The position numbers were made by a program, and so were the translations under genes. Shown here piece by piece: positions 1-49,302 of a DNA stretch of 49,302 nucleotides. The stretch is from Candidatus Altarchaeum sp. (GTDB taxonomy: Archaea > Altiarchaeota > Altiarchaeia > Altiarchaeales > Altiarchaeaceae), in NCBI GenBank assembly GCA_018260615.1, contig JAGWDQ010000081.1, positions 1 through 49,302 of the forward strand, given 5' to 3'. Every line of letters starts with the position of its first letter. Positions within the stretch are counted from its first letter, which is position 1. A model generated the notes under the pieces. The model worked only from the letters and a program-made list of their open reading frames with translations, was not told the DNA's origin and searched no databases.

Positions 1-7
1 TTTTAAA

Positions 8-1162
8 ATGAGCATTTTAACGGAAAAGATAAAACCATCTGCAACATTGTCAATAAATACAAAAGCAAACGAATTAAAGAAGAACGGAATAAATGTAATA
101 TCCTATGCAGTAGGCGAGCCGGACTTTGATACGCCCAAACACATAAAAGATGCGGCAATCAGCAAAATTTTAGAGGGAAAGACAAAATACACGCCGACCG
201 GAGGAATTTCCGAATTAAAAGATGAAATTGCCAAAAAATTTAAAACAGACAACAACATTGATTATAGTAGTGATGAAATTTTTGTTTCTGCGGGGGCAAA
301 GATTACAATATACGAAGCACTGCTGTCAATTATGAATCCCGGCGATGAGGTAATAATCATAGAGCCATACTGGGTTTCATATCCTGAAATTGTTATTTTG
401 TGCGGCGGAATTCCTAAATTTGTAAGAACTGATAAAAATTTTGAAATAAACACTGATGAAATTGAGAAAAATTTAAGCGACAAAACAAAAGCAATAATCA
501 TAAATTCTCCGAGTAATCCGACAGGTGCTATAATTAACGAAAGAACCATGAATAAGATTGCTGATATTGCAATAAAACATGAGCTTTATATCATAAGCGA
601 TGAAATTTATGAAAAAATAACTTATGGAAATTTTAAGCCCGTAAGTATTGGAGCACTTCCTGAAATGAAGGAAATGACAATTACGGTTAACGGATTTTCA
701 AAGAGTTATGCGATGACGGGCTGGCGACTGGGATATGTCGGAGCGCCAAAGAATATCATAAATGAAATGAAAAAGGTTGAAATGCAAACCGTTTCATGCC
801 TTCCTTATTTTATCCAGTATGCAGGTGTTGTTGCACTGCAAAGTAGTCAGGATTGTGTTGAGGAAATGAGGAAGAAATTTGAGGAAAGAAGGGACTATGT
901 TGTCCGAAGAGCGAAAGAAATTTTTTCCTGTAATGTTCCCGACGGTGCATTTTACATATTTCCGGAGCATTCAATGTATGAAAAGGACTCAATTAAATTT
1001 TCCGGATTTTTGCTGGAGAAGGCAAAGGTTGCTGTTGTACCCGGAATCGCGTTCGGGGATAGCTGCGAAGGGTATATACGACTTAGTTATGCGACATCAA
1101 TGGAAAATTTAAAGAAGGGATTTGATGCGATTGAAGATGCGTTGAAGAAATTTAAACAATAA
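8..1162 (+). CDS. aspC: PLP-dependent class I/II aminotransferase (aspartate aminotransferase-like)
   Basis: Motifs GEPDF, NSPSNPTG, SDEIY and GFSKSYAMTGWRLGY (PLP lysine); 384 aa. Confidence 0.9.
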   Translation: MSILTEKIKPSATLSINTKANELKKNGINVISYAVGEPDFDTPKHIKDAAISKILEGKTKYTPTGGISELKDEIAKKFKTDNNIDYSSDEIFVSAGAKITIYEALLSIMNPGDEVIIIEPYWVSYPEIVILCGGIPKFVRTDKNFEINTDEIEKNLSDKTKAIIINSPSNPTGAIINERTMNKIADIAIKHELYIISDEIYEKITYGNFKPVSIGALPEMKEMTITVNGFSKSYAMTGWRLGYVGAPKNIINEMKKVEMQTVSCLPYFIQYAGVVALQSSQDCVEEMRKKFEERRDYVVRRAKEIFSCNVPDGAFYIFPEHSMYEKDSIKFSGFLLEKAKVAVVPGIAFGDSCEGYIRLSYATSMENLKKGFDAIEDALKKFKQ

Positions 1163-1203
1163 TTTTGCAGGTTTTGTGGGGTTCATACGGAAAATTTAGT
1201 AAT

Positions 1204-1941
1204 TCATTCCAATTTATCAAATAGATTAAGATATATTTTCCATTTACCGAAATCTTTGCTACTGAAATGTTGTCTGTCCTGATCTTTGAAAAACGATATT
1301 CCTTTAAGCGAGTCCCCCATTGTTTTCCTAAAATCCATTACTGATAAGACCAAAAAATGCGGTTTGTCGTCATCATCTATTAAACACCAAATATAAAAAT
1401 GATGTTTATCTTTGATTAAGTCCCGGGGCTTCATATCTACGGCGTAAGTGTTTTTGGATTTTCCACCTTCTTTTTCAATTCTTGAACTTTTTACCTGAAT
1501 GGTACGAAATTTTGTGATGTATTCTTTACTGCCACAACTACAAGAATGCTCAATCATTTCAATTTCACCGCCACACACATCGCAAGAAGGGCGATTTATT
1601 AAATTTTCCGACTGACATTTCGTACATTTTGTTTTATTGCCAACCATTTCGTTTTTACAAGTCAGACAAACCTTTTTGGCAATTATTTTATTCTTCTGGG
1701 TTTTTGAAAAATCTTTACCGCACTTCTTACAAACCAAAGCAGGAGTTAAATTCCAGTTTTTACCGCACTTCTTACAAACATGTTTATGAATTATCAAATC
1801 AATATATTCATCATAAACCGGATCGTAAACATTCCAGCCATATTTTGATAATTCAAAAGAGACCAAAAATTCACCATATCTGGAAAAGTGTTTGGCACTC
1901 AAATCAGCGGTTTTTTTATTTTTATTATTCTTCATAGTCAT
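1204..1941 (-). CDS. Putative Type II restriction endonuclease, PD-(D/E)xK fold, with multi-zinc-ribbon insertion
   Basis: GEFLVSFEL..GWNVYDP..DEYIDLII...IQVKSS core; six CxxC/CxC motifs between the D and QxK motifs; start overlaps the MTase stop. Confidence 0.65.
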   Translation of the reverse strand: MTMKNNKNKKTADLSAKHFSRYGEFLVSFELSKYGWNVYDPVYDEYIDLIIHKHVCKKCGKNWNLTPALVCKKCGKDFSKTQKNKIIAKKVCLTCKNEMVGNKTKCTKCQSENLINRPSCDVCGGEIEMIEHSCSCGSKEYITKFRTIQVKSSRIEKEGGKSKNTYAVDMKPRDLIKDKHHFYIWCLIDDDDKPHFLVLSVMDFRKTMGDSLKGISFFKDQDRQHFSSKDFGKWKIYLNLFDKLE

Positions 1942-3163
1942 ATTCAGATATATTAATATTTTTTTGATTGAGTAAATTTGCAGGAAAATTGTTTTTTATG
2001 TTTTTCAGACCCGCTTCACGAAACATTTCTTTGTTAAGTTCAATCCCGATTCCTGTTCTGTTTAATTTTTTAGCCACAATTACCGATGTAAAACTACCTC
2101 CGAAAGGATCTAATATCTTTTCGCCTTCATAACTAAACATTTGAATGGCAAGCTCGGGAATATTTTCGGGAAAAGGAGCGGTATGCCCAAGCAAATTTTC
2201 ACCCTTGGAATTAATTTTTATAACCGGTGAAAATTTAACTATATCCCTGCGCCATTTTTTAATGAATTCTTCTGAAATTTCATACATTTTACCTTGTCGG
2301 GATTGTGTTGTTAATGTTTTTAATGAAAATCTTTTACCCCTGTTACTTTTGCTTCTCTCAAAACACTCTAAATTTTTACATTCCCAGCTTCGCAGTCCTA
2401 TTTCTGATTGTGTGTTCCCATTAACTTTTAATGTGCCACAAACGGGACAGGGATACCGGGTTTCATCTAACCTGTGTTTATGAAAAATCAAAATATGTTC
2501 ATAACAGTTTATAGGATACTGGTAAAAAGGATAAGGTTTATTTTTATGTTTATTTCTCTCGCTTTGAACTTCGCCTTTATCCCATATAAAATCATCTACA
2601 AAAGTAAAGCCCTCTTCTTCAAATATTTTTATAAAATATGAAGCAAGAGGCAACCTTCTTTTACCCCAGACCGATTTTGTAGTTAAATTATCATTATCAA
2701 AAATATCCCCGACATTAAAAACAAAAACTCTGTGGTTATCCAAGACCCTGTATGCTTCTTTAATTATATTTCGCATATCATAAAGGTAAAGGTCTAAATT
2801 TTTCCATGTTGAATATTTGCGGGCATTATAATAAGGAGGTGAAGTAACCATACAGTGAATTGATTCCGAATTCATTCCTTTCATTACATCAAAGCAGTTT
2901 CCCCAGATAATTTTAATATCATCGTCTTTTTTTTCTAAAAAGCTGTTTAATGATTCATTAGTTCCCTGATATTGTCTCTGATAATCATCTTTAACAAATT
3001 CCACATATTTATCGGAAAAATTTTTTACAATATCTTCTCTTTTTTCTAATTGGTAAATATATTCAACTGCTTTTAAAAATTCGTTATATCTGCCCCTAGA
3101 AAAAATCTTTTTTAAATGAGGATCACTTATTTCCAATATTTTTTTTAAATAGTGTTGAGACAT
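1925..3163 (-). CDS. Site-specific DNA methyltransferase, beta class (N4-C/N6-A)
   Basis: Catalytic TSPPYY precedes SAM-binding ILDPFGGSFT; HTAPFP and GIELN motifs; internal CPVC...CKNLEC zinc finger. Confidence 0.9.
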   Translation of the reverse strand: MSQHYLKKILEISDPHLKKIFSRGRYNEFLKAVEYIYQLEKREDIVKNFSDKYVEFVKDDYQRQYQGTNESLNSFLEKKDDDIKIIWGNCFDVMKGMNSESIHCMVTSPPYYNARKYSTWKNLDLYLYDMRNIIKEAYRVLDNHRVFVFNVGDIFDNDNLTTKSVWGKRRLPLASYFIKIFEEEGFTFVDDFIWDKGEVQSERNKHKNKPYPFYQYPINCYEHILIFHKHRLDETRYPCPVCGTLKVNGNTQSEIGLRSWECKNLECFERSKSNRGKRFSLKTLTTQSRQGKMYEISEEFIKKWRRDIVKFSPVIKINSKGENLLGHTAPFPENIPELAIQMFSYEGEKILDPFGGSFTSVIVAKKLNRTGIGIELNKEMFREAGLKNIKNNFPANLLNQKNINISEYDYEE

Positions 3164-3391
3164 TTTTGTTATTACTCCGAACTTTGAGTATATCTTAATT
3201 TTTGTTCTTTAAACAACTTTAGAGTGGCATATTTGCTTCTTTCAATCATTGAATCAAAATTTTAAAATTTTCTCCATTATAACTATGAGCGAATAATTAA
3301 TAATAGAATTATGGCTTTGTAATAATTTTTCGTATTATTTTAATGTTAATACAATAAATTAAATGTACCAATAAATAAACTGATTATTAAC

Positions 3392-4186
3392 TTATATCCA
3401 GTCAACTTTATTCAACAATTTAAAGGGTACTTTTTCATTTTTGTACTGAAAACATGCAACATTCTTTTCTTCGGCGTAAGATAAAGCATCAGAGTCATAT
3501 TTAGATACAGAAACAAATACTAATTTCTCAAGGTAAAAATCTTCGCGACCTTCCTCGAAAGCAGCTTCAACATCTTCAGCAGCACTAACTAATTTCATAA
3601 TATCTGTTCTTTTAATACTGCTTTCTCTATTTTTGCATTCTATCCATATATCGTTTGTGTCTTTTAATAATATTCCTCTAATTCCCTTTTTCCTACTTGT
3701 CACATGGACATCAACTTCATAAGGTCTTTTCACACTTAATCCATTTTTAAATATATTTGTTTCTACATATCCTTTAAAATATTTTTTTGCCCACGGAGCA
3801 ACAACTTCTTTTTCAAAAGTGTGTCCTTTTGTTTCTTTTGACTGCAACTTCTCCTCTAATATCTTTTTATTTTCTGCCTTTATTTTTTCTTTTTGATGCA
3901 ATTTTTGAGTTACGGATTCTTCCAATATCTTTTTATTTTCTGCCTTTATTTTTTCTTTTTGATGCAATTTTTGAATTAAGAATTCTTCAAGTTTTTTAGG
4001 TGTTACTTTAGTTTTGTTTTCTAAATCGTTTTTTAAATCATCCCAAGATAAGGATTTATCATAGTGCAATCTCATTTCGCCTAACCATGCAATAAAATCA
4101 TTTTTTTGAACTGCTTTTGTCTGACTTATTTTATTGAGCAATTCTTGCTTTTTTGATTTTTTCCTTTTAAAGAAATTAAAAACCAT
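3392..4186 (-). CDS. Mrr-like/PD-(D/E)xK restriction endonuclease domain protein
   Basis: GHTFEKEV...YEVDVHV...IWIECKN core in the C-terminal half; basic helical N-terminus with an internal duplication. Confidence 0.7.
   Translation of the reverse strand: MVFNFFKRKKSKKQELLNKISQTKAVQKNDFIAWLGEMRLHYDKSLSWDDLKNDLENKTKVTPKKLEEFLIQKLHQKEKIKAENKKILEESVTQKLHQKEKIKAENKKILEEKLQSKETKGHTFEKEVVAPWAKKYFKGYVETNIFKNGLSVKRPYEVDVHVTSRKKGIRGILLKDTNDIWIECKNRESSIKRTDIMKLVSAAEDVEAAFEEGREDFYLEKLVFVSVSKYDSDALSYAEEKNVACFQYKNEKVPFKLLNKVDWI
3858..3974. repeat. In-frame tandem duplication, 51-bp identical copies at 66-bp period
   Basis: aatatctttttattttctgcctttattttttctttttgatgcaatttttga at 3858-3908 and 3924-3974; encodes QKLHQKEKIKAENKKILEE twice. 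Confidence 0.95.
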
Positions 4187-4366
4187 TTTTTAATAGTTAA
4201 TTTTTTTACATATTAACTTTATGACGGAACTTTTTCGTTTTATACTAAATTTTAGTTTTTTACAATGAATTATATTTGAAAGTTTCTGTTTTCCATATAA
4301 ATTCCCCTAATGAAACGCATATAAGCGTCTTCTATTGTTATTACTTCTCTTGTTTTATCGCTGTCG

Positions 4367-4516
4367 TCATATATTTTTATACACCCACACCACAAAAACA
4401 ACAATACCCATAACGCATAAAATCAGTCCAAGTAGAGAAGCAATTACATTATATACAAACATAACCGCCCCAATCATTATAAGTGCGACTGCGATCCCTA
4501 TAAGATATTCCTTCAT
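4367..4516 (-). CDS. Small 49-aa hydrophobic two-TM protein (not in ORF track)
   Basis: Manual translation MKEYLIGIAVALIMIGAVMFVYNVIASLLGLILCVMGIVVFVVWVYKNI; co-oriented with neighbours. Confidence 0.55.
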   Translation of the reverse strand: MKEYLIGIAVALIMIGAVMFVYNVIASLLGLILCVMGIVVFVVWVYKNI

Positions 4517-4608
4517 TTTGTTTAATATGAATTATTATGTTTATGAATTTAAATTTAAAAAATTTGATAAAATTTTATGGGGGTAATAAAATTTTTATGT
4601 TGGACAAG

Positions 4609-4854
4609 TTAAATTCCTACTAAAAATGTAGGTATTATCTTAAATATTGCATTTGCAATTACAGATCCTAATCCCTCTGCAAGTCCTCCTCTAAATTTTC
4701 TAATAAGTTCTTCTTTTAGAGATTCTTTCTTTTTAAGACATTCAAAACTTATCTTGACATGCTTTTTTGTTCCTTTTATATTTATACCTATATGTCTATC
4801 ATATATTAATATTGTTCCCCAAGGATATACTATCCTTTGTTTTGCTCTTGCCAT
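4609..4854 (-). CDS. Hypothetical protein with hydrophobic C-terminus
   Basis: 81-aa ORF, co-oriented with flanking genes; no family recognised. Confidence 0.5.
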   Translation of the reverse strand: MARAKQRIVYPWGTILIYDRHIGINIKGTKKHVKISFECLKKKESLKEELIRKFRGGLAEGLGSVIANAIFKIIPTFLVGI

Positions 4855-4970
4855 TTTTAACTAATAAATTTCGCTCATATACAAATAATATTGCATAATA
4901 ATTAAATTGTTTAATTATTAATTTTGTTTAGAATTATTAAATATTAAACCGAATTATTAGATATCTAACA

Positions 4971-5057
4971 ATGAAGCAAAATATTTATATTCTTACTGAA
5001 GGGGATAGTATAGCTTTTTTTAGATCATTTTTACATTGGTTGTATTTGGAAAATTAA
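4971..5057 (+). pseudogene. Possible remnant of a TOPRIM-domain gene 5' end
   Basis: MKQNIYILTEGDSIAFFRSFLHWL resembles the IIVEGNSDEEIL start of the TOPRIM genes at 20745 and 25148; stops after 28 codons. Confidence 0.25.
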
Positions 5058-5187
5058 TGAAAATTGCGTTTCATAAGGAATATAAAAATAACCAATCATT
5101 AACTGGCTTTATAAGAGCGAATTTTGTTTTAAAATAAAACTATATCCATAGTTTCCCGCTTTCACTGTAAAAAAATTTTAAATTTCT

Positions 5188-5874
5188 CTATTTTTTATTT
5201 ATCCTTAAAATTTTATACGCCATCACTGCCGCCCCAAATCCATTGTCAATATTCATAACCGCAATAGATGTGCATGAATTTAACATTGTCATAATTGCCG
5301 CAAGTCCTTTTTCCCCCGTTCCATAACCGACAGAAGTAGGCACTGCAATTACGGGAACATCAGTTAATCCGGAAATTACCGAAGGCAAAGCACCTTCCAT
5401 TCCGGCGATAACAATGATACACCTGACATTTCTTTTTTTCATCTTTTCAACTGCGTTTATCGCCCTGTGTAATCCGGCAATTCCGACATCATACTCTTCT
5501 ACAACCTCACAGCCCAACTGTAAAGCCGTCTCTTTTGCTTCTTCGGCCACATTAATGTCAGATGTTCCTGCTGTTATTATCCCGATTTTTCCAGCAATTT
5601 CATTTTTTTTTGCACTATCGGATTTTCCCTTATATATTGTAAATACTCTTCCTCTTTCATTGTATTTAAATTTAAAATTTATATTCTTCCTGTTCAGTTC
5701 ATTTAAAATTTTTTCCTTTTTTTCCTTATCAAGTCGGGTTATTATCACTTTCCGGTCATTATCTAAAATTTCAATTATTATTTTCATTAAATCATTAATG
5801 TTTTTTTCTCCGAATACGATTTCCGGAATGCCGCACCTTTTTTCCCTTTCAGTATCAATATTAGAAATTTTCAT
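5188..5874 (-). CDS. larB: Nickel-pincer cofactor biosynthesis protein LarB (PurE-like)
   Basis: CGIPEIVFG, AGTSDINVAEEA, DVGIAGLHR, AGMEGALPSV and PTSVGYG motifs. Confidence 0.88.
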   Translation of the reverse strand: MKISNIDTEREKRCGIPEIVFGEKNINDLMKIIIEILDNDRKVIITRLDKEKKEKILNELNRKNINFKFKYNERGRVFTIYKGKSDSAKKNEIAGKIGIITAGTSDINVAEEAKETALQLGCEVVEEYDVGIAGLHRAINAVEKMKKRNVRCIIVIAGMEGALPSVISGLTDVPVIAVPTSVGYGTGEKGLAAIMTMLNSCTSIAVMNIDNGFGAAVMAYKILRINKK

Positions 5875-5877
5875 ATT

Positions 5878-6300
5878 TTAGTTCTGTGAGTTTTTATTAG
5901 TTTTCGCATTAATATATAAATTTTTCGTGTGACGATCTATTATATGTTTAAAATCAAGATATTCATCTACCGTCTTTACTTTTGTTCTGTGTGTCAGCAA
6001 TTCATCTCTCTGGTATAACAACTTCCCGTCTTTTATTACTCTGAATCTTATGTTCAGCGGAAGGTCATAGAACAGAGAAATATCAATCTTCCCGGATGAA
6101 TTGCTTAGTATATCTTCTTTTTCAGCCCTTGGAATGTCTTTATTGGTGATAACACTTATGTCTATATCCGAAAATGGCCTTGCATTTCCGGTTGCATGAG
6201 AGCCAAAAAGATAAATTGCATCAACATAAGAATTTTTCTTTAAATCCTCAATCACATTGCTTATTTGCTCCGTTAAATTTTTTAAATTTTTTGCTTCCAT
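5878..6300 (-). CDS. Minimal nucleotidyltransferase (MNT/MntA-like)
   Basis: IYLFGSHATGNARPFSDIDISV (GS..DxD) and IDISLFYDLP; 140 aa. Confidence 0.85.
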   Translation of the reverse strand: MEAKNLKNLTEQISNVIEDLKKNSYVDAIYLFGSHATGNARPFSDIDISVITNKDIPRAEKEDILSNSSGKIDISLFYDLPLNIRFRVIKDGKLLYQRDELLTHRTKVKTVDEYLDFKHIIDRHTKNLYINAKTNKNSQN

Positions 6301-6336
6301 ACTTATTTATGTTTATTTATAAATTAAATTTCGAAC

Positions 6337-7359
6337 TTATTTTTCTCTTTTCCTGTAAGCAAGCGGATTTTTAAATTTTTCCTCATCCTCGCTGAACCAT
6401 ATCCCCAAACTCTTCATTGTGGAGTAAGACGGACAGGTGTATTTTCTCTTTGCCAGATAATCTAAATAATAAGATGTTTTCTTCTCATCGTAATTTGACG
6501 AATGAGCGAAAATTTTTTTTATTTCTTCAACAGGTGTTTCTTTGTTAACCAAAAATGATGCAAGCACAAATCTCTCATTATGATTGACTTTTTCTTTGTT
6601 TTCGATTTTTTGAACAATACGTGCAATGCTCGGAGGCATTTCAGGGTTTGCCTTTGATTTCATAAAAATTTTGGGAAAAATTTCCATTTCTATTTTTTTG
6701 AACTCACTCTTCAATAACTTTGCCTTTTCAGCAATTACATCCGGTAAATTTATGTTGCTTAAATTTAATATCTCCGCATATCTTTTCTCTACAAGAGCTC
6801 TCGCCATAATTATTAATTCGTCTTCATCCACCTCAACAAAGCCATTATCAATCCTTCTGTTAATCAGGCGGAATTTCTCACGGAATTTCTCATCAAAATT
6901 TTTTGTATAAGATAAGTAATCAACAAAGTAAATCTCATTGGCGTTGTTCAATTTTTTTTCCAAATTTTTTTTTCTGGAAAATTTTAAAATTTCCATCAAA
7001 ATTTCATTCCTTACATCCTCACCCTCTTTTCTTATAAATTCTTCAAATAGTGCGCCTTCACTTTTTGCATACTTTTGTCTTAAATTTTCACTAACCTCCG
7101 CTAAATTTAAAAAAATTTTTGCCAAAGGAAATGAAATCAGATAAATTTCGTAGCCGGCATCACCGAGATTTGACCTCGGAGAATACTCTGTTTTTCCTCT
7201 GATTATTCCGTTCAGGATTCTTTCTGCCGCTATTTTAATTGCACTTCCGTAAACAGGACTTTCTGCAATTGCTTCTAAATTTAAATTTTTTCTTTCAATA
7301 TATTCCTTGCCTTCCTTCAAAAACGGATATTTGCTTAAAAACCGGATATCTTTTTGCAT
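6337..7359 (-). CDS. priL: DNA primase large subunit PriL (atypical, Cys-poor C-terminal domain)
   Basis: N-terminal LSKYPFLKEGKEYI; RLINRRIDNGFV; C-terminal domain MPPSI...HNERFVLASFL...YTCPSYSTMKSLG...KNPLAY. Confidence 0.82.
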   Translation of the reverse strand: MQKDIRFLSKYPFLKEGKEYIERKNLNLEAIAESPVYGSAIKIAAERILNGIIRGKTEYSPRSNLGDAGYEIYLISFPLAKIFLNLAEVSENLRQKYAKSEGALFEEFIRKEGEDVRNEILMEILKFSRKKNLEKKLNNANEIYFVDYLSYTKNFDEKFREKFRLINRRIDNGFVEVDEDELIIMARALVEKRYAEILNLSNINLPDVIAEKAKLLKSEFKKIEMEIFPKIFMKSKANPEMPPSIARIVQKIENKEKVNHNERFVLASFLVNKETPVEEIKKIFAHSSNYDEKKTSYYLDYLAKRKYTCPSYSTMKSLGIWFSEDEEKFKNPLAYRKREK

Positions 7360-7481
7360 TTTTGTTTATATCTTTTTGACTTCTTATTATTCATTAAAAT
7401 TTTTGGATGATAAATGCACGACTATTTCTTAAGTGAGGTGATGTTTTAAATAAATTTTATCGTAAATTAAGGATGTGGTTT

Positions 7482-7664
7482 TTATCTGTATAGATGCTTT
7501 TTTCCACCCTCTGTTAGTCGTGCAGTTCCACTTAAAAATTCAAAACTTACAAAACCCACACTCGCCCAATCATCAAGAACATCCATTTCTTCTTTACTTT
7601 CAATTTTTTTACCATCCGAAAACTTTTTTAAAATTTCTCTTTCATATTCTGTTAAGATAGCCAT
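7482..7664 (-). CDS. Small hypothetical protein, possible winged helix
   Basis: 60 aa, LTEYEREILKKF...GFV...ARLTEGGKKHL pattern; in line with priL. Confidence 0.55.
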   Translation of the reverse strand: MAILTEYEREILKKFSDGKKIESKEEMDVLDDWASVGFVSFEFLSGTARLTEGGKKHLYR

Positions 7665-7826
7665 TTTATAATTAAAATAAATTCTGCGGGATTCTGATTT
7701 AAAAAAACCCGATAGACAGATGTATTAAATTTCTTCTTAAATAGTAATTCGTACCTGACTCTGTGTACATCCATATCCATAAAAGTTTGTGGATTGGACA
7801 AAACGGTAAAATTTTATTCGTAAATT

Positions 7827-8237
7827 TTAATCCTTAATCTCCCATTTTCCCAGATAATCTACCAGGTTCTTTGTTGTTACAATTCCGACTAATTTTCCCG
7901 ACGAAATAACCGGCATGTGCTTAATCTTGTGTCTCTTCATTTCCTTTTCAACCCTTTCAACATCTGCCGTAGCGGGTATAGTAATCAGCGGTTTTGACAT
8001 AATATCCTGTGCAGTTAAATCAAAAAATTTTTGCTCGTATTTGGATATTGTTCTTAAAATATCTGTTTCCGTGATTAAGCCAATTGGTTCCCGGGATAAA
8101 TTTACCACAACAATACTTCCTATCTTTTTATCCGCCATAGTTCTCGCAACATCTAATAATTTACTACTGTTTTCAGCAGTTACAACACCTGCACCCATAA
8201 TATCTCCGGCGCTTGCCCTTTTTTGTTTTCCTCTCAT
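7827..8237 (-). CDS. CBS-domain pair protein
   Basis: AGDIM...IGSIVV...GLITETDI and AQDIMSKPLITI...IKHMPV...LVGIVT. Confidence 0.9.
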   Translation of the reverse strand: MRGKQKRASAGDIMGAGVVTAENSSKLLDVARTMADKKIGSIVVVNLSREPIGLITETDILRTISKYEQKFFDLTAQDIMSKPLITIPATADVERVEKEMKRHKIKHMPVISSGKLVGIVTTKNLVDYLGKWEIKD

Positions 8238-8334
8238 TTTTAAATCTGGTTTTATTGATTTTATTAAATTTTAAATTTGTGTTTATAATTATAATTCTTT
8301 CTAAATTTATTTTTTAAATTTTAAAATCATTAGG

Positions 8335-9513
8335 ATGGGTAATAAGGTAGGAATAGTAGGTATAGGTATGACAAAATTCGGAGAACACTGGAATAAGGGC
8401 TTACGGGAATTAATTGTTGAAGCGGGTCTAAAAGCAGTTCATGATGCTAATCTGACAGGAGAGGAAATACAGGCAATATACGGGGGCTGTATGGCTCCGG
8501 GATTGTTTGTCGGACAGGAACACATATCTGCGTTAATTGCTGACCATGTCGGACTTGGAGGAATACCTTCAACGAGGGTTGAAGCAGCGTGTGCAAGCGG
8601 AGGGTTGGCTTTGAGACAGGCATATCTGGCGGTAAGGTCAGGAAGATTAAATGTTGTTGTTGCTGGAGGTGTTGAAAAAATGACAGATGTACCTACAAAC
8701 CTTGCTACGGTTGCTTTAATGGGAGCAGGTGACGAAGAGTGGGAGGGCTTTTACGGAGCAACATTTCCCGGGCTTTATGCTTTAATGGCAAGAAGACACA
8801 TGTACGAATTTGGAACTACAAGAGAACAATTGGCAATGGTTGCGGTTAAAAATCATCACAATGGTGCAATGAATCCATCCGCACAATTTCAGTATGAAAT
8901 AACCGTGGATAAAGTTCTGAAAAGTGCACCTGTTGCAGACCCTTTAACACTTCTTGACTGTTCTCCGATAACAGACGGTGCAGCATCTGTAATTTTAGCA
9001 AGTGAAGAAAAAGCAAAAAAGATAGCAAAGGAAACCGGAAAGGAAATTATATGGATTGCATCGAGCGGACAGGCATCGGATACACTTGCATTGCATGACA
9101 GGGACTCATTATGCAAAACAAAGGCAGCAGTCCTGGCTGGTAAAGAAGCATACCAACAGGCGGGAATAAAACCGGGTGATATTGGTTTTGCCGAGGTTCA
9201 TGATTGTTTTACAATTGCAGAAATAATGGCTATTGAGGGATTGGGCTTCTGCAATTTCGGAGAAGGCGGAAAAATTACCGAAAACGGAGAAACAGCAGTA
9301 AACGGAAGAATTCCGGTAAATACAAGCGGCGGATTAAAGGCAAAAGGACATCCGATAGGAGCAACAGGAATAGCACAGGCGATTGAAGCAACTCTGCAAT
9401 TAAGAGGAGAAGCAGGAGGAAGACAGGTCAAAAATCCCAAATATGGATTAACGCATAATGTCGGAGGCAGCGGAGCAACATGTGTCGTGCATATTTTCAC
9501 TAATGAATATTGA
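8335..9513 (+). CDS. Archaeal acetyl-CoA acetyltransferase (thiolase, SCP2-like)
   Basis: [10 protein letters not shown] (catalytic Cys), [33 protein letters not shown]. Confidence 0.92.
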
Positions 9514-9747
9514 ATATTGAAGAATATTAAATTTAAACAGGAGAAAATTTAAAGGAAATTAAAAGGAAAATTTTGAAAGAAATATATTGTTTTTGCAGTC
9601 AAATTTTGTATTTGGGAGATGAGGGAAATAATAAATTTTCTTATCCTAAAGATTGCTAATAAAGTGTTGAAAACCTAATTTATATTCAAAATTTATCAAA
9701 CCAACTATATCTAAATTTTTAAATTTCATAAATTTTCATAATTTCAA

Positions 9748-12393
9748 ATGGATAAAGACACAAAGAAAGAGGAAACAAAAGAGACAAAGGAAAAAGAGAC
9801 AAAAGCAGTTACAAAAGAAATTATTATAGAAAGAGATGTTGAAAGCGAAGTTAAACGTTCGTATCTTGATTATGCGATGAGTGTCATTGTAGGAAGAGCA
9901 TTGCCTGATGTAAGAGACGGCCTAAAACCGGTTCACAGAAGAATCCTTTACGGAATGCTTGAACTCGGACTGGACTCAAACAAGGCATACAAAAAGTGTG
10001 CCAGAATAGTCGGAGATGTAATGGGTAAATATCACCCTCACGGAGATGCATCCATTTATGATGCACTTGTCCGGATGGCACAGGATTTTTCTTATCGTTA
10101 TCCTCTTGTAGACGGGCAGGGAAATTTCGGTTCGATCGACGGGGATAGCCCGGCCGCGATGCGATACACAGAAGCACGTATCTCAAAAATTTCAGACGAA
10201 ATGCTAAAAGACATAGAAAAAGAGACGGTTGACTTCAGGGAAAATTTTGACGGCACTTTAAAAGAGCCATGTGTAGTTCCGGCGAAATTTCCGAATTTAC
10301 TTATTAACGGCTCAAGCGGGATTGCAGTCGGAATGGCAACAAACATGCCACCTCACAATATCATCGAAATTATTGACGGAACAATTATGCAGATAGACAA
10401 TCCCGGAGTTACTATTGAAGAATTAACAACTGTAATCCATGGTCCTGATTTTCCGACAGGCGGGGAAATTTACGGTAAAAGAGGAATTTTTGCCGCCTAC
10501 ACAACAGGGCGCGGAATAGTAAAAATCAGGGCAAAGACAACAACCGAAGAAAAGAAAGGCAGGAACAGAATCGTTGTTGAAGAAATTCCCTACCAGGTTA
10601 ATAAATCAGTGCTGGTTGAAAATATTGCAAATTTATCCCGCGATAAAAAAATTGACGGAATTGCAGACATAAGAGACGAATCAAACAGGGACGGGATACG
10701 AATAGTAATAGACATGAAGCATAATGCAAACGAAGAAATTTTGCTGAACCAGTTGTTCAAGCACACACAACTTACAACAACATTCGGAATTATAAATTTA
10801 GTTCTGGTAAATGGTGTTCCGAAGGTATTAAATTTAAAGGAACTTATCGGCGAATTTTTAAAACACAGAGAGGATATTGTCCGAAAAAGAGAAGAATACG
10901 AATTAAAAAAGGCGGCGGAAAGAGCCCATATACTTGAGGGTTTCATGGTTGTTCTGTCAAATACTGATGAAATTATAAGGGGCATAAAGTCGGCTGAAAG
11001 TGTTGAGGAAGCGCTCAAATTTTTAACGGAGAAATTTAATTTAGACGAAATTCAGGCGAAGGCGGTCCTGCAGATGAGGTTACAGCAGTTAACAAAATTA
11101 GAACACGGAAAGGTTGAAGATGAGCATAATAAACTTATTGAAGAAATTTCACACCACGAAGAAATTTTGGCGGATGTGGGAAAAATTTATGAAATTATTA
11201 AAAATGAGTTAATAGAAATAAAGAGAAAATACGGTGACAAAAGAAGAACTGCCCTCTTTGACGAAATTTCTGACTTTGAAGATGAGGATTTAATTCCGAA
11301 TACAAATATTGTCCTGACACTTACAAACGGCGGCTATATCAAAAGAGCAACAGAGGACTCATACAAACGACAAAACCGGGGCGGGAAGGGCTCATCAGGA
11401 GTAAAAACAATAGAGACCGACTTTTTGAAAAATTTAGTTAATGCCCAGTCACATGATTATGTGTTGTTATTCACAAATAAAGGAAAGGTCTATTCAATAA
11501 AGGCATATATGATTCCCGAAGCAGGCAGGCAGAGTAAAGGAAAAGCGGCAATAAATTTAATCAATATAGCCGAAGATGAGAAAATTATAAATATACTTCC
11601 GGTATCTTTATTTAGTGAAAATAAATTTTTACTGATGTGTACTGCGAAAGGAATAGTTAAAAAAACAAAAATTTCTGCTTATTCAAAGATAAAAAAGAGC
11701 GGAATTATCGCAATAAGAATCAGGGAAGGCGATGTATTAATAAGTGCCGAGCTCATAGAGCAATACAATCATGTTTTTTTGGTAACAAAGAAGGGCATGT
11801 CCATAAATTTCACCGAGGAAGATGTCAGAGAAGTCGGAAGAAATTCAATAGGTGTAAAAGGAATAAGGCTGAAAGCCGATGATGTTGTTGTAGGTATGAT
11901 TACCGCAAAAGAAGAGGAAATTTCATCAAAGTCGCTGCTGACTGTTACGGAACACGGGTATGGAAAAAGAACCCTGCTTTTAAATTACAGAAAACAAAGA
12001 AGAGGGGGAATCGGAACTAAGGATATTAAAACAGACGAAAGAAACGGGAATGTAATTGATGCAAAAAAAATTACTGCGGAAGAGGAAATTTTACTTTCTT
12101 CATCATCCGGCAAGGTCATAAGGATGCGGGCAGGCGATGTTAGGGAAATTAAGAGAAATACAAAAGGAGTGAAACTTATGGGGATTGAAGAAAAGGAAAA
12201 GATAACTTCGGTTGATGTCATTGCAGCAGGCATGATAAATACGGATGTTGTAAATACGAATACAGACAAACAGGACAAAGATAAAGAACAGACAAATGAG
12301 GAGAATCAGGGAAATCAGGATACGAATCAGGAAAATCAGACAACAAATCAGGATACGGCTCAAAATAAGCAAAGTAAGCTCACGGAGGAGTAA
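9748..12393 (+). CDS. gyrA: DNA gyrase subunit A
   Basis: [24 protein letters not shown] (catalytic Tyr), GyrA box QNRGGKG, beta-pinwheel C-terminal repeats. Confidence 0.97.
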
Positions 12394-12449
12394 AATTTAT
12401 AAGAAAGAATTCAGGAATAAAAATATTGTTAAGTCAGAATAATTTATAA

Positions 12450-12554
12450 ACAATTCAGCCAAATATAACTGGATATTATAAATTTACTGGAAGCGGAGAT
12501 ATAAATTTACTTGATGTCTTTGCTTTAATTGCTCAAATTGTTATCGGAGAATAA
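12450..12554 (+). pseudogene. Orphan 3' stub of a dockerin-like domain (stub A)
   Basis: Translates TIQPNITGYYKFTGSGDINLLDVFALIAQIVIGE*, matching the C-terminus DDINLIDVFTLVDKIVNEG* of ORF 32253-33710; in-frame stop upstream. Confidence 0.75.
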
Positions 12555-12587
12555 TTTTAACAGAAAGAAATAAAATCAAAAACAAAA

Positions 12588-12857
12588 ATGAGATATAAAA
12601 TCATATTAGAAAAGGACGAAGAAGGCGGATATTCGGTGTATGTTCCCGCACTTAAGGGATGTTTTACTCAGGGCGAGACATTTGAAGAGGCAGTTGAAAA
12701 CGCCAGGGAAGCAATTGAAGGTTTCATTGAAACATTGAAGGCACATGATCAGCCAATACCAAAAGATGAAGAATTGGTGTTTACGGAAGTTGCGGTTCCA
12801 ATGCTTTCGGAATACTTGTTAAAAGCAAACGCACAGGCAGTTGAAGCAAATTATTAA
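12588..12857 (+). CDS. hicB: HicB-family antitoxin (UPF0150)
   Basis: GGYSVYVPALKGCFTQGETFEEAVENAREAI signature; no HicA adjacent. Confidence 0.88.
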   Translation: MRYKIILEKDEEGGYSVYVPALKGCFTQGETFEEAVENAREAIEGFIETLKAHDQPIPKDEELVFTEVAVPMLSEYLLKANAQAVEANY

Positions 12858-13166
12858 AATATCACCTTGCTGACGCTCGGAGATTTTACAAAACTTCGTT
12901 TTGAAAAATGGCTAAACGTCCGGTTCTGATAAATATTTAAACGAAAATTTTTCCGAACAAAGAAATCCTGGGTTTTGCAGTTCCTGTCAAAAATTAACAT
13001 CTCTATTTTTATAAATGGCACATAATATTTTATATTGTTTTATATTTAATTTAAAATACATCCAAAATATATTTATTATCAAACAAAATTAATAATAAAA
13101 GTCAAAATGAGCAACATTTGATTTTATAAATTTATACTAATTCTGTTTACTCTTTATTCATTAAAA

Positions 13167-14264
13167 ATGACAAATATAAGGAAAATTGAATTTTTTGACA
13201 GGGAAAAGGAAAGAGGGGAAATCATGCAAATTTTAGAGTCAGAACCGCACTTGATAAACTTTATTTACGGGCCAATAAACAGCGGAAAGACATCTTTAAT
13301 AACAAATTTAATTGAAAATCTGCCTGAAAATTATGTTGTTTTTTATGTGAATTTAAGGAGAAAATCAATTATAAGATATGAGGATTTTATCAGGGTTTTA
13401 TTCGCAATTGAAGAAGGAGGATTCTTAAAAAAAATCAAAAATATTTTTACAAAGGTCTTAAAACATATCACTTCCACAGGAGAAAAGACATTATATAAAT
13501 CCCATGGAATTCCTGTGGATAAGAGTTTGCTTGAAACATTTTTCAAAGAAAAAAGTAATGAAGATGTGTTTAACTATCTTGTAGAATATTTTAAAAACAT
13601 TGCAAAACACAAAACGCCTGTTTTGGTAATTGATGAATTACAGATGATTGGCGATCTTGAGATTAATGGAAAACTGATTTATAAATTGTTTAACTTCTTC
13701 ATTGGCTTAACAAAAGAATTGCATATCTGTCATGTTTTTGCTTTATCATCTGATTCGTTATTTATTGAAAGGGTTTATGCCGAAGCAATGCTCGAAGGAA
13801 GGACAAACTATTTGTTAGTTGATGATTTTGATAAAGAAACCGCGAGAAAATTTTTGGAAAAATATAACTTCGGAGATACAGATATTGCTATTCAGTATTT
13901 TGGCGGGAAGCCGGGGGACTTAATAAAATTACTGGCACAAAATAAAGATATTACAATTTTCATGAAGGAAACGACTGATGAGAAAAAGCGTTTTTTGATA
14001 GACATGCTGGATGAATTATTATATGTAAAACCAAAAATAGAAATAGGAAAGGAGAAAATACCTGTTGAAAGGCACAAAATAATAGATGTGTTAAAGAAGT
14101 TTAAAGATAAAGAAGAAACAGAGGATGTGGAAATAAGCAGACCTGAGAAAATATATCTGGTTAATAGAAACATATTGTTTGTGAATTCAAAGAGCGGAAT
14201 AATAAAACCACAATCAAAAATCATCCTGACCGCGATAAGAGAAATTTTAAAGGAAATAAAATAA
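13167..14264 (+). CDS. Archaeal P-loop ATPase (ATPase_2/AAA-like), copy 1
   Basis: FFDREKE start, Walker A GPINSGKT, Walker B VLVIDELQ. Confidence 0.88.
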   Translation: MTNIRKIEFFDREKERGEIMQILESEPHLINFIYGPINSGKTSLITNLIENLPENYVVFYVNLRRKSIIRYEDFIRVLFAIEEGGFLKKIKNIFTKVLKHITSTGEKTLYKSHGIPVDKSLLETFFKEKSNEDVFNYLVEYFKNIAKHKTPVLVIDELQMIGDLEINGKLIYKLFNFFIGLTKELHICHVFALSSDSLFIERVYAEAMLEGRTNYLLVDDFDKETARKFLEKYNFGDTDIAIQYFGGKPGDLIKLLAQNKDITIFMKETTDEKKRFLIDMLDELLYVKPKIEIGKEKIPVERHKIIDVLKKFKDKEETEDVEISRPEKIYLVNRNILFVNSKSGIIKPQSKIILTAIREILKEIK

Positions 14265-14310
14265 TTTATTTGATGTGTTTGCTTTGATTGATAAGATTGT
14301 TATCGGATGA
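14263..14310 (+). pseudogene. Dockerin-like 3' stub B
   Basis: NLFDVFALIDKIVIG*; followed by taattttaacagaaagaaataaa, the same sequence that follows stub A. Confidence 0.7.
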
Positions 14311-14339
14311 TAATTTTAACAGAAAGAAATAAAGATAAA

Positions 14340-14420
14340 ATGAATACAACCAAAAATTTTGAATACGACATTGAATTTTTTGACAGGGAAAGTAAAATAT
14401 TAAAATTTTGCACATTTTGA
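14340..14420 (+). pseudogene. Truncated 5' fragment of a third ATPase copy
   Basis: MNTTKNFEYDIEFFDRESK matches the IEFFDREK starts of both flanking ATPases; stops after 26 codons. Confidence 0.7.
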
Positions 14421-14484
14421 GATATAAACCGAATTGATAAATCTTTATGCAAAATAACAAATTATAGAATTAAATTTATAGAAC

Positions 14485-15552
14485 ATGAAAGGCATTCAAA
14501 GGACTGAATTTTTTGACAGGGAAAAGGAAAAGGAGGAAATTTTGCACATTTTAAGGCAGGAACCACAAGAGATAAATTTCATTTACGGGCCCATAAACAG
14601 CGGAAAGACATCTTTGATTACAAATCTGATTGAAAATTTACCTGATGATTATGTTGTTTTTTATGTGAATTTAAGGAGAAAATCAATTATAAGATATGAG
14701 GATTTTATCAGGGTTTTATTCGCAATTGAAGAAGGAGGATTCTTAAAAAAAATCAAAAATATTTTTACAAAGGTCTTAAAACATATCACTTCCACAGGAG
14801 AAAAGACATTATATAAATCCCATGGAATTCCTGTGGATAAGAGTTTGCTTGAAACATTTTTCAAAGAAAAAAGTAATGAAGATGTGTTTAACTATCTTGT
14901 AGAATATTTTAAAAACATTGCAAAACACAAAACGCCTGTTTTGGTAATTGACGAATTACAGATGATTGGCGATCTGGAAATTAACGGAAAACTGATTTAT
15001 AAATTGTTTAATTTTTTCATTGGTTTAACGAAAGAACTGCATATCTGCCATGTTTTTGCTTTATCATCTGACTCGCTGTTTATTGAGAAGGTCTATAACG
15101 AAGCAATACTTAAGGAAAGATGCCGATATGTCCTTGTAGACGAATTTGATGAAAAAACAACCTTGAAATTTTTAGAAAAATATAAAGTTGGTGAGGATGA
15201 GCAGGACTTGGCGCGGAATTGTTTAGGGGGAAAACCCGGAATGTTGACTTCTTTCATAAATACGAGCAACAGGAAGGACTTTGTTGAGGATGTGCTTACA
15301 AAAAGAAAGGGCGATATTGAAGAACTCATATTTTCACTTGAGGATAAAAACACAGCGATGTTTGAAAAAATAATAAATGTGTTTAAAAATTTCATAAATG
15401 CGGAATCCGTAAAATACAAATATATTACAGATGAAATTCTCCTTTTGGTCGGTGAAAATATCATCTTTGTAGATCCATATAAGAAAATAATGAGGATGCA
15501 GTCAAAAACAGATTTGCTCGCAGTAAGAGAAATTTTAAAGGAACTCAAATAA
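14485..15552 (+). CDS. Archaeal P-loop ATPase (ATPase_2/AAA-like), copy 2
   Basis: Same Walker motifs; central ~145 aa identical to copy 1, C-terminus divergent. Confidence 0.88.
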   Translation: MKGIQRTEFFDREKEKEEILHILRQEPQEINFIYGPINSGKTSLITNLIENLPDDYVVFYVNLRRKSIIRYEDFIRVLFAIEEGGFLKKIKNIFTKVLKHITSTGEKTLYKSHGIPVDKSLLETFFKEKSNEDVFNYLVEYFKNIAKHKTPVLVIDELQMIGDLEINGKLIYKLFNFFIGLTKELHICHVFALSSDSLFIEKVYNEAILKERCRYVLVDEFDEKTTLKFLEKYKVGEDEQDLARNCLGGKPGMLTSFINTSNRKDFVEDVLTKRKGDIEELIFSLEDKNTAMFEKIINVFKNFINAESVKYKYITDEILLLVGENIIFVDPYKKIMRMQSKTDLLAVREILKELK

Positions 15553-15565
15553 CTTTATTGTGAAG

Positions 15566-15721
15566 GTAAAGAGAAGACATCTTTGGTGACTTGAAATGTC
15601 TGAATATTTGAGCGGGGAGAAAAATTTGAAATCTCCTTTATATAATAATTCGGACAACAACAACGGGATAAATTTACCTGATGTCTTTGCTTTAATTGCT
15701 CATATTGTTATTGAAGGATAG
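15566..15721 (+). pseudogene. Dockerin-like 3' stub C
   Basis: 15596-15721 reads MSEYLSGEKNLKSPLYNNSDNNNGINLPDVFALIAHIVIEG*, closely matching EMLEYLSGEKNLKYPQYCNLDNNDDINLIDVFTLVDKIVNEG; frameshifted upstream. Confidence 0.85.
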
Positions 15722-15803
15722 ATTTAAATATTAAAAAATTCGGGAATTACGGTTAAATTTTCACTGGACTGAATAGTTACGAAAAATTTTAAAATTTAAT
15801 TGT

Positions 15804-15866
15804 TCCGCCAGACATTTTTACTAAGGAGGTAGTAGGGTTGCTTTTTTATAAGACCTGTCTGGCGGA
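15804..15866. repeat. GC-rich 11-bp perfect inverted repeat with 41-nt loop
   Basis: tccgccagaca (15804-15814) / tgtctggcgga (15856-15866); loop contains taaggaggt. Confidence 0.85.
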
Positions 15867-15878
15867 TAATTGATTTCG

Positions 15879-16034
15879 CTAAAAGTGACTTTTTCTTATG
15901 CCAATCGCTTTGTCAGGATACATTAATTTGGCACTTGTTATTAATTCATCAAGATTGCCTCCTTTTGATATTATGGCTCCGCTTACCCATATTTCAAATT
16001 CCATATTTGCCTGTTGATTTACCGCTTCGTCCAT
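15879..16034 (-). CDS. 51-aa small protein, paralog of 16075-16284 (not in ORF track)
   Basis: MDEAVNQQANMEFEIWVSGAIISKGGNLDELITSAKLMYPDKAIGIRKSHF; shares the leader and start with the upstream ORF. Confidence 0.7.
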   Translation of the reverse strand: MDEAVNQQANMEFEIWVSGAIISKGGNLDELITSAKLMYPDKAIGIRKSHF

Positions 16035-16074
16035 TTTTGCATATTTAAAATTTTTTTAAAAATTTAGCCAAAAT

Positions 16075-16284
16075 TTATTTTGGATTATTTTTTAAAGTTT
16101 TATATAATCCGTCAGGCGAATATTTTATAATAAGTGCGCTATGGGGATACATCCGTTTGGCGTCATCCAGTAATTCATCAATATTGTTTCCCTTTAATAT
16201 TAGTGTGGTTATTTGTGCTTCATGTGCTTCATTTACCCATATTTCATATTCCTCATTTGTCTGTTGATTTACCTTTTCGTCCAT
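16075..16284 (-). CDS. 69-aa small protein, weakly DUF5678-like
   Basis: ILKGNNIDELLDDAKRMYP resembles the G..EEL...A...YP motif of the small proteins at 30562 and 31464. Confidence 0.65.
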   Translation of the reverse strand: MDEKVNQQTNEEYEIWVNEAHEAQITTLILKGNNIDELLDDAKRMYPHSALIIKYSPDGLYKTLKNNPK

Positions 16285-16324
16285 TTTTGCATATTTAAAA
16301 TTTTTTTAAAAATTTATCTGAAAT

Positions 16325-17083
16325 TTATTTTTTAATTTTGTCATCAGGTATCTGATAATACACCTTTTTATCGCGGATAATTTTTTCAAGCTCATTCTTT
16401 CTGTAAAGTATATTCAGTCGCGCACTTGCCGCATTTTTTCCCTTATATTTAAATACCTTCCGCACATCATCGGCACATGCAATACCTTTCTCTTTTATAA
16501 AATTTAATATTTGTTTATCCGTGGTTGTGAGATTTTCCGCTTTTTTTGAGTGTTCAATAAGTCCTTCAATTCCATCTATCCTCTCATTCAGCACATTTTC
16601 AAATTTTTCCAGCCGTTCAATGAGCATTTCAGATTTTTCATTAGTATCTTTAGTTATTGCATGCGAACCTTGTGCTAAATTTTTCGTCTCGTTTATTTTT
16701 TGAAGCATATCAATCACAAAAGAAGTATTATTTAAAAATTTTCCATCATGATTTGTGTTTATATTTGACTTTATATATGCTTCTATATTTTTCATCACTT
16801 CATTTCTTACTTCCAAAAACATTTTATTTCTTTCATCTGCCATGACATCTTTTACGAACTTTTCAAGAGCACTCGCGAATGTTTCAATGGCAAGTTCCCT
16901 GCTTTCAGTGGAATCATCAGAACCAATAATCGCATCATAAATAAGTTTTACAAAATATTTCTTTCTGTGGTTGCTTTTATTGCATTTATTACTTTCATTA
17001 CTATCATTATCCTTATTACCTTCATTTGCTTTTTCTTTTCCGGAAGAAAAATTTATATCCAAATCACGATTAATGGCGTCCAT
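16325..17083 (-). CDS. Coiled-coil protein with C-terminal winged HTH
   Basis: DKQILNFIKEKG..CADDVRKVFKYKGKNAASARLNILYRKNELEK...KVYY; helical heptad-like middle. Confidence 0.7.
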   Translation of the reverse strand: MDAINRDLDINFSSGKEKANEGNKDNDSNESNKCNKSNHRKKYFVKLIYDAIIGSDDSTESRELAIETFASALEKFVKDVMADERNKMFLEVRNEVMKNIEAYIKSNINTNHDGKFLNNTSFVIDMLQKINETKNLAQGSHAITKDTNEKSEMLIERLEKFENVLNERIDGIEGLIEHSKKAENLTTTDKQILNFIKEKGIACADDVRKVFKYKGKNAASARLNILYRKNELEKIIRDKKVYYQIPDDKIKK

Positions 17084-17323
17084 TTTGTAGGGAGTTTATG
17101 ATTTTTATGATTTTTGACTGGAATGAAAAATTTAATCGGAGTTATTTAATTAATAATAAAAGTATAAGTATTTAAAATAATTTGATTAGCATGATATAAT
17201 TATGATTTATAAGATTATAATTAAAATAAAAATAAAATAAAAGAATAAAAAAGAATGAAAAGAAATTTAAATTTATTCCGTTGAGAAATTTAATTCATTG
17301 GATGAAAATCAATATCTCTTAAA

Positions 17324-17578
17324 ATGTTGTGGTCAATTGTTACAATATCAGAGAACAATCTATCTGATAAGGACAAGGATTTAATAGCGGATTTGGTGGA
17401 TGCTGAGTGCCATAACGCAACAGAAAAATGCGGGTTTATATTGCATGATATCCTGGAAACACAAAATTCTTCCGAAGCGATAATTGAAGGCAAAAAATGT
17501 GCTGCTGAAAATATTGTCAATGTGTTAAAGAGCAACACTGATTATGAAGTTACTTATAAAAAGATTAAGAAAAGATGA
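17324..17578 (+). CDS. Hypothetical 84-aa protein
   Basis: ORF with protein-like composition inside the direct-repeat-bounded segment; no family recognised. Confidence 0.5.
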   Translation: MLWSIVTISENNLSDKDKDLIADLVDAECHNATEKCGFILHDILETQNSSEAIIEGKKCAAENIVNVLKSNTDYEVTYKKIKKR

Positions 17579-17640
17579 GTTTAAGTTAGAACAAATCTTT
17601 TTATCAGAATGCAAAAAATTGATATTTATAAAAAAATCAG

Positions 17641-17741
17641 GTAACTACTCACGGGGTAGGAAATTTACCTGTAAAAATTTCAAAAAAAATACAAAAAATC
17701 AAAAATTTACCTGTAATTTTTTAAGATGGGTGAGTAGTTAC
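17641..17741. repeat. 101-bp element with 12-bp perfect terminal inverted repeats (MITE-like)
   Basis: gtaactactcac / gtgagtagttac; internal direct repeat aaatttacctgtaa at 17661 and 17703. Confidence 0.7.
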
Positions 17742-17756
17742 AAAATCAGAAGAATA

Positions 17757-17826
17757 CTCACACAAAGCCACAAAGTCACCAGGTTACAGAATATAACTCC
17801 TTTGTGTCTCTGTGTCTTGGTGTGAG
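17757..17826. repeat. REP-like imperfect hairpin built of cacaaag units
   Basis: ctcacacaaagccacaaagtcaccagg pairs imperfectly with cctttgtgtctctgtgtcttggtgtgag. Confidence 0.7.
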
Positions 17827-17921
17827 GGACCAAAAATAAAACGAACTTTCCTGTACGATAAAAAAAAAGAATGAAAAGAAATTTAAATTTATTAAAAAGT
17901 TATTAATCGTTTACTTTTAAA

Positions 17922-19118
17922 ATGGAAAAATATATGCAATGTATTGATTGCAAAGAGAGGTATGAGGAACAGCCGATATGCAGGTGCAAAAAATGTAACG
18001 GATTGCTGGAAATAAAATTTGAATTAAGTGCGGGTGACTTTGACCTGAAAAAAGCAAGAAAACAACGACTTAATTTATGGAGATATGCGGAATTAATTCC
18101 CGCAAAAAGGAATGTATCTTTAAATGAAGGTGGAACTCCTCTTTACGAATGCAAAAATTTAAGCGAGGACTTAAAGGTAAAGTTGTTTGTTAAAAATGAA
18201 GGTGCAAATCCTACGGGAAGTTTTAAAGACAGAGGTATGACTGTCGGCGTTTCCAAAGCAGTTGAATTCGGAAAGAAAATTACAACCTGCGCATCAACGG
18301 GAAATACATCGGCAAGTTTGGCTGCATATTCCGCAAGAGGAAATTTAAAATGTGTTGTCTTTATTCCTTCGGGAAAGATCGCTTACGGGAAATTAGCACA
18401 GGCACTGGTTTTCGGAGCAAAGGTTATATCAATTGAGGGAAATTTTGATAAGGCACTTGAAATTGTGTTTAAAATAAGCGACGGTGAAGGGATATATCTG
18501 CTTAATTCTATAAATCCTTATCGTTTGGAAGGACAAAAAACGCTCGGATTTGAAATTTTTGACGAATTAAATCATACTCCTGATAGAGTAATTTTGCCGG
18601 TCGGAAACGCTGGAAATATATCTGCGATATGGAAGGGATTTAAGGAATTTTACGAGCTGGGAATTGCCAGTGAAAAGCCGAAAATGACTGGTATTCAGGC
18701 GGAAAAAGCAATGCCAATAGTGAATATGTTTAAAAATAAGAGTGATTTTGTTCCCGAAAAGAATCCGGAAACAATCGCAACGGCAATAAGAATAGGAAAT
18801 CCCGTGAGCTGGAAGAAAGCAATTAATGCGGTTTATGAATCAAACGGATATATGGAATCGGTAAGCGACGAAGAAATTTTAAAGGCACAAAAATTATTAG
18901 CAAGGAAAGAAGGTATATTTGTTGAGCCGGCATCTGCATCATCAATTGCCGGACTGCTCAAATTAATTGATGAAGGAATTATTGATAAAGGCGAAGAAGT
19001 TGTATGTATCACGACAGGAAACGGATTGAAAGACCCGAATACAGTGGTTGATTCCTGCAAAAATGAAATAATTTATGCAAAGGAAGAAGAGATTGAAAAT
19101 TTAATAAAGAAAATTTAA
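17922..19118 (+). CDS. thrC: Threonine synthase
   Basis: KNEGANPTGSFKDRG (PLP Lys), CASTGNTSAS, PVGNAGNI, VEPASA; N-terminal zinc ribbon. Confidence 0.95.
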   Translation: MEKYMQCIDCKERYEEQPICRCKKCNGLLEIKFELSAGDFDLKKARKQRLNLWRYAELIPAKRNVSLNEGGTPLYECKNLSEDLKVKLFVKNEGANPTGSFKDRGMTVGVSKAVEFGKKITTCASTGNTSASLAAYSARGNLKCVVFIPSGKIAYGKLAQALVFGAKVISIEGNFDKALEIVFKISDGEGIYLLNSINPYRLEGQKTLGFEIFDELNHTPDRVILPVGNAGNISAIWKGFKEFYELGIASEKPKMTGIQAEKAMPIVNMFKNKSDFVPEKNPETIATAIRIGNPVSWKKAINAVYESNGYMESVSDEEILKAQKLLARKEGIFVEPASASSIAGLLKLIDEGIIDKGEEVVCITTGNGLKDPNTVVDSCKNEIIYAKEEEIENLIKKI

Positions 19119-19294
19119 ATAGGTGAAATTTTGAAAAATTTAATTAAAAAGCGGCAAAACATATAAACAACTGAGAAATTACACCTAAATTTAAAAAAAT
19201 TGCAGATATAGAAGAGGATGTATTTAATTATCTTAACTCATGTTTTTGAACCATTAAATTTAATTTCCGCATGATTTTAATTAACAATTCTTTT

Positions 19295-19465
19295 TTATCG
19301 GATGATGCGGCGAACAATCGGATATCCGTATTCTTCCCACAAACATCCGCAATCTTTGCATTCATAATACCGTCCTCCGTCATCGCCACCGGTTAGTGCG
19401 GTGTTAAAATTTCCACATCTCGGACAAGATACCTTGCCCATATAATTTAATGTTCTCTCCCGCAT
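19295..19465 (-). CDS. 56-aa zinc-ribbon microprotein (not in ORF track)
   Basis: MRERTLNYMGKVSCPRCGNFNTALTGGDDGGRYYECKDCGCLWEEYGYPIVRRIIR; CPRCG...ECKDCG. Confidence 0.75.
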   Translation of the reverse strand: MRERTLNYMGKVSCPRCGNFNTALTGGDDGGRYYECKDCGCLWEEYGYPIVRRIIR

Positions 19466-19492
19466 TTTTGTTTATTTCGATAATACCTTTGT

Positions 19493-20125
19493 TTATTTTA
19501 TTCCACATGACTTAAGCTTTTTCTCAACAACATCCCCATTCGGCGAAATTTCCGTAAATATAATTCCCTGAAATTTATAGATCTCTGTATCCTGCTTTAA
19601 ATAATCCCTAGCATTTAAGCCAGCTTTCATACATGTTTCTTCTAAAAATTCTTTTTTGTTCCAGTTCCATTCAACAGGAACCTGCGGAAGCAGTAATCCG
19701 CTTCTTGCACCTTTTCTAACTATCAGTCCGTCTCTTCCTGTTTCTATAAATTTTTCGTATTCGCCCGGCTTACATTTAATTAATTCCGGAGGTGTCAAAA
19801 CTGTAACTTCAAATGTAATTTTGTCCAATTCTTCTTTTTCCAGTGGTTCGAATCTCGGATCTTCATAAGCCGCATATAATGATGCCTTTTTTAAGCCCTC
19901 TATTAAAGGAAAAACCGGCTTGGGAAATCCGATGCATCCCCTCAATTCATGTTCCGGATATGTTTCAAGTGTTACAAAAACGCCGTATTTCTCTGAAAAT
20001 TTTTTTAAAATTTCTTCATCAGTATCTTCCTCAATTTCATCAGCTTTTTTATTTTCAAATGCCTTTTCTACGGTTTTTCTTGCGTATGTCACAAGAAATT
20101 TTCCCTCTTCTAAATTTATTTCCAT
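19493..20125 (-). CDS. AMMECR1-domain protein (AmmeMemoRadiSam protein A, TIGR00296-like)
   Basis: GVFVTL...LRGCIG, EDPRFEP, GRDGLIV, GLLLPQVPVEWNW, TCMKAGL. Confidence 0.93.
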   Translation of the reverse strand: MEINLEEGKFLVTYARKTVEKAFENKKADEIEEDTDEEILKKFSEKYGVFVTLETYPEHELRGCIGFPKPVFPLIEGLKKASLYAAYEDPRFEPLEKEELDKITFEVTVLTPPELIKCKPGEYEKFIETGRDGLIVRKGARSGLLLPQVPVEWNWNKKEFLEETCMKAGLNARDYLKQDTEIYKFQGIIFTEISPNGDVVEKKLKSCGIK

Positions 20126-20142
20126 TTTTCATACTTTGAATT

Positions 20143-20745
20143 TTATAAATTTTCCAAAATTTTTTCAAAATTTTTAAAACTTTTTGAATACCTAAAATGC
20201 TCTAATTTATTTCTTTTTGCAATTATTTTTCCATCCACTGTTTTATTATAAGTAGCATTAAGCTTTTTCCTATAATAATTTTCAAGTGTCTCCGATGGTT
20301 TTGTTACTTTATCCGGGTCCGGGTGATCTTTTATAATATTGTCAAAGCATCCAAACAACCATGCTTCAATCTCTTGCTTTGCGAAACACACTTGTATCCG
20401 GCAATCTTTTTTATTCTTTATTTTAATGTTTATCTTATCAATCTTACTTTTAAGCTCATCCTCCTCTTTCTTAGAGTTGTCATAATCTACGAGGAGGATT
20501 ATATTTTTATATTCTCCTATATCTCCATATACTGTTTTATCTATATACTTAAAAACCTGTGATTTACCACCTTTAGATGCTTTACTTGGTAAAAAAACAA
20601 AAAATTGAAAATTACCTCTGATAAATGTTTCTTTGGATTCTTCTTTTCTTTCTTGAAATCCTTCTTTTTCCAAAATCTCTTTAAGAATTTCTTCATCACT
20701 GTTTCCTTCAACAATTATTAAATTTTTTACAAAGTTTTGATTCAT
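20143..20745 (-). CDS. TOPRIM-like nuclease (DUF4276-like), copy 1
   Basis: IIVEGNSD, LVDYD (DxD) and EIEAWL motifs; directly downstream of the ABC ATPase. Confidence 0.75.
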   Translation of the reverse strand: MNQNFVKNLIIVEGNSDEEILKEILEKEGFQERKEESKETFIRGNFQFFVFLPSKASKGGKSQVFKYIDKTVYGDIGEYKNIILLVDYDNSKKEEDELKSKIDKINIKIKNKKDCRIQVCFAKQEIEAWLFGCFDNIIKDHPDPDKVTKPSETLENYYRKKLNATYNKTVDGKIIAKRNKLEHFRYSKSFKNFEKILENL

Positions 20746-20747
20746 TT

Positions 20748-22145
20748 TTAAACCCTCTTACTATAGTATGCTTCCCCCAAACTCATGCCGGATTTATCTA
20801 AAAACTCTGTTAATTTTTCAATATTTTTAATTCTCCTTGTCTTTGTTTCTCCTTTTTCTTTTTCAACAATTATTAGATCTTCCGGATCACAATAATCAAT
20901 AAAATAAGGTGAATGAGTAGAGATTATTATTTGTTTTTCTGATTTTTTTAAGAGCTCAAATATAAATTCAAGCAATCGCATATGAATATGGTTTTCCGGC
21001 TCTTCAAAACATAAGGTCTTGTTACTTGCAACCTGAATTGCTGTAATATGTGCCAATAATGATATTGTTCCGTCTGCTAATGTCCAAACCTGAAAATCAT
21101 TGTCAAAATTTTTTTCTTTTATCTTTAAATAGACCTTATTTCCTTCAACCACAGGTCTAATTTCTTCTATCCCTCCAATAACTCCGGAAAGCAATTCCTG
21201 AATTCTATCAAATTTTTTTCTATCTTCCTGTAAAAGATTTAACAAGACCAGTGAAAGATTATTTCCTTCTGTTTTTAAAACAACTGGCTTTTCAACAAAA
21301 GCATCCGGAATTTCTTTTTTTATTAGGTAAGGAACAAAGTTATATGTGGAAATTTTAACAGTATTAAAAAATTTAACAATTCCTTTAAGTCCTGTTTCAA
21401 TTATTTTTATTATATCTTCAATCTCATATTTTGCAGGTACGAACAATGATTGTCTGCCTTCTGACTTCTCCCCTGCAAATTCTTTAAAATTTTCTCTCTT
21501 AACGATGGATAAAAGCATATCTACTAAGGTTGTATGGATAGCTGAGTCCAAATTCACATAAAAAAATTCTGGGAAGAGCATGCGCATGGGAAATAGTTTA
21601 ACTGACAGTTGTCCGTTCTCATCTTTTTTTATGTTTTCTTTTATGGATAAGTCAATTTGCAGGAGCATTTCATTTTCTTTAGGAATACGCTTAAGCAAAC
21701 TTTTTCCAAATAACTTTGGACTTAAACGATAAGCATCTTCATATCCAAATTCAAATTCATTCCTAAAATTCTCGAATCCTTTTTGCTTTAATAATTCTTC
21801 CAGGTCCTTATTTTTTATTATCAATTTTTCGTCGTTTATTTTTATTTGTTCATATTTCCCGGATATACAAACATAATAAATGAATCTGAAATTATCTTCC
21901 TCACCTTCAGCCTCTATTTCAATATTGTTTTCATCATTTTTCCCAAAAACAACATTTTTATATCCTCCTCTTCTGTTAAATAAACTTTCTAAATTTTCAT
22001 TAAAGCCCTCACTTATAAAATTTAAAACATCAATTATGTTGCTCTTTCCGGAATTATTCGTTCCAATGAGAACATTAAATTTTCCAAATTCAATCTCAAA
22101 ATCCTTTAAAGAACGAAAATTTTTAACTTTTAGTCGTTTAAGCAT
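20748..22145 (-). CDS. ABC/SMC-like ATPase (AAA_15/AAA_21 type), copy 1
   Basis: NFRSL, Walker A GTNNSGKSN, signature LADGT, Walker B LCFEEPENHIH, H-loop ISTHSPY. Confidence 0.88.
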   Translation of the reverse strand: MLKRLKVKNFRSLKDFEIEFGKFNVLIGTNNSGKSNIIDVLNFISEGFNENLESLFNRRGGYKNVVFGKNDENNIEIEAEGEEDNFRFIYYVCISGKYEQIKINDEKLIIKNKDLEELLKQKGFENFRNEFEFGYEDAYRLSPKLFGKSLLKRIPKENEMLLQIDLSIKENIKKDENGQLSVKLFPMRMLFPEFFYVNLDSAIHTTLVDMLLSIVKRENFKEFAGEKSEGRQSLFVPAKYEIEDIIKIIETGLKGIVKFFNTVKISTYNFVPYLIKKEIPDAFVEKPVVLKTEGNNLSLVLLNLLQEDRKKFDRIQELLSGVIGGIEEIRPVVEGNKVYLKIKEKNFDNDFQVWTLADGTISLLAHITAIQVASNKTLCFEEPENHIHMRLLEFIFELLKKSEKQIIISTHSPYFIDYCDPEDLIIVEKEKGETKTRRIKNIEKLTEFLDKSGMSLGEAYYSKRV

Positions 22146-22183
22146 TTTAAATATTTTGTAGTTAATTTATTTAAATTTATAGA

Positions 22184-22530
22184 TTAAATTTTTAACTTCT
22201 CCCTTCTTATACCTTCATCTATTGCACAGTCCTCAAACCACTTTTCACCTCTTAAAATAGCATAAGCACTTATTGTGTGTTCCTCTGTTATTATCCCTTT
22301 ATCATGCAAAGACCACACAAAAGCAGGCGTTGAAATAACCTTTAATTTTAAAATTTCCCTATTTGTCCTGATTATTGCCTCATCGCTAATAATGTAATTA
22401 CAATTTCCGTTCAAAAAATGTGAAACAATTTCAAGTTCAATATTATATAAATAGGTACATATTGTATAATATCATTATTCTTATAAACCTTATCTGCTGA
22501 AAATTTTCCCGCATTTATTAAATATAATAC
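22184..22530 (-). pseudogene. Frameshifted 3' half of the PIN gene at 26385-27044
   Basis: NGNCNYIISDE..IRTNREILKLKVISTPAF nearly identical to the intact copy; upstream frame gives LYLINAGKFSADKV versus LNLINTGKISVEKV. Confidence 0.85.
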
Positions 22531-22774
22531 CTGTCTTTGAAAGATAATTAAATTTTTGACTAAATAAATCTTTTTCTGTGCCAGTTTTATATTTATTTTT
22601 GTATGTTCTTTTTTAAATTTTCTTGTCCCGTGCAAAATTTAATTAAAGTAAAGGTAAAGTTAAAGCCGGTTATTAATTATCGATATAGTGTGCTATTTAA
22701 TTATTTATATTTTTGCCAGCATTCCGCGGTTTCAGTATAAAATTTAAATTTTAAATCAGTTCATATCTATTGTT

Positions 22775-22801
22775 ATTTTCAAAACGCAAAGTTTTGAAAA
22801 T
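22775..22801. terminator. Hairpin downstream of the DprA-like gene (possible terminator)
   Basis: attttcaaaac-gcaaa-gttttgaaaat, 11-bp arms; a similar caaaac-ttc-gttttg lies at 12889-12903 after hicB. Confidence 0.4.
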
Positions 22802-22859
22802 ATCCGAACGATGTGAGGTTACAATATATTTTTAAAATTTTATATTTTTATATTTTTGG

Positions 22860-23828
22860 TTAAATCAATGTCATTTGAGTTGAATTTTGAGGTTGCTTTT
22901 TCTTTTTATCCTGACGAGACAATATCAGATTCCTTACATGATTCATTTCTGTGTTTATGAGTTCAATATCATCCTCGGTTTTAAAGACAATATCCGCCTG
23001 TTTTTTTGAAATCAGGTGTGCATTGCCCGCTGTGTTTTCATTTTTAACAGGATGCTGTAAAACAATAAGTGCGCGCTTTTGTTTCTTACAAAAATTTACA
23101 GTATGCATAGTTCCGCCCTTTATGCCTGTTTCAATAACAAATACACCAAGCGATAATCCGCTTTGAATCCTGTCCCTCATTATTAAATGCTCACGACTAA
23201 TCGTTGTTCCGTAAGGATATTCTGAAACGAGCGCACCATTATTTTTAATTATTATCTCTGCAAGTTCTTTGTTTTTAGCAGGATAAATAGTATCTAATCC
23301 ATGTCCCACGACTGCAACGGTTGTACCTTTAGCGCTTAATGCCCCCCGATGTGCTGCCGTATCTATTCCTTCTGCCAGACCGCTGACTATAACATAGTCC
23401 TTTTTTGCAAATATTTCTGCAATTTTTCCTGCCATCCTGATACCCTGCCCTGTTGGATGTCTTGTTCCTACAATCGCAATACAATTTTTATTCAGAGATT
23501 CAATATTCCCTAAAACATGTAATAATGCCGGCGGGTCTGAAATTTGTAAAAGGGCTTTCGGATAATATGTGCTTTCTTTTGAAATTATCCGAATGTTGTG
23601 TTGTTTTGATTGTCTTAATATCTCCCGGGACATGTTCCAGCCAATTGTGGCTTCTTGAAGAGTTGGAATGTATATTTTACCGAATTTTGCATTTGCTTTT
23701 TTAAGTATTTCTATCAAATTTGCCGGATTATTTGGTTTAGATGTATCAGGAAGAGAGAGAACTTTTTCTATTGTTTTTGGCCCTATATTGCGGGTTTCTT
23801 CCAGTGCAAGTATGTGTTCTACTTTCAT
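22860..23828 (-). CDS. DprA/Smf-like Rossmann-fold protein
   Basis: YPKALLQISDPP..L..LGN, IAIVGTR, IVSGLAEGIDTAAH, ALVSEYP, RDRIQSGLS, SGGT-like KGGT. Confidence 0.88.
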   Translation of the reverse strand: MKVEHILALEETRNIGPKTIEKVLSLPDTSKPNNPANLIEILKKANAKFGKIYIPTLQEATIGWNMSREILRQSKQHNIRIISKESTYYPKALLQISDPPALLHVLGNIESLNKNCIAIVGTRHPTGQGIRMAGKIAEIFAKKDYVIVSGLAEGIDTAAHRGALSAKGTTVAVVGHGLDTIYPAKNKELAEIIIKNNGALVSEYPYGTTISREHLIMRDRIQSGLSLGVFVIETGIKGGTMHTVNFCKKQKRALIVLQHPVKNENTAGNAHLISKKQADIVFKTEDDIELINTEMNHVRNLILSRQDKKKKQPQNSTQMTLI

Positions 23829-23854
23829 TTTAACTGCTTTTATTTTTAGTATTT

Positions 23855-24487
23855 TTATTCCGGCTGGGTCTTGCCAAGTGCGAGCAATGCAACTAATTCA
23901 CATCCGTATTGTTTTAGCACAAACATTCCGGCATTCAGTGATGTGCCGGTTGTTGTTACATCATCCACCAAAAGAATTTGTCTGTTTCTGATTATGCCTT
24001 CATCTGCAACAGTAAGCGATTTTATTTCTTCATCCTGATTTCGCTCACCGCCCAAATGCTTTTTAGATACGGTATATTTCCTTGATAAAATATCTGTTCC
24101 GTCAGTTATATTATTCCTCTTCAGGCATATTTGCCGGACAATTGTTCTGATGCCGGACTGATTTGTTCCCTTCCAGTGAGAAGGCATAACACATATAACA
24201 TATTCTGATGTATCTGAAAGAATGCCCGATAATTTATTTGTAAAGTATTTAATGGACTCTTTATAGTAGTACTTCTCATTCGTATTTGATAGCGATGTCT
24301 CGTCTTTTTTTATATCAAGTATTTTATTGGAAAACTCATCCATATCCTGAAATGGCTTGCCGTGTTTGGGATAATATTTGCCAACATATACTATCTTATC
24401 CGCCGGAATAAATTTATCTTCCGAACAATTTTGATGTGCCTCAACCAGGTTATTTTTTTCCTGCTCTTTGAATATTTGACATTGCAT
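23855..24487 (-). CDS. Type I phosphoribosyltransferase (ComF-like)
   Basis: PRPP loop ILLVDDVTTTGTSL; VMPSH motif. Confidence 0.85.
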   Translation of the reverse strand: MQCQIFKEQEKNNLVEAHQNCSEDKFIPADKIVYVGKYYPKHGKPFQDMDEFSNKILDIKKDETSLSNTNEKYYYKESIKYFTNKLSGILSDTSEYVICVMPSHWKGTNQSGIRTIVRQICLKRNNITDGTDILSRKYTVSKKHLGGERNQDEEIKSLTVADEGIIRNRQILLVDDVTTTGTSLNAGMFVLKQYGCELVALLALGKTQPE

Positions 24488-24519
24488 TTTTTCTTATGCG
24501 TTTTTATTTTGTTTTAAAT

Positions 24520-24576
24520 TTATTTTAACTTCACTCTTCTTATACATTCATCAATGATGTAGTCGTTAAACCATTT
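24520..24576 (-). pseudogene. 57-bp 3' stub of the PIN gene
   Basis: KWFNDYIIDECIRRVKLK* versus KWFEEWAIDECIRRVKLKI* at the end of 26385-27044. Confidence 0.8.
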
Positions 24577-24584
24577 TTGATTTT

Positions 24585-25148
24585 TTAAATTTTATATAAA
24601 TTTTCCAAAATTTTCCTGAATTCTTTAAAACTTTTTGAATGTTCAAAGTGCTTCAATTCGTTTTTTCCCGCTATTTTTTGTCCATCTACAGTTTTATTGT
24701 ATGTAAATTCATTATTTTTTTCTTTCTTTTTTATACATTTTTCAAGTAATTTTACCGGGTCTGATACATTATCCGGTTCTTCATTTTTTGCTTCTTTTAA
24801 TGAGTCATCATAACATCCGAGAAGCCATGATTCTATTTCCTGCTTTGCAAAATGCAAATAAATTTTCATCTGCGGATTTTGACGCTGTATTTCATCCTTT
24901 CTCGTTTTGAATTTTTCCGCCCAATCTTCAGAATTGTCATAATCAACAAGAAATATTATACATTTATATCTGTAAGAAAATTTTGACACTAATTTTTGCA
25001 TATTTTTGCATAACTGGTCTTTTCCTCCCGAATGTGCAGTTGGCAATTTAATGTCATCATCTTCTATATTTATATTTAACTTTTCGAAGATTTCTTTCAA
25101 AATTTTACGATCACTTTCTCCTTCAACAGCGATGCCAAATTTATTCAT
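24585..25148 (-). CDS. TOPRIM-like nuclease (DUF4276-like), copy 2
   Basis: IAVEGESD, LVDYD and EIESWL; C-terminal YNKTVDG..IA..N.L.HF..SKSFK shared with copy 1. Confidence 0.75.
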   Translation of the reverse strand: MNKFGIAVEGESDRKILKEIFEKLNINIEDDDIKLPTAHSGGKDQLCKNMQKLVSKFSYRYKCIIFLVDYDNSEDWAEKFKTRKDEIQRQNPQMKIYLHFAKQEIESWLLGCYDDSLKEAKNEEPDNVSDPVKLLEKCIKKKEKNNEFTYNKTVDGQKIAGKNELKHFEHSKSFKEFRKILENLYKI

Positions 25149-26307
25149 TTTTTAATTCATCACTAAAATAACTTTCTCCCAGGGTTATTCCAATTTCATC
25201 TAATTCTTCCCTTAATTTTTTTGGGTCGTTTATTCTTTTTGCTTTTGTTTCTCCTTTCTCCTTTTCAACAATTATTATATCCTCCGAATCGCATAAATCA
25301 ATGAAAGACAGCGAATGAGTTGTAACTATAATTTGTGCATCTGTGTTTTTCATCAAATCAACAATAAATTCAAGCAATCTTGCATGTATATAATTTTCCG
25401 GTTCTTCAAAACAAATAATGCTTTGTTTCTTGGATGTTTCTATTATTGTAATGTATGAAAGTAGTGAAATTGTACCTTCTGATATGCTTCCCGAATAAAA
25501 GGACTCATTAAAATTTTTATCTTTCATCTTTAAGTAGCAGTATGGTCCTTCAATTGTCGGAACAAATTCATCAATCTCATCAACAACCCCGGAAAGAAGT
25601 TCATTAATCCTGCCCAGTTTTTTCCTGTCATTTTGAGACAAACTTAATAAAAATAACGGAATATTTTTACACTCTTTATCTAATTGTAGATTTTTCTCAA
25701 CAAAAACCTCATTAATTCGAGGTTTTATATTGTAAGGAACTATTTTATAATATCTAACATTATAAAGTATTGTATAAAAGAATGCCCCTAAAATACCCAT
25801 CGTATACTCTTCTGCTGTCATTCTTTCTGTTTCTTCAATCTGTTTTTTAATTTCTTCTATTTTGCTTTTTCCATCTATGAGCGGATATTCTTTGATATTT
25901 TGTTTGCCAAATAAATATAATCTTTTGTTTTCCGATTTTGGAAATCTTTCTTTTTCACCATTATTTTTTTGAATTTCTAATTTTTCCTCAACGGGATTTT
26001 CCATACTATATTCCCCGTCAAATTTCAGGTAATAATCAAACAAAAAATTGTCTTCATAAAAATCCTCTTCAAATATTGCATTTATTTCAATATTATTTGC
26101 AGTATTTTTACCAAAAACAACATTCTTATAACCTCCTCTCTGTTTAAAGCTATTGGAAGTAGTTATTCCATCATTCAGGAAGCTTAAAACATCAATTATA
26201 TTGCTTTTTCCGGTATTATTTCTTCCTATCAGAACATTAAATTTTCCAAAGACGACTTCAAAGTCCTTTAAAGAACGAAAATTTTTAACTTTTAATTTTT
26301 TAAGCAT
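25141..26307 (-). CDS. ABC/SMC-like ATPase, copy 2 (start moved from 26430 to 26307)
   Basis: MLKKLKVKNFRSL start matches copy 1; Walker A GRNNTGKSN, ISEGT, ICFEEPENYIH, VTTHS. Confidence 0.85.
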   Translation of the reverse strand: MLKKLKVKNFRSLKDFEVVFGKFNVLIGRNNTGKSNIIDVLSFLNDGITTSNSFKQRGGYKNVVFGKNTANNIEINAIFEEDFYEDNFLFDYYLKFDGEYSMENPVEEKLEIQKNNGEKERFPKSENKRLYLFGKQNIKEYPLIDGKSKIEEIKKQIEETERMTAEEYTMGILGAFFYTILYNVRYYKIVPYNIKPRINEVFVEKNLQLDKECKNIPLFLLSLSQNDRKKLGRINELLSGVVDEIDEFVPTIEGPYCYLKMKDKNFNESFYSGSISEGTISLLSYITIIETSKKQSIICFEEPENYIHARLLEFIVDLMKNTDAQIIVTTHSLSFIDLCDSEDIIIVEKEKGETKAKRINDPKKLREELDEIGITLGESYFSDELKNE

Positions 26308-26384
26308 TTTAAATATTTTAAATTTATATGATTTTGTATCGTAATTTATATTTTTGATAATTATATTTTCAGTTAGATTTAATT

Positions 26385-27044
26385 TTAAATTTTTAACTTC
26401 ACTCTCCTTATACATTCGTCTATTGCCCATTCCTCAAACCATTTTTCACTTCTTAAAATAATATAAGCATCTATCGCATGCTCCTGCGTTATCATCTTTT
26501 TAACAAATAAATTTAATACGAAAGCCGGAGTTGAAATAACTTTTAATTTTAAAATTTCTCTGTTTGTCCTGATGAGCGCATCATCCGAAAGTATAAAATT
26601 ACAATTTCCGTTCAGAAAATGCGAAACAATTTCAAGTTCAACCTTATACAATCCACACAACATAATGTCTTTATTTACTGATACCTTTTCTACCGAAATT
26701 TTTCCCGTGTTTATTAAATTTAAGATAATATGTGCTTCCGGCTCGTTGTCCTTTTTTTGTCTCTCAATTTCATCTGCAAGCAAAGGAGTTAGAACTATAT
26801 TGTAAAAATTTATTGCATCTTCAATTATTCCAGTCTTCGTTAATAGCAGCAAAGCAATTCCGTCAATACAAATTTTACTTCTGGTTTTGTTGTCAAAATA
26901 TTTAACTTCTTTCCCAATTTCTTTTATTCCTTCATCTTCAACATTTGCCTTTATTTCTGCTTTCCGGTTTTTATTACTTTCTATTCTGCTTTCCTCTTCA
27001 GGCATTCTTTTTAATATGTTAAACAGACATCCGAAATTAGCCAT
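26385..27044 (-). CDS. PIN-domain protein (DUF3368/COG2405-like)
   Basis: ICID, ADEI, VELE and ILSDDA acidic positions; C-terminal VISTPAFVLNL..K.MI motif. Confidence 0.7.
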   Translation of the reverse strand: MANFGCLFNILKRMPEEESRIESNKNRKAEIKANVEDEGIKEIGKEVKYFDNKTRSKICIDGIALLLLTKTGIIEDAINFYNIVLTPLLADEIERQKKDNEPEAHIILNLINTGKISVEKVSVNKDIMLCGLYKVELEIVSHFLNGNCNFILSDDALIRTNREILKLKVISTPAFVLNLFVKKMITQEHAIDAYIILRSEKWFEEWAIDECIRRVKLKI

Positions 27045-27246
27045 TGTAATTTTAGTTATTAAATAAATTATAAATTTCTATCCTTCTTTTTTCTTATTTT
27101 TTTAGCATATATATTGTGACAATAGATGAATTTAAAAATCAAAATTGATTTGTATATATTGTGATGGTATGGAGCAACAATTTACGATGGTGTGACCATG
27201 CTCAAACAAAATTTTTTTTGATTCTTCAGCCATTTTTTACCTGTTG

Positions 27247-27263
27247 TATATTGCTACAATATA
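27247..27263. promoter_or_regulatory. 7-3-7 palindrome, candidate operator
   Basis: TATATTG-CTA-CAATATA; related ATATTG-TGA-CAATA at 27111-27124. Confidence 0.4.
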
Positions 27264-27283
27264 TAAGCATATTATTTTTGCTA

Positions 27284-27530
27284 AACGAATGTTTTTATTT
27301 CGCTAATTTTCTGCTATTTTAAAGTAATTATTTTTTGCGTTAAGCAAAATAAAAATGTTATAATAAACGAAAATAATTTATTCGCTAAATTTATTGTTTT
27401 AACGAAAGTTTTTATTGCGTTAAATATTTGTATCTTAACGAAAGTTTTTGTTTCGCCAATTAATTATTTTTTAACGAAATAATTTTTTGCGTTAAAAGTT
27501 ATGATTTTTAACGAAATAATTTTTTGCCTT
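27284..27530. repeat. Degenerate palindromic tandem array, ~36-bp period
   Basis: aacgaa cores at 27284, 27366, 27401, 27437, 27473 and 27510; best unit ttaacgaaataattttttgcgttaa. Confidence 0.8.
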
Positions 27531-27649
27531 TCTAAATTTAATTTTTCTAATCTTAAAGATAATTTTTTCTAAAATTAATTTGTAAAATTAATTTGTAATA
27601 AAAAATTAAGTTTTTTTAGAAAATATAAAAAACATCATTCAAATAAAAA

Positions 27650-30499
27650 ATGTCCATCCAAAAAATTAAACAAATCCGGAAAGGTGTATGGGAGATTGAG
27701 AATAAACCGGTTCCAATCAGAATTTACGGAACTGAAAAGATAGTTAATGCAATGGAAGAAGATGTCATAAATCAGGCGAGAAATGTTTCCCAGCTCCCAG
27801 GAATTGTGAAAGCAAGTTTAGTCATGCCTGACGGACATAAGGGATATGGGTTTCCGATTGGAGGGGTTGCGGCATTTGATATGGAAAAAGGAATAGTCAG
27901 CCCTGGCGGTGTGGGATATGACATCAACTGCCTTTCGGGAGATACAAACATATTATGTGAGCATGGATATTATGTTAAAATAAAGGACTTTGAAGAAAAC
28001 CGGAGGGGGAAAAGTTTGATATCTTATGATCTTTCTAAGGGATATTCAGAAGTTACCTCTATCAAAAAATTTATTAAATTTAAACCGAAAAATTCGGTCT
28101 ATAAAATTATTACAAAAAGCGGAGAGGAAATAACTGCTACTGAAGATCATCCGTTCTGGACTCCGAAAGGAATGCTCGAGGTAAAGAACTTAAAAATCGG
28201 AGAAAAACTCGGAATGGAGCATTTTAAAGGCGTTCCTTATGAAGAACCAGGTGCTCAAGAAATATTAAATGAGAATAAAATTAAGGAAAATCTTATTATT
28301 TTGGAAAAGACATTTCGGGGAAACACTATACAACAGGTAATGGCACAGTTAAAAAAAATAAAAATTTTGCCTTTAAAATACAACTCGCCGCAACTTCCAT
28401 ATTTATTAAAAATAATTGGCTTTATGCTTATTGGAGGATGTCTTTATTTTGAAAATAAAAAGGGGAACGGAATTGTTGTTTTTTACGGAGAGCGAGAGGA
28501 TTTGGAGGAAATGAGGAAGGATATTTTGAAACTCGGATTTACTCCTGAATTTGAAAAGGAACTCATTATGAAGGTTGTCAGTAATTCGTTTGCCGCTTTA
28601 TTATTTTCTCTGGGTGTGCATATGGGTAGAAATGTTGAAGGAGGATATGAAATTCCTTCGTGGATTCTTAAATCGAAATTATGGCAGAAGAGGTTATTTC
28701 TTGCGTCGTTATTTGGGGCGGAAATGTCATTTCCGAGAGTAACAGGTAATAATTTTAGCCCTCCGTACCTTTTCGTGAGTAGATCAAAAAAATTTGAAAA
28801 GAATGGGAAAATTTTTATGCTCCAAATCACCGATCTTCTTTCAGAATTCGGCATAAAGACACAAAAACCCGGAGGGGGTGAGAGCAGTATGCAATTTAAA
28901 ATAATGGTTTCAGACGACATAAAAAATTTGAGCAATTTTTATGAGACCATAAATTTTGAATACAATAGATCCAAAAGAAACGAAAGTAATGCTATTGTTC
29001 AGTATTTAAAGATAAAGGATAAGGTTGTCAGGGAAAGAGAAGAAAAAGCAAAAATTGCGAAGGAACTTTATAAAAACGGCAAAAGCCCGTCTGAAATTTA
29101 CTCTATGCTGGTTTCGGAGTATGTTTGTAAGGGCTTTTTAGAGCAGTCCCTCTATAGGAGAAGAAAAGGAAATCCAAGAGTTCCTAAAAATTTTGAGGGT
29201 TATGAGAAGTATGGGAAGGAAATAATGGATGGCAAAAAAGGATATGTTTGGGATGAGATTGCAAAAATTGAAAAAGTAAATTTTAATGACTTTGTTTATG
29301 ATTTTACAGTTGAGCACAAAGATCATAATTTTATTGCGAATAAATTTATTGTATCTAACTGTGGCGTCCGGCTTTTAACAACCCCTTTAACCGAACAGGA
29401 CATAAAGCCGCGGTTAAAAATTTTAACAGACGAATTATACCAAAATATCCCGAGCGGTGTCGGAAAAGGCGGAATTTTGAAGTTAGGCATTGACAAGATA
29501 GATGAAGTCGGGAGATTAGGTGCAAAATGGGCAATAGAAAATGGTTACGGAATTAAACAGGACTTAAATTTTACGGAAGAGGACGGATGTATTGATGATG
29601 TGGATACAGGCAAGGTTTCCCAAAGAGCAAAGATGAGAGGAAGGGACCAGCTTGGAACATTAGGAAGCGGAAATCACTTTCTTGAAATCCAGAGGGTTGA
29701 GGAAATTTATAATGAAGACATAGCGAAAAAATTCGGACTGTTCAAAGGACAGATAACTGTAATGGTTCACTGCGGAAGCAGGGGATACGGCCATCAGATT
29801 TGTGATGATTATATTAAAATTTTGCTTTCTGCAACAAAAAAATACGGTATAAATTTGCCTGACTGGGAACTGGTCTGCGCTCCGTTAAATTCAAAGGAAG
29901 GGAATGATTATATTAAAGCGATGCACTGCGGTGTCAATTATGCTTTTTGTAACAGGGAAATGATAACGCACTGGATTAGAGAGACATTTGAAAATTTAAA
30001 ATTTAATATTGACCTGAAACTTGTGTATGATGTTTGCCACAACATAGCAAAATTTGAGAAGCACAAAGTTGATGGTGAAGAACGGTTGTTATGCGTTCAC
30101 AGGAAAGGTGCGACAAGGGCATTTGCAGCAGGAAGAAGTGAAATTCCGGAGAGTTACAGAAATGTGGGGCAGCCGGTAATTGTGCCCGGAAGTATGGGAA
30201 CATCGTCTTATGTTTTGGTAGGAACAGAAAAGGCAATGGAAGAGACATTCGGAAGCGTATGTCACGGTGCGGGCAGGGTTATGTCAAGGGCGGGAGGAAT
30301 AAGAACATGGAGGGGCGAAGATATAATGAAAGAAATGGAAAGGAAAGGACAGGTGATAAAGTCGGCCTCTCTGAAGGTTTTGGCAGAAGAACATCCGGGT
30401 GTTTATAAGGATATAGATGAAGTTGTAAAGAGTGTTGAACTGGCAGGATTAAGTAAATTAGTGGCGAAGGTTGTGCCTTTGGGAATTATAAAGGGGTAA
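27650..30499 (+). CDS. rtcB: RtcB RNA/tRNA-splicing ligase with intein
   Basis: MPDGHKGYGFPIGG, GGVGYDIN|C...N|CGVRLL, GTLGSGNHFLE, VHRKGATRAF, HGAGR. Confidence 0.95.
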   Translation: MSIQKIKQIRKGVWEIENKPVPIRIYGTEKIVNAMEEDVINQARNVSQLPGIVKASLVMPDGHKGYGFPIGGVAAFDMEKGIVSPGGVGYDINCLSGDTNILCEHGYYVKIKDFEENRRGKSLISYDLSKGYSEVTSIKKFIKFKPKNSVYKIITKSGEEITATEDHPFWTPKGMLEVKNLKIGEKLGMEHFKGVPYEEPGAQEILNENKIKENLIILEKTFRGNTIQQVMAQLKKIKILPLKYNSPQLPYLLKIIGFMLIGGCLYFENKKGNGIVVFYGEREDLEEMRKDILKLGFTPEFEKELIMKVVSNSFAALLFSLGVHMGRNVEGGYEIPSWILKSKLWQKRLFLASLFGAEMSFPRVTGNNFSPPYLFVSRSKKFEKNGKIFMLQITDLLSEFGIKTQKPGGGESSMQFKIMVSDDIKNLSNFYETINFEYNRSKRNESNAIVQYLKIKDKVVREREEKAKIAKELYKNGKSPSEIYSMLVSEYVCKGFLEQSLYRRRKGNPRVPKNFEGYEKYGKEIMDGKKGYVWDEIAKIEKVNFNDFVYDFTVEHKDHNFIANKFIVSNCGVRLLTTPLTEQDIKPRLKILTDELYQNIPSGVGKGGILKLGIDKIDEVGRLGAKWAIENGYGIKQDLNFTEEDGCIDDVDTGKVSQRAKMRGRDQLGTLGSGNHFLEIQRVEEIYNEDIAKKFGLFKGQITVMVHCGSRGYGHQICDDYIKILLSATKKYGINLPDWELVCAPLNSKEGNDYIKAMHCGVNYAFCNREMITHWIRETFENLKFNIDLKLVYDVCHNIAKFEKHKVDGEERLLCVHRKGATRAFAAGRSEIPESYRNVGQPVIVPGSMGTSSYVLVGTEKAMEETFGSVCHGAGRVMSRAGGIRTWRGEDIMKEMERKGQVIKSASLKVLAEEHPGVYKDIDEVVKSVELAGLSKLVAKVVPLGIIKG
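27929..29359 (+). mobile_element. 477-aa intein with LAGLIDADG-type endonuclease domain
   Basis: Starts CLSGDT; block B TEDHPF; ends VYDFTV..HNFIANKFIVSN; +1 residue Cys; block E-like FLASLFGAE. Confidence 0.93.
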
Positions 30500-30561
30500 A
30501 TTTTATTGTTATTTTTACAGGATGCTAATTTAATATAAAAATAATCTCATTTAAAGATAAA

Positions 30562-30777
30562 ATGGATGAAACATTTAACTGGTTTACAAAAGCGAACCTA
30601 AGTAAGTATGAGGACAAGTATGTCTCTATTGTTGACAGTAAGGTGGTATGTGCGGATGAATCTCCTGAAGAAGCATACAAAATTGCTAAAAAAAAATACC
30701 CGAATAAAGAGATAGTTCTCTGGAAAGTTCCACGTGGTGGGACATTTATATTTCAATTAAAAAATAAAAATGATTGA
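30562..30777 (+). CDS. DUF5678-like small protein, copy 1
   Basis: LSKYEDKYVSIVDSKVV..DESPEEAYKIAKKKYP pattern. Confidence 0.75.
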   Translation: MDETFNWFTKANLSKYEDKYVSIVDSKVVCADESPEEAYKIAKKKYPNKEIVLWKVPRGGTFIFQLKNKND

Positions 30778-31174
30778 ATTTGATTACAGAAAAGAACATC
30801 TTCGCACAGGAGAGGTAATATTCAGACCTGTCTGTAAAGTATATTTTCTTGTGCACGAAAATGAATGGCTTGCTGAATATTTTTATATAGATTCGGGGGC
30901 GGACTATACATTGATTCCTTATCAAATGGGTAAATTTTTAGGATTAGAAAAAAAGGCAGAGGATGTCAAAGAAATAGGAGGAATCGGAGGAGTTATTGGC
31001 GTAAGATTTGCCGTTGTTCCTATGAGAATAGAAGAGCACGAATTTGACTGTACAATTGCATGGGCACAGATTGAGTGCGTCCCTTTTCTTTTAGGCAGAA
31101 CTGATGTATTTGAACATTTTGATATTCTTTTTCAGCAGAGAAAAAACAAGACCATCTTTACATGGCAGAAATAA
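30770..31174 (+). CDS. Retropepsin-like (clan AA) aspartyl protease, copy 1
   Basis: YIDSGADYT catalytic motif, GIGG flap, LLGRTD; 8-nt overlap with the upstream ORF. Confidence 0.82.
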   Translation: MIEFDYRKEHLRTGEVIFRPVCKVYFLVHENEWLAEYFYIDSGADYTLIPYQMGKFLGLEKKAEDVKEIGGIGGVIGVRFAVVPMRIEEHEFDCTIAWAQIECVPFLLGRTDVFEHFDILFQQRKNKTIFTWQK

Positions 31175-31205
31175 TTGAAAATGGAAAATTTATTACTATT
31201 TTCAC

Positions 31206-31298
31206 ATGCTCCTGAAAAACGGCAAAATTTTTTATAACGGAAATTTTGCCAACCTGGACATTGAAATTGACGATGAAACAGGAATTTTAAATGTTTAA
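31206..31298 (+). pseudogene. 5' stub of pyrC
   Basis: First 78 nt match 33737-33814 with 3 mismatches (MLLKNGKIFYNG.FANLDIEIDDETG), then an early stop. Confidence 0.9.
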
Positions 31299-31463
31299 TT
31301 TTCAGAAATGAAAACCAAAAAGGTTTTGTGCAGGTGTTTTGCTGCACTGACCGTAAAAGAGAGTTTGGTTGGTTTTGAATTTAAAAATTAAAATTATCAA
31401 AATTTATTTTTTATTTATACAAATTTAATTATTACTTTAATTATTAGTTTTAAACTTTAAAAA

Positions 31464-31658
31464 ATGACTCAAAACTTTAATGCATTTTTGGCACTTGAAA
31501 AGTCAAAATATAAAGGAAAGTATGTTATAATGATAGATGAGAAGGTTGTAGAAAAAGGTGAAGACATAGAAAATATGCTTCACAGAATAAGAGAAAAATA
31601 TCCTGATAAAATACCACTTGTTGCAAAAATACCTAAGGAGGAGGTGATGGTGCTATGA
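31464..31658 (+). CDS. DUF5678-like small protein, copy 2
   Basis: SKYKGKYVIMIDEKVVEKGEDIENML..IREKYPDKIP. Confidence 0.75.
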   Translation: MTQNFNAFLALEKSKYKGKYVIMIDEKVVEKGEDIENMLHRIREKYPDKIPLVAKIPKEEVMVL

Positions 31659-32068
31659 TTACATTTAATTACCAAAAGGAAAAGTCCCAAATAGGGCTCG
31701 TCTACAGACCTGTCGCAGATGTGATATTGGAAGTTGATAATTTCAAAGTGGAAGTTCCAATGTATATAGATTCGGGTGCAGATATAACATTAATCCCGTT
31801 TAGATTTGGCAGGGCGTTGGGATTTAAACAGGACTCAAATGAAATCATGGAAATGAGAGGTATCTCCGGGAGCGGTGTTCCATATATGCTCAAAAAAGTC
31901 AGGATAATTCTTAAGGATATAGAATTAGAGGCGAGGATTGCGTGGGCACTTATAGAAGATGTTCCCCTGTTACTTGGAAGAATGGATATATTTACTTTAT
32001 TCAGGATAACTTTTGATGAAGCGGAAAAAATTGTTGAGTTTGAGAATGTTCAAAAAATTAAAAATTAA
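31655..32068 (+). CDS. Retropepsin-like aspartyl protease, copy 2
   Basis: YIDSGADIT, RGISG flap, LLGRMD; ATGA overlap with the upstream ORF. Confidence 0.82.
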   Translation: MITFNYQKEKSQIGLVYRPVADVILEVDNFKVEVPMYIDSGADITLIPFRFGRALGFKQDSNEIMEMRGISGSGVPYMLKKVRIILKDIELEARIAWALIEDVPLLLGRMDIFTLFRITFDEAEKIVEFENVQKIKN

Positions 32069-32252
32069 ATCAAAAAATTAAAATTAATCGCTCTTATTTT
32101 TAATAGAGTGAGATTGCTACAAATTGTTATGAAATTTTAGCATTGTATCACGGATTCAAAAATATGAGCCAATAATTTATAGTTTCATTCTATTTATTTA
32201 AAATCTAAATTTATTTATCAATTATAATTCAACAAAAATTTAAAACAACAAA

Positions 32253-33710
32253 ATGAGTGCAAAAAATTTAAAAACAGGCAAAATTTTAGGTGTTTTTGGT
32301 TTGCTTGTTTTCGGAATTTTTTTGATATTATGCGGAAATGTAAATGCTTATTCGGGAGGCAGTGGAACTTGTTATTGCGGTGATGGCACCACTACATCAG
32401 GTGGAAATTCAACAGATGCCTGCGTGGATTGTTCGGCGGCATTGAATGATAATACAAACTGCGCAAATCGGGTGAATTATGTTGGAATAGTGGCGATACT
32501 TAATTATTCAGGAATCTGTATTGCTAATCCTGCGAAGTTCACAAATAAAACTTTTGACTGTCAGGGATATACGATTGACGGAATAGACGCATACGATACT
32601 TATGGAATTTATTTATCTGGAAAAACGGGCAACACAATAAGAAACTGTGTGGTTACTGACTTTCAGAGGGGAATTTATTTACATTCTTCCTCAAACAACA
32701 ACATAACCGACAACACAGCAAATTCAAATAAGGATGATGGAATTCATTTATCTTCTTCCTCAAATAACAACCTAACAAACAATACCGCAACTTCAAATAA
32801 ATATGGTGGAATTTATTTAGATTCTTCCCCAAACAACACCCTAACAAACAACACAGCGAATAATAATGCTCATGGAATTCATTTATATTCTTCCTCAAAC
32901 AACAACACCCTAACCAACAACATAGCGAATACGAATATTGCTGGAATTTATTTACAATCTTCCTCAAACAACAACACCCTAACAAACAACACAGCAAATT
33001 CAAATATTTGGAGTGGAATTTCTTTATCTTCTTCCTCAAATAACACCCTAACAAATAGTACGATAAATTCAAATTGGGATACAGGAATTTCTCTGTTTAC
33101 CTCTTCAAACAACAACCTAATTAACAACACAGCGAAAGATAATTGGAATGGAATTTATTTAGATTCTTCCTCAAACAATACTGTAACAAACAATACAATA
33201 AATTTAAATAAAAATGGAATTTATATCTTTGCTAATTCAAGTATCAATAATATTTTAAACAATAAAATTTCAAATAACATCCAAACAGGAATTACAATAT
33301 CCATTTGTGATCGTTGGGGAGGGTGTCCAGGAGGAAATTCAAATAATACAATAGTAAATAATGAAATTTCAAACAACAAAATCGGAATTTATTCTGGTGC
33401 TTCAAATTCAACAATAAACAACAATTTTGTCTGTGGAAATATACAATTTGATTTTTACTCAACAAATTGGCTTTCAAGTGTTGGAGATAATAATTATTGC
33501 GGCAATGCTGGTGGATGGAATGATACAAATATAAGAGGATGCACAAATACCTGCAAAGCAAAAGACATCTTTGATTTGATTGAAATGCTTGAATATTTAA
33601 GCGGAGAGAAAAATTTAAAATATCCTCAATATTGCAATTTAGATAACAACGACGATATAAATTTAATAGATGTTTTTACTTTGGTTGATAAAATTGTTAA
33701 TGAGGGATAA
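32253..33710 (+). CDS. Secreted parallel beta-helix (NosD/CASH-like) protein with C-terminal dockerin-like domain
   Basis: Signal peptide ending VNA; about ten GIYL.SSSNNTLTNNTANSN repeats; C-terminal NLDNNDDINLID EF-hand-like motif. Confidence 0.8.
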   Translation: MSAKNLKTGKILGVFGLLVFGIFLILCGNVNAYSGGSGTCYCGDGTTTSGGNSTDACVDCSAALNDNTNCANRVNYVGIVAILNYSGICIANPAKFTNKTFDCQGYTIDGIDAYDTYGIYLSGKTGNTIRNCVVTDFQRGIYLHSSSNNNITDNTANSNKDDGIHLSSSSNNNLTNNTATSNKYGGIYLDSSPNNTLTNNTANNNAHGIHLYSSSNNNTLTNNIANTNIAGIYLQSSSNNNTLTNNTANSNIWSGISLSSSSNNTLTNSTINSNWDTGISLFTSSNNNLINNTAKDNWNGIYLDSSSNNTVTNNTINLNKNGIYIFANSSINNILNNKISNNIQTGITISICDRWGGCPGGNSNNTIVNNEISNNKIGIYSGASNSTINNNFVCGNIQFDFYSTNWLSSVGDNNYCGNAGGWNDTNIRGCTNTCKAKDIFDLIEMLEYLSGEKNLKYPQYCNLDNNDDINLIDVFTLVDKIVNEG

Positions 33711-33736
33711 TTTTGCTTTATTTTATCTTTTTTAAA

Positions 33737-34888
33737 ATGCTCCTGAAAAACGGCAAAATTTTTTATAACGGAAAATTTGCTAACCTGGACATTGAAATTG
33801 ACGATGAAACCGGAAAAATTTTAAAGATAGACCGAATAGATGAAATTTCAGCAGGAAATAAAGGCGGCAAAATTTTAAATTTAAGCAAAAAAGTCATAAT
33901 TCCCGGAGCGATAGATGCACATGTTCATTTCAGGGATTTTGAACAGGCATACAAAGAGGACTTTTTAAGCGGAAGCAGGGCGGCAGTAAACGGAGGAATT
34001 ACAAGGGTTTTTGAAATGCCAAATTCAAAACCGAGAGCGGATTGTCTGCATATTATATCTGGCAAAATAAAGAAGAATCCGGATATTGTCAATATGCACT
34101 TTTACGGAAGTGTCAGCGACGAGGACTTTGAAAATAATGCAAAGCAGATAGAAAAATTTATTATCGCCTACAAATTTTATATGTATGAGGATAAAAATTT
34201 TGATGTTCTTGAAAAACTGAATAAGAAAATTTCATTTCACGCCGAATTGAGCAATAGTGATAACTGCATAAGAAATGAAGTTAATGCAATAAAGAACCTG
34301 ACAAAAATTTCGGATAAATTTAAATTTACTCCTCATATATGTCACATATCAACCAATGAAAGTTTAAAAATTGCAAAGGAAAAAAATTTTACTATTGAAG
34401 TTACTCCCCATCATCTGTTATTGGATAAAAGCAACGATATTCGTTTTAATGTCAGGCCTCCGCTGCGGGATGAAAGAGAACGAATGAAATTAGTAAGAAA
34501 TTTAAATGCGATTGATGTAATAGCAAGCGACCACGCTCCTCACAGCGAGAAAGAGAAGGAAAACGGGGCAAACGGATTTTCGGGGGTTGAGACAATGCTG
34601 CCGTTAATGCTAAATTTAGTTAACAAAGGGGTTTTGACATTGGAGCAGTTAATTGAAAAAATTTGTATAAATCCGGCAAAAATTTTTGGAATGAATAATG
34701 AAATCGGACTGAATGAAAAGGCAAATTTAACCGTAATTGATTTAAAAAAGGAATGGAAAATTAAAGGCGACAATTTTTACAGCAAATCAAAATTTACTCC
34801 TTTTGAGGGATGGAATGTTAAAGGAAAGGTCTCGCATGTTGTTGTTAATGGAAAATTGGTGATGGAAGATGAGGTCTTAAATTTGTGA
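33737..34888 (+). CDS. pyrC: Dihydroorotase (start moved from 33713 to 33737)
   Basis: PGAIDAHVHFRD, FHAE, HICHIST, EVTPHHL, ASDHAPH, SKFTPFEG. Confidence 0.85.
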   Translation: MLLKNGKIFYNGKFANLDIEIDDETGKILKIDRIDEISAGNKGGKILNLSKKVIIPGAIDAHVHFRDFEQAYKEDFLSGSRAAVNGGITRVFEMPNSKPRADCLHIISGKIKKNPDIVNMHFYGSVSDEDFENNAKQIEKFIIAYKFYMYEDKNFDVLEKLNKKISFHAELSNSDNCIRNEVNAIKNLTKISDKFKFTPHICHISTNESLKIAKEKNFTIEVTPHHLLLDKSNDIRFNVRPPLRDERERMKLVRNLNAIDVIASDHAPHSEKEKENGANGFSGVETMLPLMLNLVNKGVLTLEQLIEKICINPAKIFGMNNEIGLNEKANLTVIDLKKEWKIKGDNFYSKSKFTPFEGWNVKGKVSHVVVNGKLVMEDEVLNL

Positions 34889-34980
34889 AAATTTTTAAAT
34901 TTAAACATCGTGTTTGTTTTTGGTTTTTTGTTTTTATGGTAAATGTGGTAAATTTTAAAGCAAATATCAGAATTATGGCG

Positions 34981-36540
34981 TCAATTGAAATTTAATAATA
35001 TCTGTTGGTTACTTTTCTTAAAATGGATATTATCTTTAATTTCTATTGAAAAATTCTGAATAAATGACTTCGCAAATGACTTGTAGTTATTTTGATAATT
35101 TCTGCTGATGGTTTTTATATAAAATTCCATATCATAAGAATTTAATATGTCTGCCAGCCAATCCAAATTATCAGGATATTTTATACAATATCCTGCATAA
35201 AAGGTGTAATCCTCTTTACCCCAGACAATAAATTTAGGCCTGAGATTAATCGGAGAAGTTAATATTTTTTTGCCAAATGATGTCTCCAATCCCTGCGATC
35301 TTCCGAAAGCATACCAGCACACAGGATTTGGTTTTCCTTTATCTCTTGCCAATAAGATGTCCTTTATTTGCGTGAAATAACCATAAGTTAGCGGATATTT
35401 GCTTTTTAATTCATCCTCCGGAATTATTTGGTGTTTTCCTTTAACTTTTTTGTAAGGGAATATTATAAAACGATTTTGCTCTTCATCATGGGATTTTAAT
35501 ACCGATGCCTTGACTATCGGTTTCAATATATTTCTTTCAATTTCAAATTTTCTGCCGTTTTTTAGGTTGATAATTGCCGTTTTATCTTTTATAATCGGAT
35601 TTTTAAATATATAATAATCGTCCGCAAGAGTTGTTATTCCAACATGAATTTCAGCAATCCTGCTTAAAGGAATGCCTTTTTTTTCAATTGTATTTACTTT
35701 TTCTAATATTTTATTAGATGCAAGTATCCAATTTTCATCGTTTAAATTTTTTAAATCAATATTGTCAATAAACTCTATTTCTTTGTTTGAATTGCCTTTG
35801 TATAGTTTAAAATATTTTTCCTGATGATTTTTATTTAATATAGTTATTAAAACATAAGTTGTCGCATTATCAAATATCTGATGATGTTCAAAGTCAATTA
35901 AAGTATCTAATATGTTTTTTTGTTTAATAAACAATCTTAAATCCTTGCCTGCTGATGTTTTTAGATATGTGTTCGGAGTAATAAAGCCCAAATATCCTTC
36001 CGGTTTAAGCAAAAAATACCCTAACTCAAAAAATGCCAGATAAATATCTGTTGAACCCGACTTACACAACGACCATTCCTTTTGAATATAATTTCTTTTC
36101 TCTTTTTCTAAATTTTGTATCCGTATATAAGGCGGATTGCCCACAACAAAATCGAAATAATCAAAATAATTCTTGCAGAAATTTTTATTTAAACTGTCAG
36201 TTACACTTAAATTCCAGGTTGTATTTTCCAATCCGAATTCCTTTGCAACAAGGTCTAATTTTATTTTACATTTTTTAATGGCGTTTTCATCTATGTCCCA
36301 TCCAAAAAGATTATTTTCTACAAGGGTTTTTATTTCTTCGCTGCTTTTTTTGTTTTCTTTCGCGCTCATGATAAATCTATCTAGAACTGCAGTTAAAAAA
36401 GCGCCATCACCACAAGCAGGGTCAATTATTTTTTTTGTCTCAATGTCGGCAGCATATTTTAAATTGTCTAAAATCTGACTTACAATCCAATCTGGCGTAT
36501 AAACTATTCCATTTGCCTTTTTATTAGTAATAGTTTTCAT
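34981..36540 (-). CDS. N6-adenine DNA methyltransferase, gamma class (TaqI/Eco57I-like)
   Basis: YTP, IIDPACGDGAFL, VVGNPPYIR, DIYLAF; C-terminal TRD. Confidence 0.92.
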   Translation of the reverse strand: MKTITNKKANGIVYTPDWIVSQILDNLKYAADIETKKIIDPACGDGAFLTAVLDRFIMSAKENKKSSEEIKTLVENNLFGWDIDENAIKKCKIKLDLVAKEFGLENTTWNLSVTDSLNKNFCKNYFDYFDFVVGNPPYIRIQNLEKEKRNYIQKEWSLCKSGSTDIYLAFFELGYFLLKPEGYLGFITPNTYLKTSAGKDLRLFIKQKNILDTLIDFEHHQIFDNATTYVLITILNKNHQEKYFKLYKGNSNKEIEFIDNIDLKNLNDENWILASNKILEKVNTIEKKGIPLSRIAEIHVGITTLADDYYIFKNPIIKDKTAIINLKNGRKFEIERNILKPIVKASVLKSHDEEQNRFIIFPYKKVKGKHQIIPEDELKSKYPLTYGYFTQIKDILLARDKGKPNPVCWYAFGRSQGLETSFGKKILTSPINLRPKFIVWGKEDYTFYAGYCIKYPDNLDWLADILNSYDMEFYIKTISRNYQNNYKSFAKSFIQNFSIEIKDNIHFKKSNQQILLNFN

Positions 36541-36549
36541 TTTTTACCC

Positions 36550-37227
36550 CTAACTTTTTAACTGGCATAACGCCACGAACCTGTCTATGAATTTTTCAAG
36601 CGACAATTCCGAATTTAATATCTTTTTGGTCTTATCAGATAGGTCTAATTCGTTCAAATCCGCAAAATGACAATTATCCGCACTATCAAAATCTATTACG
36701 ATTATACCAAGAACCTCAGGTTTATGTGGGAAATCCTGATCTAAAAAAAGTTTTATATATTTTGATAAAAGGTGCTCATTTAACACATCTGTTTTCTTTT
36801 GTTTGCCTCTTAAATTTCCTTTATTTTTATCAAAATACGGCGTATGAGCCCTTAAAACCAACAGATGTGCAAATCCAACATTTACTCTTCTGATATTTGC
36901 CGTCTCACCAAGCAATTGTTCAAAATAATTATTTGAATTTTGGTCGTAATTTGCTGTTACAAATTTAAAGCTAATTGTAGCAAGAATCTTATCCTCTTTT
37001 GTAACAGTTACATCTAATCTTTTAGGATAATATTTTCCGTCTAATTTTTTCTCGCCGCCATTGCCTAATGCATAAACTTTAAAATTAGCATTTAGTTTGT
37101 TTTTAACTGTTTTTGCTATCCAACTATGTATGGGAATCAGCTTTTTATTGCTTCTTGCTCCAAATTCATTATACGCTTCAAATGCCTCTATAATTGCTTT
37201 TAAAAATTCCTTTTCTAATTTATTCAT
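36550..37227 (-). CDS. Putative Type II restriction endonuclease
   Basis: KRLDVTV...ISFKF...NSNNYFEQLLGET core; directly upstream of and co-oriented with the MTase. Confidence 0.7.
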   Translation of the reverse strand: MNKLEKEFLKAIIEAFEAYNEFGARSNKKLIPIHSWIAKTVKNKLNANFKVYALGNGGEKKLDGKYYPKRLDVTVTKEDKILATISFKFVTANYDQNSNNYFEQLLGETANIRRVNVGFAHLLVLRAHTPYFDKNKGNLRGKQKKTDVLNEHLLSKYIKLFLDQDFPHKPEVLGIIVIDFDSADNCHFADLNELDLSDKTKKILNSELSLEKFIDRFVALCQLKS

Positions 37228-37263
37228 TTTTACATATTAAGTTTATTATTGTTTTCATATTAT

Positions 37264-38217
37264 TCATTTTTTCTCCCCATAAAAATTTTCCAGCAAATAA
37301 TCAATAATAGCCATCCTGACAGGAATACCGTTTTTTGCCTGTGCAAAATATGCCGCATTATTTGTATTATCAATCTCTCTGTCAATTTCATCTATCCTCG
37401 GAAGCGGATGCATAACAATCGTATTATCCGAAATTGCATCCTTTGTGATTTTATATGCGTCTTTTATATCTTCATATTCTTCTATATCCGCAAATCTCTC
37501 CTTTTGAATTCTCGTTAAATATATAACATTAAATTTTCCTTCTTTAGTCATTTTATTAACATCTTTGTCTTTATCATAAATTTCTTTAATCCGTATATTT
37601 TCATTTTTGTTTATATCTTTAACATCGTCAATAATAAAAGAAGGCATCCGTAAATCATTCGGGGAAATTAAAGTTATACTGGCATTGAACATACCAAGTC
37701 CATATAGCAATGAATGCACGGTTCTTCCGTATTTCAGGTCACCGATTAAGGCAATATTCAGGCCGGAAATTTTTCCCTTTAATTTTTTAATTGTATAAAT
37801 ATCAAGAAGTGCCTGCGTCGGATGCTGATTACTTCCATCACCCGCATTTATGGTGGGATGTCCGGCAATTTCGGACGCATATCTCGCTGTACCTGCCTTC
37901 GGACTTCGTATTACAATTATATCACAATATGAATCAATAGTTCTTATTGTATCAGTTAAATTTTCCCCTTTTTCAAGAGATGTCAGTGAAAGTTTTTCTG
38001 CAAAATTTGAGACCTTTCCGTTCAGTCGCAGCATTGCTATTTCAAAACTCATTCTTGTCCTCGTGCTTGGTTCAAAGAATAAATTTCCCAAAATCCTGTC
38101 CTTCCATTTATCATATACTGCTTTAAAATTACAGACATTTTCCATAAATTCGGCACGGCGTAAAATTTCTGCGACATCCTCTTTTTTTATATCCTGCATT
38201 GAAATTAGGTTGTGCAT
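37264..38217 (-). CDS. pyrB: Aspartate carbamoyltransferase catalytic subunit (start moved from 38238)
   Basis: FFEPSTRTRMSF, INAGDG..QHPTQALLD, GDLKYGRTVHS, MHPLPR. Confidence 0.96.
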   Translation of the reverse strand: MHNLISMQDIKKEDVAEILRRAEFMENVCNFKAVYDKWKDRILGNLFFEPSTRTRMSFEIAMLRLNGKVSNFAEKLSLTSLEKGENLTDTIRTIDSYCDIIVIRSPKAGTARYASEIAGHPTINAGDGSNQHPTQALLDIYTIKKLKGKISGLNIALIGDLKYGRTVHSLLYGLGMFNASITLISPNDLRMPSFIIDDVKDINKNENIRIKEIYDKDKDVNKMTKEGKFNVIYLTRIQKERFADIEEYEDIKDAYKITKDAISDNTIVMHPLPRIDEIDREIDNTNNAAYFAQAKNGIPVRMAIIDYLLENFYGEKK

Positions 38218-38297
38218 TTTGAATGAATAAAGAAACATTAAGAATTAAATTTTTAAGAAAAATTAGTTTAAATTTATCCGGGTCTTAATTAGGTTAT

Positions 38298-39146
38298 ATG
38301 GAAATAAAACTTGACAGATCTAAAACAGTGCATGAAAATGCAGCCAGCTATTATGAAAAGGCAAAGCACATGCGGGAAAAGATTGAAGGAGCAAAAAAGG
38401 CCCTGACAGATACATTAAAAAAAATTGACGACCTGAAAAAGAAAAAAAACACACTTGAAAAAAACAGGGAAATTTCAGTGAAAAATTTAAATGAAAAAAT
38501 AGCCAAAAAAAGAGCAAAACAATGGTATGAGAATTTCAGATGGATATTTATTGAAAATTTTCTGGTTGTTGGCGGAAAGGATGCAACGAGCAATGAAATT
38601 TTAATAAAAAAGCACACCGAACCAAATGATTTAGTTATGCATGCAGATGTCTTCGGTTCGCCGTTTTTTGTCATCAAAAACGGAAAAAATGCAAACGATG
38701 AAATTTTAAAGAATGTTGCATCAATTTGTGCATCACATTCAAGGGCGTGGAAGAATGGTGTCGGAAGTTCTGATGTTTACTGTGTCAATCCGGAGCAGGT
38801 CTCAAAGACGGCAAAAGCAGGTGAATTTCTGGCAAAGGGTTCGTTTATGATTTACGGAGAAAGAAGATGGTTCAGGAATACGCCGCTAAAAATTTATATC
38901 TGTTTTAAAGACGGGGAAATTTTGAGCACAGGCATTATGAGAACTGATGAAAACGGGCAAATTAGTGAGCAGGGTTGTCCGCATTATGTTTGTTTAACTC
39001 CCGGAACAGAAAAAGCAAAGGACCTGATAAAGAAAATAAAGAAATTTTACGAAAATAAGAAAATTCCGGAAATTTCAAATATTCCCGATGATGAGATTAT
39101 GCGGTTAATTCCTTACGGGCAGGGACAAATAATTGAAATGAAATAA
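38298..39146 (+). CDS. NFACT RNA-binding domain protein (C-terminal half of Rqc2/FbpA)
   Basis: IKLD....HENAASYY, QWYENFRW, GGKDATSNE, HADVFGSP, SRAWK, QVSKT..GE..KGSFMIYG. Confidence 0.85.
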   Translation: MEIKLDRSKTVHENAASYYEKAKHMREKIEGAKKALTDTLKKIDDLKKKKNTLEKNREISVKNLNEKIAKKRAKQWYENFRWIFIENFLVVGGKDATSNEILIKKHTEPNDLVMHADVFGSPFFVIKNGKNANDEILKNVASICASHSRAWKNGVGSSDVYCVNPEQVSKTAKAGEFLAKGSFMIYGERRWFRNTPLKIYICFKDGEILSTGIMRTDENGQISEQGCPHYVCLTPGTEKAKDLIKKIKKFYENKKIPEISNIPDDEIMRLIPYGQGQIIEMK

Positions 39147-39204
39147 ATAAAATAAAATGCTCAATTTTTAATTCTAATATGGTTTTTATTTTTTATCATC
39201 TAAA

Positions 39205-40788
39205 ATGAATACAACGAATACAAAGGTCTGCCTTATAACAGTTTATGACAAGCGGGGCATAGTAAATTTTGCACACAGTCTCATAGATGCGGGCTATAAA
39301 ATAATTTCAACATCCGGAACAGCAAAGTTGCTGACAGAAAACGAAATATGTGTTGAAGAAATTTCGGACATAACGAAATTTCCCGAAATTTTAAATGGAA
39401 GGGTTAAAACATTACATCCTGCAATATTCGGCGGATTGCTTGCGGATAAAAACAACGAAGAACATATATCCGAAATAAAAAAATACAACATCCTTCCGAT
39501 TGATTTGGTTGTTGTAAATTTATATCCGTTTAAAAATACTGTGAGCAAAGAGCATTCCATGGATGAAGCAATTGAAAATATTGACATTGGAGGCGTTTCA
39601 TTAATTCGTGCAGCGGCAAAAAATTATAAAAATGTTGCGGTTGTTGTTGACCCGCAGGATTATAATATAATTGCAGAGGAAATTAAAAACAATCCAAACA
39701 AAGAAATTTCCCTGCCAACAAGAGAAAAATTATGTGCGAAGGCGTTTGCTTATGTGTCCGATTATGATATTGCCATTCATAATTATTTTTCAGGACGCTT
39801 TGCTAAATTTGAAAACGGATTTGGTAATAAATTTTTTATTTCGGGGGAAAAATTTTGCGATATGAGATACGGAGAAAATCCTCACCAGAATGCAGCGGTC
39901 TATAAAACAAATAATATTGTTCAAAATTTCCTGCTTGATTCAATTGTTTATGAAGGCAAAAAACTTTCTTTCAATAATATTCTGGATTTAAATCTGGCAT
40001 TAAAAGTTGTCGGCGAATTTGATGAGCCGGCATGCTGTGTAGTTAAACATGCAATTCCCTGCGGTGCTGCAATAGGAGAAAATTTAGACGAAGCATACAA
40101 TTTAGCTTATGAATGTGATTCAAAGTCGGCTTTCGGAGGGATATTTGGATTTAACGGAAAGGTTACAGAATACATTGCAAACAATATAAGTAAAATTTTC
40201 TTTGAATGTATAATTGCAAAGGATTATGAAGATAGTGCGCTGGAAATATTGAAAAAAAAGAAAAATTTAAGAATATTAAAAAAGGATGCAGGCGATTTAA
40301 ATTTAAATGAATACAACATAAGAAAATTTTCAGGCGGATTTATGATTCAGGATGAAGACAAAAAGCATCTGACACTTGATGAACTGAAAAATTTACCTGT
40401 TGTGACGAACAAAAAACCAACTGCTCAAGAGTATAGAGCAATGTTCTTTGCAGATAAGATTGTCAAGCATGTCCGGTCTAATGCAATTGTTCTGGCAAAA
40501 GATAGTTATACTGTCGGAATCGGTTCGGGACAAACAAGCAGGGTTGATGCGGTTAAAATTTCCATAATGAAGGCAAACGAAAATAAAGATGATGGACTAA
40601 CAAATGGCTCTGTTTTGGCATCGGATGCTTTCTTTCCGTTCAGGGATGGAATAGATGAGGCGGCAAAGGGAGGAATTTCAGCGGTAATTCAGCCGGGGGG
40701 GTCTATAAGAGATAAGGAAGTGATAGATGCGTGCAATGAATATAATATTGCTATGGTATTTACGAATATAAGACACTTCCTGCATTGA
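39205..40788 (+). CDS. purH: Bifunctional AICAR transformylase/IMP cyclohydrolase
   Basis: GRVKTLHP, IDIGG, RYGENPHQ, VKHAIPCG, SDAFFPF, QPGGSIRD. Confidence 0.96.
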   Translation: MNTTNTKVCLITVYDKRGIVNFAHSLIDAGYKIISTSGTAKLLTENEICVEEISDITKFPEILNGRVKTLHPAIFGGLLADKNNEEHISEIKKYNILPIDLVVVNLYPFKNTVSKEHSMDEAIENIDIGGVSLIRAAAKNYKNVAVVVDPQDYNIIAEEIKNNPNKEISLPTREKLCAKAFAYVSDYDIAIHNYFSGRFAKFENGFGNKFFISGEKFCDMRYGENPHQNAAVYKTNNIVQNFLLDSIVYEGKKLSFNNILDLNLALKVVGEFDEPACCVVKHAIPCGAAIGENLDEAYNLAYECDSKSAFGGIFGFNGKVTEYIANNISKIFFECIIAKDYEDSALEILKKKKNLRILKKDAGDLNLNEYNIRKFSGGFMIQDEDKKHLTLDELKNLPVVTNKKPTAQEYRAMFFADKIVKHVRSNAIVLAKDSYTVGIGSGQTSRVDAVKISIMKANENKDDGLTNGSVLASDAFFPFRDGIDEAAKGGISAVIQPGGSIRDKEVIDACNEYNIAMVFTNIRHFLH

Positions 40789-40844
40789 AATAAAATTTAT
40801 ATTTGCTAAAGAGATTACGATTTATAATACCTTTTTTCATTCTT

Positions 40845-41366
40845 TCATTTATAAATAATATCTTCAAGTCCGTACACAGAGAAACCATCCTTTCCGCTTA
40901 AATTTCTTAACAACCAGTCGTGTGATATCAAAACCCAGTTATATCCCTTATTTTCGTTTTTTAATTTCTTTGCCGCTAAATAAACAGAGGTGTCTGCAAA
41001 TCCACACTTCACAAACATTTTTTCGTTTAGTATCTCCTCTTTTCCTATACATTCTTCTCCGATTTTTTTAAAGAAATCTTTCATGAACATCCAAAATTCT
41101 TCCCCCCGGTTGCCTTTCATGTCGTATTTGGTTTCAACTATATCATAGGTCTCTGCCAAAACATGAGGAGTAACAACAATATTCTTTATTATGCTGGTTA
41201 TAGATTTATACAAAATTTCCCGTTCTTCTTTAATTCTCATTTGTGAAAATTTTTCATCAATTTTTTTCATATATTCATCAGTCACCCTGTTCTCATTGCT
41301 ACACCATATAATCAAAAGCATGATTATCAGAGGTTCCGTATCAACCACAAATTTTTTTGGTTTCAT
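40845..41366 (-). CDS. PIN-domain (VapC-like) nuclease, copy A
   Basis: VVDTEP, LAET, GFADTS and SHD acidic tetrad. Confidence 0.8.
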   Translation of the reverse strand: MKPKKFVVDTEPLIIMLLIIWCSNENRVTDEYMKKIDEKFSQMRIKEEREILYKSITSIIKNIVVTPHVLAETYDIVETKYDMKGNRGEEFWMFMKDFFKKIGEECIGKEEILNEKMFVKCGFADTSVYLAAKKLKNENKGYNWVLISHDWLLRNLSGKDGFSVYGLEDIIYK

Positions 41367-41378
41367 TTTTGCTTCATC

Positions 41379-41999
41379 TTATTTTCCCGCTTCAAATCCT
41401 TTAAAAGACAAAATGGACCCTTCGGAAGAAAAACTGAAGTGATGAACTTTTGGAAACACATCGAACCGCGCATAATATATTACAATCATTAACATTTGCC
41501 ATTTTTCTTCTCTACGCACCACAAGGACAGGAATATAGTCAACATATTTAAATGTTGTTCCCTCGCCTAAAATTTCTTTTGCTTTCTTACAAATGTCATT
41601 TACATCTTTTTCTTCTGATTTAATATCATCTGTCTCTTTTTCAACTATTGGTGTAAATCTCTCATACGGTGAGATGGCACAAATTTTTCCATAAGAATTA
41701 ACATAAAAACAAAAATTAAAATGCTCTGATATCTTTTTTATGCTATTATCAACTTGTAATTCTTTCATTACCGCAGCAAATTCTGATGGCGGAAGATTAA
41801 TTATTGCCGATAAAGTATCCCATATCTCTTTATCAAACTCAGATTTAATCTCACCGGAAATAATCCAAAAGTTCCGTTCCTTATTGTAATCAGTACCGGT
41901 AACAACAAAGCCAACACCTTTGTTATTTTCGGTTATAAACTTTCTGACTATTCCAACCGCTTCCACTTCCGTTATAGAGATTTTTGTTTCTTTGTCCAT
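41379..41999 (-). CDS. Uncharacterised ~206-aa protein, PIN partner, copy A
   Basis: Clear paralog of 43157-43780 (WII.GEI, CKKAKE.L..GTTF.Y, FDV.PKV..F....G...SFKGF). Confidence 0.8.
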   Translation of the reverse strand: MDKETKISITEVEAVGIVRKFITENNKGVGFVVTGTDYNKERNFWIISGEIKSEFDKEIWDTLSAIINLPPSEFAAVMKELQVDNSIKKISEHFNFCFYVNSYGKICAISPYERFTPIVEKETDDIKSEEKDVNDICKKAKEILGEGTTFKYVDYIPVLVVRREEKWQMLMIVIYYARFDVFPKVHHFSFSSEGSILSFKGFEAGK

Positions 42000-42068
42000 T
42001 TTAGATTTAATAAAGTTTAATAAAAATTTAGATTTAATGGCATAGTATTTTTGTAATTTTGGGAAAAT

Positions 42069-42752
42069 TTAAAATTTATCAACCAATCGCACTTTTTTTA
42101 TCAAAAATTCCCCTCTGATATTATCCCAAATTTTCTCTGCTTCATCAATTACCAATCTCTTTTTGAACAAAGGACAATCAGTTACAAAGGTTTCATACTC
42201 TCCACCTTCTCCGCCTATGTTTATGTGAAATTTATTCTCCAGTTTTTTCAGGTCCTCTAACGCCTTCAAGTCCAGTTCTCTCCCGAGCCAGCTTTCATCA
42301 AATCCGTCCGCATATACTCCGACAATTAAAATTTTAAAATTTAAATTTATTGCCTCTCTTATTAAGTCCTCATGACTTTTTTTCCAGTAAGGTGCATATA
42401 CCTCTAAATTTAACTCATCACAGATTTTCTTTACTCTGCTATACTGATAATTTGATGAGACCGCACCGACACAAACACCTTCAATTGCACATTTGTCCTT
42501 TAAAATTTTTATTTCTCTTTTCAAATCATCTATCTCTTTTTCTTTGTCTTTGTCCGATTCCTCCATTATTATCGGAATATTCATCGCTTCCGCAGAAATT
42601 TTTGCAAATTTTATGTTCGGATAGTGAAACATATAACTCTCTTTGTCAGGAACAAATGAAAGTAAGGCAACAATTTCATTATTTGCATTTATTGCTTTGT
42701 ATGTTGCTATTGTGCTGTCCTTTCCTCCCGAAAACAATGAGACCAGTTTCAT
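42069..42752 (-). CDS. dph6: Diphthine-ammonia ligase
   Basis: SLFSGGKDS, ESYMFH, GAVSSNYQ, GEGGEYETFVTDCPLF. Confidence 0.93.
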   Translation of the reverse strand: MKLVSLFSGGKDSTIATYKAINANNEIVALLSFVPDKESYMFHYPNIKFAKISAEAMNIPIIMEESDKDKEKEIDDLKREIKILKDKCAIEGVCVGAVSSNYQYSRVKKICDELNLEVYAPYWKKSHEDLIREAINLNFKILIVGVYADGFDESWLGRELDLKALEDLKKLENKFHINIGGEGGEYETFVTDCPLFKKRLVIDEAEKIWDNIRGEFLIKKVRLVDKF

Positions 42753-42850
42753 TCTTAAAGATTATTTATATTTCCTTTCCTAATTTTTCTTTGAAATTAT
42801 AATTAGTTTGTATAAAATTAACTAAAATTTAATAACAATCTGTAATCAAA

Positions 42851-43138
42851 ATGAAAGTTCCGGAAAAAGTAATGGCACATTGTCCATTTTGTAATGCTCA
42901 CACGGAGCATGTGGTGACCCTTAACCGAAAAGGCGAAGTAAGGCACAATAGTGAAGGTACAAGAAAATTTAGGGAAATTAAAAAGGGCTACGGAGGGATG
43001 GCAAGAACTCCGAAAAAGCCGGTCTTTAAGACGGCGAAGAGAGTTACGCTTATTTTAAAGTGCAAAGTATGTAGCAAAAAGCATCAAAAAGTATATGACC
43101 GGACAAAGAAGACAACAGAGATAGTGAAGGTGGATTAA
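42851..43138 (+). CDS. rpl44e: 50S ribosomal protein L44e
   Basis: MKVP....HCPFCNAHTEH, GYGG, K..KR..L.LKC..C. Confidence 0.92.
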   Translation: MKVPEKVMAHCPFCNAHTEHVVTLNRKGEVRHNSEGTRKFREIKKGYGGMARTPKKPVFKTAKRVTLILKCKVCSKKHQKVYDRTKKTTEIVKVD

Positions 43139-43156
43139 TGAGAAATTTAATTAAAA

Positions 43157-43780
43157 ATGCCCGACAAAATTATAGTGTCCGGAACAGAGGCCATTAATAT
43201 GGTTGCCGGCTTTGCGCATGAAGTATTAGGTAAAGGGGCAGGTTTTATTCCGGAAACATCAGATTATGATGAGCATTCTAATTTATGGATTATTCAGGGA
43301 GAAATTAGATATATGGGCGATTATGCTTACCTGTTAAGTCATTTTTTAGAAGTTATGAATAAGCCATCGCAAGAATTTATTGAGGTATTTAATAATTTTA
43401 ATTTGACAAAAAAAGTTATTGAATCGTTGAAAGATTTTAAATTTCGTTTTTATGTAAGTCCTGACGGAAAAAAATTACTTGTTATTATTCATGAAGCACT
43501 TTTTCTAATATTACCGCCAAAGCTGAAGAACATGCACCGTTATATGATTGGAGAAGAAGATGCAGACGCAAAATATATTTGTAAAAAAGCAAAAGAACTT
43601 TTGTCAACGGGAACAACTTTTAGATATTTGGATTTCTTACCAACTATTGCAATATATAATAGGGACAGGTGGATGGTACTTGCTATTGTTTCATACTACT
43701 CCGGATTTGATGTGATTCCAAAGGTGTATTATTTTGAGTATTTAAGAGATGGAACATTTGTATCTTTCAAAGGATTTTAA
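43157..43780 (+). CDS. Uncharacterised ~207-aa protein, PIN partner, copy B
   Basis: Paralog of 41379-41999; directly upstream of a PIN gene. Confidence 0.8.
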   Translation: MPDKIIVSGTEAINMVAGFAHEVLGKGAGFIPETSDYDEHSNLWIIQGEIRYMGDYAYLLSHFLEVMNKPSQEFIEVFNNFNLTKKVIESLKDFKFRFYVSPDGKKLLVIIHEALFLILPPKLKNMHRYMIGEEDADAKYICKKAKELLSTGTTFRYLDFLPTIAIYNRDRWMVLAIVSYYSGFDVIPKVYYFEYLRDGTFVSFKGF

Positions 43781-43796
43781 CAAGAGTACGTAAAAA

Positions 43797-44405
43797 ATGA
43801 AAATAATTTTAGATACGGAACCTTTAATAATGTTGCTTTTATTTAGGGAGTATGTTGTATCCGAAGAAAAACAAAAACAGGATAAAATCAAAAAATTTTT
43901 AGAACAACAATTACATGGAGATATAAAAGATCAGGAAGAGTATTTTAAATTTTTTGAAAGAGAGTTAAAAAACAGGAATATCCTTGTTACTTCTTATGTT
44001 TTGGCAGAAGTTACTGATATGATTGAGAACCACTATTTTAAAGGAAAAGATTACTGTGAATTAATGGAAGCATCTGCGGATTTTTTTAAAAAGCTTTATG
44101 AAGAGTATATGGAAAAAGACACAATAATAGATATGATGATAGAAAAGAAGGATAAACATGTGGAAGCAGGAAAAGAATCAAAATATTTCATAGAATTCGG
44201 ATTTGCAAATATATCTATTTATTTAGCCCTGACAAAAGAAATAGAAAAAAATAAAAAGAACAAATATAATATCAATGTTTTTCTACTTTCGGAAGATAAA
44301 TATCTCAAGAATTTCTGCACTTATGTGGAAAAATTCAATAATGTAATGACTTTTAATGAATTTGTTTACCAAATGAAACTTAGATCTGAGCTATATATAA
44401 AATGA
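43797..44405 (+). CDS. PIN-domain nuclease, copy B
   Basis: ILDTEPL, LAEV, GFANIS, SED; paralog of 40845-41366. Confidence 0.8.
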   Translation: MKIILDTEPLIMLLLFREYVVSEEKQKQDKIKKFLEQQLHGDIKDQEEYFKFFERELKNRNILVTSYVLAEVTDMIENHYFKGKDYCELMEASADFFKKLYEEYMEKDTIIDMMIEKKDKHVEAGKESKYFIEFGFANISIYLALTKEIEKNKKNKYNINVFLLSEDKYLKNFCTYVEKFNNVMTFNEFVYQMKLRSELYIK

Positions 44406-44980
44406 AAAGTCATAAAATTTCCGGTGATTATGACGGAAGCCAGATAAAACCATTTTGGGCAAGGGAAAAATTTGGTGTTTCCGAGGACAATATTGTTGTA
44501 ATGGTTGGAAGTATGGATGTGAAGTTTGAAAATATGGTTGATATGGATGATTTGAGAGACCAAAAAGCAATCAGAACTGATAAAGCAATTCATTTCTTAA
44601 TTGAACATTATGACGGCAAAGATATACGACTGGCGTATTACAGGCAGAGGATTTTCTGTATCGTTGTTGAAGAAATTTTAAGAAAATACAACATAAATGC
44701 AGAAAGGAAGGGAAGTGATCTGTATGTTGAAGGAAAGAAGTTGAGCGTAAGCATAGCAACAACAGGCAAAACACAAAAGATTCATTTCGGAATAAATTTA
44801 ACTACAAAGGGAACGCCAAGTGATGTGAAAACAATTGCACTTGAAAATTTTGAATGTTTCAAAGATGATAAAAATATTAATAATGTAAACATCAATAAAT
44901 TTATTGATGATGTTTTAAATCGCTATATTTTTGATGTTGAAAAGATTGAAAAGGATATAATGAAGACAAAAATTTTTTAA
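44402..44980 (+). CDS. DUF366 family protein (biotin/lipoate ligase-like fold)
   Basis: YDGSQI...W, MVDMDD, HFLIEH, GSDLY..GKKLSVSIAT, HFGIN. Confidence 0.85.
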   Translation: MKSHKISGDYDGSQIKPFWAREKFGVSEDNIVVMVGSMDVKFENMVDMDDLRDQKAIRTDKAIHFLIEHYDGKDIRLAYYRQRIFCIVVEEILRKYNINAERKGSDLYVEGKKLSVSIATTGKTQKIHFGINLTTKGTPSDVKTIALENFECFKDDKNINNVNINKFIDDVLNRYIFDVEKIEKDIMKTKIF

Positions 44981-45244
44981 TAATCCGAAGTTTTCCGCCA
45001 ATATAAAAGTTCGGTCGTGGTTTTATAGTTAACGCTTTCTAAATTTAAATATATTTATTAACAAATCATAATTATTAACAAAAATAACAGAAATAAAATT
45101 TCATTCAAAGGTTAGATATACTAATCCGCAAGTAAAATTTGGAAATTTTCTGTTAGAATGTTTTTAAACTCATCGTAATATTTGTCTAAATTATCTAAAA
45201 AGTTACAAAAAACAGATGTGGGTTAGTATATACGAATATTGCAA

Positions 45245-45335
45245 ATATAACTCCATATCGGGATGATATGCACAATGCGGATATATCTTCAGATTGGAGG
45301 GATATACGCAGTACTGCGTATATAACGAGTTATAT
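45245..45335 (+). repeat. attC-like palindromic site 1
   Basis: atataactc...gagttatat 9-bp outer IR (AAC/GTT core), inner catatc/gatatg, and a 22-bp perfect palindrome atatacgcagtactgcgtatat at 45302-45323. Confidence 0.5.
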
Positions 45336-45412
45336 GAAATTGCCCACATTTCAAGAGAAAAATAACATACAGCTGGGCGTCTTAATCAAAAGTAAAAACA
45401 GAAGGTGATAAA

Positions 45413-46405
45413 ATGGGAATATTTGATAAGTTGTTTGGAAAGAAGAAAACAGAGAAAGTAGAATCAGAGACACGACCAGAAGTAAAACAAGTTAATGAGC
45501 GCGGAACAGATCACGATGAGGCAAGAAAACAATTCCTGCAAGATGCAAAGTCACGTGATTTAAGAGCATTTCGCGTTTGGGGTCCTGACCAAAAAATTGA
45601 AATCTCTGGTGATTGGATGACACTGTTTTGGAGTCAGCGTCCTATAGAAGTATATGCACACCCTGATAGGGTAATTGCATTTCTTAACCAAAATATGCTT
45701 CCATATCTTTGGCCAGATGATATGAAGTATAAAGATTCTGTGAACTCAGAGGAAAAACCACAAAATTGTCTTCGCCTTCAATGGATAGTATCCTATTTAC
45801 ATCATCCAGATTCGGAAGTAATCATTAAAACGCTCCAGACCAAAATACCCACTGATATTTTGGAAACTGTTGGTATGACAGATGCACTTGGCGATTTACT
45901 TATACACTCAGATACGAAAGTGCGTAATGAAGCAGCAAAAGTTGCTTGGAGATGTAGTGATGCGTTATTTGAGGGTTTATTCAAGATATTAAGTTCGCAG
46001 GGAATGATGCCATCAGGAATCAGTCCGAGGGAAGGAAAACAAGCTGTTGAAATACTAGGAAATCATTGTCCACCCGAACGAAGACAACTTTTTCAGAAGT
46101 TAGTTCTTGATGCTTTTGGGCCAACTGTTGCGAAAACGAAACAGAAATTGACATCGGAATCAATTAAGGATATCCGAAAAGTATGCGGAAAATGCGGGAT
46201 AACCATGGAAGAGCGTATTCGATGGTGGCATGCACCAAAACCTCAAGGAGTTGTAAGAATTGGTTGTGATGATCGTGAACTGTTTCTTTATTGCAATCAT
46301 TGCCAGAAAAGGATTTGCGGAGGGTGCTCAATTGATCTTGGCATGACCGCAGGGTGCCCATTTTGCATGAAAGAGCTTGTATATATGGATGGAACAAGTC
46401 AGTAG
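45413..46405 (+). CDS. Hypothetical protein: helical (HEAT-like) region plus Cys-rich C-terminal zinc finger(s)
   Basis: gaaggtga RBS; HSDTKVRNEAAKVAW HEAT-like motif; CGKC, C, CNHC..ICGGC, CPFC. Confidence 0.75.
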   Translation: MGIFDKLFGKKKTEKVESETRPEVKQVNERGTDHDEARKQFLQDAKSRDLRAFRVWGPDQKIEISGDWMTLFWSQRPIEVYAHPDRVIAFLNQNMLPYLWPDDMKYKDSVNSEEKPQNCLRLQWIVSYLHHPDSEVIIKTLQTKIPTDILETVGMTDALGDLLIHSDTKVRNEAAKVAWRCSDALFEGLFKILSSQGMMPSGISPREGKQAVEILGNHCPPERRQLFQKLVLDAFGPTVAKTKQKLTSESIKDIRKVCGKCGITMEERIRWWHAPKPQGVVRIGCDDRELFLYCNHCQKRICGGCSIDLGMTAGCPFCMKELVYMDGTSQ

Positions 46406-46539
46406 CAAGGATAAGTTTACAATACAAACTTAACTGATTATCTACTCAAATGGGTTCACTCTATGGGGAACACAGCGATTAAATGCGGGCAACTCTGCGG
46501 AAGCCTTCGGGGCTTCCTTGCATCGCCTTCGGCTTGGTC

Positions 46540-46624
46540 ATATAACAAAGGATTTGCGATTCGCTATCGCTCATCCAAATTGCTCCTTATGGTTGCAACT
46601 TCGCAAATCCTCGTTCCGTTAAAC
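46540..46624 (+). repeat. attC-like site 2
   Basis: ATATAAC-aa-aggatttgcga ... tcgcaaatcct-cgttcc-GTTAAAC; 11-bp perfect inner arms; GTTRRRY end. Confidence 0.55.
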
Positions 46625-46687
46625 TCAATCGTGGGCTTCGGGGCTTAACGAAAGTTTATTAAACTTCAATATATCAATAATTAAATT

Positions 46688-47188
46688 ATGGATGATTTTA
46701 ATATCTGGGGAACACCGAGCAAAAAGAAAAAACAAGATAATATTTTCGGCGGCTATCTTGATTTAGGTTTAGGTCCAAAAAGAGGAAGAACTAAAAATCC
46801 TATAGATATAGGAATTGGTTTTGGTTCAGCAAAAGAAAAACCAGAATATGAAAGAGTTCCTGTAACCGCTGAACAGAAGAAAGCTGTATTATTCAGACAA
46901 AAAGATAAATGTGCATGGCCAAATTGTAGAGTCCATTTTCATAGAGACGGCGTTCCACCACATTTTGATCATATAAAGAGAGTTGATAAAGGTGGAATAA
47001 GTTCTATTAGTAATATTCAAGCATTGTGTCCAAACCACCATCAATTAAAAACCCATAAAGAAAATTTGAAAGAAGTTGAAAAAACAAGAAAGAAAGCAAA
47101 GAAAAAAGATAATGGTGGTTTGTTTGGTGGTGGAACACTTTTTGGACCGCCGCCGAAACGTTCTAAAAATAATTCATTTGGTTTATAA
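46688..47188 (+). CDS. HNH endonuclease with Gly/Phe-rich flanks
   Basis: CAWPNC...FDHIKRVDKGG....NIQALCPNHHQLKT. Confidence 0.88.
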   Translation: MDDFNIWGTPSKKKKQDNIFGGYLDLGLGPKRGRTKNPIDIGIGFGSAKEKPEYERVPVTAEQKKAVLFRQKDKCAWPNCRVHFHRDGVPPHFDHIKRVDKGGISSISNIQALCPNHHQLKTHKENLKEVEKTRKKAKKKDNGGLFGGGTLFGPPPKRSKNNSFGL

Positions 47189-47261
47189 TAAAGCCCACTC
47201 ACCCATGACTTCTTCGTCGCTTCGCTCCTTGACCACATTGCATTCTCACTTCGTTCGGGGC

Positions 47262-47347
47262 GTTGAACAGGCTTTTACGGTTCGGTTCTTGCAGAACCTC
47301 ACCCAAATTTCCCTTCGAGAAACTTCGTAAAATGCCATACGTTAGGC
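47262..47347 (+). repeat. attC-like site 3
   Basis: GTTGAAC-ag-gcttttacg ... cgtaaaatgc-catac-GTTAGGC; canonical GTTRRRY end; one unpaired base in the stem. Confidence 0.55.
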
Positions 47348-47477
47348 GACATATTTTCAAGTCTCTTTTTGAAATAAGGAACGAGTGAAAAATTTTTCAA
47401 ATTTAAATGAGGTGAAATAAGGAGTTTTCTACACTCTGCTACGAAAGCGATTTATTTATAAAAACATTTCAAATAGC

Positions 47478-49302
47478 ATGAATAAGATGAGAACTACTAA
47501 ACAAGTGATAAAGGATATAAAAGAACTGATAAATACAAAAGGCTATATTTATGCTCTTTGTATGATTCTTTTTGAGGACTTTCATATTATTCCTGAAAAG
47601 ATACAGGAGATGGACCATAGATCACGTTTGAGTACAAAAGAAGCCTCTTTATTACTTGGTTTTCTTGTACAAAACAAAATTGATTTTTCTACACCAGATA
47701 CACCACAAGATTTGATTAAACTAAAACAAAAAACTTATGAATTAATGGACGAACTACACAATTCTTTTATGATCTCATTTTTTGAAAAATTATATGAAAG
47801 CATAAAAAAAGAACATAAAATTGAGGACTATAGAAAAGAGCAAAAAGAGTTTTTTGGTAAAGGTGATATGCTAACAGAACCAATTTTTTACTCTGGGACA
47901 GGTGTATATGATTTTCAATATTTGGATTTTCTAGAAAGAAAATATAAGTATGACAAAAAATGGCTATTCAAAAACAAAGGCTTTGATATCGAAAAATCAA
48001 AAAATATTGTTATTCAAATTAAAAACATTCTTCAAAAAAAATCACAAAAGATTCATTTATGTGGATTGAAAGAAAAAATACCCCAAATGATTGAGGACAT
48101 GAAAAAGAAAAATCCAGATGAAAATTGGAAAAAACATGCAAAAGAAATGATTCCAATGATGGATCTTCATCAATATGTTGAGTTATTTTTTGACACTCAA
48201 ACTGATGAGAAAGCATTAAGTATGGACGAAATTAGAGAAGAGGGCTGGAAATCATTTTACAATGGATTGATTGAATTATTTGTCATTAGAAAATCTGATT
48301 TTAATAGAGATTCTGGTATTGATTCGTTTCTTAAAAACTTCTCTCTTTTCCCTAAAAAAGACATAAATTATCAGTTTCAAAAAATTGGAAATTTTAATTG
48401 GTTTAATGCAAAACCGATTATTCAACTAGATGAAGAAAGATATTTTATCCCTATTAGTTTTTCAGTATTTGAAGCAATTTACGAAAGTCCTTTTTATTGG
48501 ATGTGGATAGAAGATAAATCTTACAGAGATCAACTTGGTGAAAATAGAGGAAAAACAGGAGAAGAAATTTCTTATGAATTTTTATCACAAGTATTCGGCA
48601 AAAGCAGAACCTTTCAGTCTGTAAAGATTACGACAAAAAAAGGAAATAATGATACAGATATTGATATTCTTTGTATCCTTGGTAGTAAGGCATTGTGTGT
48701 TCAAGTGAAATCAAAGAAACTAACTGAACTTTCAAGAACTGGTGACGATGAGCAACTACAAATAGATTTTCAAGGTGCTGTGCAAGATGCTTATAAACAA
48801 GGGCTCATATCTCGTCAAAAAATACTTGATAGAAAGGCGAAATTTTTTGATAAGAGCGGAAACGAAATATACCTTTCCAAAGAAATAGACGAAGTATATA
48901 TTATGGGAATAACAACAGAAAATTATCCATCTCTTACTCATCAATCACATGTAATGCTTGATAAAAAAGATAATGAGCCATTTCCAATATTTTCGACAAT
49001 ATTTGATTTAGAGTTGATGGTACATTATCTAAATGATCCTTATGATTTTTTGTATTACCTTAAACAAAGAACTTCTTTGATGGATTATTTTAAAGCTGAT
49101 GGGGAGATGGTGTTTCTTGGTTATCACCTAGATCAAAAACTTCGGAAAATTCCAAAAAGTGATAGAGTTGCAATTGATACAGATTTTGGACAACTAATTG
49201 ATAGAAATTACTACTCACTAAAAGCAGGACTGGAAGTTTCAGATATGTCTGTGGCGGGCATATTACGGGAAAGTGACAAAATTCACAATCACTTTGCTAC
49301 AA
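47478..49302 (+). CDS. Large NERD/PD-(D/E)xK nuclease-domain protein, runs off the window end (not in ORF track)
   Basis: Frame from ATG 47478 read at its start, near 48660 and at the window end without a stop; motifs EPIFY, YESPFYW, NRGK.GE, TDIDIL...VQVKSKKLT, AVQDAY.Q. Confidence 0.75.
   Translation, partial: MNKMRTTKQVIKDIKELINTKGYIYALCMILFEDFHIIPEKIQEMDHRSRLSTKEASLLLGFLVQNKIDFSTPDTPQDLIKLKQKTYELMDELHNSFMISFFEKLYESIKKEHKIEDYRKEQKEFFGKGDMLTEPIFYSGTGVYDFQYLDFLERKYKYDKKWLFKNKGFDIEKSKNIVIQIKNILQKKSQKIHLCGLKEKIPQMIEDMKKKNPDENWKKHAKEMIPMMDLHQYVELFFDTQTDEKALSMDEIREEGWKSFYNGLIELFVIRKSDFNRDSGIDSFLKNFSLFPKKDINYQFQKIGNFNWFNAKPIIQLDEERYFIPISFSVFEAIYESPFYWMWIEDKSYRDQLGENRGKTGEEISYEFLSQVFGKSRTFQSVKITTKKGNNDTDIDILCILGSKALCVQVKSKKLTELSRTGDDEQLQIDFQGAVQDAYKQGLISRQKILDRKAKFFDKSGNEIYLSKEIDEVYIMGITTENYPSLTHQSHVMLDKKDNEPFPIFSTIFDLELMVHYLNDPYDFLYYLKQRTSLMDYFKADGEMVFLGYHLDQKLRKIPKSDRVAIDTDFGQLIDRNYYSLKAGLEVSDMSVAGILRESDKIHNHFAT

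What the first reader, a model, noticed from the sequence alone, without database searches (positions are those of the whole stretch)
20143..27044. Duplicated PIN - ABC ATPase - TOPRIM three-gene module (PARIS/OLD-like with an extra RNase)
Two ATPase+TOPRIM pairs keep all catalytic motifs, have conserved ends, and differ strongly in the ATPase middle region (465 versus 388 aa). Each is headed by the same PIN gene (intact once, frameshifted once). ABC ATPase + TOPRIM is the established architecture of PARIS (AriA/AriB) and split OLD nucleases. A dedicated upstream PIN with no visible antitoxin, and an archaeal context, are not part of those descriptions as I know them. The variable inserts may be alternative viral-trigger sensors.
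Basis: partly seen in the sequence, partly recalled or inferred. Interest (0 to 1): 0.7.

Follow-up and report, generated by a model that had tools for sequence, protein, structure and literature searches.

The report
Stacked defence cassettes beside a PIN gene
The two ATPase-plus-nuclease gene pairs are real, but each is an ordinary two-gene candidate anti-virus module (PADLOC HEC-01); the PIN gene in front of them is not part of the module, it only marks the edge of a variable spot in Altiarchaeum genomes where different defence cassettes are inserted and, in this genome, stacked.

Summary
Two intact ABC-ATPase + DUF4276/TOPRIM pairs lie on the minus strand (26307-24585 and 22145-20143). They are 42-43% identical, with conserved ends and an unalignable ATPase middle. 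Both match the PADLOC candidate HEC-01 (E 1e-49 to 1e-53), not PARIS. The 219-aa upstream ORF is a real PIN protein of the DUF3368/COG2405 kind.

The second PIN copy is more than frameshifted: it is a remnant holding only the last ~115 codons. A third 67-nt PIN stub precedes a Shosta pair (ShosT+ShosA) that sits between the two modules.

The three-gene reading fails its own refutation test.
- The PIN gene occurs with Shosta alone (2 genomes), directly next to AMMECR1 with nothing between (1 contig), and with no defence genes (more than 10 contigs).
- Seven other loci carrying the ATPase-TOPRIM pair have no PIN upstream. Two of those assemblies carry the PIN elsewhere.
- The two pairs are not sister copies in a small tree.

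The region is a PIN|AMMECR1 defence hotspot with three cassettes stacked, each keeping a piece of the PIN 3' end. Four independent assemblies show part or all of the same arrangement. This scan has noted HEC-01 pairs before on other DNA. The pairs are a new member of a known kind, of modest interest.

The parts
26385..27044 (-). PIN-domain protein of the DUF3368/COG2405 kind, 219 aa. Residues 1-53 are disordered and Lys/Glu-rich; the PIN domain is residues 57-219. It is the conserved left flank of the hotspot, not a module component.
   Evidence: No Pfam hit in my scans; the collection's precomputed hit is PF11848, weak. AF2 model has pLDDT above 90 for residues 58-219. Top Foldseek PDB hits are mostly PIN/VapC proteins, TM 0.55-0.63 on the target. 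D61, E92, E136 and D154 are conserved in 17 sequences. Weak PADLOC PDC-S70 hit, E 2.8e-4.
25141..26307 (-). HEC-01A-type ABC ATPase, copy 1 (388 aa from the Met at 26307).
   Evidence: PADLOC HEC-01A E 3.4e-49; Pfam AAA_21 and AAA_15 above threshold. Motifs invariant. Nearest relative is the L051 ATPase, 65% identity.
24585..25148 (-). HEC-01B-type DUF4276/TOPRIM protein, copy 1 (187 aa). Its start overlaps the end of ATPase1 by 8 nt.
   Evidence: Pfam DUF4276 43.2 bits (cut-off 30.2); PADLOC HEC-01B E 2e-9. Glu and D-Y-D conserved.
24523..24589 (-). 67-nt stub of the PIN gene 3' end, starting right at the TOPRIM1 stop and lying in front of ShosT.
   Evidence: Repeat family D4. tblastn match to PIN residues 184-218 with 2 stops. 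It is 88-90% identical to the PIN 3' end of the Shosta-only genomes and 81% identical to this genome's full PIN.
23855..24487 (-). ShosT (phosphoribosyltransferase) of a Shosta system.
   Evidence: PADLOC ShosT E 1.1e-19; Pfam Pribosyltran. Collinear with L024 and L014 at ~89% nt.
22860..23828 (-). ShosA (DprA-like) of a Shosta system.
   Evidence: PADLOC ShosA E 1.6e-76; Pfam DNA_processg_A E 2e-65.
22184..22527 (-). Dead remnant of a PIN gene: the last ~115 codons, with a 5-nt indel that shifts the frame and no N-terminal half.
   Evidence: D1 and D12, 76-80% nt; 75% aa over residues 131-219.
20748..22145 (-). HEC-01A-type ABC ATPase, copy 2 (465 aa).
   Evidence: PADLOC HEC-01A E 1e-53. About 92% nt identical to the pair next to AMMECR1 in the A3 lineage, which has no PIN.
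20143..20745 (-). HEC-01B-type DUF4276/TOPRIM protein, copy 2 (200 aa).
   Evidence: Pfam DUF4276 53.5 bits; PADLOC HEC-01B E 2.6e-9. Interrupted by a ~147-nt inverted-repeat element in sister strains.
19493..20125 (-). AMMECR1 gene, the conserved right flank of the hotspot.
   Evidence: Pfam AMMECR1 E 7e-54. It is adjacent to ShosA in L024 and L014, to the PIN gene in L036, and to the TOPRIM gene in L046-48.

Best explanation
The region is a defence-gene hotspot between two conserved Altiarchaeum genes: a solitary DUF3368-type PIN gene and AMMECR1. In this genome three independent cassettes are stacked there. They are HEC-01 copy 1, Shosta, and HEC-01 copy 2.

Each HEC-01 cassette is a self-contained two-gene unit, an OLD/SMC-type ABC ATPase followed closely (8-nt overlap in copy 1, 2-nt gap in copy 2) by a small DUF4276 TOPRIM nuclease.

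The mechanism is inferred by analogy with PARIS, OLD and Gabija; it is not shown. The ATPase would hold the nuclease inactive and sense infection through its variable middle insert. On triggering, the metal-dependent TOPRIM nuclease would cut host or viral nucleic acid and stop the infection.

The PIN gene is not a component of the module. The PIN fragments in front of the second and third cassettes are scars of how cassettes arrive. Incoming DNA recombines through homology in or near the PIN gene and joins illegitimately on the other side. This buries the 3' end of the earlier PIN copy.
For: HEC-01 identity:
- PADLOC HEC-01A E 3.4e-49 and 1e-53. These are far better than AriA (1e-28 to 1e-29), AbiLi, mad3 or Old.
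- HEC-01B E 2e-9 and 2.6e-9. Pfam DUF4276 scores above the gathering cut-off.
- Catalytic motifs are invariant.

The pair stands alone:
- Seven other loci carry it between unrelated housekeeping genes with no PIN upstream: L046-48, L033, L034, L049/50, L051/52 and L053/54. The seventh, L032, ends inside the ATPase, so its upstream side is unseen.
- tblastn with the PIN protein on L032, L033, L034 and L035 (the G002 contig that L048 also represents) found nothing significant.
- Assemblies GCA_018260835.1 and GCA_017973875.1 carry both the pair and the PIN gene, on different contigs.

The PIN gene stands alone:
- RtcB|PIN-ShosT-ShosA-AMMECR1 in L024, and the same with a fused ShosTA in L014.
- PIN directly followed by AMMECR1 in L036.
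- PIN followed by convergent GT2/SPFH genes in more than 10 contigs.

Stacking:
- The window is collinear with L024 at ~89% nt, apart from two insertions that each bring PIN 3' sequence.
- The stub carries the PIN 3' signature of the Shosta-only genomes. The full PIN switches from 93-97% identity with L024 to 76% in its last 60 nt.
- The two ATPases are not sisters in the tree.
- L055 and L056 (JGI 3300029891, GCA_017973855.1) carry the whole stacked arrangement. L057 (ERZ27239245) ends after ShosA and L058 (GCA_002841095.1) inside TOPRIM1, so they confirm only the left part.
Against: - No function has been shown for HEC-01. The published E. coli test gave no protection against the phages tried (10.1101/2024.01.29.577857).
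- Both HEC-01 cassettes here carry collinear PIN-3'/spacer/ATPase-5' sequence at about 80% nt identity. PIN-HEC-01 adjacency therefore existed in both source arrangements, and a lineage-specific functional link cannot be excluded.
- The recombination route is inferred from junction anatomy and a few reference genomes, not observed.
- All comparison genomes are metagenome assemblies.
Confidence: 0.75

Rival explanations
1. One reading: PIN, ABC ATPase and TOPRIM form one three-component system in which the PIN RNase is a second effector, duplicated as a unit.
For: - Both pairs are preceded by PIN sequence with a conserved spacer.
- ATPase+PIN systems do exist, such as HEC-03.
- The PIN gene has no visible antitoxin here.
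Against: - PIN and the pair are unlinked in every other genome examined, including two assemblies that hold both.
- The copy in front of HEC-01 copy 2 is a dead fragment while that pair stays intact.
- The same PIN 3' fragment also precedes the unrelated Shosta cassette.
Confidence: 0.06
2. An in-place tandem duplication of a PIN-ATPase-TOPRIM unit, followed by divergence and later insertion of Shosta, rather than stacking of separately acquired cassettes.
For: - The order PIN 3' end, spacer, ATPase, TOPRIM is the same in both copies.
- The PIN-3'/ATPase-5' block is ~76-80% nt identical.
Against: - ATPase1 is sister to L051 from another locus (98/97 support, 65% identity). ATPase2 is sister to the A3-lineage pair (100/99, 89%). 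The two window copies share only 42%.
- Related genomes hold Shosta alone or HEC-01 copy 2 alone next to AMMECR1.
- The stub matches the PIN 3' end of the Shosta-only genomes.
Confidence: 0.12
3. The stacked arrangement is a metagenome assembly artefact that joins strain variants of one locus.
For: The genome is a 148-contig MAG. Contigs of relatives often end right after the PIN gene, as expected at a strain-variable site.
Against: - The full arrangement, with its unique junctions, recurs at 97-99% nt identity in JGI 3300029891 and GCA_017973855.1. ERZ27239245 and GCA_002841095.1 cover part of it.
- The repeats are only ~80% identical, too diverged to cause mis-joins.
Confidence: 0.02

Closest known systems
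HEC-01 (Hma-embedded candidate 01; PADLOC-DB v2; Payne et al., bioRxiv 10.1101/2024.01.29.577857)
   Same: Two adjacent genes: an ABC ATPase (AAA_15/AAA_21) and a small DUF4276 TOPRIM protein with the OLD-type metal site. Both window pairs hit the HEC-01A and HEC-01B models best.
   Different: - The pairs are not embedded in an Hma system.
- They are in Altiarchaeota, present twice as two diverged lineages in one hotspot.
- The family itself has no demonstrated defence activity.
PARIS (AriA ABC ATPase + AriB TOPRIM; PMC11464382)
   Same: An ABC ATPase of the AAA_15/21 group paired with a separate TOPRIM nuclease. It gives a plausible working model: an ATPase scaffold that releases a nuclease.
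   Different: - AriB is a DUF4435/OLD-type TOPRIM of about 35 kDa. The partner here is a 187-200-aa DUF4276 protein with no AriB hit.
- The AriA models score far below HEC-01A.
- The PARIS paper treats DUF4276-linked ATPases as a separate branch of the AAA15/21 tree.
MADS MAD3/MAD4 and AbiL/RloB-type ATPase-TOPRIM pairs
   Same: Weaker hits to mad3/mad4, AbiLi and RloB. DUF4276 and RloB have been described as Toprim-superfamily members with Glu and DxD (PMC12065111).
   Different: NCBIfam MAD3 scores 91-111 bits against a cut-off of 420. RloB is below the Pfam threshold. No methylation genes are linked.
VapC-like PIN toxins of the DUF3368/COG2405 kind, with an RHH-like partner
   Same: The 219-aa protein has the PIN fold and conserved acidic residues. 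Its distant 163-168-aa relatives in other Altiarchaeota sit next to a ~100-106-aa partner whose sequence looks RHH-like by eye; no family search was run on the partner.
   Different: The Altiarchaeum version has no adjacent partner gene. It carries a 55-aa disordered N-terminal extension instead.
Shosta (ShosT PRTase + ShosA DprA-like; PADLOC ShosT/ShosA models)
   Same: The two genes between the HEC-01 cassettes match ShosT (E 1.1e-19) and ShosA (E 1.6e-76).
   Different: The host is an archaeon. In congener G003 the two genes are fused into one 545-aa ORF.

Membership tests
HEC-01 (PADLOC candidate) | ABC ATPase matching the HEC-01A models | tested here: met
   E 3.4e-49 (copy 1) and 1e-53 (copy 2), the best of 91 and 111 PADLOC hits. 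Walker A, Walker B and H-loop are invariant.
HEC-01 (PADLOC candidate) | Adjacent small TOPRIM/DUF4276 protein matching HEC-01B, with the Glu and DxD metal site | tested here: met
   HEC-01B E 2e-9 and 2.6e-9. Pfam DUF4276 43.2 and 53.5 bits against a cut-off of 30.2. E13, D87 and D89 are invariant. Copy 1 has an 8-nt overlap and copy 2 a 2-nt gap with the ATPase gene.
HEC-01 (PADLOC candidate) | Protection against viruses | not testable with these tools
   The published E. coli assay found no protection for HEC-01.
PARIS (AriA/AriB) | AriB-type TOPRIM partner (DUF4435 / OLD-like TOPRIM, ~300 aa) | tested here: not met
   No AriB hit at E<=0.01 in PADLOC. Pfam gives DUF4276. OLD-like_TOPRIM scores 21.3 bits, below its 23.2 cut-off, for copy 1 and is absent for copy 2.
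OLD nucleases (class 1/2) | ATPase and TOPRIM in one polypeptide | tested here: not met
   They are two separate ORFs in both copies and in all relatives. Only the N-terminal 44 residues match the solved OLD protein 6p74.
   None of 7 other pair-bearing loci has a PIN; six show other genes upstream, and one contig (L032) ends inside the ATPase. None of 4 other PIN contexts has the pair. Two assemblies hold both, unlinked.
PIN domain (DUF3368/COG2405 kind) | PIN fold with conserved acidic active-site residues | tested here: met
   AF2 pLDDT above 90 over residues 58-219. Top Foldseek hits are mostly PIN/VapC proteins, though E is only ~2e-3. D61, E92, E136 and D154 are conserved.
PIN domain (DUF3368/COG2405 kind) | Match to the Pfam PF11848 model | tested here: inconclusive
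   My hmmscan found nothing even at E<=10. The collection's precomputed table lists PF11848, marked weak.
Type II toxin-antitoxin pair (VapBC-like) | Adjacent small antitoxin gene | tested here: not met
   No ORF of antitoxin size lies next to the PIN gene on its strand. Distant relatives do have a ~100-106-aa partner.
Shosta | ShosT PRTase plus ShosA DprA-like, adjacent | tested here: met
   E 1.1e-19 and 1.6e-76.

The most novel reading that the evidence does not exclude
The last ~70-340 nt of the PIN gene may act as the homology anchor through which Altiarchaeum strains exchange defence cassettes. Because the far join is illegitimate, each arrival would add to the resident cassette instead of replacing it. 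The result would be an additive defence hotspot with no integrase, whose history can be read from the nested PIN 3' stubs.
Probability: 0.35. Interest if true: 0.5.

Novelty: new member of a known kind. Interest (0 to 1): 0.3.

Why it matters
- It removes a false lead. There is no new PIN-ATPase-TOPRIM system here.
- It places two diverged HEC-01 pairs and a Shosta system in Altiarchaeota, an uncultivated subsurface archaeal group.
- It documents, with empty, singly occupied and triply occupied states, a defence hotspot between two conserved archaeal genes. The nested PIN fragments give a readable record of how cassettes accumulate.
- Such occupied and empty states are useful for population-level study of virus defence turnover in archaea, and for picking natural allele sets of HEC-01, whose trigger and target are still unknown.

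Tried and rejected
- Complex prediction of ATPase1 against the PIN domain (residues 55-219) gave 'no answer' (score 0.02, mark 0.32). I do not use it as evidence either way.
- The AF2 model of ATPase2 was poor (mean pLDDT 53.9; residues 121-285 below 50). I ran no fold search on it and make no structural claim about the variable insert.
- The search for related loci in genome contigs with the TOPRIM alignment recovered only the three Altiarchaeales loci already known. The back-translated patterns were too specific for a wide archaeal census.
- The sequence search of solved structures found no relative of the DUF4276 protein.
- The bacterial-type promoter and terminator scan was uninformative in this AT-rich archaeon: 46 sites found against 41.5 expected.
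- Rfam found nothing in 19000-28000.
- Site-specific integration at a fixed att site inside the PIN gene is rejected. The three junctions lie at different PIN positions: about 70 nt, about 344 nt and, in the A3 lineage, about 9 nt before the stop.
- The 5-nt frameshift indel in the remnant is not the site of the inverted-repeat insertion seen in sister strains; the two lie about 10 nt apart.
- The signal that the ATPase 5' end was homogenised between the two copies is weak: 0.76 nt identity to copy 2 against 0.73 to L051. I do not press it.


Full report
**What is in the sequence**

All genes of the finding lie on the minus strand. In reading direction they are:

| Feature | Coordinates | Size |
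|---|---|---|
| PIN-like ORF | 27044-26385 | 219 aa |
| ABC ATPase 1 | 26307-25141 | 388 aa |
| DUF4276/TOPRIM 1 | 25148-24585 | 187 aa |
| PIN 3' stub | 24589-24523 | 67 nt |
| ShosT (phosphoribosyltransferase) | 24487-23855 | 210 aa |
| ShosA (DprA-like) | 23828-22860 | 322 aa |
| Non-coding stretch with a dispersed hairpin repeat | 22859-22528 | ~330 nt |
| PIN remnant | 22527-22184 | ~344 nt |
| ABC ATPase 2 | 22145-20748 | 465 aa |
| DUF4276/TOPRIM 2 | 20745-20143 | 200 aa |
| AMMECR1 | 20125-19493 | 210 aa |

- ATPase 1 has 388 aa when started at the Met that aligns with residue 1 of every relative. The longest ORF has 429 aa and overlaps the PIN gene.
- RtcB, which contains an intein, is divergent upstream at 27650-30499.
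- Names attached to close homologues place the genome in Candidatus Altiarchaeum / Altiarchaeales.

**Check of the observation**

- The two ATPases are 42% identical by BLASTP and the two TOPRIM proteins 43%.
- Sliding windows show a well conserved N-terminal ~90 residues (54-87% aa), a middle that does not align, and a moderately conserved C-terminal ~180 residues. The middle is residues ~90-205 in copy 1 and ~90-285 in copy 2.
- Five related pairs share these motifs without exception:
  - In the ATPases: Walker A (G-x-N-N-x-G-K-S), Walker B (C-F-E-E-P-E) and the H-loop (T-H-S).
  - In the TOPRIM proteins: the Glu, the D-Y-D motif and a further conserved Glu.
- The 'frameshifted PIN' does not stand as described. 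Only the last ~344 nt align with the intact gene, at 76-80% nt. A 5-nt indel shifts the frame, and nothing upstream aligns in any frame. The remnant therefore lacks the part that carries the conserved D61 and E92.
- A third PIN fragment of 67 nt begins exactly at the TOPRIM 1 stop and precedes ShosT.

**What the proteins are**

- Both ATPases hit the PADLOC HEC-01A models best (E 3.4e-49 and 1e-53). Both small proteins hit HEC-01B (E 2e-9 and 2.6e-9) and exceed the Pfam DUF4276 gathering score.
- AriA, AbiLi, mad3, GajA and Old models score much lower. No AriB model is hit. NCBIfam MAD3 is far below its cut-off.
- HEC-01 is described by Payne et al. (bioRxiv 10.1101/2024.01.29.577857) as an ABC ATPase plus a TOPRIM protein with the OLD-type metal site. 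It gave no protection against the phages tried in E. coli.
- DUF4276 has been described as a Toprim-superfamily member with Glu and DxD (PMC12065111). The PARIS paper lists it among the partners of AAA15/21 ATPases, separately from AriB (PMC11464382).
- The two genes between the modules are a Shosta pair: ShosT E 1.1e-19 and ShosA E 1.6e-76.

**The 219-aa protein is a PIN protein**

- Pfam gave no hit in my scans.
- A 17-sequence alignment conserves D61, E92, E136 and D154.
- The AlphaFold2 model is confident for residues 58-219 and disordered for residues 1-53.
- Its best Foldseek matches in the PDB are mostly PIN/VapC proteins (1y82, 5h4g, 2mdt, Utp24/Fcf1, Nob1). Target TM-scores are near 0.6, but E-values are only about 2e-3.
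- Close homologues number 13, and those that carry a name are Altiarchaeales.
- Distant relatives of 163-168 aa in another family of the phylum sit next to a ~100-106-aa protein. By eye it looks like a ribbon-helix-helix partner, which is the usual toxin-antitoxin layout.
- The Altiarchaeum protein has no such neighbour.

**Is the PIN gene part of the module?**

PIN contexts elsewhere:

| Locus or lineage | Arrangement |
|---|---|
| L024 (GCA_000821205.1) | RtcB, PIN, ShosT, ShosA, AMMECR1, PALP; collinear with the window at ~89% nt |
| Congener G003 (L014) | PIN, one fused ShosT-ShosA ORF, AMMECR1 |
| L036 (PIN 60% identical) | PIN directly followed by AMMECR1: an empty site |
| P0004 and P0005 lineages (more than 10 contigs) | PIN followed by convergent glycosyltransferase and SPFH genes, no defence genes |

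ATPase-DUF4276 pairs elsewhere. None of these loci has a PIN beside the pair; the L032 contig ends inside the ATPase, so its upstream side is unseen:

| Locus | Arrangement |
|---|---|
| A3 lineage (L046-48) | Formyltransferase, pair (92% nt to copy 2), AMMECR1 |
| G052 (L033) | NAD(P)H-hydrate dehydratase, pair, PheRS |
| G023 (L034) | PurL/PurQ, pair, PCNA |
| G002 contig 18 (L032) | Diverged pair near DUF166 |
| L049/50 | HA-domain protein, pair |
| L051/52 | Pair followed by an HD-domain protein |
| L053/54 | HisF-like protein, pair |

- tblastn with the PIN protein on L032, L033, L034 and L035 (the G002 contig that L048 also represents) found nothing significant.
- Assemblies GCA_018260835.1 and GCA_017973875.1 hold both the PIN gene and the pair on different contigs.

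**What the PIN fragments mean**

- Relative to L024, the window has two insertions.
- The first holds HEC-01 copy 1. It lies between a full PIN and the 67-nt stub.
  - The stub is 88-90% identical to the PIN 3' end of the Shosta-only genomes and 81% identical to the window's own full PIN.
  - The full PIN drops from 93-97% identity with L024 to 76% in its last 60 nt. There it resembles the L015 type (55/60) and the remnant (52/60).
  - So the resident PIN 3' end stayed with Shosta, and a foreign 3' end came in with HEC-01 copy 1.
- The second insertion lies between ShosA and AMMECR1. It holds ~330 nt with dispersed repeats, the 344-nt PIN remnant, a spacer and HEC-01 copy 2.
- In the A3 lineage the same cassette abuts AMMECR1 with only the last ~9 nt of PIN in front.
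- The ATPase tree has 8 rows and a midpoint root.
  - Copy 1 groups with L051 (98/97 support).
  - Copy 2 groups with the A3 lineage (100/99 support).
  - The two window copies are therefore not a recent duplication.
- The simplest reading is a PIN|AMMECR1 hotspot with empty, Shosta and HEC-01 states, and three cassettes stacked here. Each cassette arrived with some donor PIN sequence as its left flank.
- The junctions lie at three different PIN positions. This argues for homology-anchored plus illegitimate recombination rather than a fixed attachment site. This step is inference.

**The arrangement is not an assembly artefact**

- Two independent assemblies, JGI 3300029891 and GCA_017973855.1, carry the whole arrangement at 97-99% nt identity.
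- ERZ27239245 covers it up to ShosA. GCA_002841095.1 covers PIN, ATPase 1 and part of TOPRIM 1.
- The two full-length sister contigs differ by four insertions of ~105-147 nt, from two repeat families. One of them splits TOPRIM 2.

**How it most likely works**

- Shown:
  - Each HEC-01 cassette is a two-gene unit; copy 1 has an 8-nt overlap and copy 2 a 2-nt gap.
  - The ATPase and TOPRIM catalytic residues are intact.
  - The variable part is the ATPase middle region plus parts of the TOPRIM protein.
- Inferred from PARIS, OLD and Gabija:
  - The ATPase sequesters and regulates the nuclease and senses infection.
  - The TOPRIM nuclease then cuts nucleic acid.
- The target (tRNA or DNA) and the trigger are unknown. 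The only published test of the family was negative.
- The PIN protein is probably an independent RNase-type gene, with a weak hit to the PADLOC single-gene candidate PDC-S70.

**Verdict**

- The pairs are new archaeal members of a catalogued candidate family. This scan has already noted HEC-01-type pairs on other DNA.
- The proposed three-gene system is not supported.
- The hotspot and its nested PIN scars are the part worth keeping.

Noticed in passing
window 22772-22821: A ~50-nt element with a 12-bp hairpin (TATTTTCAAAAC...GTTTTGAAAATA) sits between ShosA and the PIN remnant. More than 60 copies are scattered over the genome, including head-to-tail arrays with a 47-nt period on contig C111. 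It is one copy of a genome-wide dispersed repeat of unknown role.
   Followed up: partly
L055:11465-11604, 13584-13688, 13864-14010, 16123-16269 (sister strain); window 17742-17865: Sister strains 97-99% identical to the window carry four extra insertions of ~105-147 nt in this island, from two repeat families. One family has inverted ends (GTTGCGAAATA...TATTTCGCAAC) and looks like a miniature transposable element. One copy splits TOPRIM 2 into a 142-aa ORF. A copy of the other family lies in the window at 17742-17865.
   Followed up: partly
L014:1681-3318 (congener G003): ShosT and ShosA are fused into a single 545-aa ORF: PRTase at the N-terminus, DprA-like at the C-terminus.
   Followed up: no
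L051:2150-5059 and L052:2103-5012: The closest relative of HEC-01 copy 1 is followed, 8 nt downstream on the same strand, by a 391-aa HD-domain protein in two different contigs. This may be a three-gene variant of the pair.
   Followed up: no
L007-L013 (other Altiarchaeota genomes): Distant relatives of the PIN protein (163-168 aa) are each paired, with 4-nt overlaps, with a ~100-106-aa protein that starts M-K-x-I-S/C-I-R-L-D-E-K-T-L-K-K. It looks like a ribbon-helix-helix antitoxin.
   Followed up: partly
L025, L037, L041, L042: Several metagenome contigs end within ~150-250 nt after the PIN gene, as expected if the region downstream varies between strains in those samples too.
   Followed up: no
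window 27282-27541: The divergent PIN/RtcB intergenic region holds four to five ~36-nt units of the form TTAACGAAA...TTGCGTTAA (repeat families D6 and D7).
   Followed up: no
window 27650-30499: The RtcB gene (949 aa) carries an intein, judging by the Pfam RtcB / Intein_splicing / RtcB pattern of its 952-aa orthologue in L024.
   Followed up: no

What the first reader, a model, noticed from the sequence alone, without database searches (positions are those of the whole stretch)
40845..44405. Unknown ~207-aa protein + PIN nuclease module, present twice in mirror orientation
The same two-gene unit follows dph6 leftwards and rpl44e rightwards, with 12-16-nt gaps. The upstream partner is much larger than VapB-type antitoxins and matches no family I recognise. 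Conserved blocks (EA..V..F, WII.GEI, F.FYV...GK, CKKAKE.L..GTTF.Y.D..P, W..L.IV.YY..FDV.PKV..F....G...SFKGF) suggest two small alpha/beta (PepSY-like) lobes. PIN A has a full acidic tetrad; PIN B has D-to-N at the third site (GFAN). Both are appended to translation genes. This is a strong candidate for an undescribed TA, defence or RNA-processing system.
Basis: partly seen in the sequence, partly recalled or inferred. Interest (0 to 1): 0.75.

Follow-up and report, generated by a model that had tools for sequence, protein, structure and literature searches.

The report
Duplicated PIN nuclease with two-lobe partner
An Altiarchaeum genome carries several fast-evolving, variably present copies of a two-gene cassette: a PIN ribonuclease preceded by a 207-residue two-lobe protein of no described family, most likely a toxin-antitoxin-type module with a new kind of partner, though function is untested.

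Summary
Two mirror-image pairs flank the divergent dph6/rpl44e genes. Each pair is a 206-207-aa partner followed, after 12 or 16 nt, by a PIN-fold gene.

- **Paralogy.** The partners are 35% identical and the PINs 34%.
- **Copies.** A third pair lies on another contig of the same Candidatus Altiarchaeum MAG.
- **PIN fold.** It is secure (Z 12.8 to PAE2754/VapC). D-E-D-D is intact in copy A; copy B has N at the third site, while its orthologues keep D.
- **Partner.** It matches no Pfam, NCBIfam, PADLOC or PDB sequence. An exhaustive search of 1.84 billion representatives found 9 proteins. The model shows two helix-plus-four-strand lobes, weakly PepSY/cystatin/BLIP-like.
- **Linkage.** Partner and PIN were adjacent in all 9 contexts that could be judged.
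- **Accessory behaviour.** Copy A is absent in one congener. Copy B is absent in another and is a pseudogene pair in a third. Module proteins are 54-62% identical where flanking genes are 82-93%.
- **Wider family.** The same PIN clade in Methanoperedens, Aenigmarchaeota and Altiarchaeum follows an overlapping, uncharacterised 74-110-aa gene. That gene resembles the N-lobe (hhalign 83%).

Best reading: a VapBC-like toxin-antitoxin or defence cassette with an inhibitor-type partner and no recognised DNA-binding domain. Earlier notes of this scan report PIN plus PepSY-like pairs on other DNA. Whether those are the same family is unknown.

The parts
40845..41366 (-). PIN A: 173-aa PIN-fold nuclease with all four acidic residues (D9, E72, D125, D151)
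   Evidence: AF2 model pLDDT 87. Foldseek top hits are almost all PIN domains. VIA Z 12.8 to PAE2754 with 126 aligned at rmsd 3.1, and 125 chains at Z>=8 including many VapC toxins. Acidic residues are conserved in a 12-sequence alignment. Pfam PIN_4 reaches only E 0.07.
41379..41999 (-). Partner A: 206-aa two-lobe protein of no described family, 12 nt upstream of PIN A
   Evidence: No family hit. 35% identical to partner B. Orthologue followed by a PIN orthologue downstream of dph6 in congener G001.
42000..42068 (-). 69-nt A/T-rich spacer between the dph6 stop and the partner A start; possible own promoter (inference only)
   Evidence: Sequence read. A TTTATTAAA-like stretch lies about 13-21 nt before the ATG on the minus strand. 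No archaeal promoter tool was available.
42069..42752 (-). dph6 (diphthamide synthase): flanking landmark, not part of the module
   Evidence: Pfam PF01902, E 6e-67. In G003 it abuts purH directly with no module A.
42851..43138 (+). rpl44e: flanking landmark, not part of the module
   Evidence: Pfam PF00935, E 3e-14. In G001 and in L008 it is followed directly by DUF366 with no module B.
43157..43780 (+). Partner B: 207-aa two-lobe protein, 18 nt after the rpl44e stop
   Evidence: AF2 model pLDDT 79, pTM 0.80. Lobe 1: helix 9-24, strands 29-38 and 43-51, a helical insert 56-89, strands 96-100 and 107-112. Lobe 2: helix 138-152 plus four strands 157-206. Weak PepSY/BLIP/cystatin/NTF2-like fold hits, Z<=5.9. 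C-lobe TM 0.79 to an archaeal 75-aa cluster.
43797..44405 (+). PIN B: 202-aa PIN-like paralogue with N in place of the third acidic residue and a ~15-aa insertion; its stop overlaps the DUF366 start (44402)
   Evidence: Alignments. Orthologues P0008, P0009 and the L044 copy keep D. The 4-nt overlap with the DUF366 start is seen in the window and in L044.

Best explanation
These are paralogous copies of a lineage-restricted two-gene cassette that works like a type II (VapBC-like) toxin-antitoxin or defence module.

The downstream gene encodes a Mg-dependent PIN endoribonuclease, the toxin or effector. The upstream gene encodes a cytoplasmic two-lobe alpha+beta protein with an inhibitor-type (PepSY/cystatin/BLIP-like) shape. 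I infer that this protein binds and blocks the nuclease until it is degraded or displaced.

The 207-aa partner looks like an enlarged derivative of a 74-110-aa partner that precedes the same PIN clade in other archaea. Its N-lobe resembles that small partner, interrupted by a helical insert, and a second lobe has been added.

Shown here: gene pairs, paralogy, PIN fold and catalytic residues, strict linkage, presence/absence and decay among congeners, and faster divergence than the flanks. Inferred: nuclease activity, physical binding and neutralisation, and the trigger. Copy B, with D-to-N at a catalytic site, may be enzymatically weakened.
For: 1. PIN fold with a conserved D/E/D/D set.
2. Operon-like pairing at 6-16 nt gaps, with the partner upstream, in 9 of 9 contexts that could be judged: window A and B, C101 C, G001 A, L044 B, L008-10 C, L014 C and D, L035.
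3. The partner and PIN identity matrices track each other (Mantel r 0.88, p 2e-4). The pair therefore duplicated and diverged as a unit. This shows co-inheritance, not binding.
4. Accessory behaviour. Module B is missing in G001 and L008. Module A is missing in G003. In G003 module B is decayed, with stops, a truncated partner and a split PIN.
5. Module proteins are 54-62% identical where flanking genes are 82-93% identical.
6. There are five members of this PIN clade in a 2.2-Mb MAG.
7. The same PIN clade (hhalign prob 99.9%, E 4e-32) follows an overlapping 74-aa gene in Methanoperedens, once between hsdS and hsdR of a type I R-M operon. In Aenigmarchaeota it follows an overlapping 89-aa gene beside HepT/MNT genes.
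8. The small-partner family aligns to the N-lobe of the large partner (hhalign prob 82.6%, E 1e-5, 62 columns).
9. The partners are mildly acidic, and the Methanoperedens small partner is strongly acidic against a basic PIN.
Against: - No experiment and no expression data are available.
- The partner has no recognised DNA-binding domain, so the autoregulation typical of VapB is unexplained.
- The partner's fold matches are weak (Z<=5.9), so 'inhibitor-type' is only a resemblance.
- Copy C is retained at the same site in two lineages. That would also fit a domesticated cellular role.
- In this genome the PINs are not basic.
- PADLOC has no model that matches.
- The genome is an 87%-complete MAG, so absences in congeners carry the usual assembly caveat. 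However, the empty sites were read directly on contiguous DNA.
Confidence: 0.55

Rival explanations
1. Sensor-effector defence module. The two-lobe partner is a sensor or adaptor that holds the PIN inactive and releases it on binding a viral or foreign trigger (abortive-infection type). It is not an unstable antitoxin.
For: The related small-partner + PIN cassette sits inside a type I R-M operon in Methanoperedens and beside HepT/MNT genes in Aenigmarchaeota. The partner evolves faster than the PIN in module B (61 vs 73%). The added lobe and the helical insert are lineage-specific elaborations. The window holds other candidate defence genes according to unchecked notes.
Against: No PADLOC match. 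No phage-linked signal in PHROGs. Modules A-C are not in recognisable defence islands; they lie among housekeeping genes.
Confidence: 0.2
2. Housekeeping RNA-processing nuclease with a dedicated cofactor, recruited to translation-related operons (dph6, rpl44e).
For: Modules A and B are adjacent to translation genes. Module B is wedged between rpl44e and DUF366 with an 18-nt gap and a 4-nt overlap, so it is probably co-transcribed. Copy C is syntenic in two lineages. The best PDB sequence match is the PIN domain of MJ1533, a PIN-KH protein (E 0.005).
Against: The sites beside dph6 and rpl44e are empty or decayed in congeners. The family is confined to one genus of 31 genera searched in the phylum. 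Divergence is much faster than in the flanks. Multi-copy paralogy with a catalytic-site loss in copy B is untypical of a core enzyme.
Confidence: 0.1
3. Largely decaying or neutral remnants. These are selfish duplicates on their way to loss, with no present function in this genome.
For: PIN B has lost a catalytic Asp. The G003 copy is a pseudogene pair. The distribution is patchy.
Against: All six genes of the three modules in this genome have intact frames. Conserved blocks and three or four catalytic residues are kept at only 26-37% paralogue identity. Orthologues of A, B and C are intact in other populations.
Confidence: 0.07

Closest known systems
VapBC type II toxin-antitoxin systems (e.g. 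Shigella/F-plasmid VapBC, M. tuberculosis VapBC pairs, Pyrobaculum PAE2754, Pyrococcus VapC4)
   Same: Stand-alone PIN nuclease with a D/E/D/D site, encoded directly downstream of a partner gene. Multi-copy, patchy and variably present. Fold Z 10-12.8 to these toxins.
   Different: The partner is 200+ aa instead of about 70-90. It has no RHH, AbrB, PHD or HTH domain detected and an alpha+beta two-lobe shape. The PIN is longer, with three helices between strands 1 and 2, and falls below every Pfam PIN threshold.
Uncharacterised archaeal 'small partner + PIN' cassette
   Same: Same PIN clade (hhalign 99.9%). Partner upstream. The N-lobe of the large partner aligns with the small partner (prob 83%). 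Two such cassettes coexist in the same genome.
   Different: There the partner is a single 74-110-aa lobe and the genes overlap. Here the partner has a helical insert and a second lobe, with 6-16 nt gaps. No name, Pfam family or paper was found for either form.
PepSY (PF03413), BLIP-like and cystatin inhibitor domains
   Same: Helix packed on a four-stranded antiparallel sheet, often in tandem. Many of these domains inhibit or regulate enzymes.
   Different: No sequence match at E<=10. Structural scores are weak (Z<=5.9). PepSY domains are usually extracytoplasmic, whereas these proteins have no signal peptide or TM segment (inspection).
ParA-associated 'PIN + HelixGK' two-gene module (bioRxiv 10.64898/2026.10.19.760177)
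   Same: That preprint describes a PIN RNase gene paired with a gene for a novel helices-plus-beta-sheet domain, next to ParA-like ATPases. Copy C here lies beside an ArsA/ParA-superfamily ATPase gene.
   Different: Identity could not be tested: no accessions or supplements are held. The ATPase here looks like a housekeeping ArsA-family ATPase encoded directly after the SHMT gene and is 93% conserved. Copies A and B have no such neighbour.

Membership tests
PIN domain superfamily | Rossmann-like alpha/beta/alpha fold with a parallel sheet | tested here: met
   AF2 pLDDT 87. VIA Z 12.8 (126 aligned, rmsd 3.1) to PAE2754, with 125 chains at Z>=8, nearly all PIN.
PIN domain superfamily | Four conserved acidic residues at the metal site | tested here: met
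   D9, E72, D125 and D151 in PIN A. The first two are invariant and the third nearly so across 12 sequences. PIN B alone has N at the third site.
PIN domain superfamily | Match to a Pfam PIN model above the gathering score | tested here: not met
   PIN_4 E 0.07 (13.8 bits vs 21.9). PIN E 0.066 for the C109 paralogue. This clade is not covered by Pfam.
VapBC type II toxin-antitoxin | Partner gene immediately upstream of the PIN gene in one operon, linked across genomes | tested here: met
   Gaps of 6-16 nt, one of 114 nt in L014 D and one of 80 nt in L035. 9 of 9 contexts.
VapBC type II toxin-antitoxin | Antitoxin with an N-terminal DNA-binding domain (RHH, AbrB, PHD/YefM, HTH) | tested here: inconclusive
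   No such domain by Pfam, NCBIfam or PDB sequence search, and none among the fold matches. The three-helix insert at 56-89 was not tested alone.
VapBC type II toxin-antitoxin | Toxin arrests growth and the cognate antitoxin binds and neutralises it | not testable with these tools
   Needs expression and binding experiments.
PepSY (PF03413) | Sequence match to the family model | tested here: not met
   No hit at E<=1 or E<=10 for large or small partners.
PepSY (PF03413) | Helix plus four-stranded antiparallel sheet fold | tested here: inconclusive
   Topology fits. Best Z is 5.9 to 3elg. YpmB, YpeB, BLIP-like and cystatin entries score Z 4-5. C-lobe TM 0.79 over 70 residues to an archaeal 75-aa cluster auto-named PepSY.
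Archaeal small-partner family (A8, undescribed) | Sequence homology of the large partner to the 74-110-aa partners of the same PIN clade | tested here: inconclusive
   N-lobe: hhalign prob 82.6%, E 1e-5, 62 columns. C-lobe: not significant (E 0.02, prob 2%).
Known anti-phage defence systems (PADLOC-DB 2.0) | Match of any component to a system model | tested here: not met
   Only a chance-level Cas8b hit (E 0.008, 13 bits) for partner A; none for the others.

The most novel reading that the evidence does not exclude
Archaea carry an unrecognised class of PIN toxin modules. In it the neutralising partner is an enzyme-inhibitor-type alpha+beta protein (PepSY/cystatin-like) with no DNA-binding domain. 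In Altiarchaeum this partner has grown into a two-lobe protein, and the extra lobe and helical insert add a new function such as trigger sensing or DNA binding. The cassette spreads by inserting into housekeeping operons (rpl44e-DUF366, dph6-purH), so that it is expressed with, and hard to lose from, essential transcription units.
Probability: 0.3. Interest if true: 0.7.

Novelty: new variant of a known kind. Interest (0 to 1): 0.52.

Why it matters
PIN/VapC modules are the most abundant toxin-antitoxin type in archaea, yet their partners are assumed to be small DNA-binding proteins. A partner built from inhibitor-type lobes would be a different way of controlling a PIN nuclease.

This partner has no recognisable DNA-binding domain. 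It occurs both as a 74-110-aa single lobe and as a 207-aa two-lobe form. Three diverged copies in one genome give a natural cross-neutralisation set for studying specificity.

Altiarchaeum is an abundant uncultivated subsurface primary producer with known viruses, and its accessory and defence gene content is poorly known.

The clean empty, occupied and decayed sites among congeners also document how such cassettes enter and leave housekeeping operons.

Tried and rejected
- **Complex prediction.** PIN A with partner A, using alignments A5 and A6, returned 'no answer' (best score 0.26, mark 0.32). It counts neither for nor against binding. Two earlier attempts failed because the machine was busy.
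- **Family libraries.** Pfam, NCBIfam, PADLOC and PHROGs gave only chance-level hits for the partners.
- **PDB sequence search.** A search with the partner profile gave nothing below E 0.19.
- **Foldseek.** The partner model against PDB gave no match at E<=0.001.
- **Lobe comparisons.** The N-lobe against the C-lobe showed no sequence sign of an internal duplication (E 0.3). The C-lobe against the small partners was not significant.
- **Rfam.** Nothing in 40000-45500.
- **Promoter and terminator scan.** The bacterial-type scan was no better than shuffles and does not apply to archaea.
- **Insertion signatures.** No flanking direct repeats that would mark an insertion mechanism were found. No remnants of module A were found in L008.
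- **Literature.** Searches for PIN/VapC with PepSY or cystatin-like partners, and for Altiarchaeum TA systems, found no description.
- **HelixGK preprint.** It could not be matched to this family.
- **Earlier notes of this scan.** Sequence look-ups found no look-alikes of this PIN clade.
Full report
**1. What is there**

The region holds four ORFs in two mirror-image pairs around the divergent dph6 (42069-42752, -) and rpl44e (42851-43138, +) genes.

| Module | Partner | PIN-like gene | Gap |
|---|---|---|---|
| A | 41379-41999 (-), 206 aa | 40845-41366 (-), 173 aa | 12 nt |
| B | 43157-43780 (+), 207 aa | 43797-44405 (+), 202 aa | 16 nt |

- The partners share 35% identity over their whole length (E 1e-42).
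- The PIN-likes share 34% identity (E 2e-16).
- The best-conserved coding blocks still show up as 34-78-nt inverted DNA repeats at 73-82%.
- Module B starts 18 nt after the rpl44e stop. Its last codons overlap the start of a DUF366 gene at 44402.
- Module A is separated from dph6 by a 69-nt A/T-rich spacer and ends 56 nt from the convergent purH.
- No Rfam family lies in the region.

**2. Organism and copy number**

The window is contig C81 of a 2.2-Mb MAG (87% complete, 2.5% contaminated). A congeneric contig carries the title Candidatus Altarchaeum sp..

- The genome has a third pair on contig C101: partner 210 aa, PIN 176 aa, 6-nt gap.
- Two more PIN genes of the same clade lie on C96 and C109. 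Each is preceded by an overlapping 100-110-aa gene, and C109 has two such small genes in tandem.

**3. The downstream gene is a PIN nuclease**

Pfam sees it only at chance level (PIN_4 E 0.07). The fold evidence is much stronger.

- A 12-sequence alignment gives an AlphaFold model with pLDDT 87.
- Its Foldseek list is almost entirely PIN domains.
- VIA-align gives Z 12.8 to PAE2754 (126 aligned, rmsd 3.1). VapC toxins from Pyrococcus, Shigella, Salmonella and M. tuberculosis score Z 10-11. In all, 125 chains reach Z>=8.
- The profile also finds the PIN domain of MJ1533 in PDB by sequence (E 0.005).
- D9 and E72 are invariant, and D125 nearly so. A fourth acidic position (D151) is D/E in most sequences.
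- PIN B is the only full-length member with N at the third site. Its orthologues P0008, P0009 and the L044 copy keep D. The change is therefore recent and probably weakens catalysis.

**4. The partner**

No hit was found in Pfam, NCBIfam, PADLOC or PHROGs, or by profile search of PDB sequences.

- A word-indexed search of 5.8 billion proteins found three relatives.
- An exhaustive HMMER profile search of 1.84 billion cluster representatives found nine, all short-contig metagenomic proteins.
- Among the 61 genomes of the phylum, only the window's genus has the partner, in 3 of its 4 genomes.
- The AlphaFold model (11 sequences, pLDDT 79, pTM 0.80) has two lobes of the same topology, a helix packed on four antiparallel strands. 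The first lobe is interrupted by a three-helix insert at residues 56-89.
- Foldseek finds nothing significant.
- The exhaustive VIA search gives only weak matches (Z<=5.9). They are dominated by PepSY-like, BLIP-like, cystatin and NTF2-like proteins: 3elg, 4exr, YpmB, YpeB and cystatins.
- In the ESM Atlas the C-lobe superposes on an archaeal 75-aa cluster auto-named 'PepSY domain-containing' (TM 0.79, rmsd 1.5 over 70 residues).
- No signal peptide or TM segment is apparent. The partners are mildly acidic.

It is not a demonstrated family membership.

**5. Linkage and unit behaviour**

Every large-partner gene whose downstream DNA is available is followed by a PIN of this clade:

- window A and B;
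- C101 copy C;
- G001 copy A (205 + 184 aa);
- L044 copy B (204 + 203 aa, again between rpl44e and DUF366);
- L008-L010 copy C (199 + 166 aa);
- L014, a tandem of two modules (211 + 179 and 210 + 176 aa);
- L035, a divergent 234-aa partner plus a 146-aa PIN (hhalign 99.8%).

Pairwise identities of partners and of PINs across eight modules are strongly correlated (Mantel r 0.88, permutation p 2e-4). This shows that the pair duplicated and diverged as a unit. It does not by itself show physical co-evolution.

**6. Accessory character**

| Genome | Module A site (after dph6) | Module B site (after rpl44e) |
|---|---|---|
| Window | intact | intact (PIN B has D-to-N) |
| G001 | intact | empty; rpl44e followed directly by DUF366 |
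| G003 | empty; dph6 abuts purH with a 25-nt spacer | partner truncated with in-frame stops, PIN split |
| GCA_974483635.1 (L008) | no remnant of module A found | empty |

In L008 only copy C is present.

Module proteins diverge much faster than their neighbours.

| Comparison | Flanking genes | Module proteins |
|---|---|---|
| Window vs G001 | rpl44e 93%, dph6 83%, DUF366 82% | partner A 54%, PIN A 57% |
| Window vs L008 | ArsA 93%, purD 89% | partner C 60%, PIN C 62% |

The association with translation genes is therefore positional and variable, not a conserved functional link.

**7. Wider family**

The PIN profile also reaches 160-180-aa proteins outside the genus.

- In Aenigmarchaeota the PIN gene overlaps an upstream 89-aa gene beside HepT/MNT genes.
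- On a short metagenomic contig (L037, organism not named) it overlaps a 74-aa gene.
- These small proteins and the 100-110-aa Altiarchaeum ones align end to end as one family.
- A search with that alignment finds 89 proteins, all unnamed or 'hypothetical' and without Pfam domains. Of the few that carry a source name, most are from Methanoperedens or ANME-2, and one is from Altiarchaeales.
- In Methanoperedens the 74-aa gene overlaps a 175-aa gene that is the same PIN clade (hhalign 99.9%, E 4e-32). One such cassette sits between hsdS and hsdR of a type I restriction-modification operon.
- One exception pairs the small protein with DUF2283 instead of a PIN.
- Profile-profile comparison links the small family to the N-lobe of the 207-aa partner (prob 82.6%, E 1e-5, 62 columns ending where the helical insert begins). 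The C-lobe gives no significant sequence signal.

I read the large partner as an enlarged derivative of the small one. This is moderately supported, not proven.

**8. Mechanism**

The anatomy is that of a type II toxin-antitoxin-like or defence cassette. It has:

- a PIN RNase with an intact metal site;
- an always-linked upstream partner;
- multiple diverged paralogues per genome;
- presence/absence polymorphism and pseudogenisation among close relatives;
- faster evolution than the surrounding genes;
- relatives embedded in R-M and TA neighbourhoods.

I therefore take the partner to be a protein inhibitor of the PIN (confidence about 0.55). A sensor-type defence role is the main variant (0.2). 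A housekeeping RNA-processing role (0.1) and neutral decay (0.07) are less likely.

Binding, nuclease activity, the trigger and regulation are all inferred. The complex prediction gave no verdict and is recorded only as tried.

**9. Comparison with what is known**

The module works like VapBC. However, the partner shows no detectable VapB-type DNA-binding domain (inconclusive), and the PIN lies outside Pfam's models.

- Full-text searches found no paper describing PIN/VapC paired with PepSY- or cystatin-like partners, and none on Altiarchaeum TA systems.
- A 2026 preprint mentions a ParA-linked 'PIN + HelixGK' module. Copy C lies beside an ArsA-family ATPase gene. That gene follows the SHMT gene directly and looks housekeeping, and identity with the preprint's system could not be checked.
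- Earlier AI notes of this scan report 'PIN + PepSY-like small partner' cassettes in other genomes. Sequence look-ups found no look-alikes of the present clade among them. I treat them as concordant leads, not as support.

**10. Verdict**

This is a new variant of a known kind: a VapBC-like cassette with a novel two-lobe partner confined to Altiarchaeum, derived from a broader undescribed archaeal small-partner + PIN family. Interest is moderate (0.52).

No expression evidence could be obtained.

Noticed in passing
L034:834-1962 (G000 contig C109): Two tandem small-partner genes (100 and 106 aa, 73% identical) precede one PIN gene of the same clade. The second overlaps the PIN start. This layout could be a precursor of a fused two-lobe partner.
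   Followed up: partly
L038:2501-3209 and L039 (Methanoperedens contigs): A 74-aa small partner plus a 175-aa PIN cassette (44-nt overlap) sits between hsdS and hsdR of a type I restriction-modification operon. A PD-(D/E)XK gene lies between hsdM and hsdS.
   Followed up: partly
L042:2501-4116 and L043 (Aenigmarchaeota): A member of the small-partner family (87 aa) is followed by a DUF2283 gene instead of a PIN. A second pair, 116 aa + DUF2283, follows. The downstream component appears to have been swapped.
   Followed up: no
L014:385-3069: Two complete modules lie in tandem (211 + 179 aa, then 210 + 176 aa). The second is 97-99% identical to the window genome's copy C but has a different upstream neighbour than on contig C101.
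   Followed up: partly
L005:810-1850 (G003): Module B is decayed in a congener. The partner keeps only its first ~110 codons, with several stops. The PIN is split into two fragments. rpl44e and DUF366 on either side are intact.
   Followed up: yes
window 44402-44405; L044:1616-1619: The PIN B stop overlaps the DUF366 start by 4 nt in two diverged populations. DUF366 is therefore probably translated from a transcript that runs through the inserted module.
   Followed up: partly
L003:2137-2394 and L008:3086-3313: A conserved 75-85-aa gene of unknown function (73% identical between lineages) lies on the opposite strand between the ArsA-family ATPase gene and partner C.
   Followed up: no
window 38298-39146: A 282-aa protein has an NFACT-R_1 domain and only the last ~70 positions of NFACT_N. 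This is a short NFACT-like form.
   Followed up: no
window 41589-41642 and 42489-42542: A 54-nt direct repeat at 76% identity links partner A and dph6. Both stretches code for K/E/D-rich segments on the minus strand, so it is probably compositional.
   Followed up: no

Follow-up and report, generated by a model that had tools for sequence, protein, structure and literature searches.

At the 3' end of a contig of Candidatus Altarchaeum sp., three plus-strand genes alternate with imperfect palindromes, and the question raised by this locus is whether it is a genuine array of gene cassettes and, if so, which kind of recombinase could have built it. The window, i.e., the whole stretch of DNA that was analysed, corresponds to the entire contig of 49 kb (49,302 nucleotides), so that the third gene of the array is truncated at its end. 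We propose that the region is probably a sedentary, integrase-less array of three cassettes, belonging to an integron-like system which relies on a Xer-type tyrosine recombinase and not on IntI.

Layout of the array and its flanks

The palindromes lie where they had been predicted, with the ends GTTATAT (45329-45335), GTTAAAC (46618-46624) and GTTAGGC (47341-47347), and alternate with open reading frames at 45413-46405, at 46688-47188 and from 47478 to the contig end. The GC content of the intergenic DNA is 0.41-0.45, against 0.21-0.34 in the surroundings and 0.33 genome-wide, and the distance between stop codon and cassette site is 135 nt for site 2 and 73 nt for site 3, both in agreement with the original prediction. 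These two sites are 721 bp apart and the contig carries no integrase, as was also predicted. Rfam, in which attC sites have no family, gave no match at the gathering threshold across the whole window and only chance-level matches (E up to 10) for 44900-47600; a tRNA search found none.

The array was inserted between two core genes, DUF366 and argG. In a sister species (G003), argG lies about 440 nt downstream of DUF366, with a short opposite-strand ORF between them and neither leader nor cassettes in the interval; in the genome of the window, argG is found on another contig (C101), behind the last cassette site. This comparison concerns gene order, the AT-rich intergenic DNA being judged too diverged for an exact insertion boundary. 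The AT-rich stretch which separates the DUF366 gene from the array (44981-45214) includes 29 nt (45081-45109) that are 97% identical to C38:143-171 and resemble the sequence preceding other leader copies; it possibly holds the promoter of the array.

The first palindrome (45245-45335) differs from the other two. All three had been taken as attC-like sites between single co-oriented genes, which stands for sites 2 and 3, whereas palindrome 1 stays at background (12 bits, E 1.7) with an attC-type covariance model built only from other contigs and other organisms. As judged by its copies, by the point where their alignment ends and by the integrase-adjacent elements of relatives, this palindrome forms the crossover end of an attI-like leader (45215-45335, plus strand) and is not an attC or cassette site. 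The leader is built from three units, each about 37 nt long and of the pattern GATATACGCA..TGCGGATAT, and these repeated units end in ATAAC-NN-GTTAT. Its last unit contains a perfect 11+11 palindrome (45302-45323), and the element ends with ATATAAC (45320-45326), GA and GTTATAT (45329-45335), the crossover presumably taking place at G|TT, between 45329 and 45330. About ten copies exist in the genome (among them on contigs C38, C142, which has two, C5, C120, C68, C90, C70 and C53); they align up to GTTAT and diverge beyond it into the same types of sequence that follow the cassette sites. Whereas an attI adjoins its integrase gene, the leader of the window follows the DUF366 gene, and no integrase is present. 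Most of the roughly ten leader copies per genome are likewise without an integrase.

Each cassette carries one gene on the plus strand. Cassette 1 (45330-46618; 1,289 bp) encodes a protein of 330 amino acids with a Cys-rich C-terminus and no family in Pfam or PADLOC, and its GC content is 0.37-0.43, compared with 0.33 for the genome. The cassette begins with GTTATATGA, reverse complementary to the TCATATAAC of its own site. Cassette 2 (46619-47341; 723 bp) encodes an HNH endonuclease of 166 amino acids (Pfam PF01844), weakly similar to type IV methyl-directed restriction enzymes (PADLOC mREase_IV). The first part of cassette 3 (47342-49251, plus strand) holds a gene with a weak NERD nuclease-related domain, which is interrupted at 49252 and resumes on C101:48-898, with its own site at C101:788-906; the cassette begins with GTTAGGCGA, reverse complementary to the TCGCCTAAC of that site. 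No homologue of this cassette was found among 60 other genomes of the phylum, and its C-terminal part matches no Pfam or PADLOC family. The contig breaks here because a repeated element is inserted in the cassette 3 gene, and four other assemblies break at the same place. The end of this element occupies 49252-49302 (plus strand); its 31-nt end also occurs at C1:15254, at C105:20-50 and, inverted, at C101:17-47, and its ORFs match no Pfam family.

Cassette sites and evidence for their mobility

A bare scan for AAC, a stem and GTT was useless, giving 535 matches in this AT-rich genome, and we therefore used a motif expression followed by covariance models. With the first model, built from 10 sites, site 2 (46540-46624, plus strand) scored 77.8 bits and site 3 (47261-47347, plus strand) 50.8 bits; with the leave-out model described above the values were 62.1 bits (E 1e-13) and 36.6 bits (E 6e-7), all these scores coming from models built here and not from the standard IntegronFinder/HattCI attC model. 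The next-best place in the 49-kb window reached 17 bits with the leave-out model, so that a background score, which the original prediction had named as grounds for rejecting it, was not what was observed for these two sites. The 10-site model detects about 23 structured attC-like sites in the genome and sites in 33 of the 61 genomes of the phylum; more than 150 further copies are present phylum-wide.

Site 2 starts with ATATAAC, AAA and the L stem half GGATTTGCGA, followed by a variable hairpin, the conserved inner hairpin AAATTGC..GCAACTT, the second L stem half TCGCAAATCC, TCGTTCC and GTTAAAC. The order in site 3 is GTTGAAC, AG, GCTTTTACG, the inner part, CGTAAAATGC, CATAC and GTTAGGC, and a conserved GC-rich 5' extension precedes it (47200-47260). 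Folding of these sites, a check proposed with the original prediction, set the two apart: site 2 is more stable than shuffled sequences on both strands (z -3.2), while site 3 does not fold better than its shuffles (z -0.0 and -0.9), and the same is true of the site on C101. Across the family, the L stem is paired at 97-98%, with 6-7 of its 9 pairs altered on both sides, against 24-45% pairing in slid controls; over the whole site 90-91.5% of cells are paired and 9-11 pairs show changes on both sides, and none of 500 shuffles equalled the observed pairing conservation. These alignments establish, at the level of sequence, a site family and its covariation.

The geometry of the family is its own. 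The R and L stems are 3 nt apart on the 5' side and 7 nt apart on the 3' side (in site 3, 2 and 5 nt), in keeping with the non-canonical spacers of the original prediction, and the L stem of 9-10 bp has no bulged base, the sole fixed irregularity being an A.C mismatch in the inner hairpin. The unpaired spacers of about 5 nt with extrahelical bases, which are typical of canonical attC sites, are missing from the family. It does have, like canonical attC sites, compensatory pairing and the inverse cores R'' (RYYYAAC) and R' (GTTRRRY), with AAC and GTTA invariant or nearly so; in the window (ATATAAC...GTTAAAC and GTTGAAC...GTTAGGC) the purine/pyrimidine pattern outside AAC and GTT fits only partly. 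Of the two possibilities envisaged originally, a divergent class or decaying sites, the alignments favour the former: sites 2 and 3 belong to a large class that is conserved, covaries and has a geometry of its own, and they are not decaying canonical attCs, even if the L stem of site 3 has lost 1 nt relative to its copy in another metagenome (L040).

If the crossover lies within GTT, as in integrons, each cassette should begin with bases complementing the inner core of its own site. We examined 18 cognate pairs, including all three cassettes of the window, one of them across a contig gap. The bases following the GTTA of the cassette start complement the core of the end site at 4.44 of 6 positions, versus 2.78 of 6 for non-cognate pairs (none of 20,000 permutations was as high, p ~5e-5), although some cognate pairs match at only 3 of 6 positions. 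The whole of cassette 2 recurs with about 95% identity in L040, in another array and with the same site, which answers the question, raised with the original prediction, of whether homologs of the cargo are cassette-borne; the homology stops at both GTT cores, with unrelated DNA beyond each. The cognate-pair rule and these limits both place the boundaries at G|TT, as expected of a circular cassette, and the comparisons demonstrate the cassette boundaries and the modularity of cassette 2, as far as sequences can do so. A more distant HNH homologue (74% identity) is third in a row beside a divergent Xer-like gene of 279 amino acids at locus L027. Neither covariance model found a convincing site around it, nor any in L030 or L031; by eye and by alignment, the spacers of L027 have the 5' extension and an AAC-AGG box in common with site 3. 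Their 3' halves look rearranged.

The recombinase and its relatives

The original prediction had proposed a genome-wide search for an IntI-type recombinase. None was found in this assembly, which is 87% complete, so that an IntI may lie in the unassembled part; the only tyrosine recombinase (PF00589) of the genome is a Xer-like protein on contig C79, lacking the IntI-specific additional domain around patch III. Its alignment with VchIntIA (2a3v) falls into two pieces, residues 232-269 facing residues 170-249 of IntI4, so that the protein is about 40 residues short there. On TIGR02249 it scores 207 (cut-off 265), and it passes the NCBIfam XerA model NF040815 with 237.9 bits (cut-off 220); since it does, it could be a housekeeping dimer resolvase. 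For its catalytic and core-binding domains, the nearest matches are XerA and IntI4 (E 1e-38 each). The protein also has an extra N-terminal domain of 70 residues, absent from solved XerA. As the full-length model was poor (pLDDT 61.6), only that of the N-terminal domain was used: its predicted shape resembles structure-specific DNA binders (the UvsW N-domain, the XPB damage-recognition domain and HARP), with a VIA match of Z 7.6, within the range rated common by the tool, and no Foldseek match at E <= 0.001. Where 29 of 29 relatives and three near-identical variants have the first catalytic Arg, the protein of this assembly has Gly; the enzyme may be inactive in this strain, or the Gly may be an assembly error.

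Within the genome, a branch of the assembly graph puts a leader and array right behind the C79 recombinase gene, the first 55 nt of contig C38 being the 3' end of the integrase gene with its flank. This link consists of a 55-mer overlap, and a near-identical contig of 95 kb takes the other branch. The order integrase, leader, GTTA and cassette is found in all five readable relatives (G001, G002, G013, G019 and G052); in these five related species and in two other phyla, the recombinase gene is directly followed by a leader in the same orientation. The latter are represented by a Thermoplasmatota archaeon and a WOR-3 bacterium, in whose arrays the cassette-start rule holds over 9 nt and the sites are scored by the 10-site model. 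Comparative sequence data thus establish that recombinase, leader and sites are linked in relatives. One cassette site shows 87% identity between Altiarchaeota and Thermoplasmatota. The recombinase family comprises at least 7,967 proteins at E <= 1e-20; the best 120 matches are 51-82% identical to the C79 protein, and those among them with a source name come from both Archaea and Bacteria. With so large a family in both domains and a site so well conserved across phyla, the system may move genes across phyla and domains.

Mechanism, alternatives and comparison with known systems

The array is headed by an orphan attI-like leader, and each cassette is made of one plus-strand gene with a structured site of about 85 nt behind it. 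In the mechanism that we propose, two successive sites would recombine within their conserved GTTA, releasing the cassette as a circle, which would then be inserted at the GTTA of the leader. Since compensatory changes, and not the sequence itself, preserve the stems of the cassette site, this site would probably react as a folded single strand. The enzyme encoded on C79 would have to act in trans on the array of the window. For the exact cleavage point, the reacting strand, the role of the N-terminal domain and the activity of the enzyme in this strain, the scheme is putative.

Other readings have to be weighed against this one. A canonical archaeal CALIN, with ordinary attCs, a true IntI left unassembled or residing in another organism, and the Xer-like gene as a bystander, would agree with the AAC...GTT cores, the co-oriented single-gene cassettes and the GTT crossover, as well as with the incompleteness of the assembly and with an archaeal survey counting 539 attCs for 6 IntIs (PMC9668308). 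We find it quite unlikely, since no IntI was found in the genome of the window, the leader directly follows the Xer-like gene in all readable relatives and in two other phyla, the stem spacing is unequal and the inner hairpin is conserved where the canonical one is variable; Altiarchaeota are also absent from the accessible supplementary lists of that survey. The Xer-like gene could be given the main part: XerA would recombine short dif-like cores on duplex DNA, in an exchange of modules like that of pdif or of elements exploiting Xer, for which the long palindromes are accessory. The only recombinase of the genome does pass the XerA model and the leader core, ATATAAC-NN-GTTATAT, is a short inverted repeat; dif arms also bear ATAA/TTAT beside the spacer. 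Such an exchange is nevertheless very unlikely in view of the number of elements (about ten leaders and more than 20 sites instead of a single dif), of the common direction of the sites within an array, of the selection on pairing over 60-80 nt and of the extra N-terminal domain.

The palindromes could also be repeats foreign to site-specific recombination, either MITE/REP-like elements or 3' RNA elements such as terminators and stabilisers. The MITE density of Altiarchaeum is the highest reported among archaea (PMC11602168), the intergenic CTTCGG hairpins are of a kind typical of RNA, and the sites are located 3' of genes. Against MITEs, terminal inverted repeats with target duplications are absent, and the copies vary in sequence while keeping their pairing, are always intergenic, have one orientation and obey the cassette rule. 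Neither MITEs nor terminators would be expected to produce the start rule, the leader junctions or the exact boundaries of cassette 2, and no Rfam family matches. We regard this explanation as highly improbable, although the sites may have a role in RNA beside recombination.

The preferred reading, an integron-like system with a Xer-type recombinase, has a broader form to which we give about even chances: a second, widespread lineage of integron type in Archaea and Bacteria, whose Xer-like enzyme lacks the IntI insert and has an N-terminal domain resembling structure-specific binders, whose folded sites have a distinct geometry, and in which one enzyme serves many orphan leaders. The IntI-specific domain is considered necessary for integron recombination. 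If arrays of integron type do exist with a recombinase lacking this domain, the strategy arose or diversified more than once, and such a system would be a direct test of what is needed for recombining folded DNA. A Xer-type lineage may also explain why hundreds of archaeal cassette sites or CALINs are known for almost no integrases. The window adds to this picture a fully delimited orphan-leader array between core genes, a modular cassette and a strain whose enzyme is maybe dead.

Among known systems, the closest are integrons, especially the sedentary chromosomal ones and the inverted type of Treponema/Spirochaete, in which intI is co-oriented with the cassettes. Common to both are arrays in which most genes stand singly and in one orientation, with an imperfect palindrome (outer cores AAC...GTT) behind each gene, a structure conserved above sequence, and an insertion site with direct repeats adjoining the recombinase gene (here in relatives). 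The recombinase differs by having the 70-residue N-terminal domain in place of the IntI-specific segment of about 40 residues, and the sites by a conserved inner hairpin with a fixed A.C mismatch instead of a variable loop, by the spacing of 3 versus 7 nt and by the GC-rich 5' extension; the number of leader copies per genome is another difference. Established archaeal integrons are defined by an IntI with its extra domain (Ghaly 2022, PMC9668308), so the array is not simply one of these nor their CALIN, the linked recombinase having no such domain; the predicted cassette array itself stands. The term CALIN denotes clustered attC sites without an integron integrase (Cury 2016, as used in PMC9668308). 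The array resembles one in that its two attC-like sites lie within 4 kb of each other, that no integrase is close by and that its cassettes are presumably mobilised in trans; unlike a CALIN, it keeps an attI-like head, its partner enzyme would not be IntI and its sites are attC-like by their own model. Finally, archaeal XerA acts on dif in chromosome dimer resolution (PMC2958812; PDB 4a8e, 5hxy). The recombinase is akin to XerA in its core domains and in passing the XerA model, but dif is a single 28-bp duplex site near the terminus, whereas the present system has many long structured sites, a recombinase gene adjoining its site and an additional N-terminal domain.

Cassette sites and their family

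The three palindromes ending in GTTATAT, GTTAAAC and GTTAGGC (45245-45335, 46540-46624 and 47261-47347), the three plus-strand ORFs and the GC-rich spacers of the original prediction are all present as described. Its reading of the palindromes as three attC-like sites between genes holds for the second and third (sites 2 and 3), while the first (palindrome 1) heads the array, as part of a diverged leader copy. A BLAST search of the spacers against the genome (G000) found relatives on its contigs C142 and C38, and a common plan emerges: on the 5' side (A/T)ATAAC, 3 nt, a 9-10-nt stem half and a variable hairpin; in the middle a conserved hairpin AAATTGC..GCAACTT, in which one A.C mismatch is invariant; on the 3' side the second stem half, 7 nt (mostly TTCC-ended) and GTTA. 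A covariance model built from ten sites of this plan (R1) detected about 23 sites spread over at least 12 contigs of the genome, and sites in 33 of the 61 genomes of the phylum Altiarchaeota, with a maximum of 45 per genome. The long stem is 97-98% paired, against 24-45% in slid controls, with both sides changed in 6-7 of 9 pairs, and no shuffle reached the observed covariation.

For a second model (R2), the training sites came exclusively from other contigs, along with one archaeal and one bacterial locus of other phyla. It scored site 2 at 62.1 bits, site 3 at 36.6 bits and the third cassette site, located on contig C101, at 28.6 bits, compared to 17 bits for the next best place in the window and 12 bits for palindrome 1. 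When folded, site 2 was significantly better than its shuffles on both strands and site 3 was not better.

The GC-rich stretch of about 60-70 nt immediately upstream of the inner core (46470-46539 and 47200-47260) has no fold of its own (z +1.5); its sequence is kept between site 3 and the sites of an unrelated Logan contig (L027:3843-3950, 4508-4610 and 6680-6780). Elsewhere in the genome, the site at C56:7291-7374 is 87% identical (73/84) to a cassette site from a Thermoplasmatota locus (L035:9478-9560), which suggests that cassettes or sites may have been exchanged between these two phyla.

Boundaries and contents of the cassettes

If cassettes are exchanged as circles, with the crossover in GTT, a cassette should begin, right after GTT, with bases complementary to the inner core of its own terminal site. 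In 18 consecutive pairs, the cassette start matched the core of its own site at 4.44 of 6 variable positions, versus 2.78 for non-cognate pairs, and none of 20,000 permutations gave a cognate score as high. In the array, cassette 1 (45330-46618) starts with GTTATATGA and its own site bears TCATATAAC, cassette 2 (46619-47341), which carries an HNH gene, matches at 6 of 7 positions, and cassette 3 (from 47342) starts with GTTAGGCGA, the site on C101 bearing TCGCCTAAC.

A homolog of the cargo is indeed borne by a cassette elsewhere: a contig of another metagenome (L040) carries an HNH gene and its site about 95% identical to cassette 2. The identity is limited on the left by the GTT core and on the right by GTTAG, outside of which L040 has the remnant of a different site and a gene for a glycosyltransferase. 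Judged by these limits, cassette 2 behaves as a discrete unit. The L040 copy starts with GTTCAACGC, which complements its inner core at every position, and its stem is an intact 11 bp; the window copy is slightly decayed, since it has lost one stem base. As to whether the sites form a divergent class or are decaying, the first is borne out by their own geometry and by the site family in the genome and the phylum, and slight decay is seen in this copy of cassette 2. Relatives of cassette 1 are few and partial only, and a search of the phylum's other 60 genomes gave no homolog of the cassette 3 gene. Right after the stop of the latter gene, a SEC-C-like CxC..KYKKCC motif lies in another frame (C101:560-620, locus L032), suggesting a possible frameshift near the end of the gene.

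The leader and the genomic setting of the array

The sequence 45215-45335, whose crossover end is palindrome 1, is one of about 10 copies of an element in the genome, and a diverged one. This leader is built from three imperfectly palindromic units (GATATACGCA..TGCGGATAT), each about 37 nt long, and the third leads into ATATAAC-NN-GTTAT. Aligned copies are conserved as far as GTTAT and diverge beyond, and the sequences on their 3' side (TTATATGA.., TTATCGGA.., TTATACGC.., TTAGGCG..) are the same set as those found 3' of cassette sites. Such a pattern is that of an insertion site (attI), with on its right side whichever cassette arrived last. On contig C142 (2880-4215), two leader copies stand 1.2 kb apart with one cassette site between them; the junction of the first leader matches the core of this site poorly (4/6).

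The G000 assembly (2.23 Mb in 148 contigs, 33% GC, 87% complete) includes the window as the whole of contig C81, where the array is preceded by housekeeping genes of archaeal type (ribosomal protein L44e, diphthamide synthase and DUF366). C81 ends within the cassette 3 gene, at a repeated element (49252-49302) whose 31-nt end recurs on C1 (15254-15284) and C105 (20-50) and is present in inverted form at the start of C101 (17-47); the ORFs of this element on C1 matched no Pfam family. The array recurs in four further assemblies, each of them broken at this point. When C81 and C101 are fused where their repeats end, an open frame of 762 codons results, by itself weak evidence for the join because an in-frame offset occurs 1 time in 3. 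On C101 the third site is followed 185 nt beyond by argG. In the sister species G003, argG lies about 440 nt downstream of the DUF366 gene, and this interval holds one short opposite-strand ORF and neither leader nor cassettes; in another genome of the phylum (G001), the 373 nt that follow the DUF366 gene contain no leader. The window's array is thus complete, with core genes on both sides (DUF366 and argG), and because argG stands behind the third site and no leader follows DUF366 in these relatives, the leader and its three cassettes represent a lineage-specific insertion.

Recombinase and comparison with integrons

The original prediction left room for an IntI-type (integron integrase) recombinase elsewhere in the genome; the sole tyrosine recombinase found there (C79:92-1120, 342 aa) fails the integron-integrase models and passes the NCBIfam archaeal XerA model. 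It aligns to VchIntIA in two pieces, with about 40 residues missing at the IntI-specific segment. Its conserved N-terminal domain of 70 residues (1-70; FPYNP..KIKTI.GYRWHP.EKYWSFP) was modeled with a pLDDT of 89.8. The predicted fold comes nearest, at Z 7.6-6.3, to T4 UvsW (N-domain), XPB (damage-recognition domain) and HARP, with a Foldseek probability of 0.99 and an E of 0.014, a resemblance that is suggestive only. These three domains bind branched or distorted DNA, and the N-terminal domain may, by analogy, help to read the folded sites or the leader repeats. Residue 197 is Gly in the G000 protein alone; the position holds the first catalytic Arg in 29 of 29 aligned relatives, and also in three variants that come from other assemblies and are 95-99% identical. 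The enzyme of this strain would be dead, unless the base is an assembly error.

In five other genomes of the phylum (G001, G002, G013, G019 and G052), a leader lies within 60-200 nt after the orthologous recombinase gene, its palindromic units covary and it ends in ..ATAA-N2-3-GTTA. The same order of recombinase, leader and cassette exists in a Thermoplasmatota archaeon and in a WOR-3 bacterium, where the site of the cassette complements the leader junction over 9 nt and R1 scores the sites at 65, 44 and 41 bits. In G000, contig C38, which holds a leader and an array, shares its first 55 nt without a mismatch with the recombinase gene's 3' end and adjoining flank, a sign that the layout of the relatives may apply here too; against this link, a near-identical contig of 95 kb takes the other branch, as does C79. 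Shorter Xer-like genes, devoid of the N-terminal domain, occur in G006 (C1:1254835-1255987) and G019 (C12:4275-6785) in divergent orientation to sites of the R1 type, at a distance of a few hundred nt, and therefore both co-oriented and divergent layouts exist. On contig L027 (917-8507; Logan SRR32844787), a gene for a Xer-like recombinase of 279 aa is divergent to several plus-strand genes in a row, which comprise two genes without a known function, an HNH gene with 74% identity to that of cassette 2, a restriction-modification pair of the MjaI type, and HsdM. The layout is that of a classical integron with defence cargo, and the sites there gave no R1 or R2 score.

In the literature searched, neither such a system nor integrons of Altiarchaeota are described; a survey of archaeal integrons listed 539 attCs and only six IntIs (PMC9668308). 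The system departs from integrons in three of the defining features examined: it has a recombinase without the IntI domain, sites whose spacers and extrahelical bases follow another geometry, and, in the window, no integrase adjoining attI; the array here is an orphan copy and probably a static one. With integrons it shares the array form, the cores, the crossover point, the conservation of the fold and an attI with repeats, and we conclude that the window holds a genuine cassette array that is a variant of the integron type.
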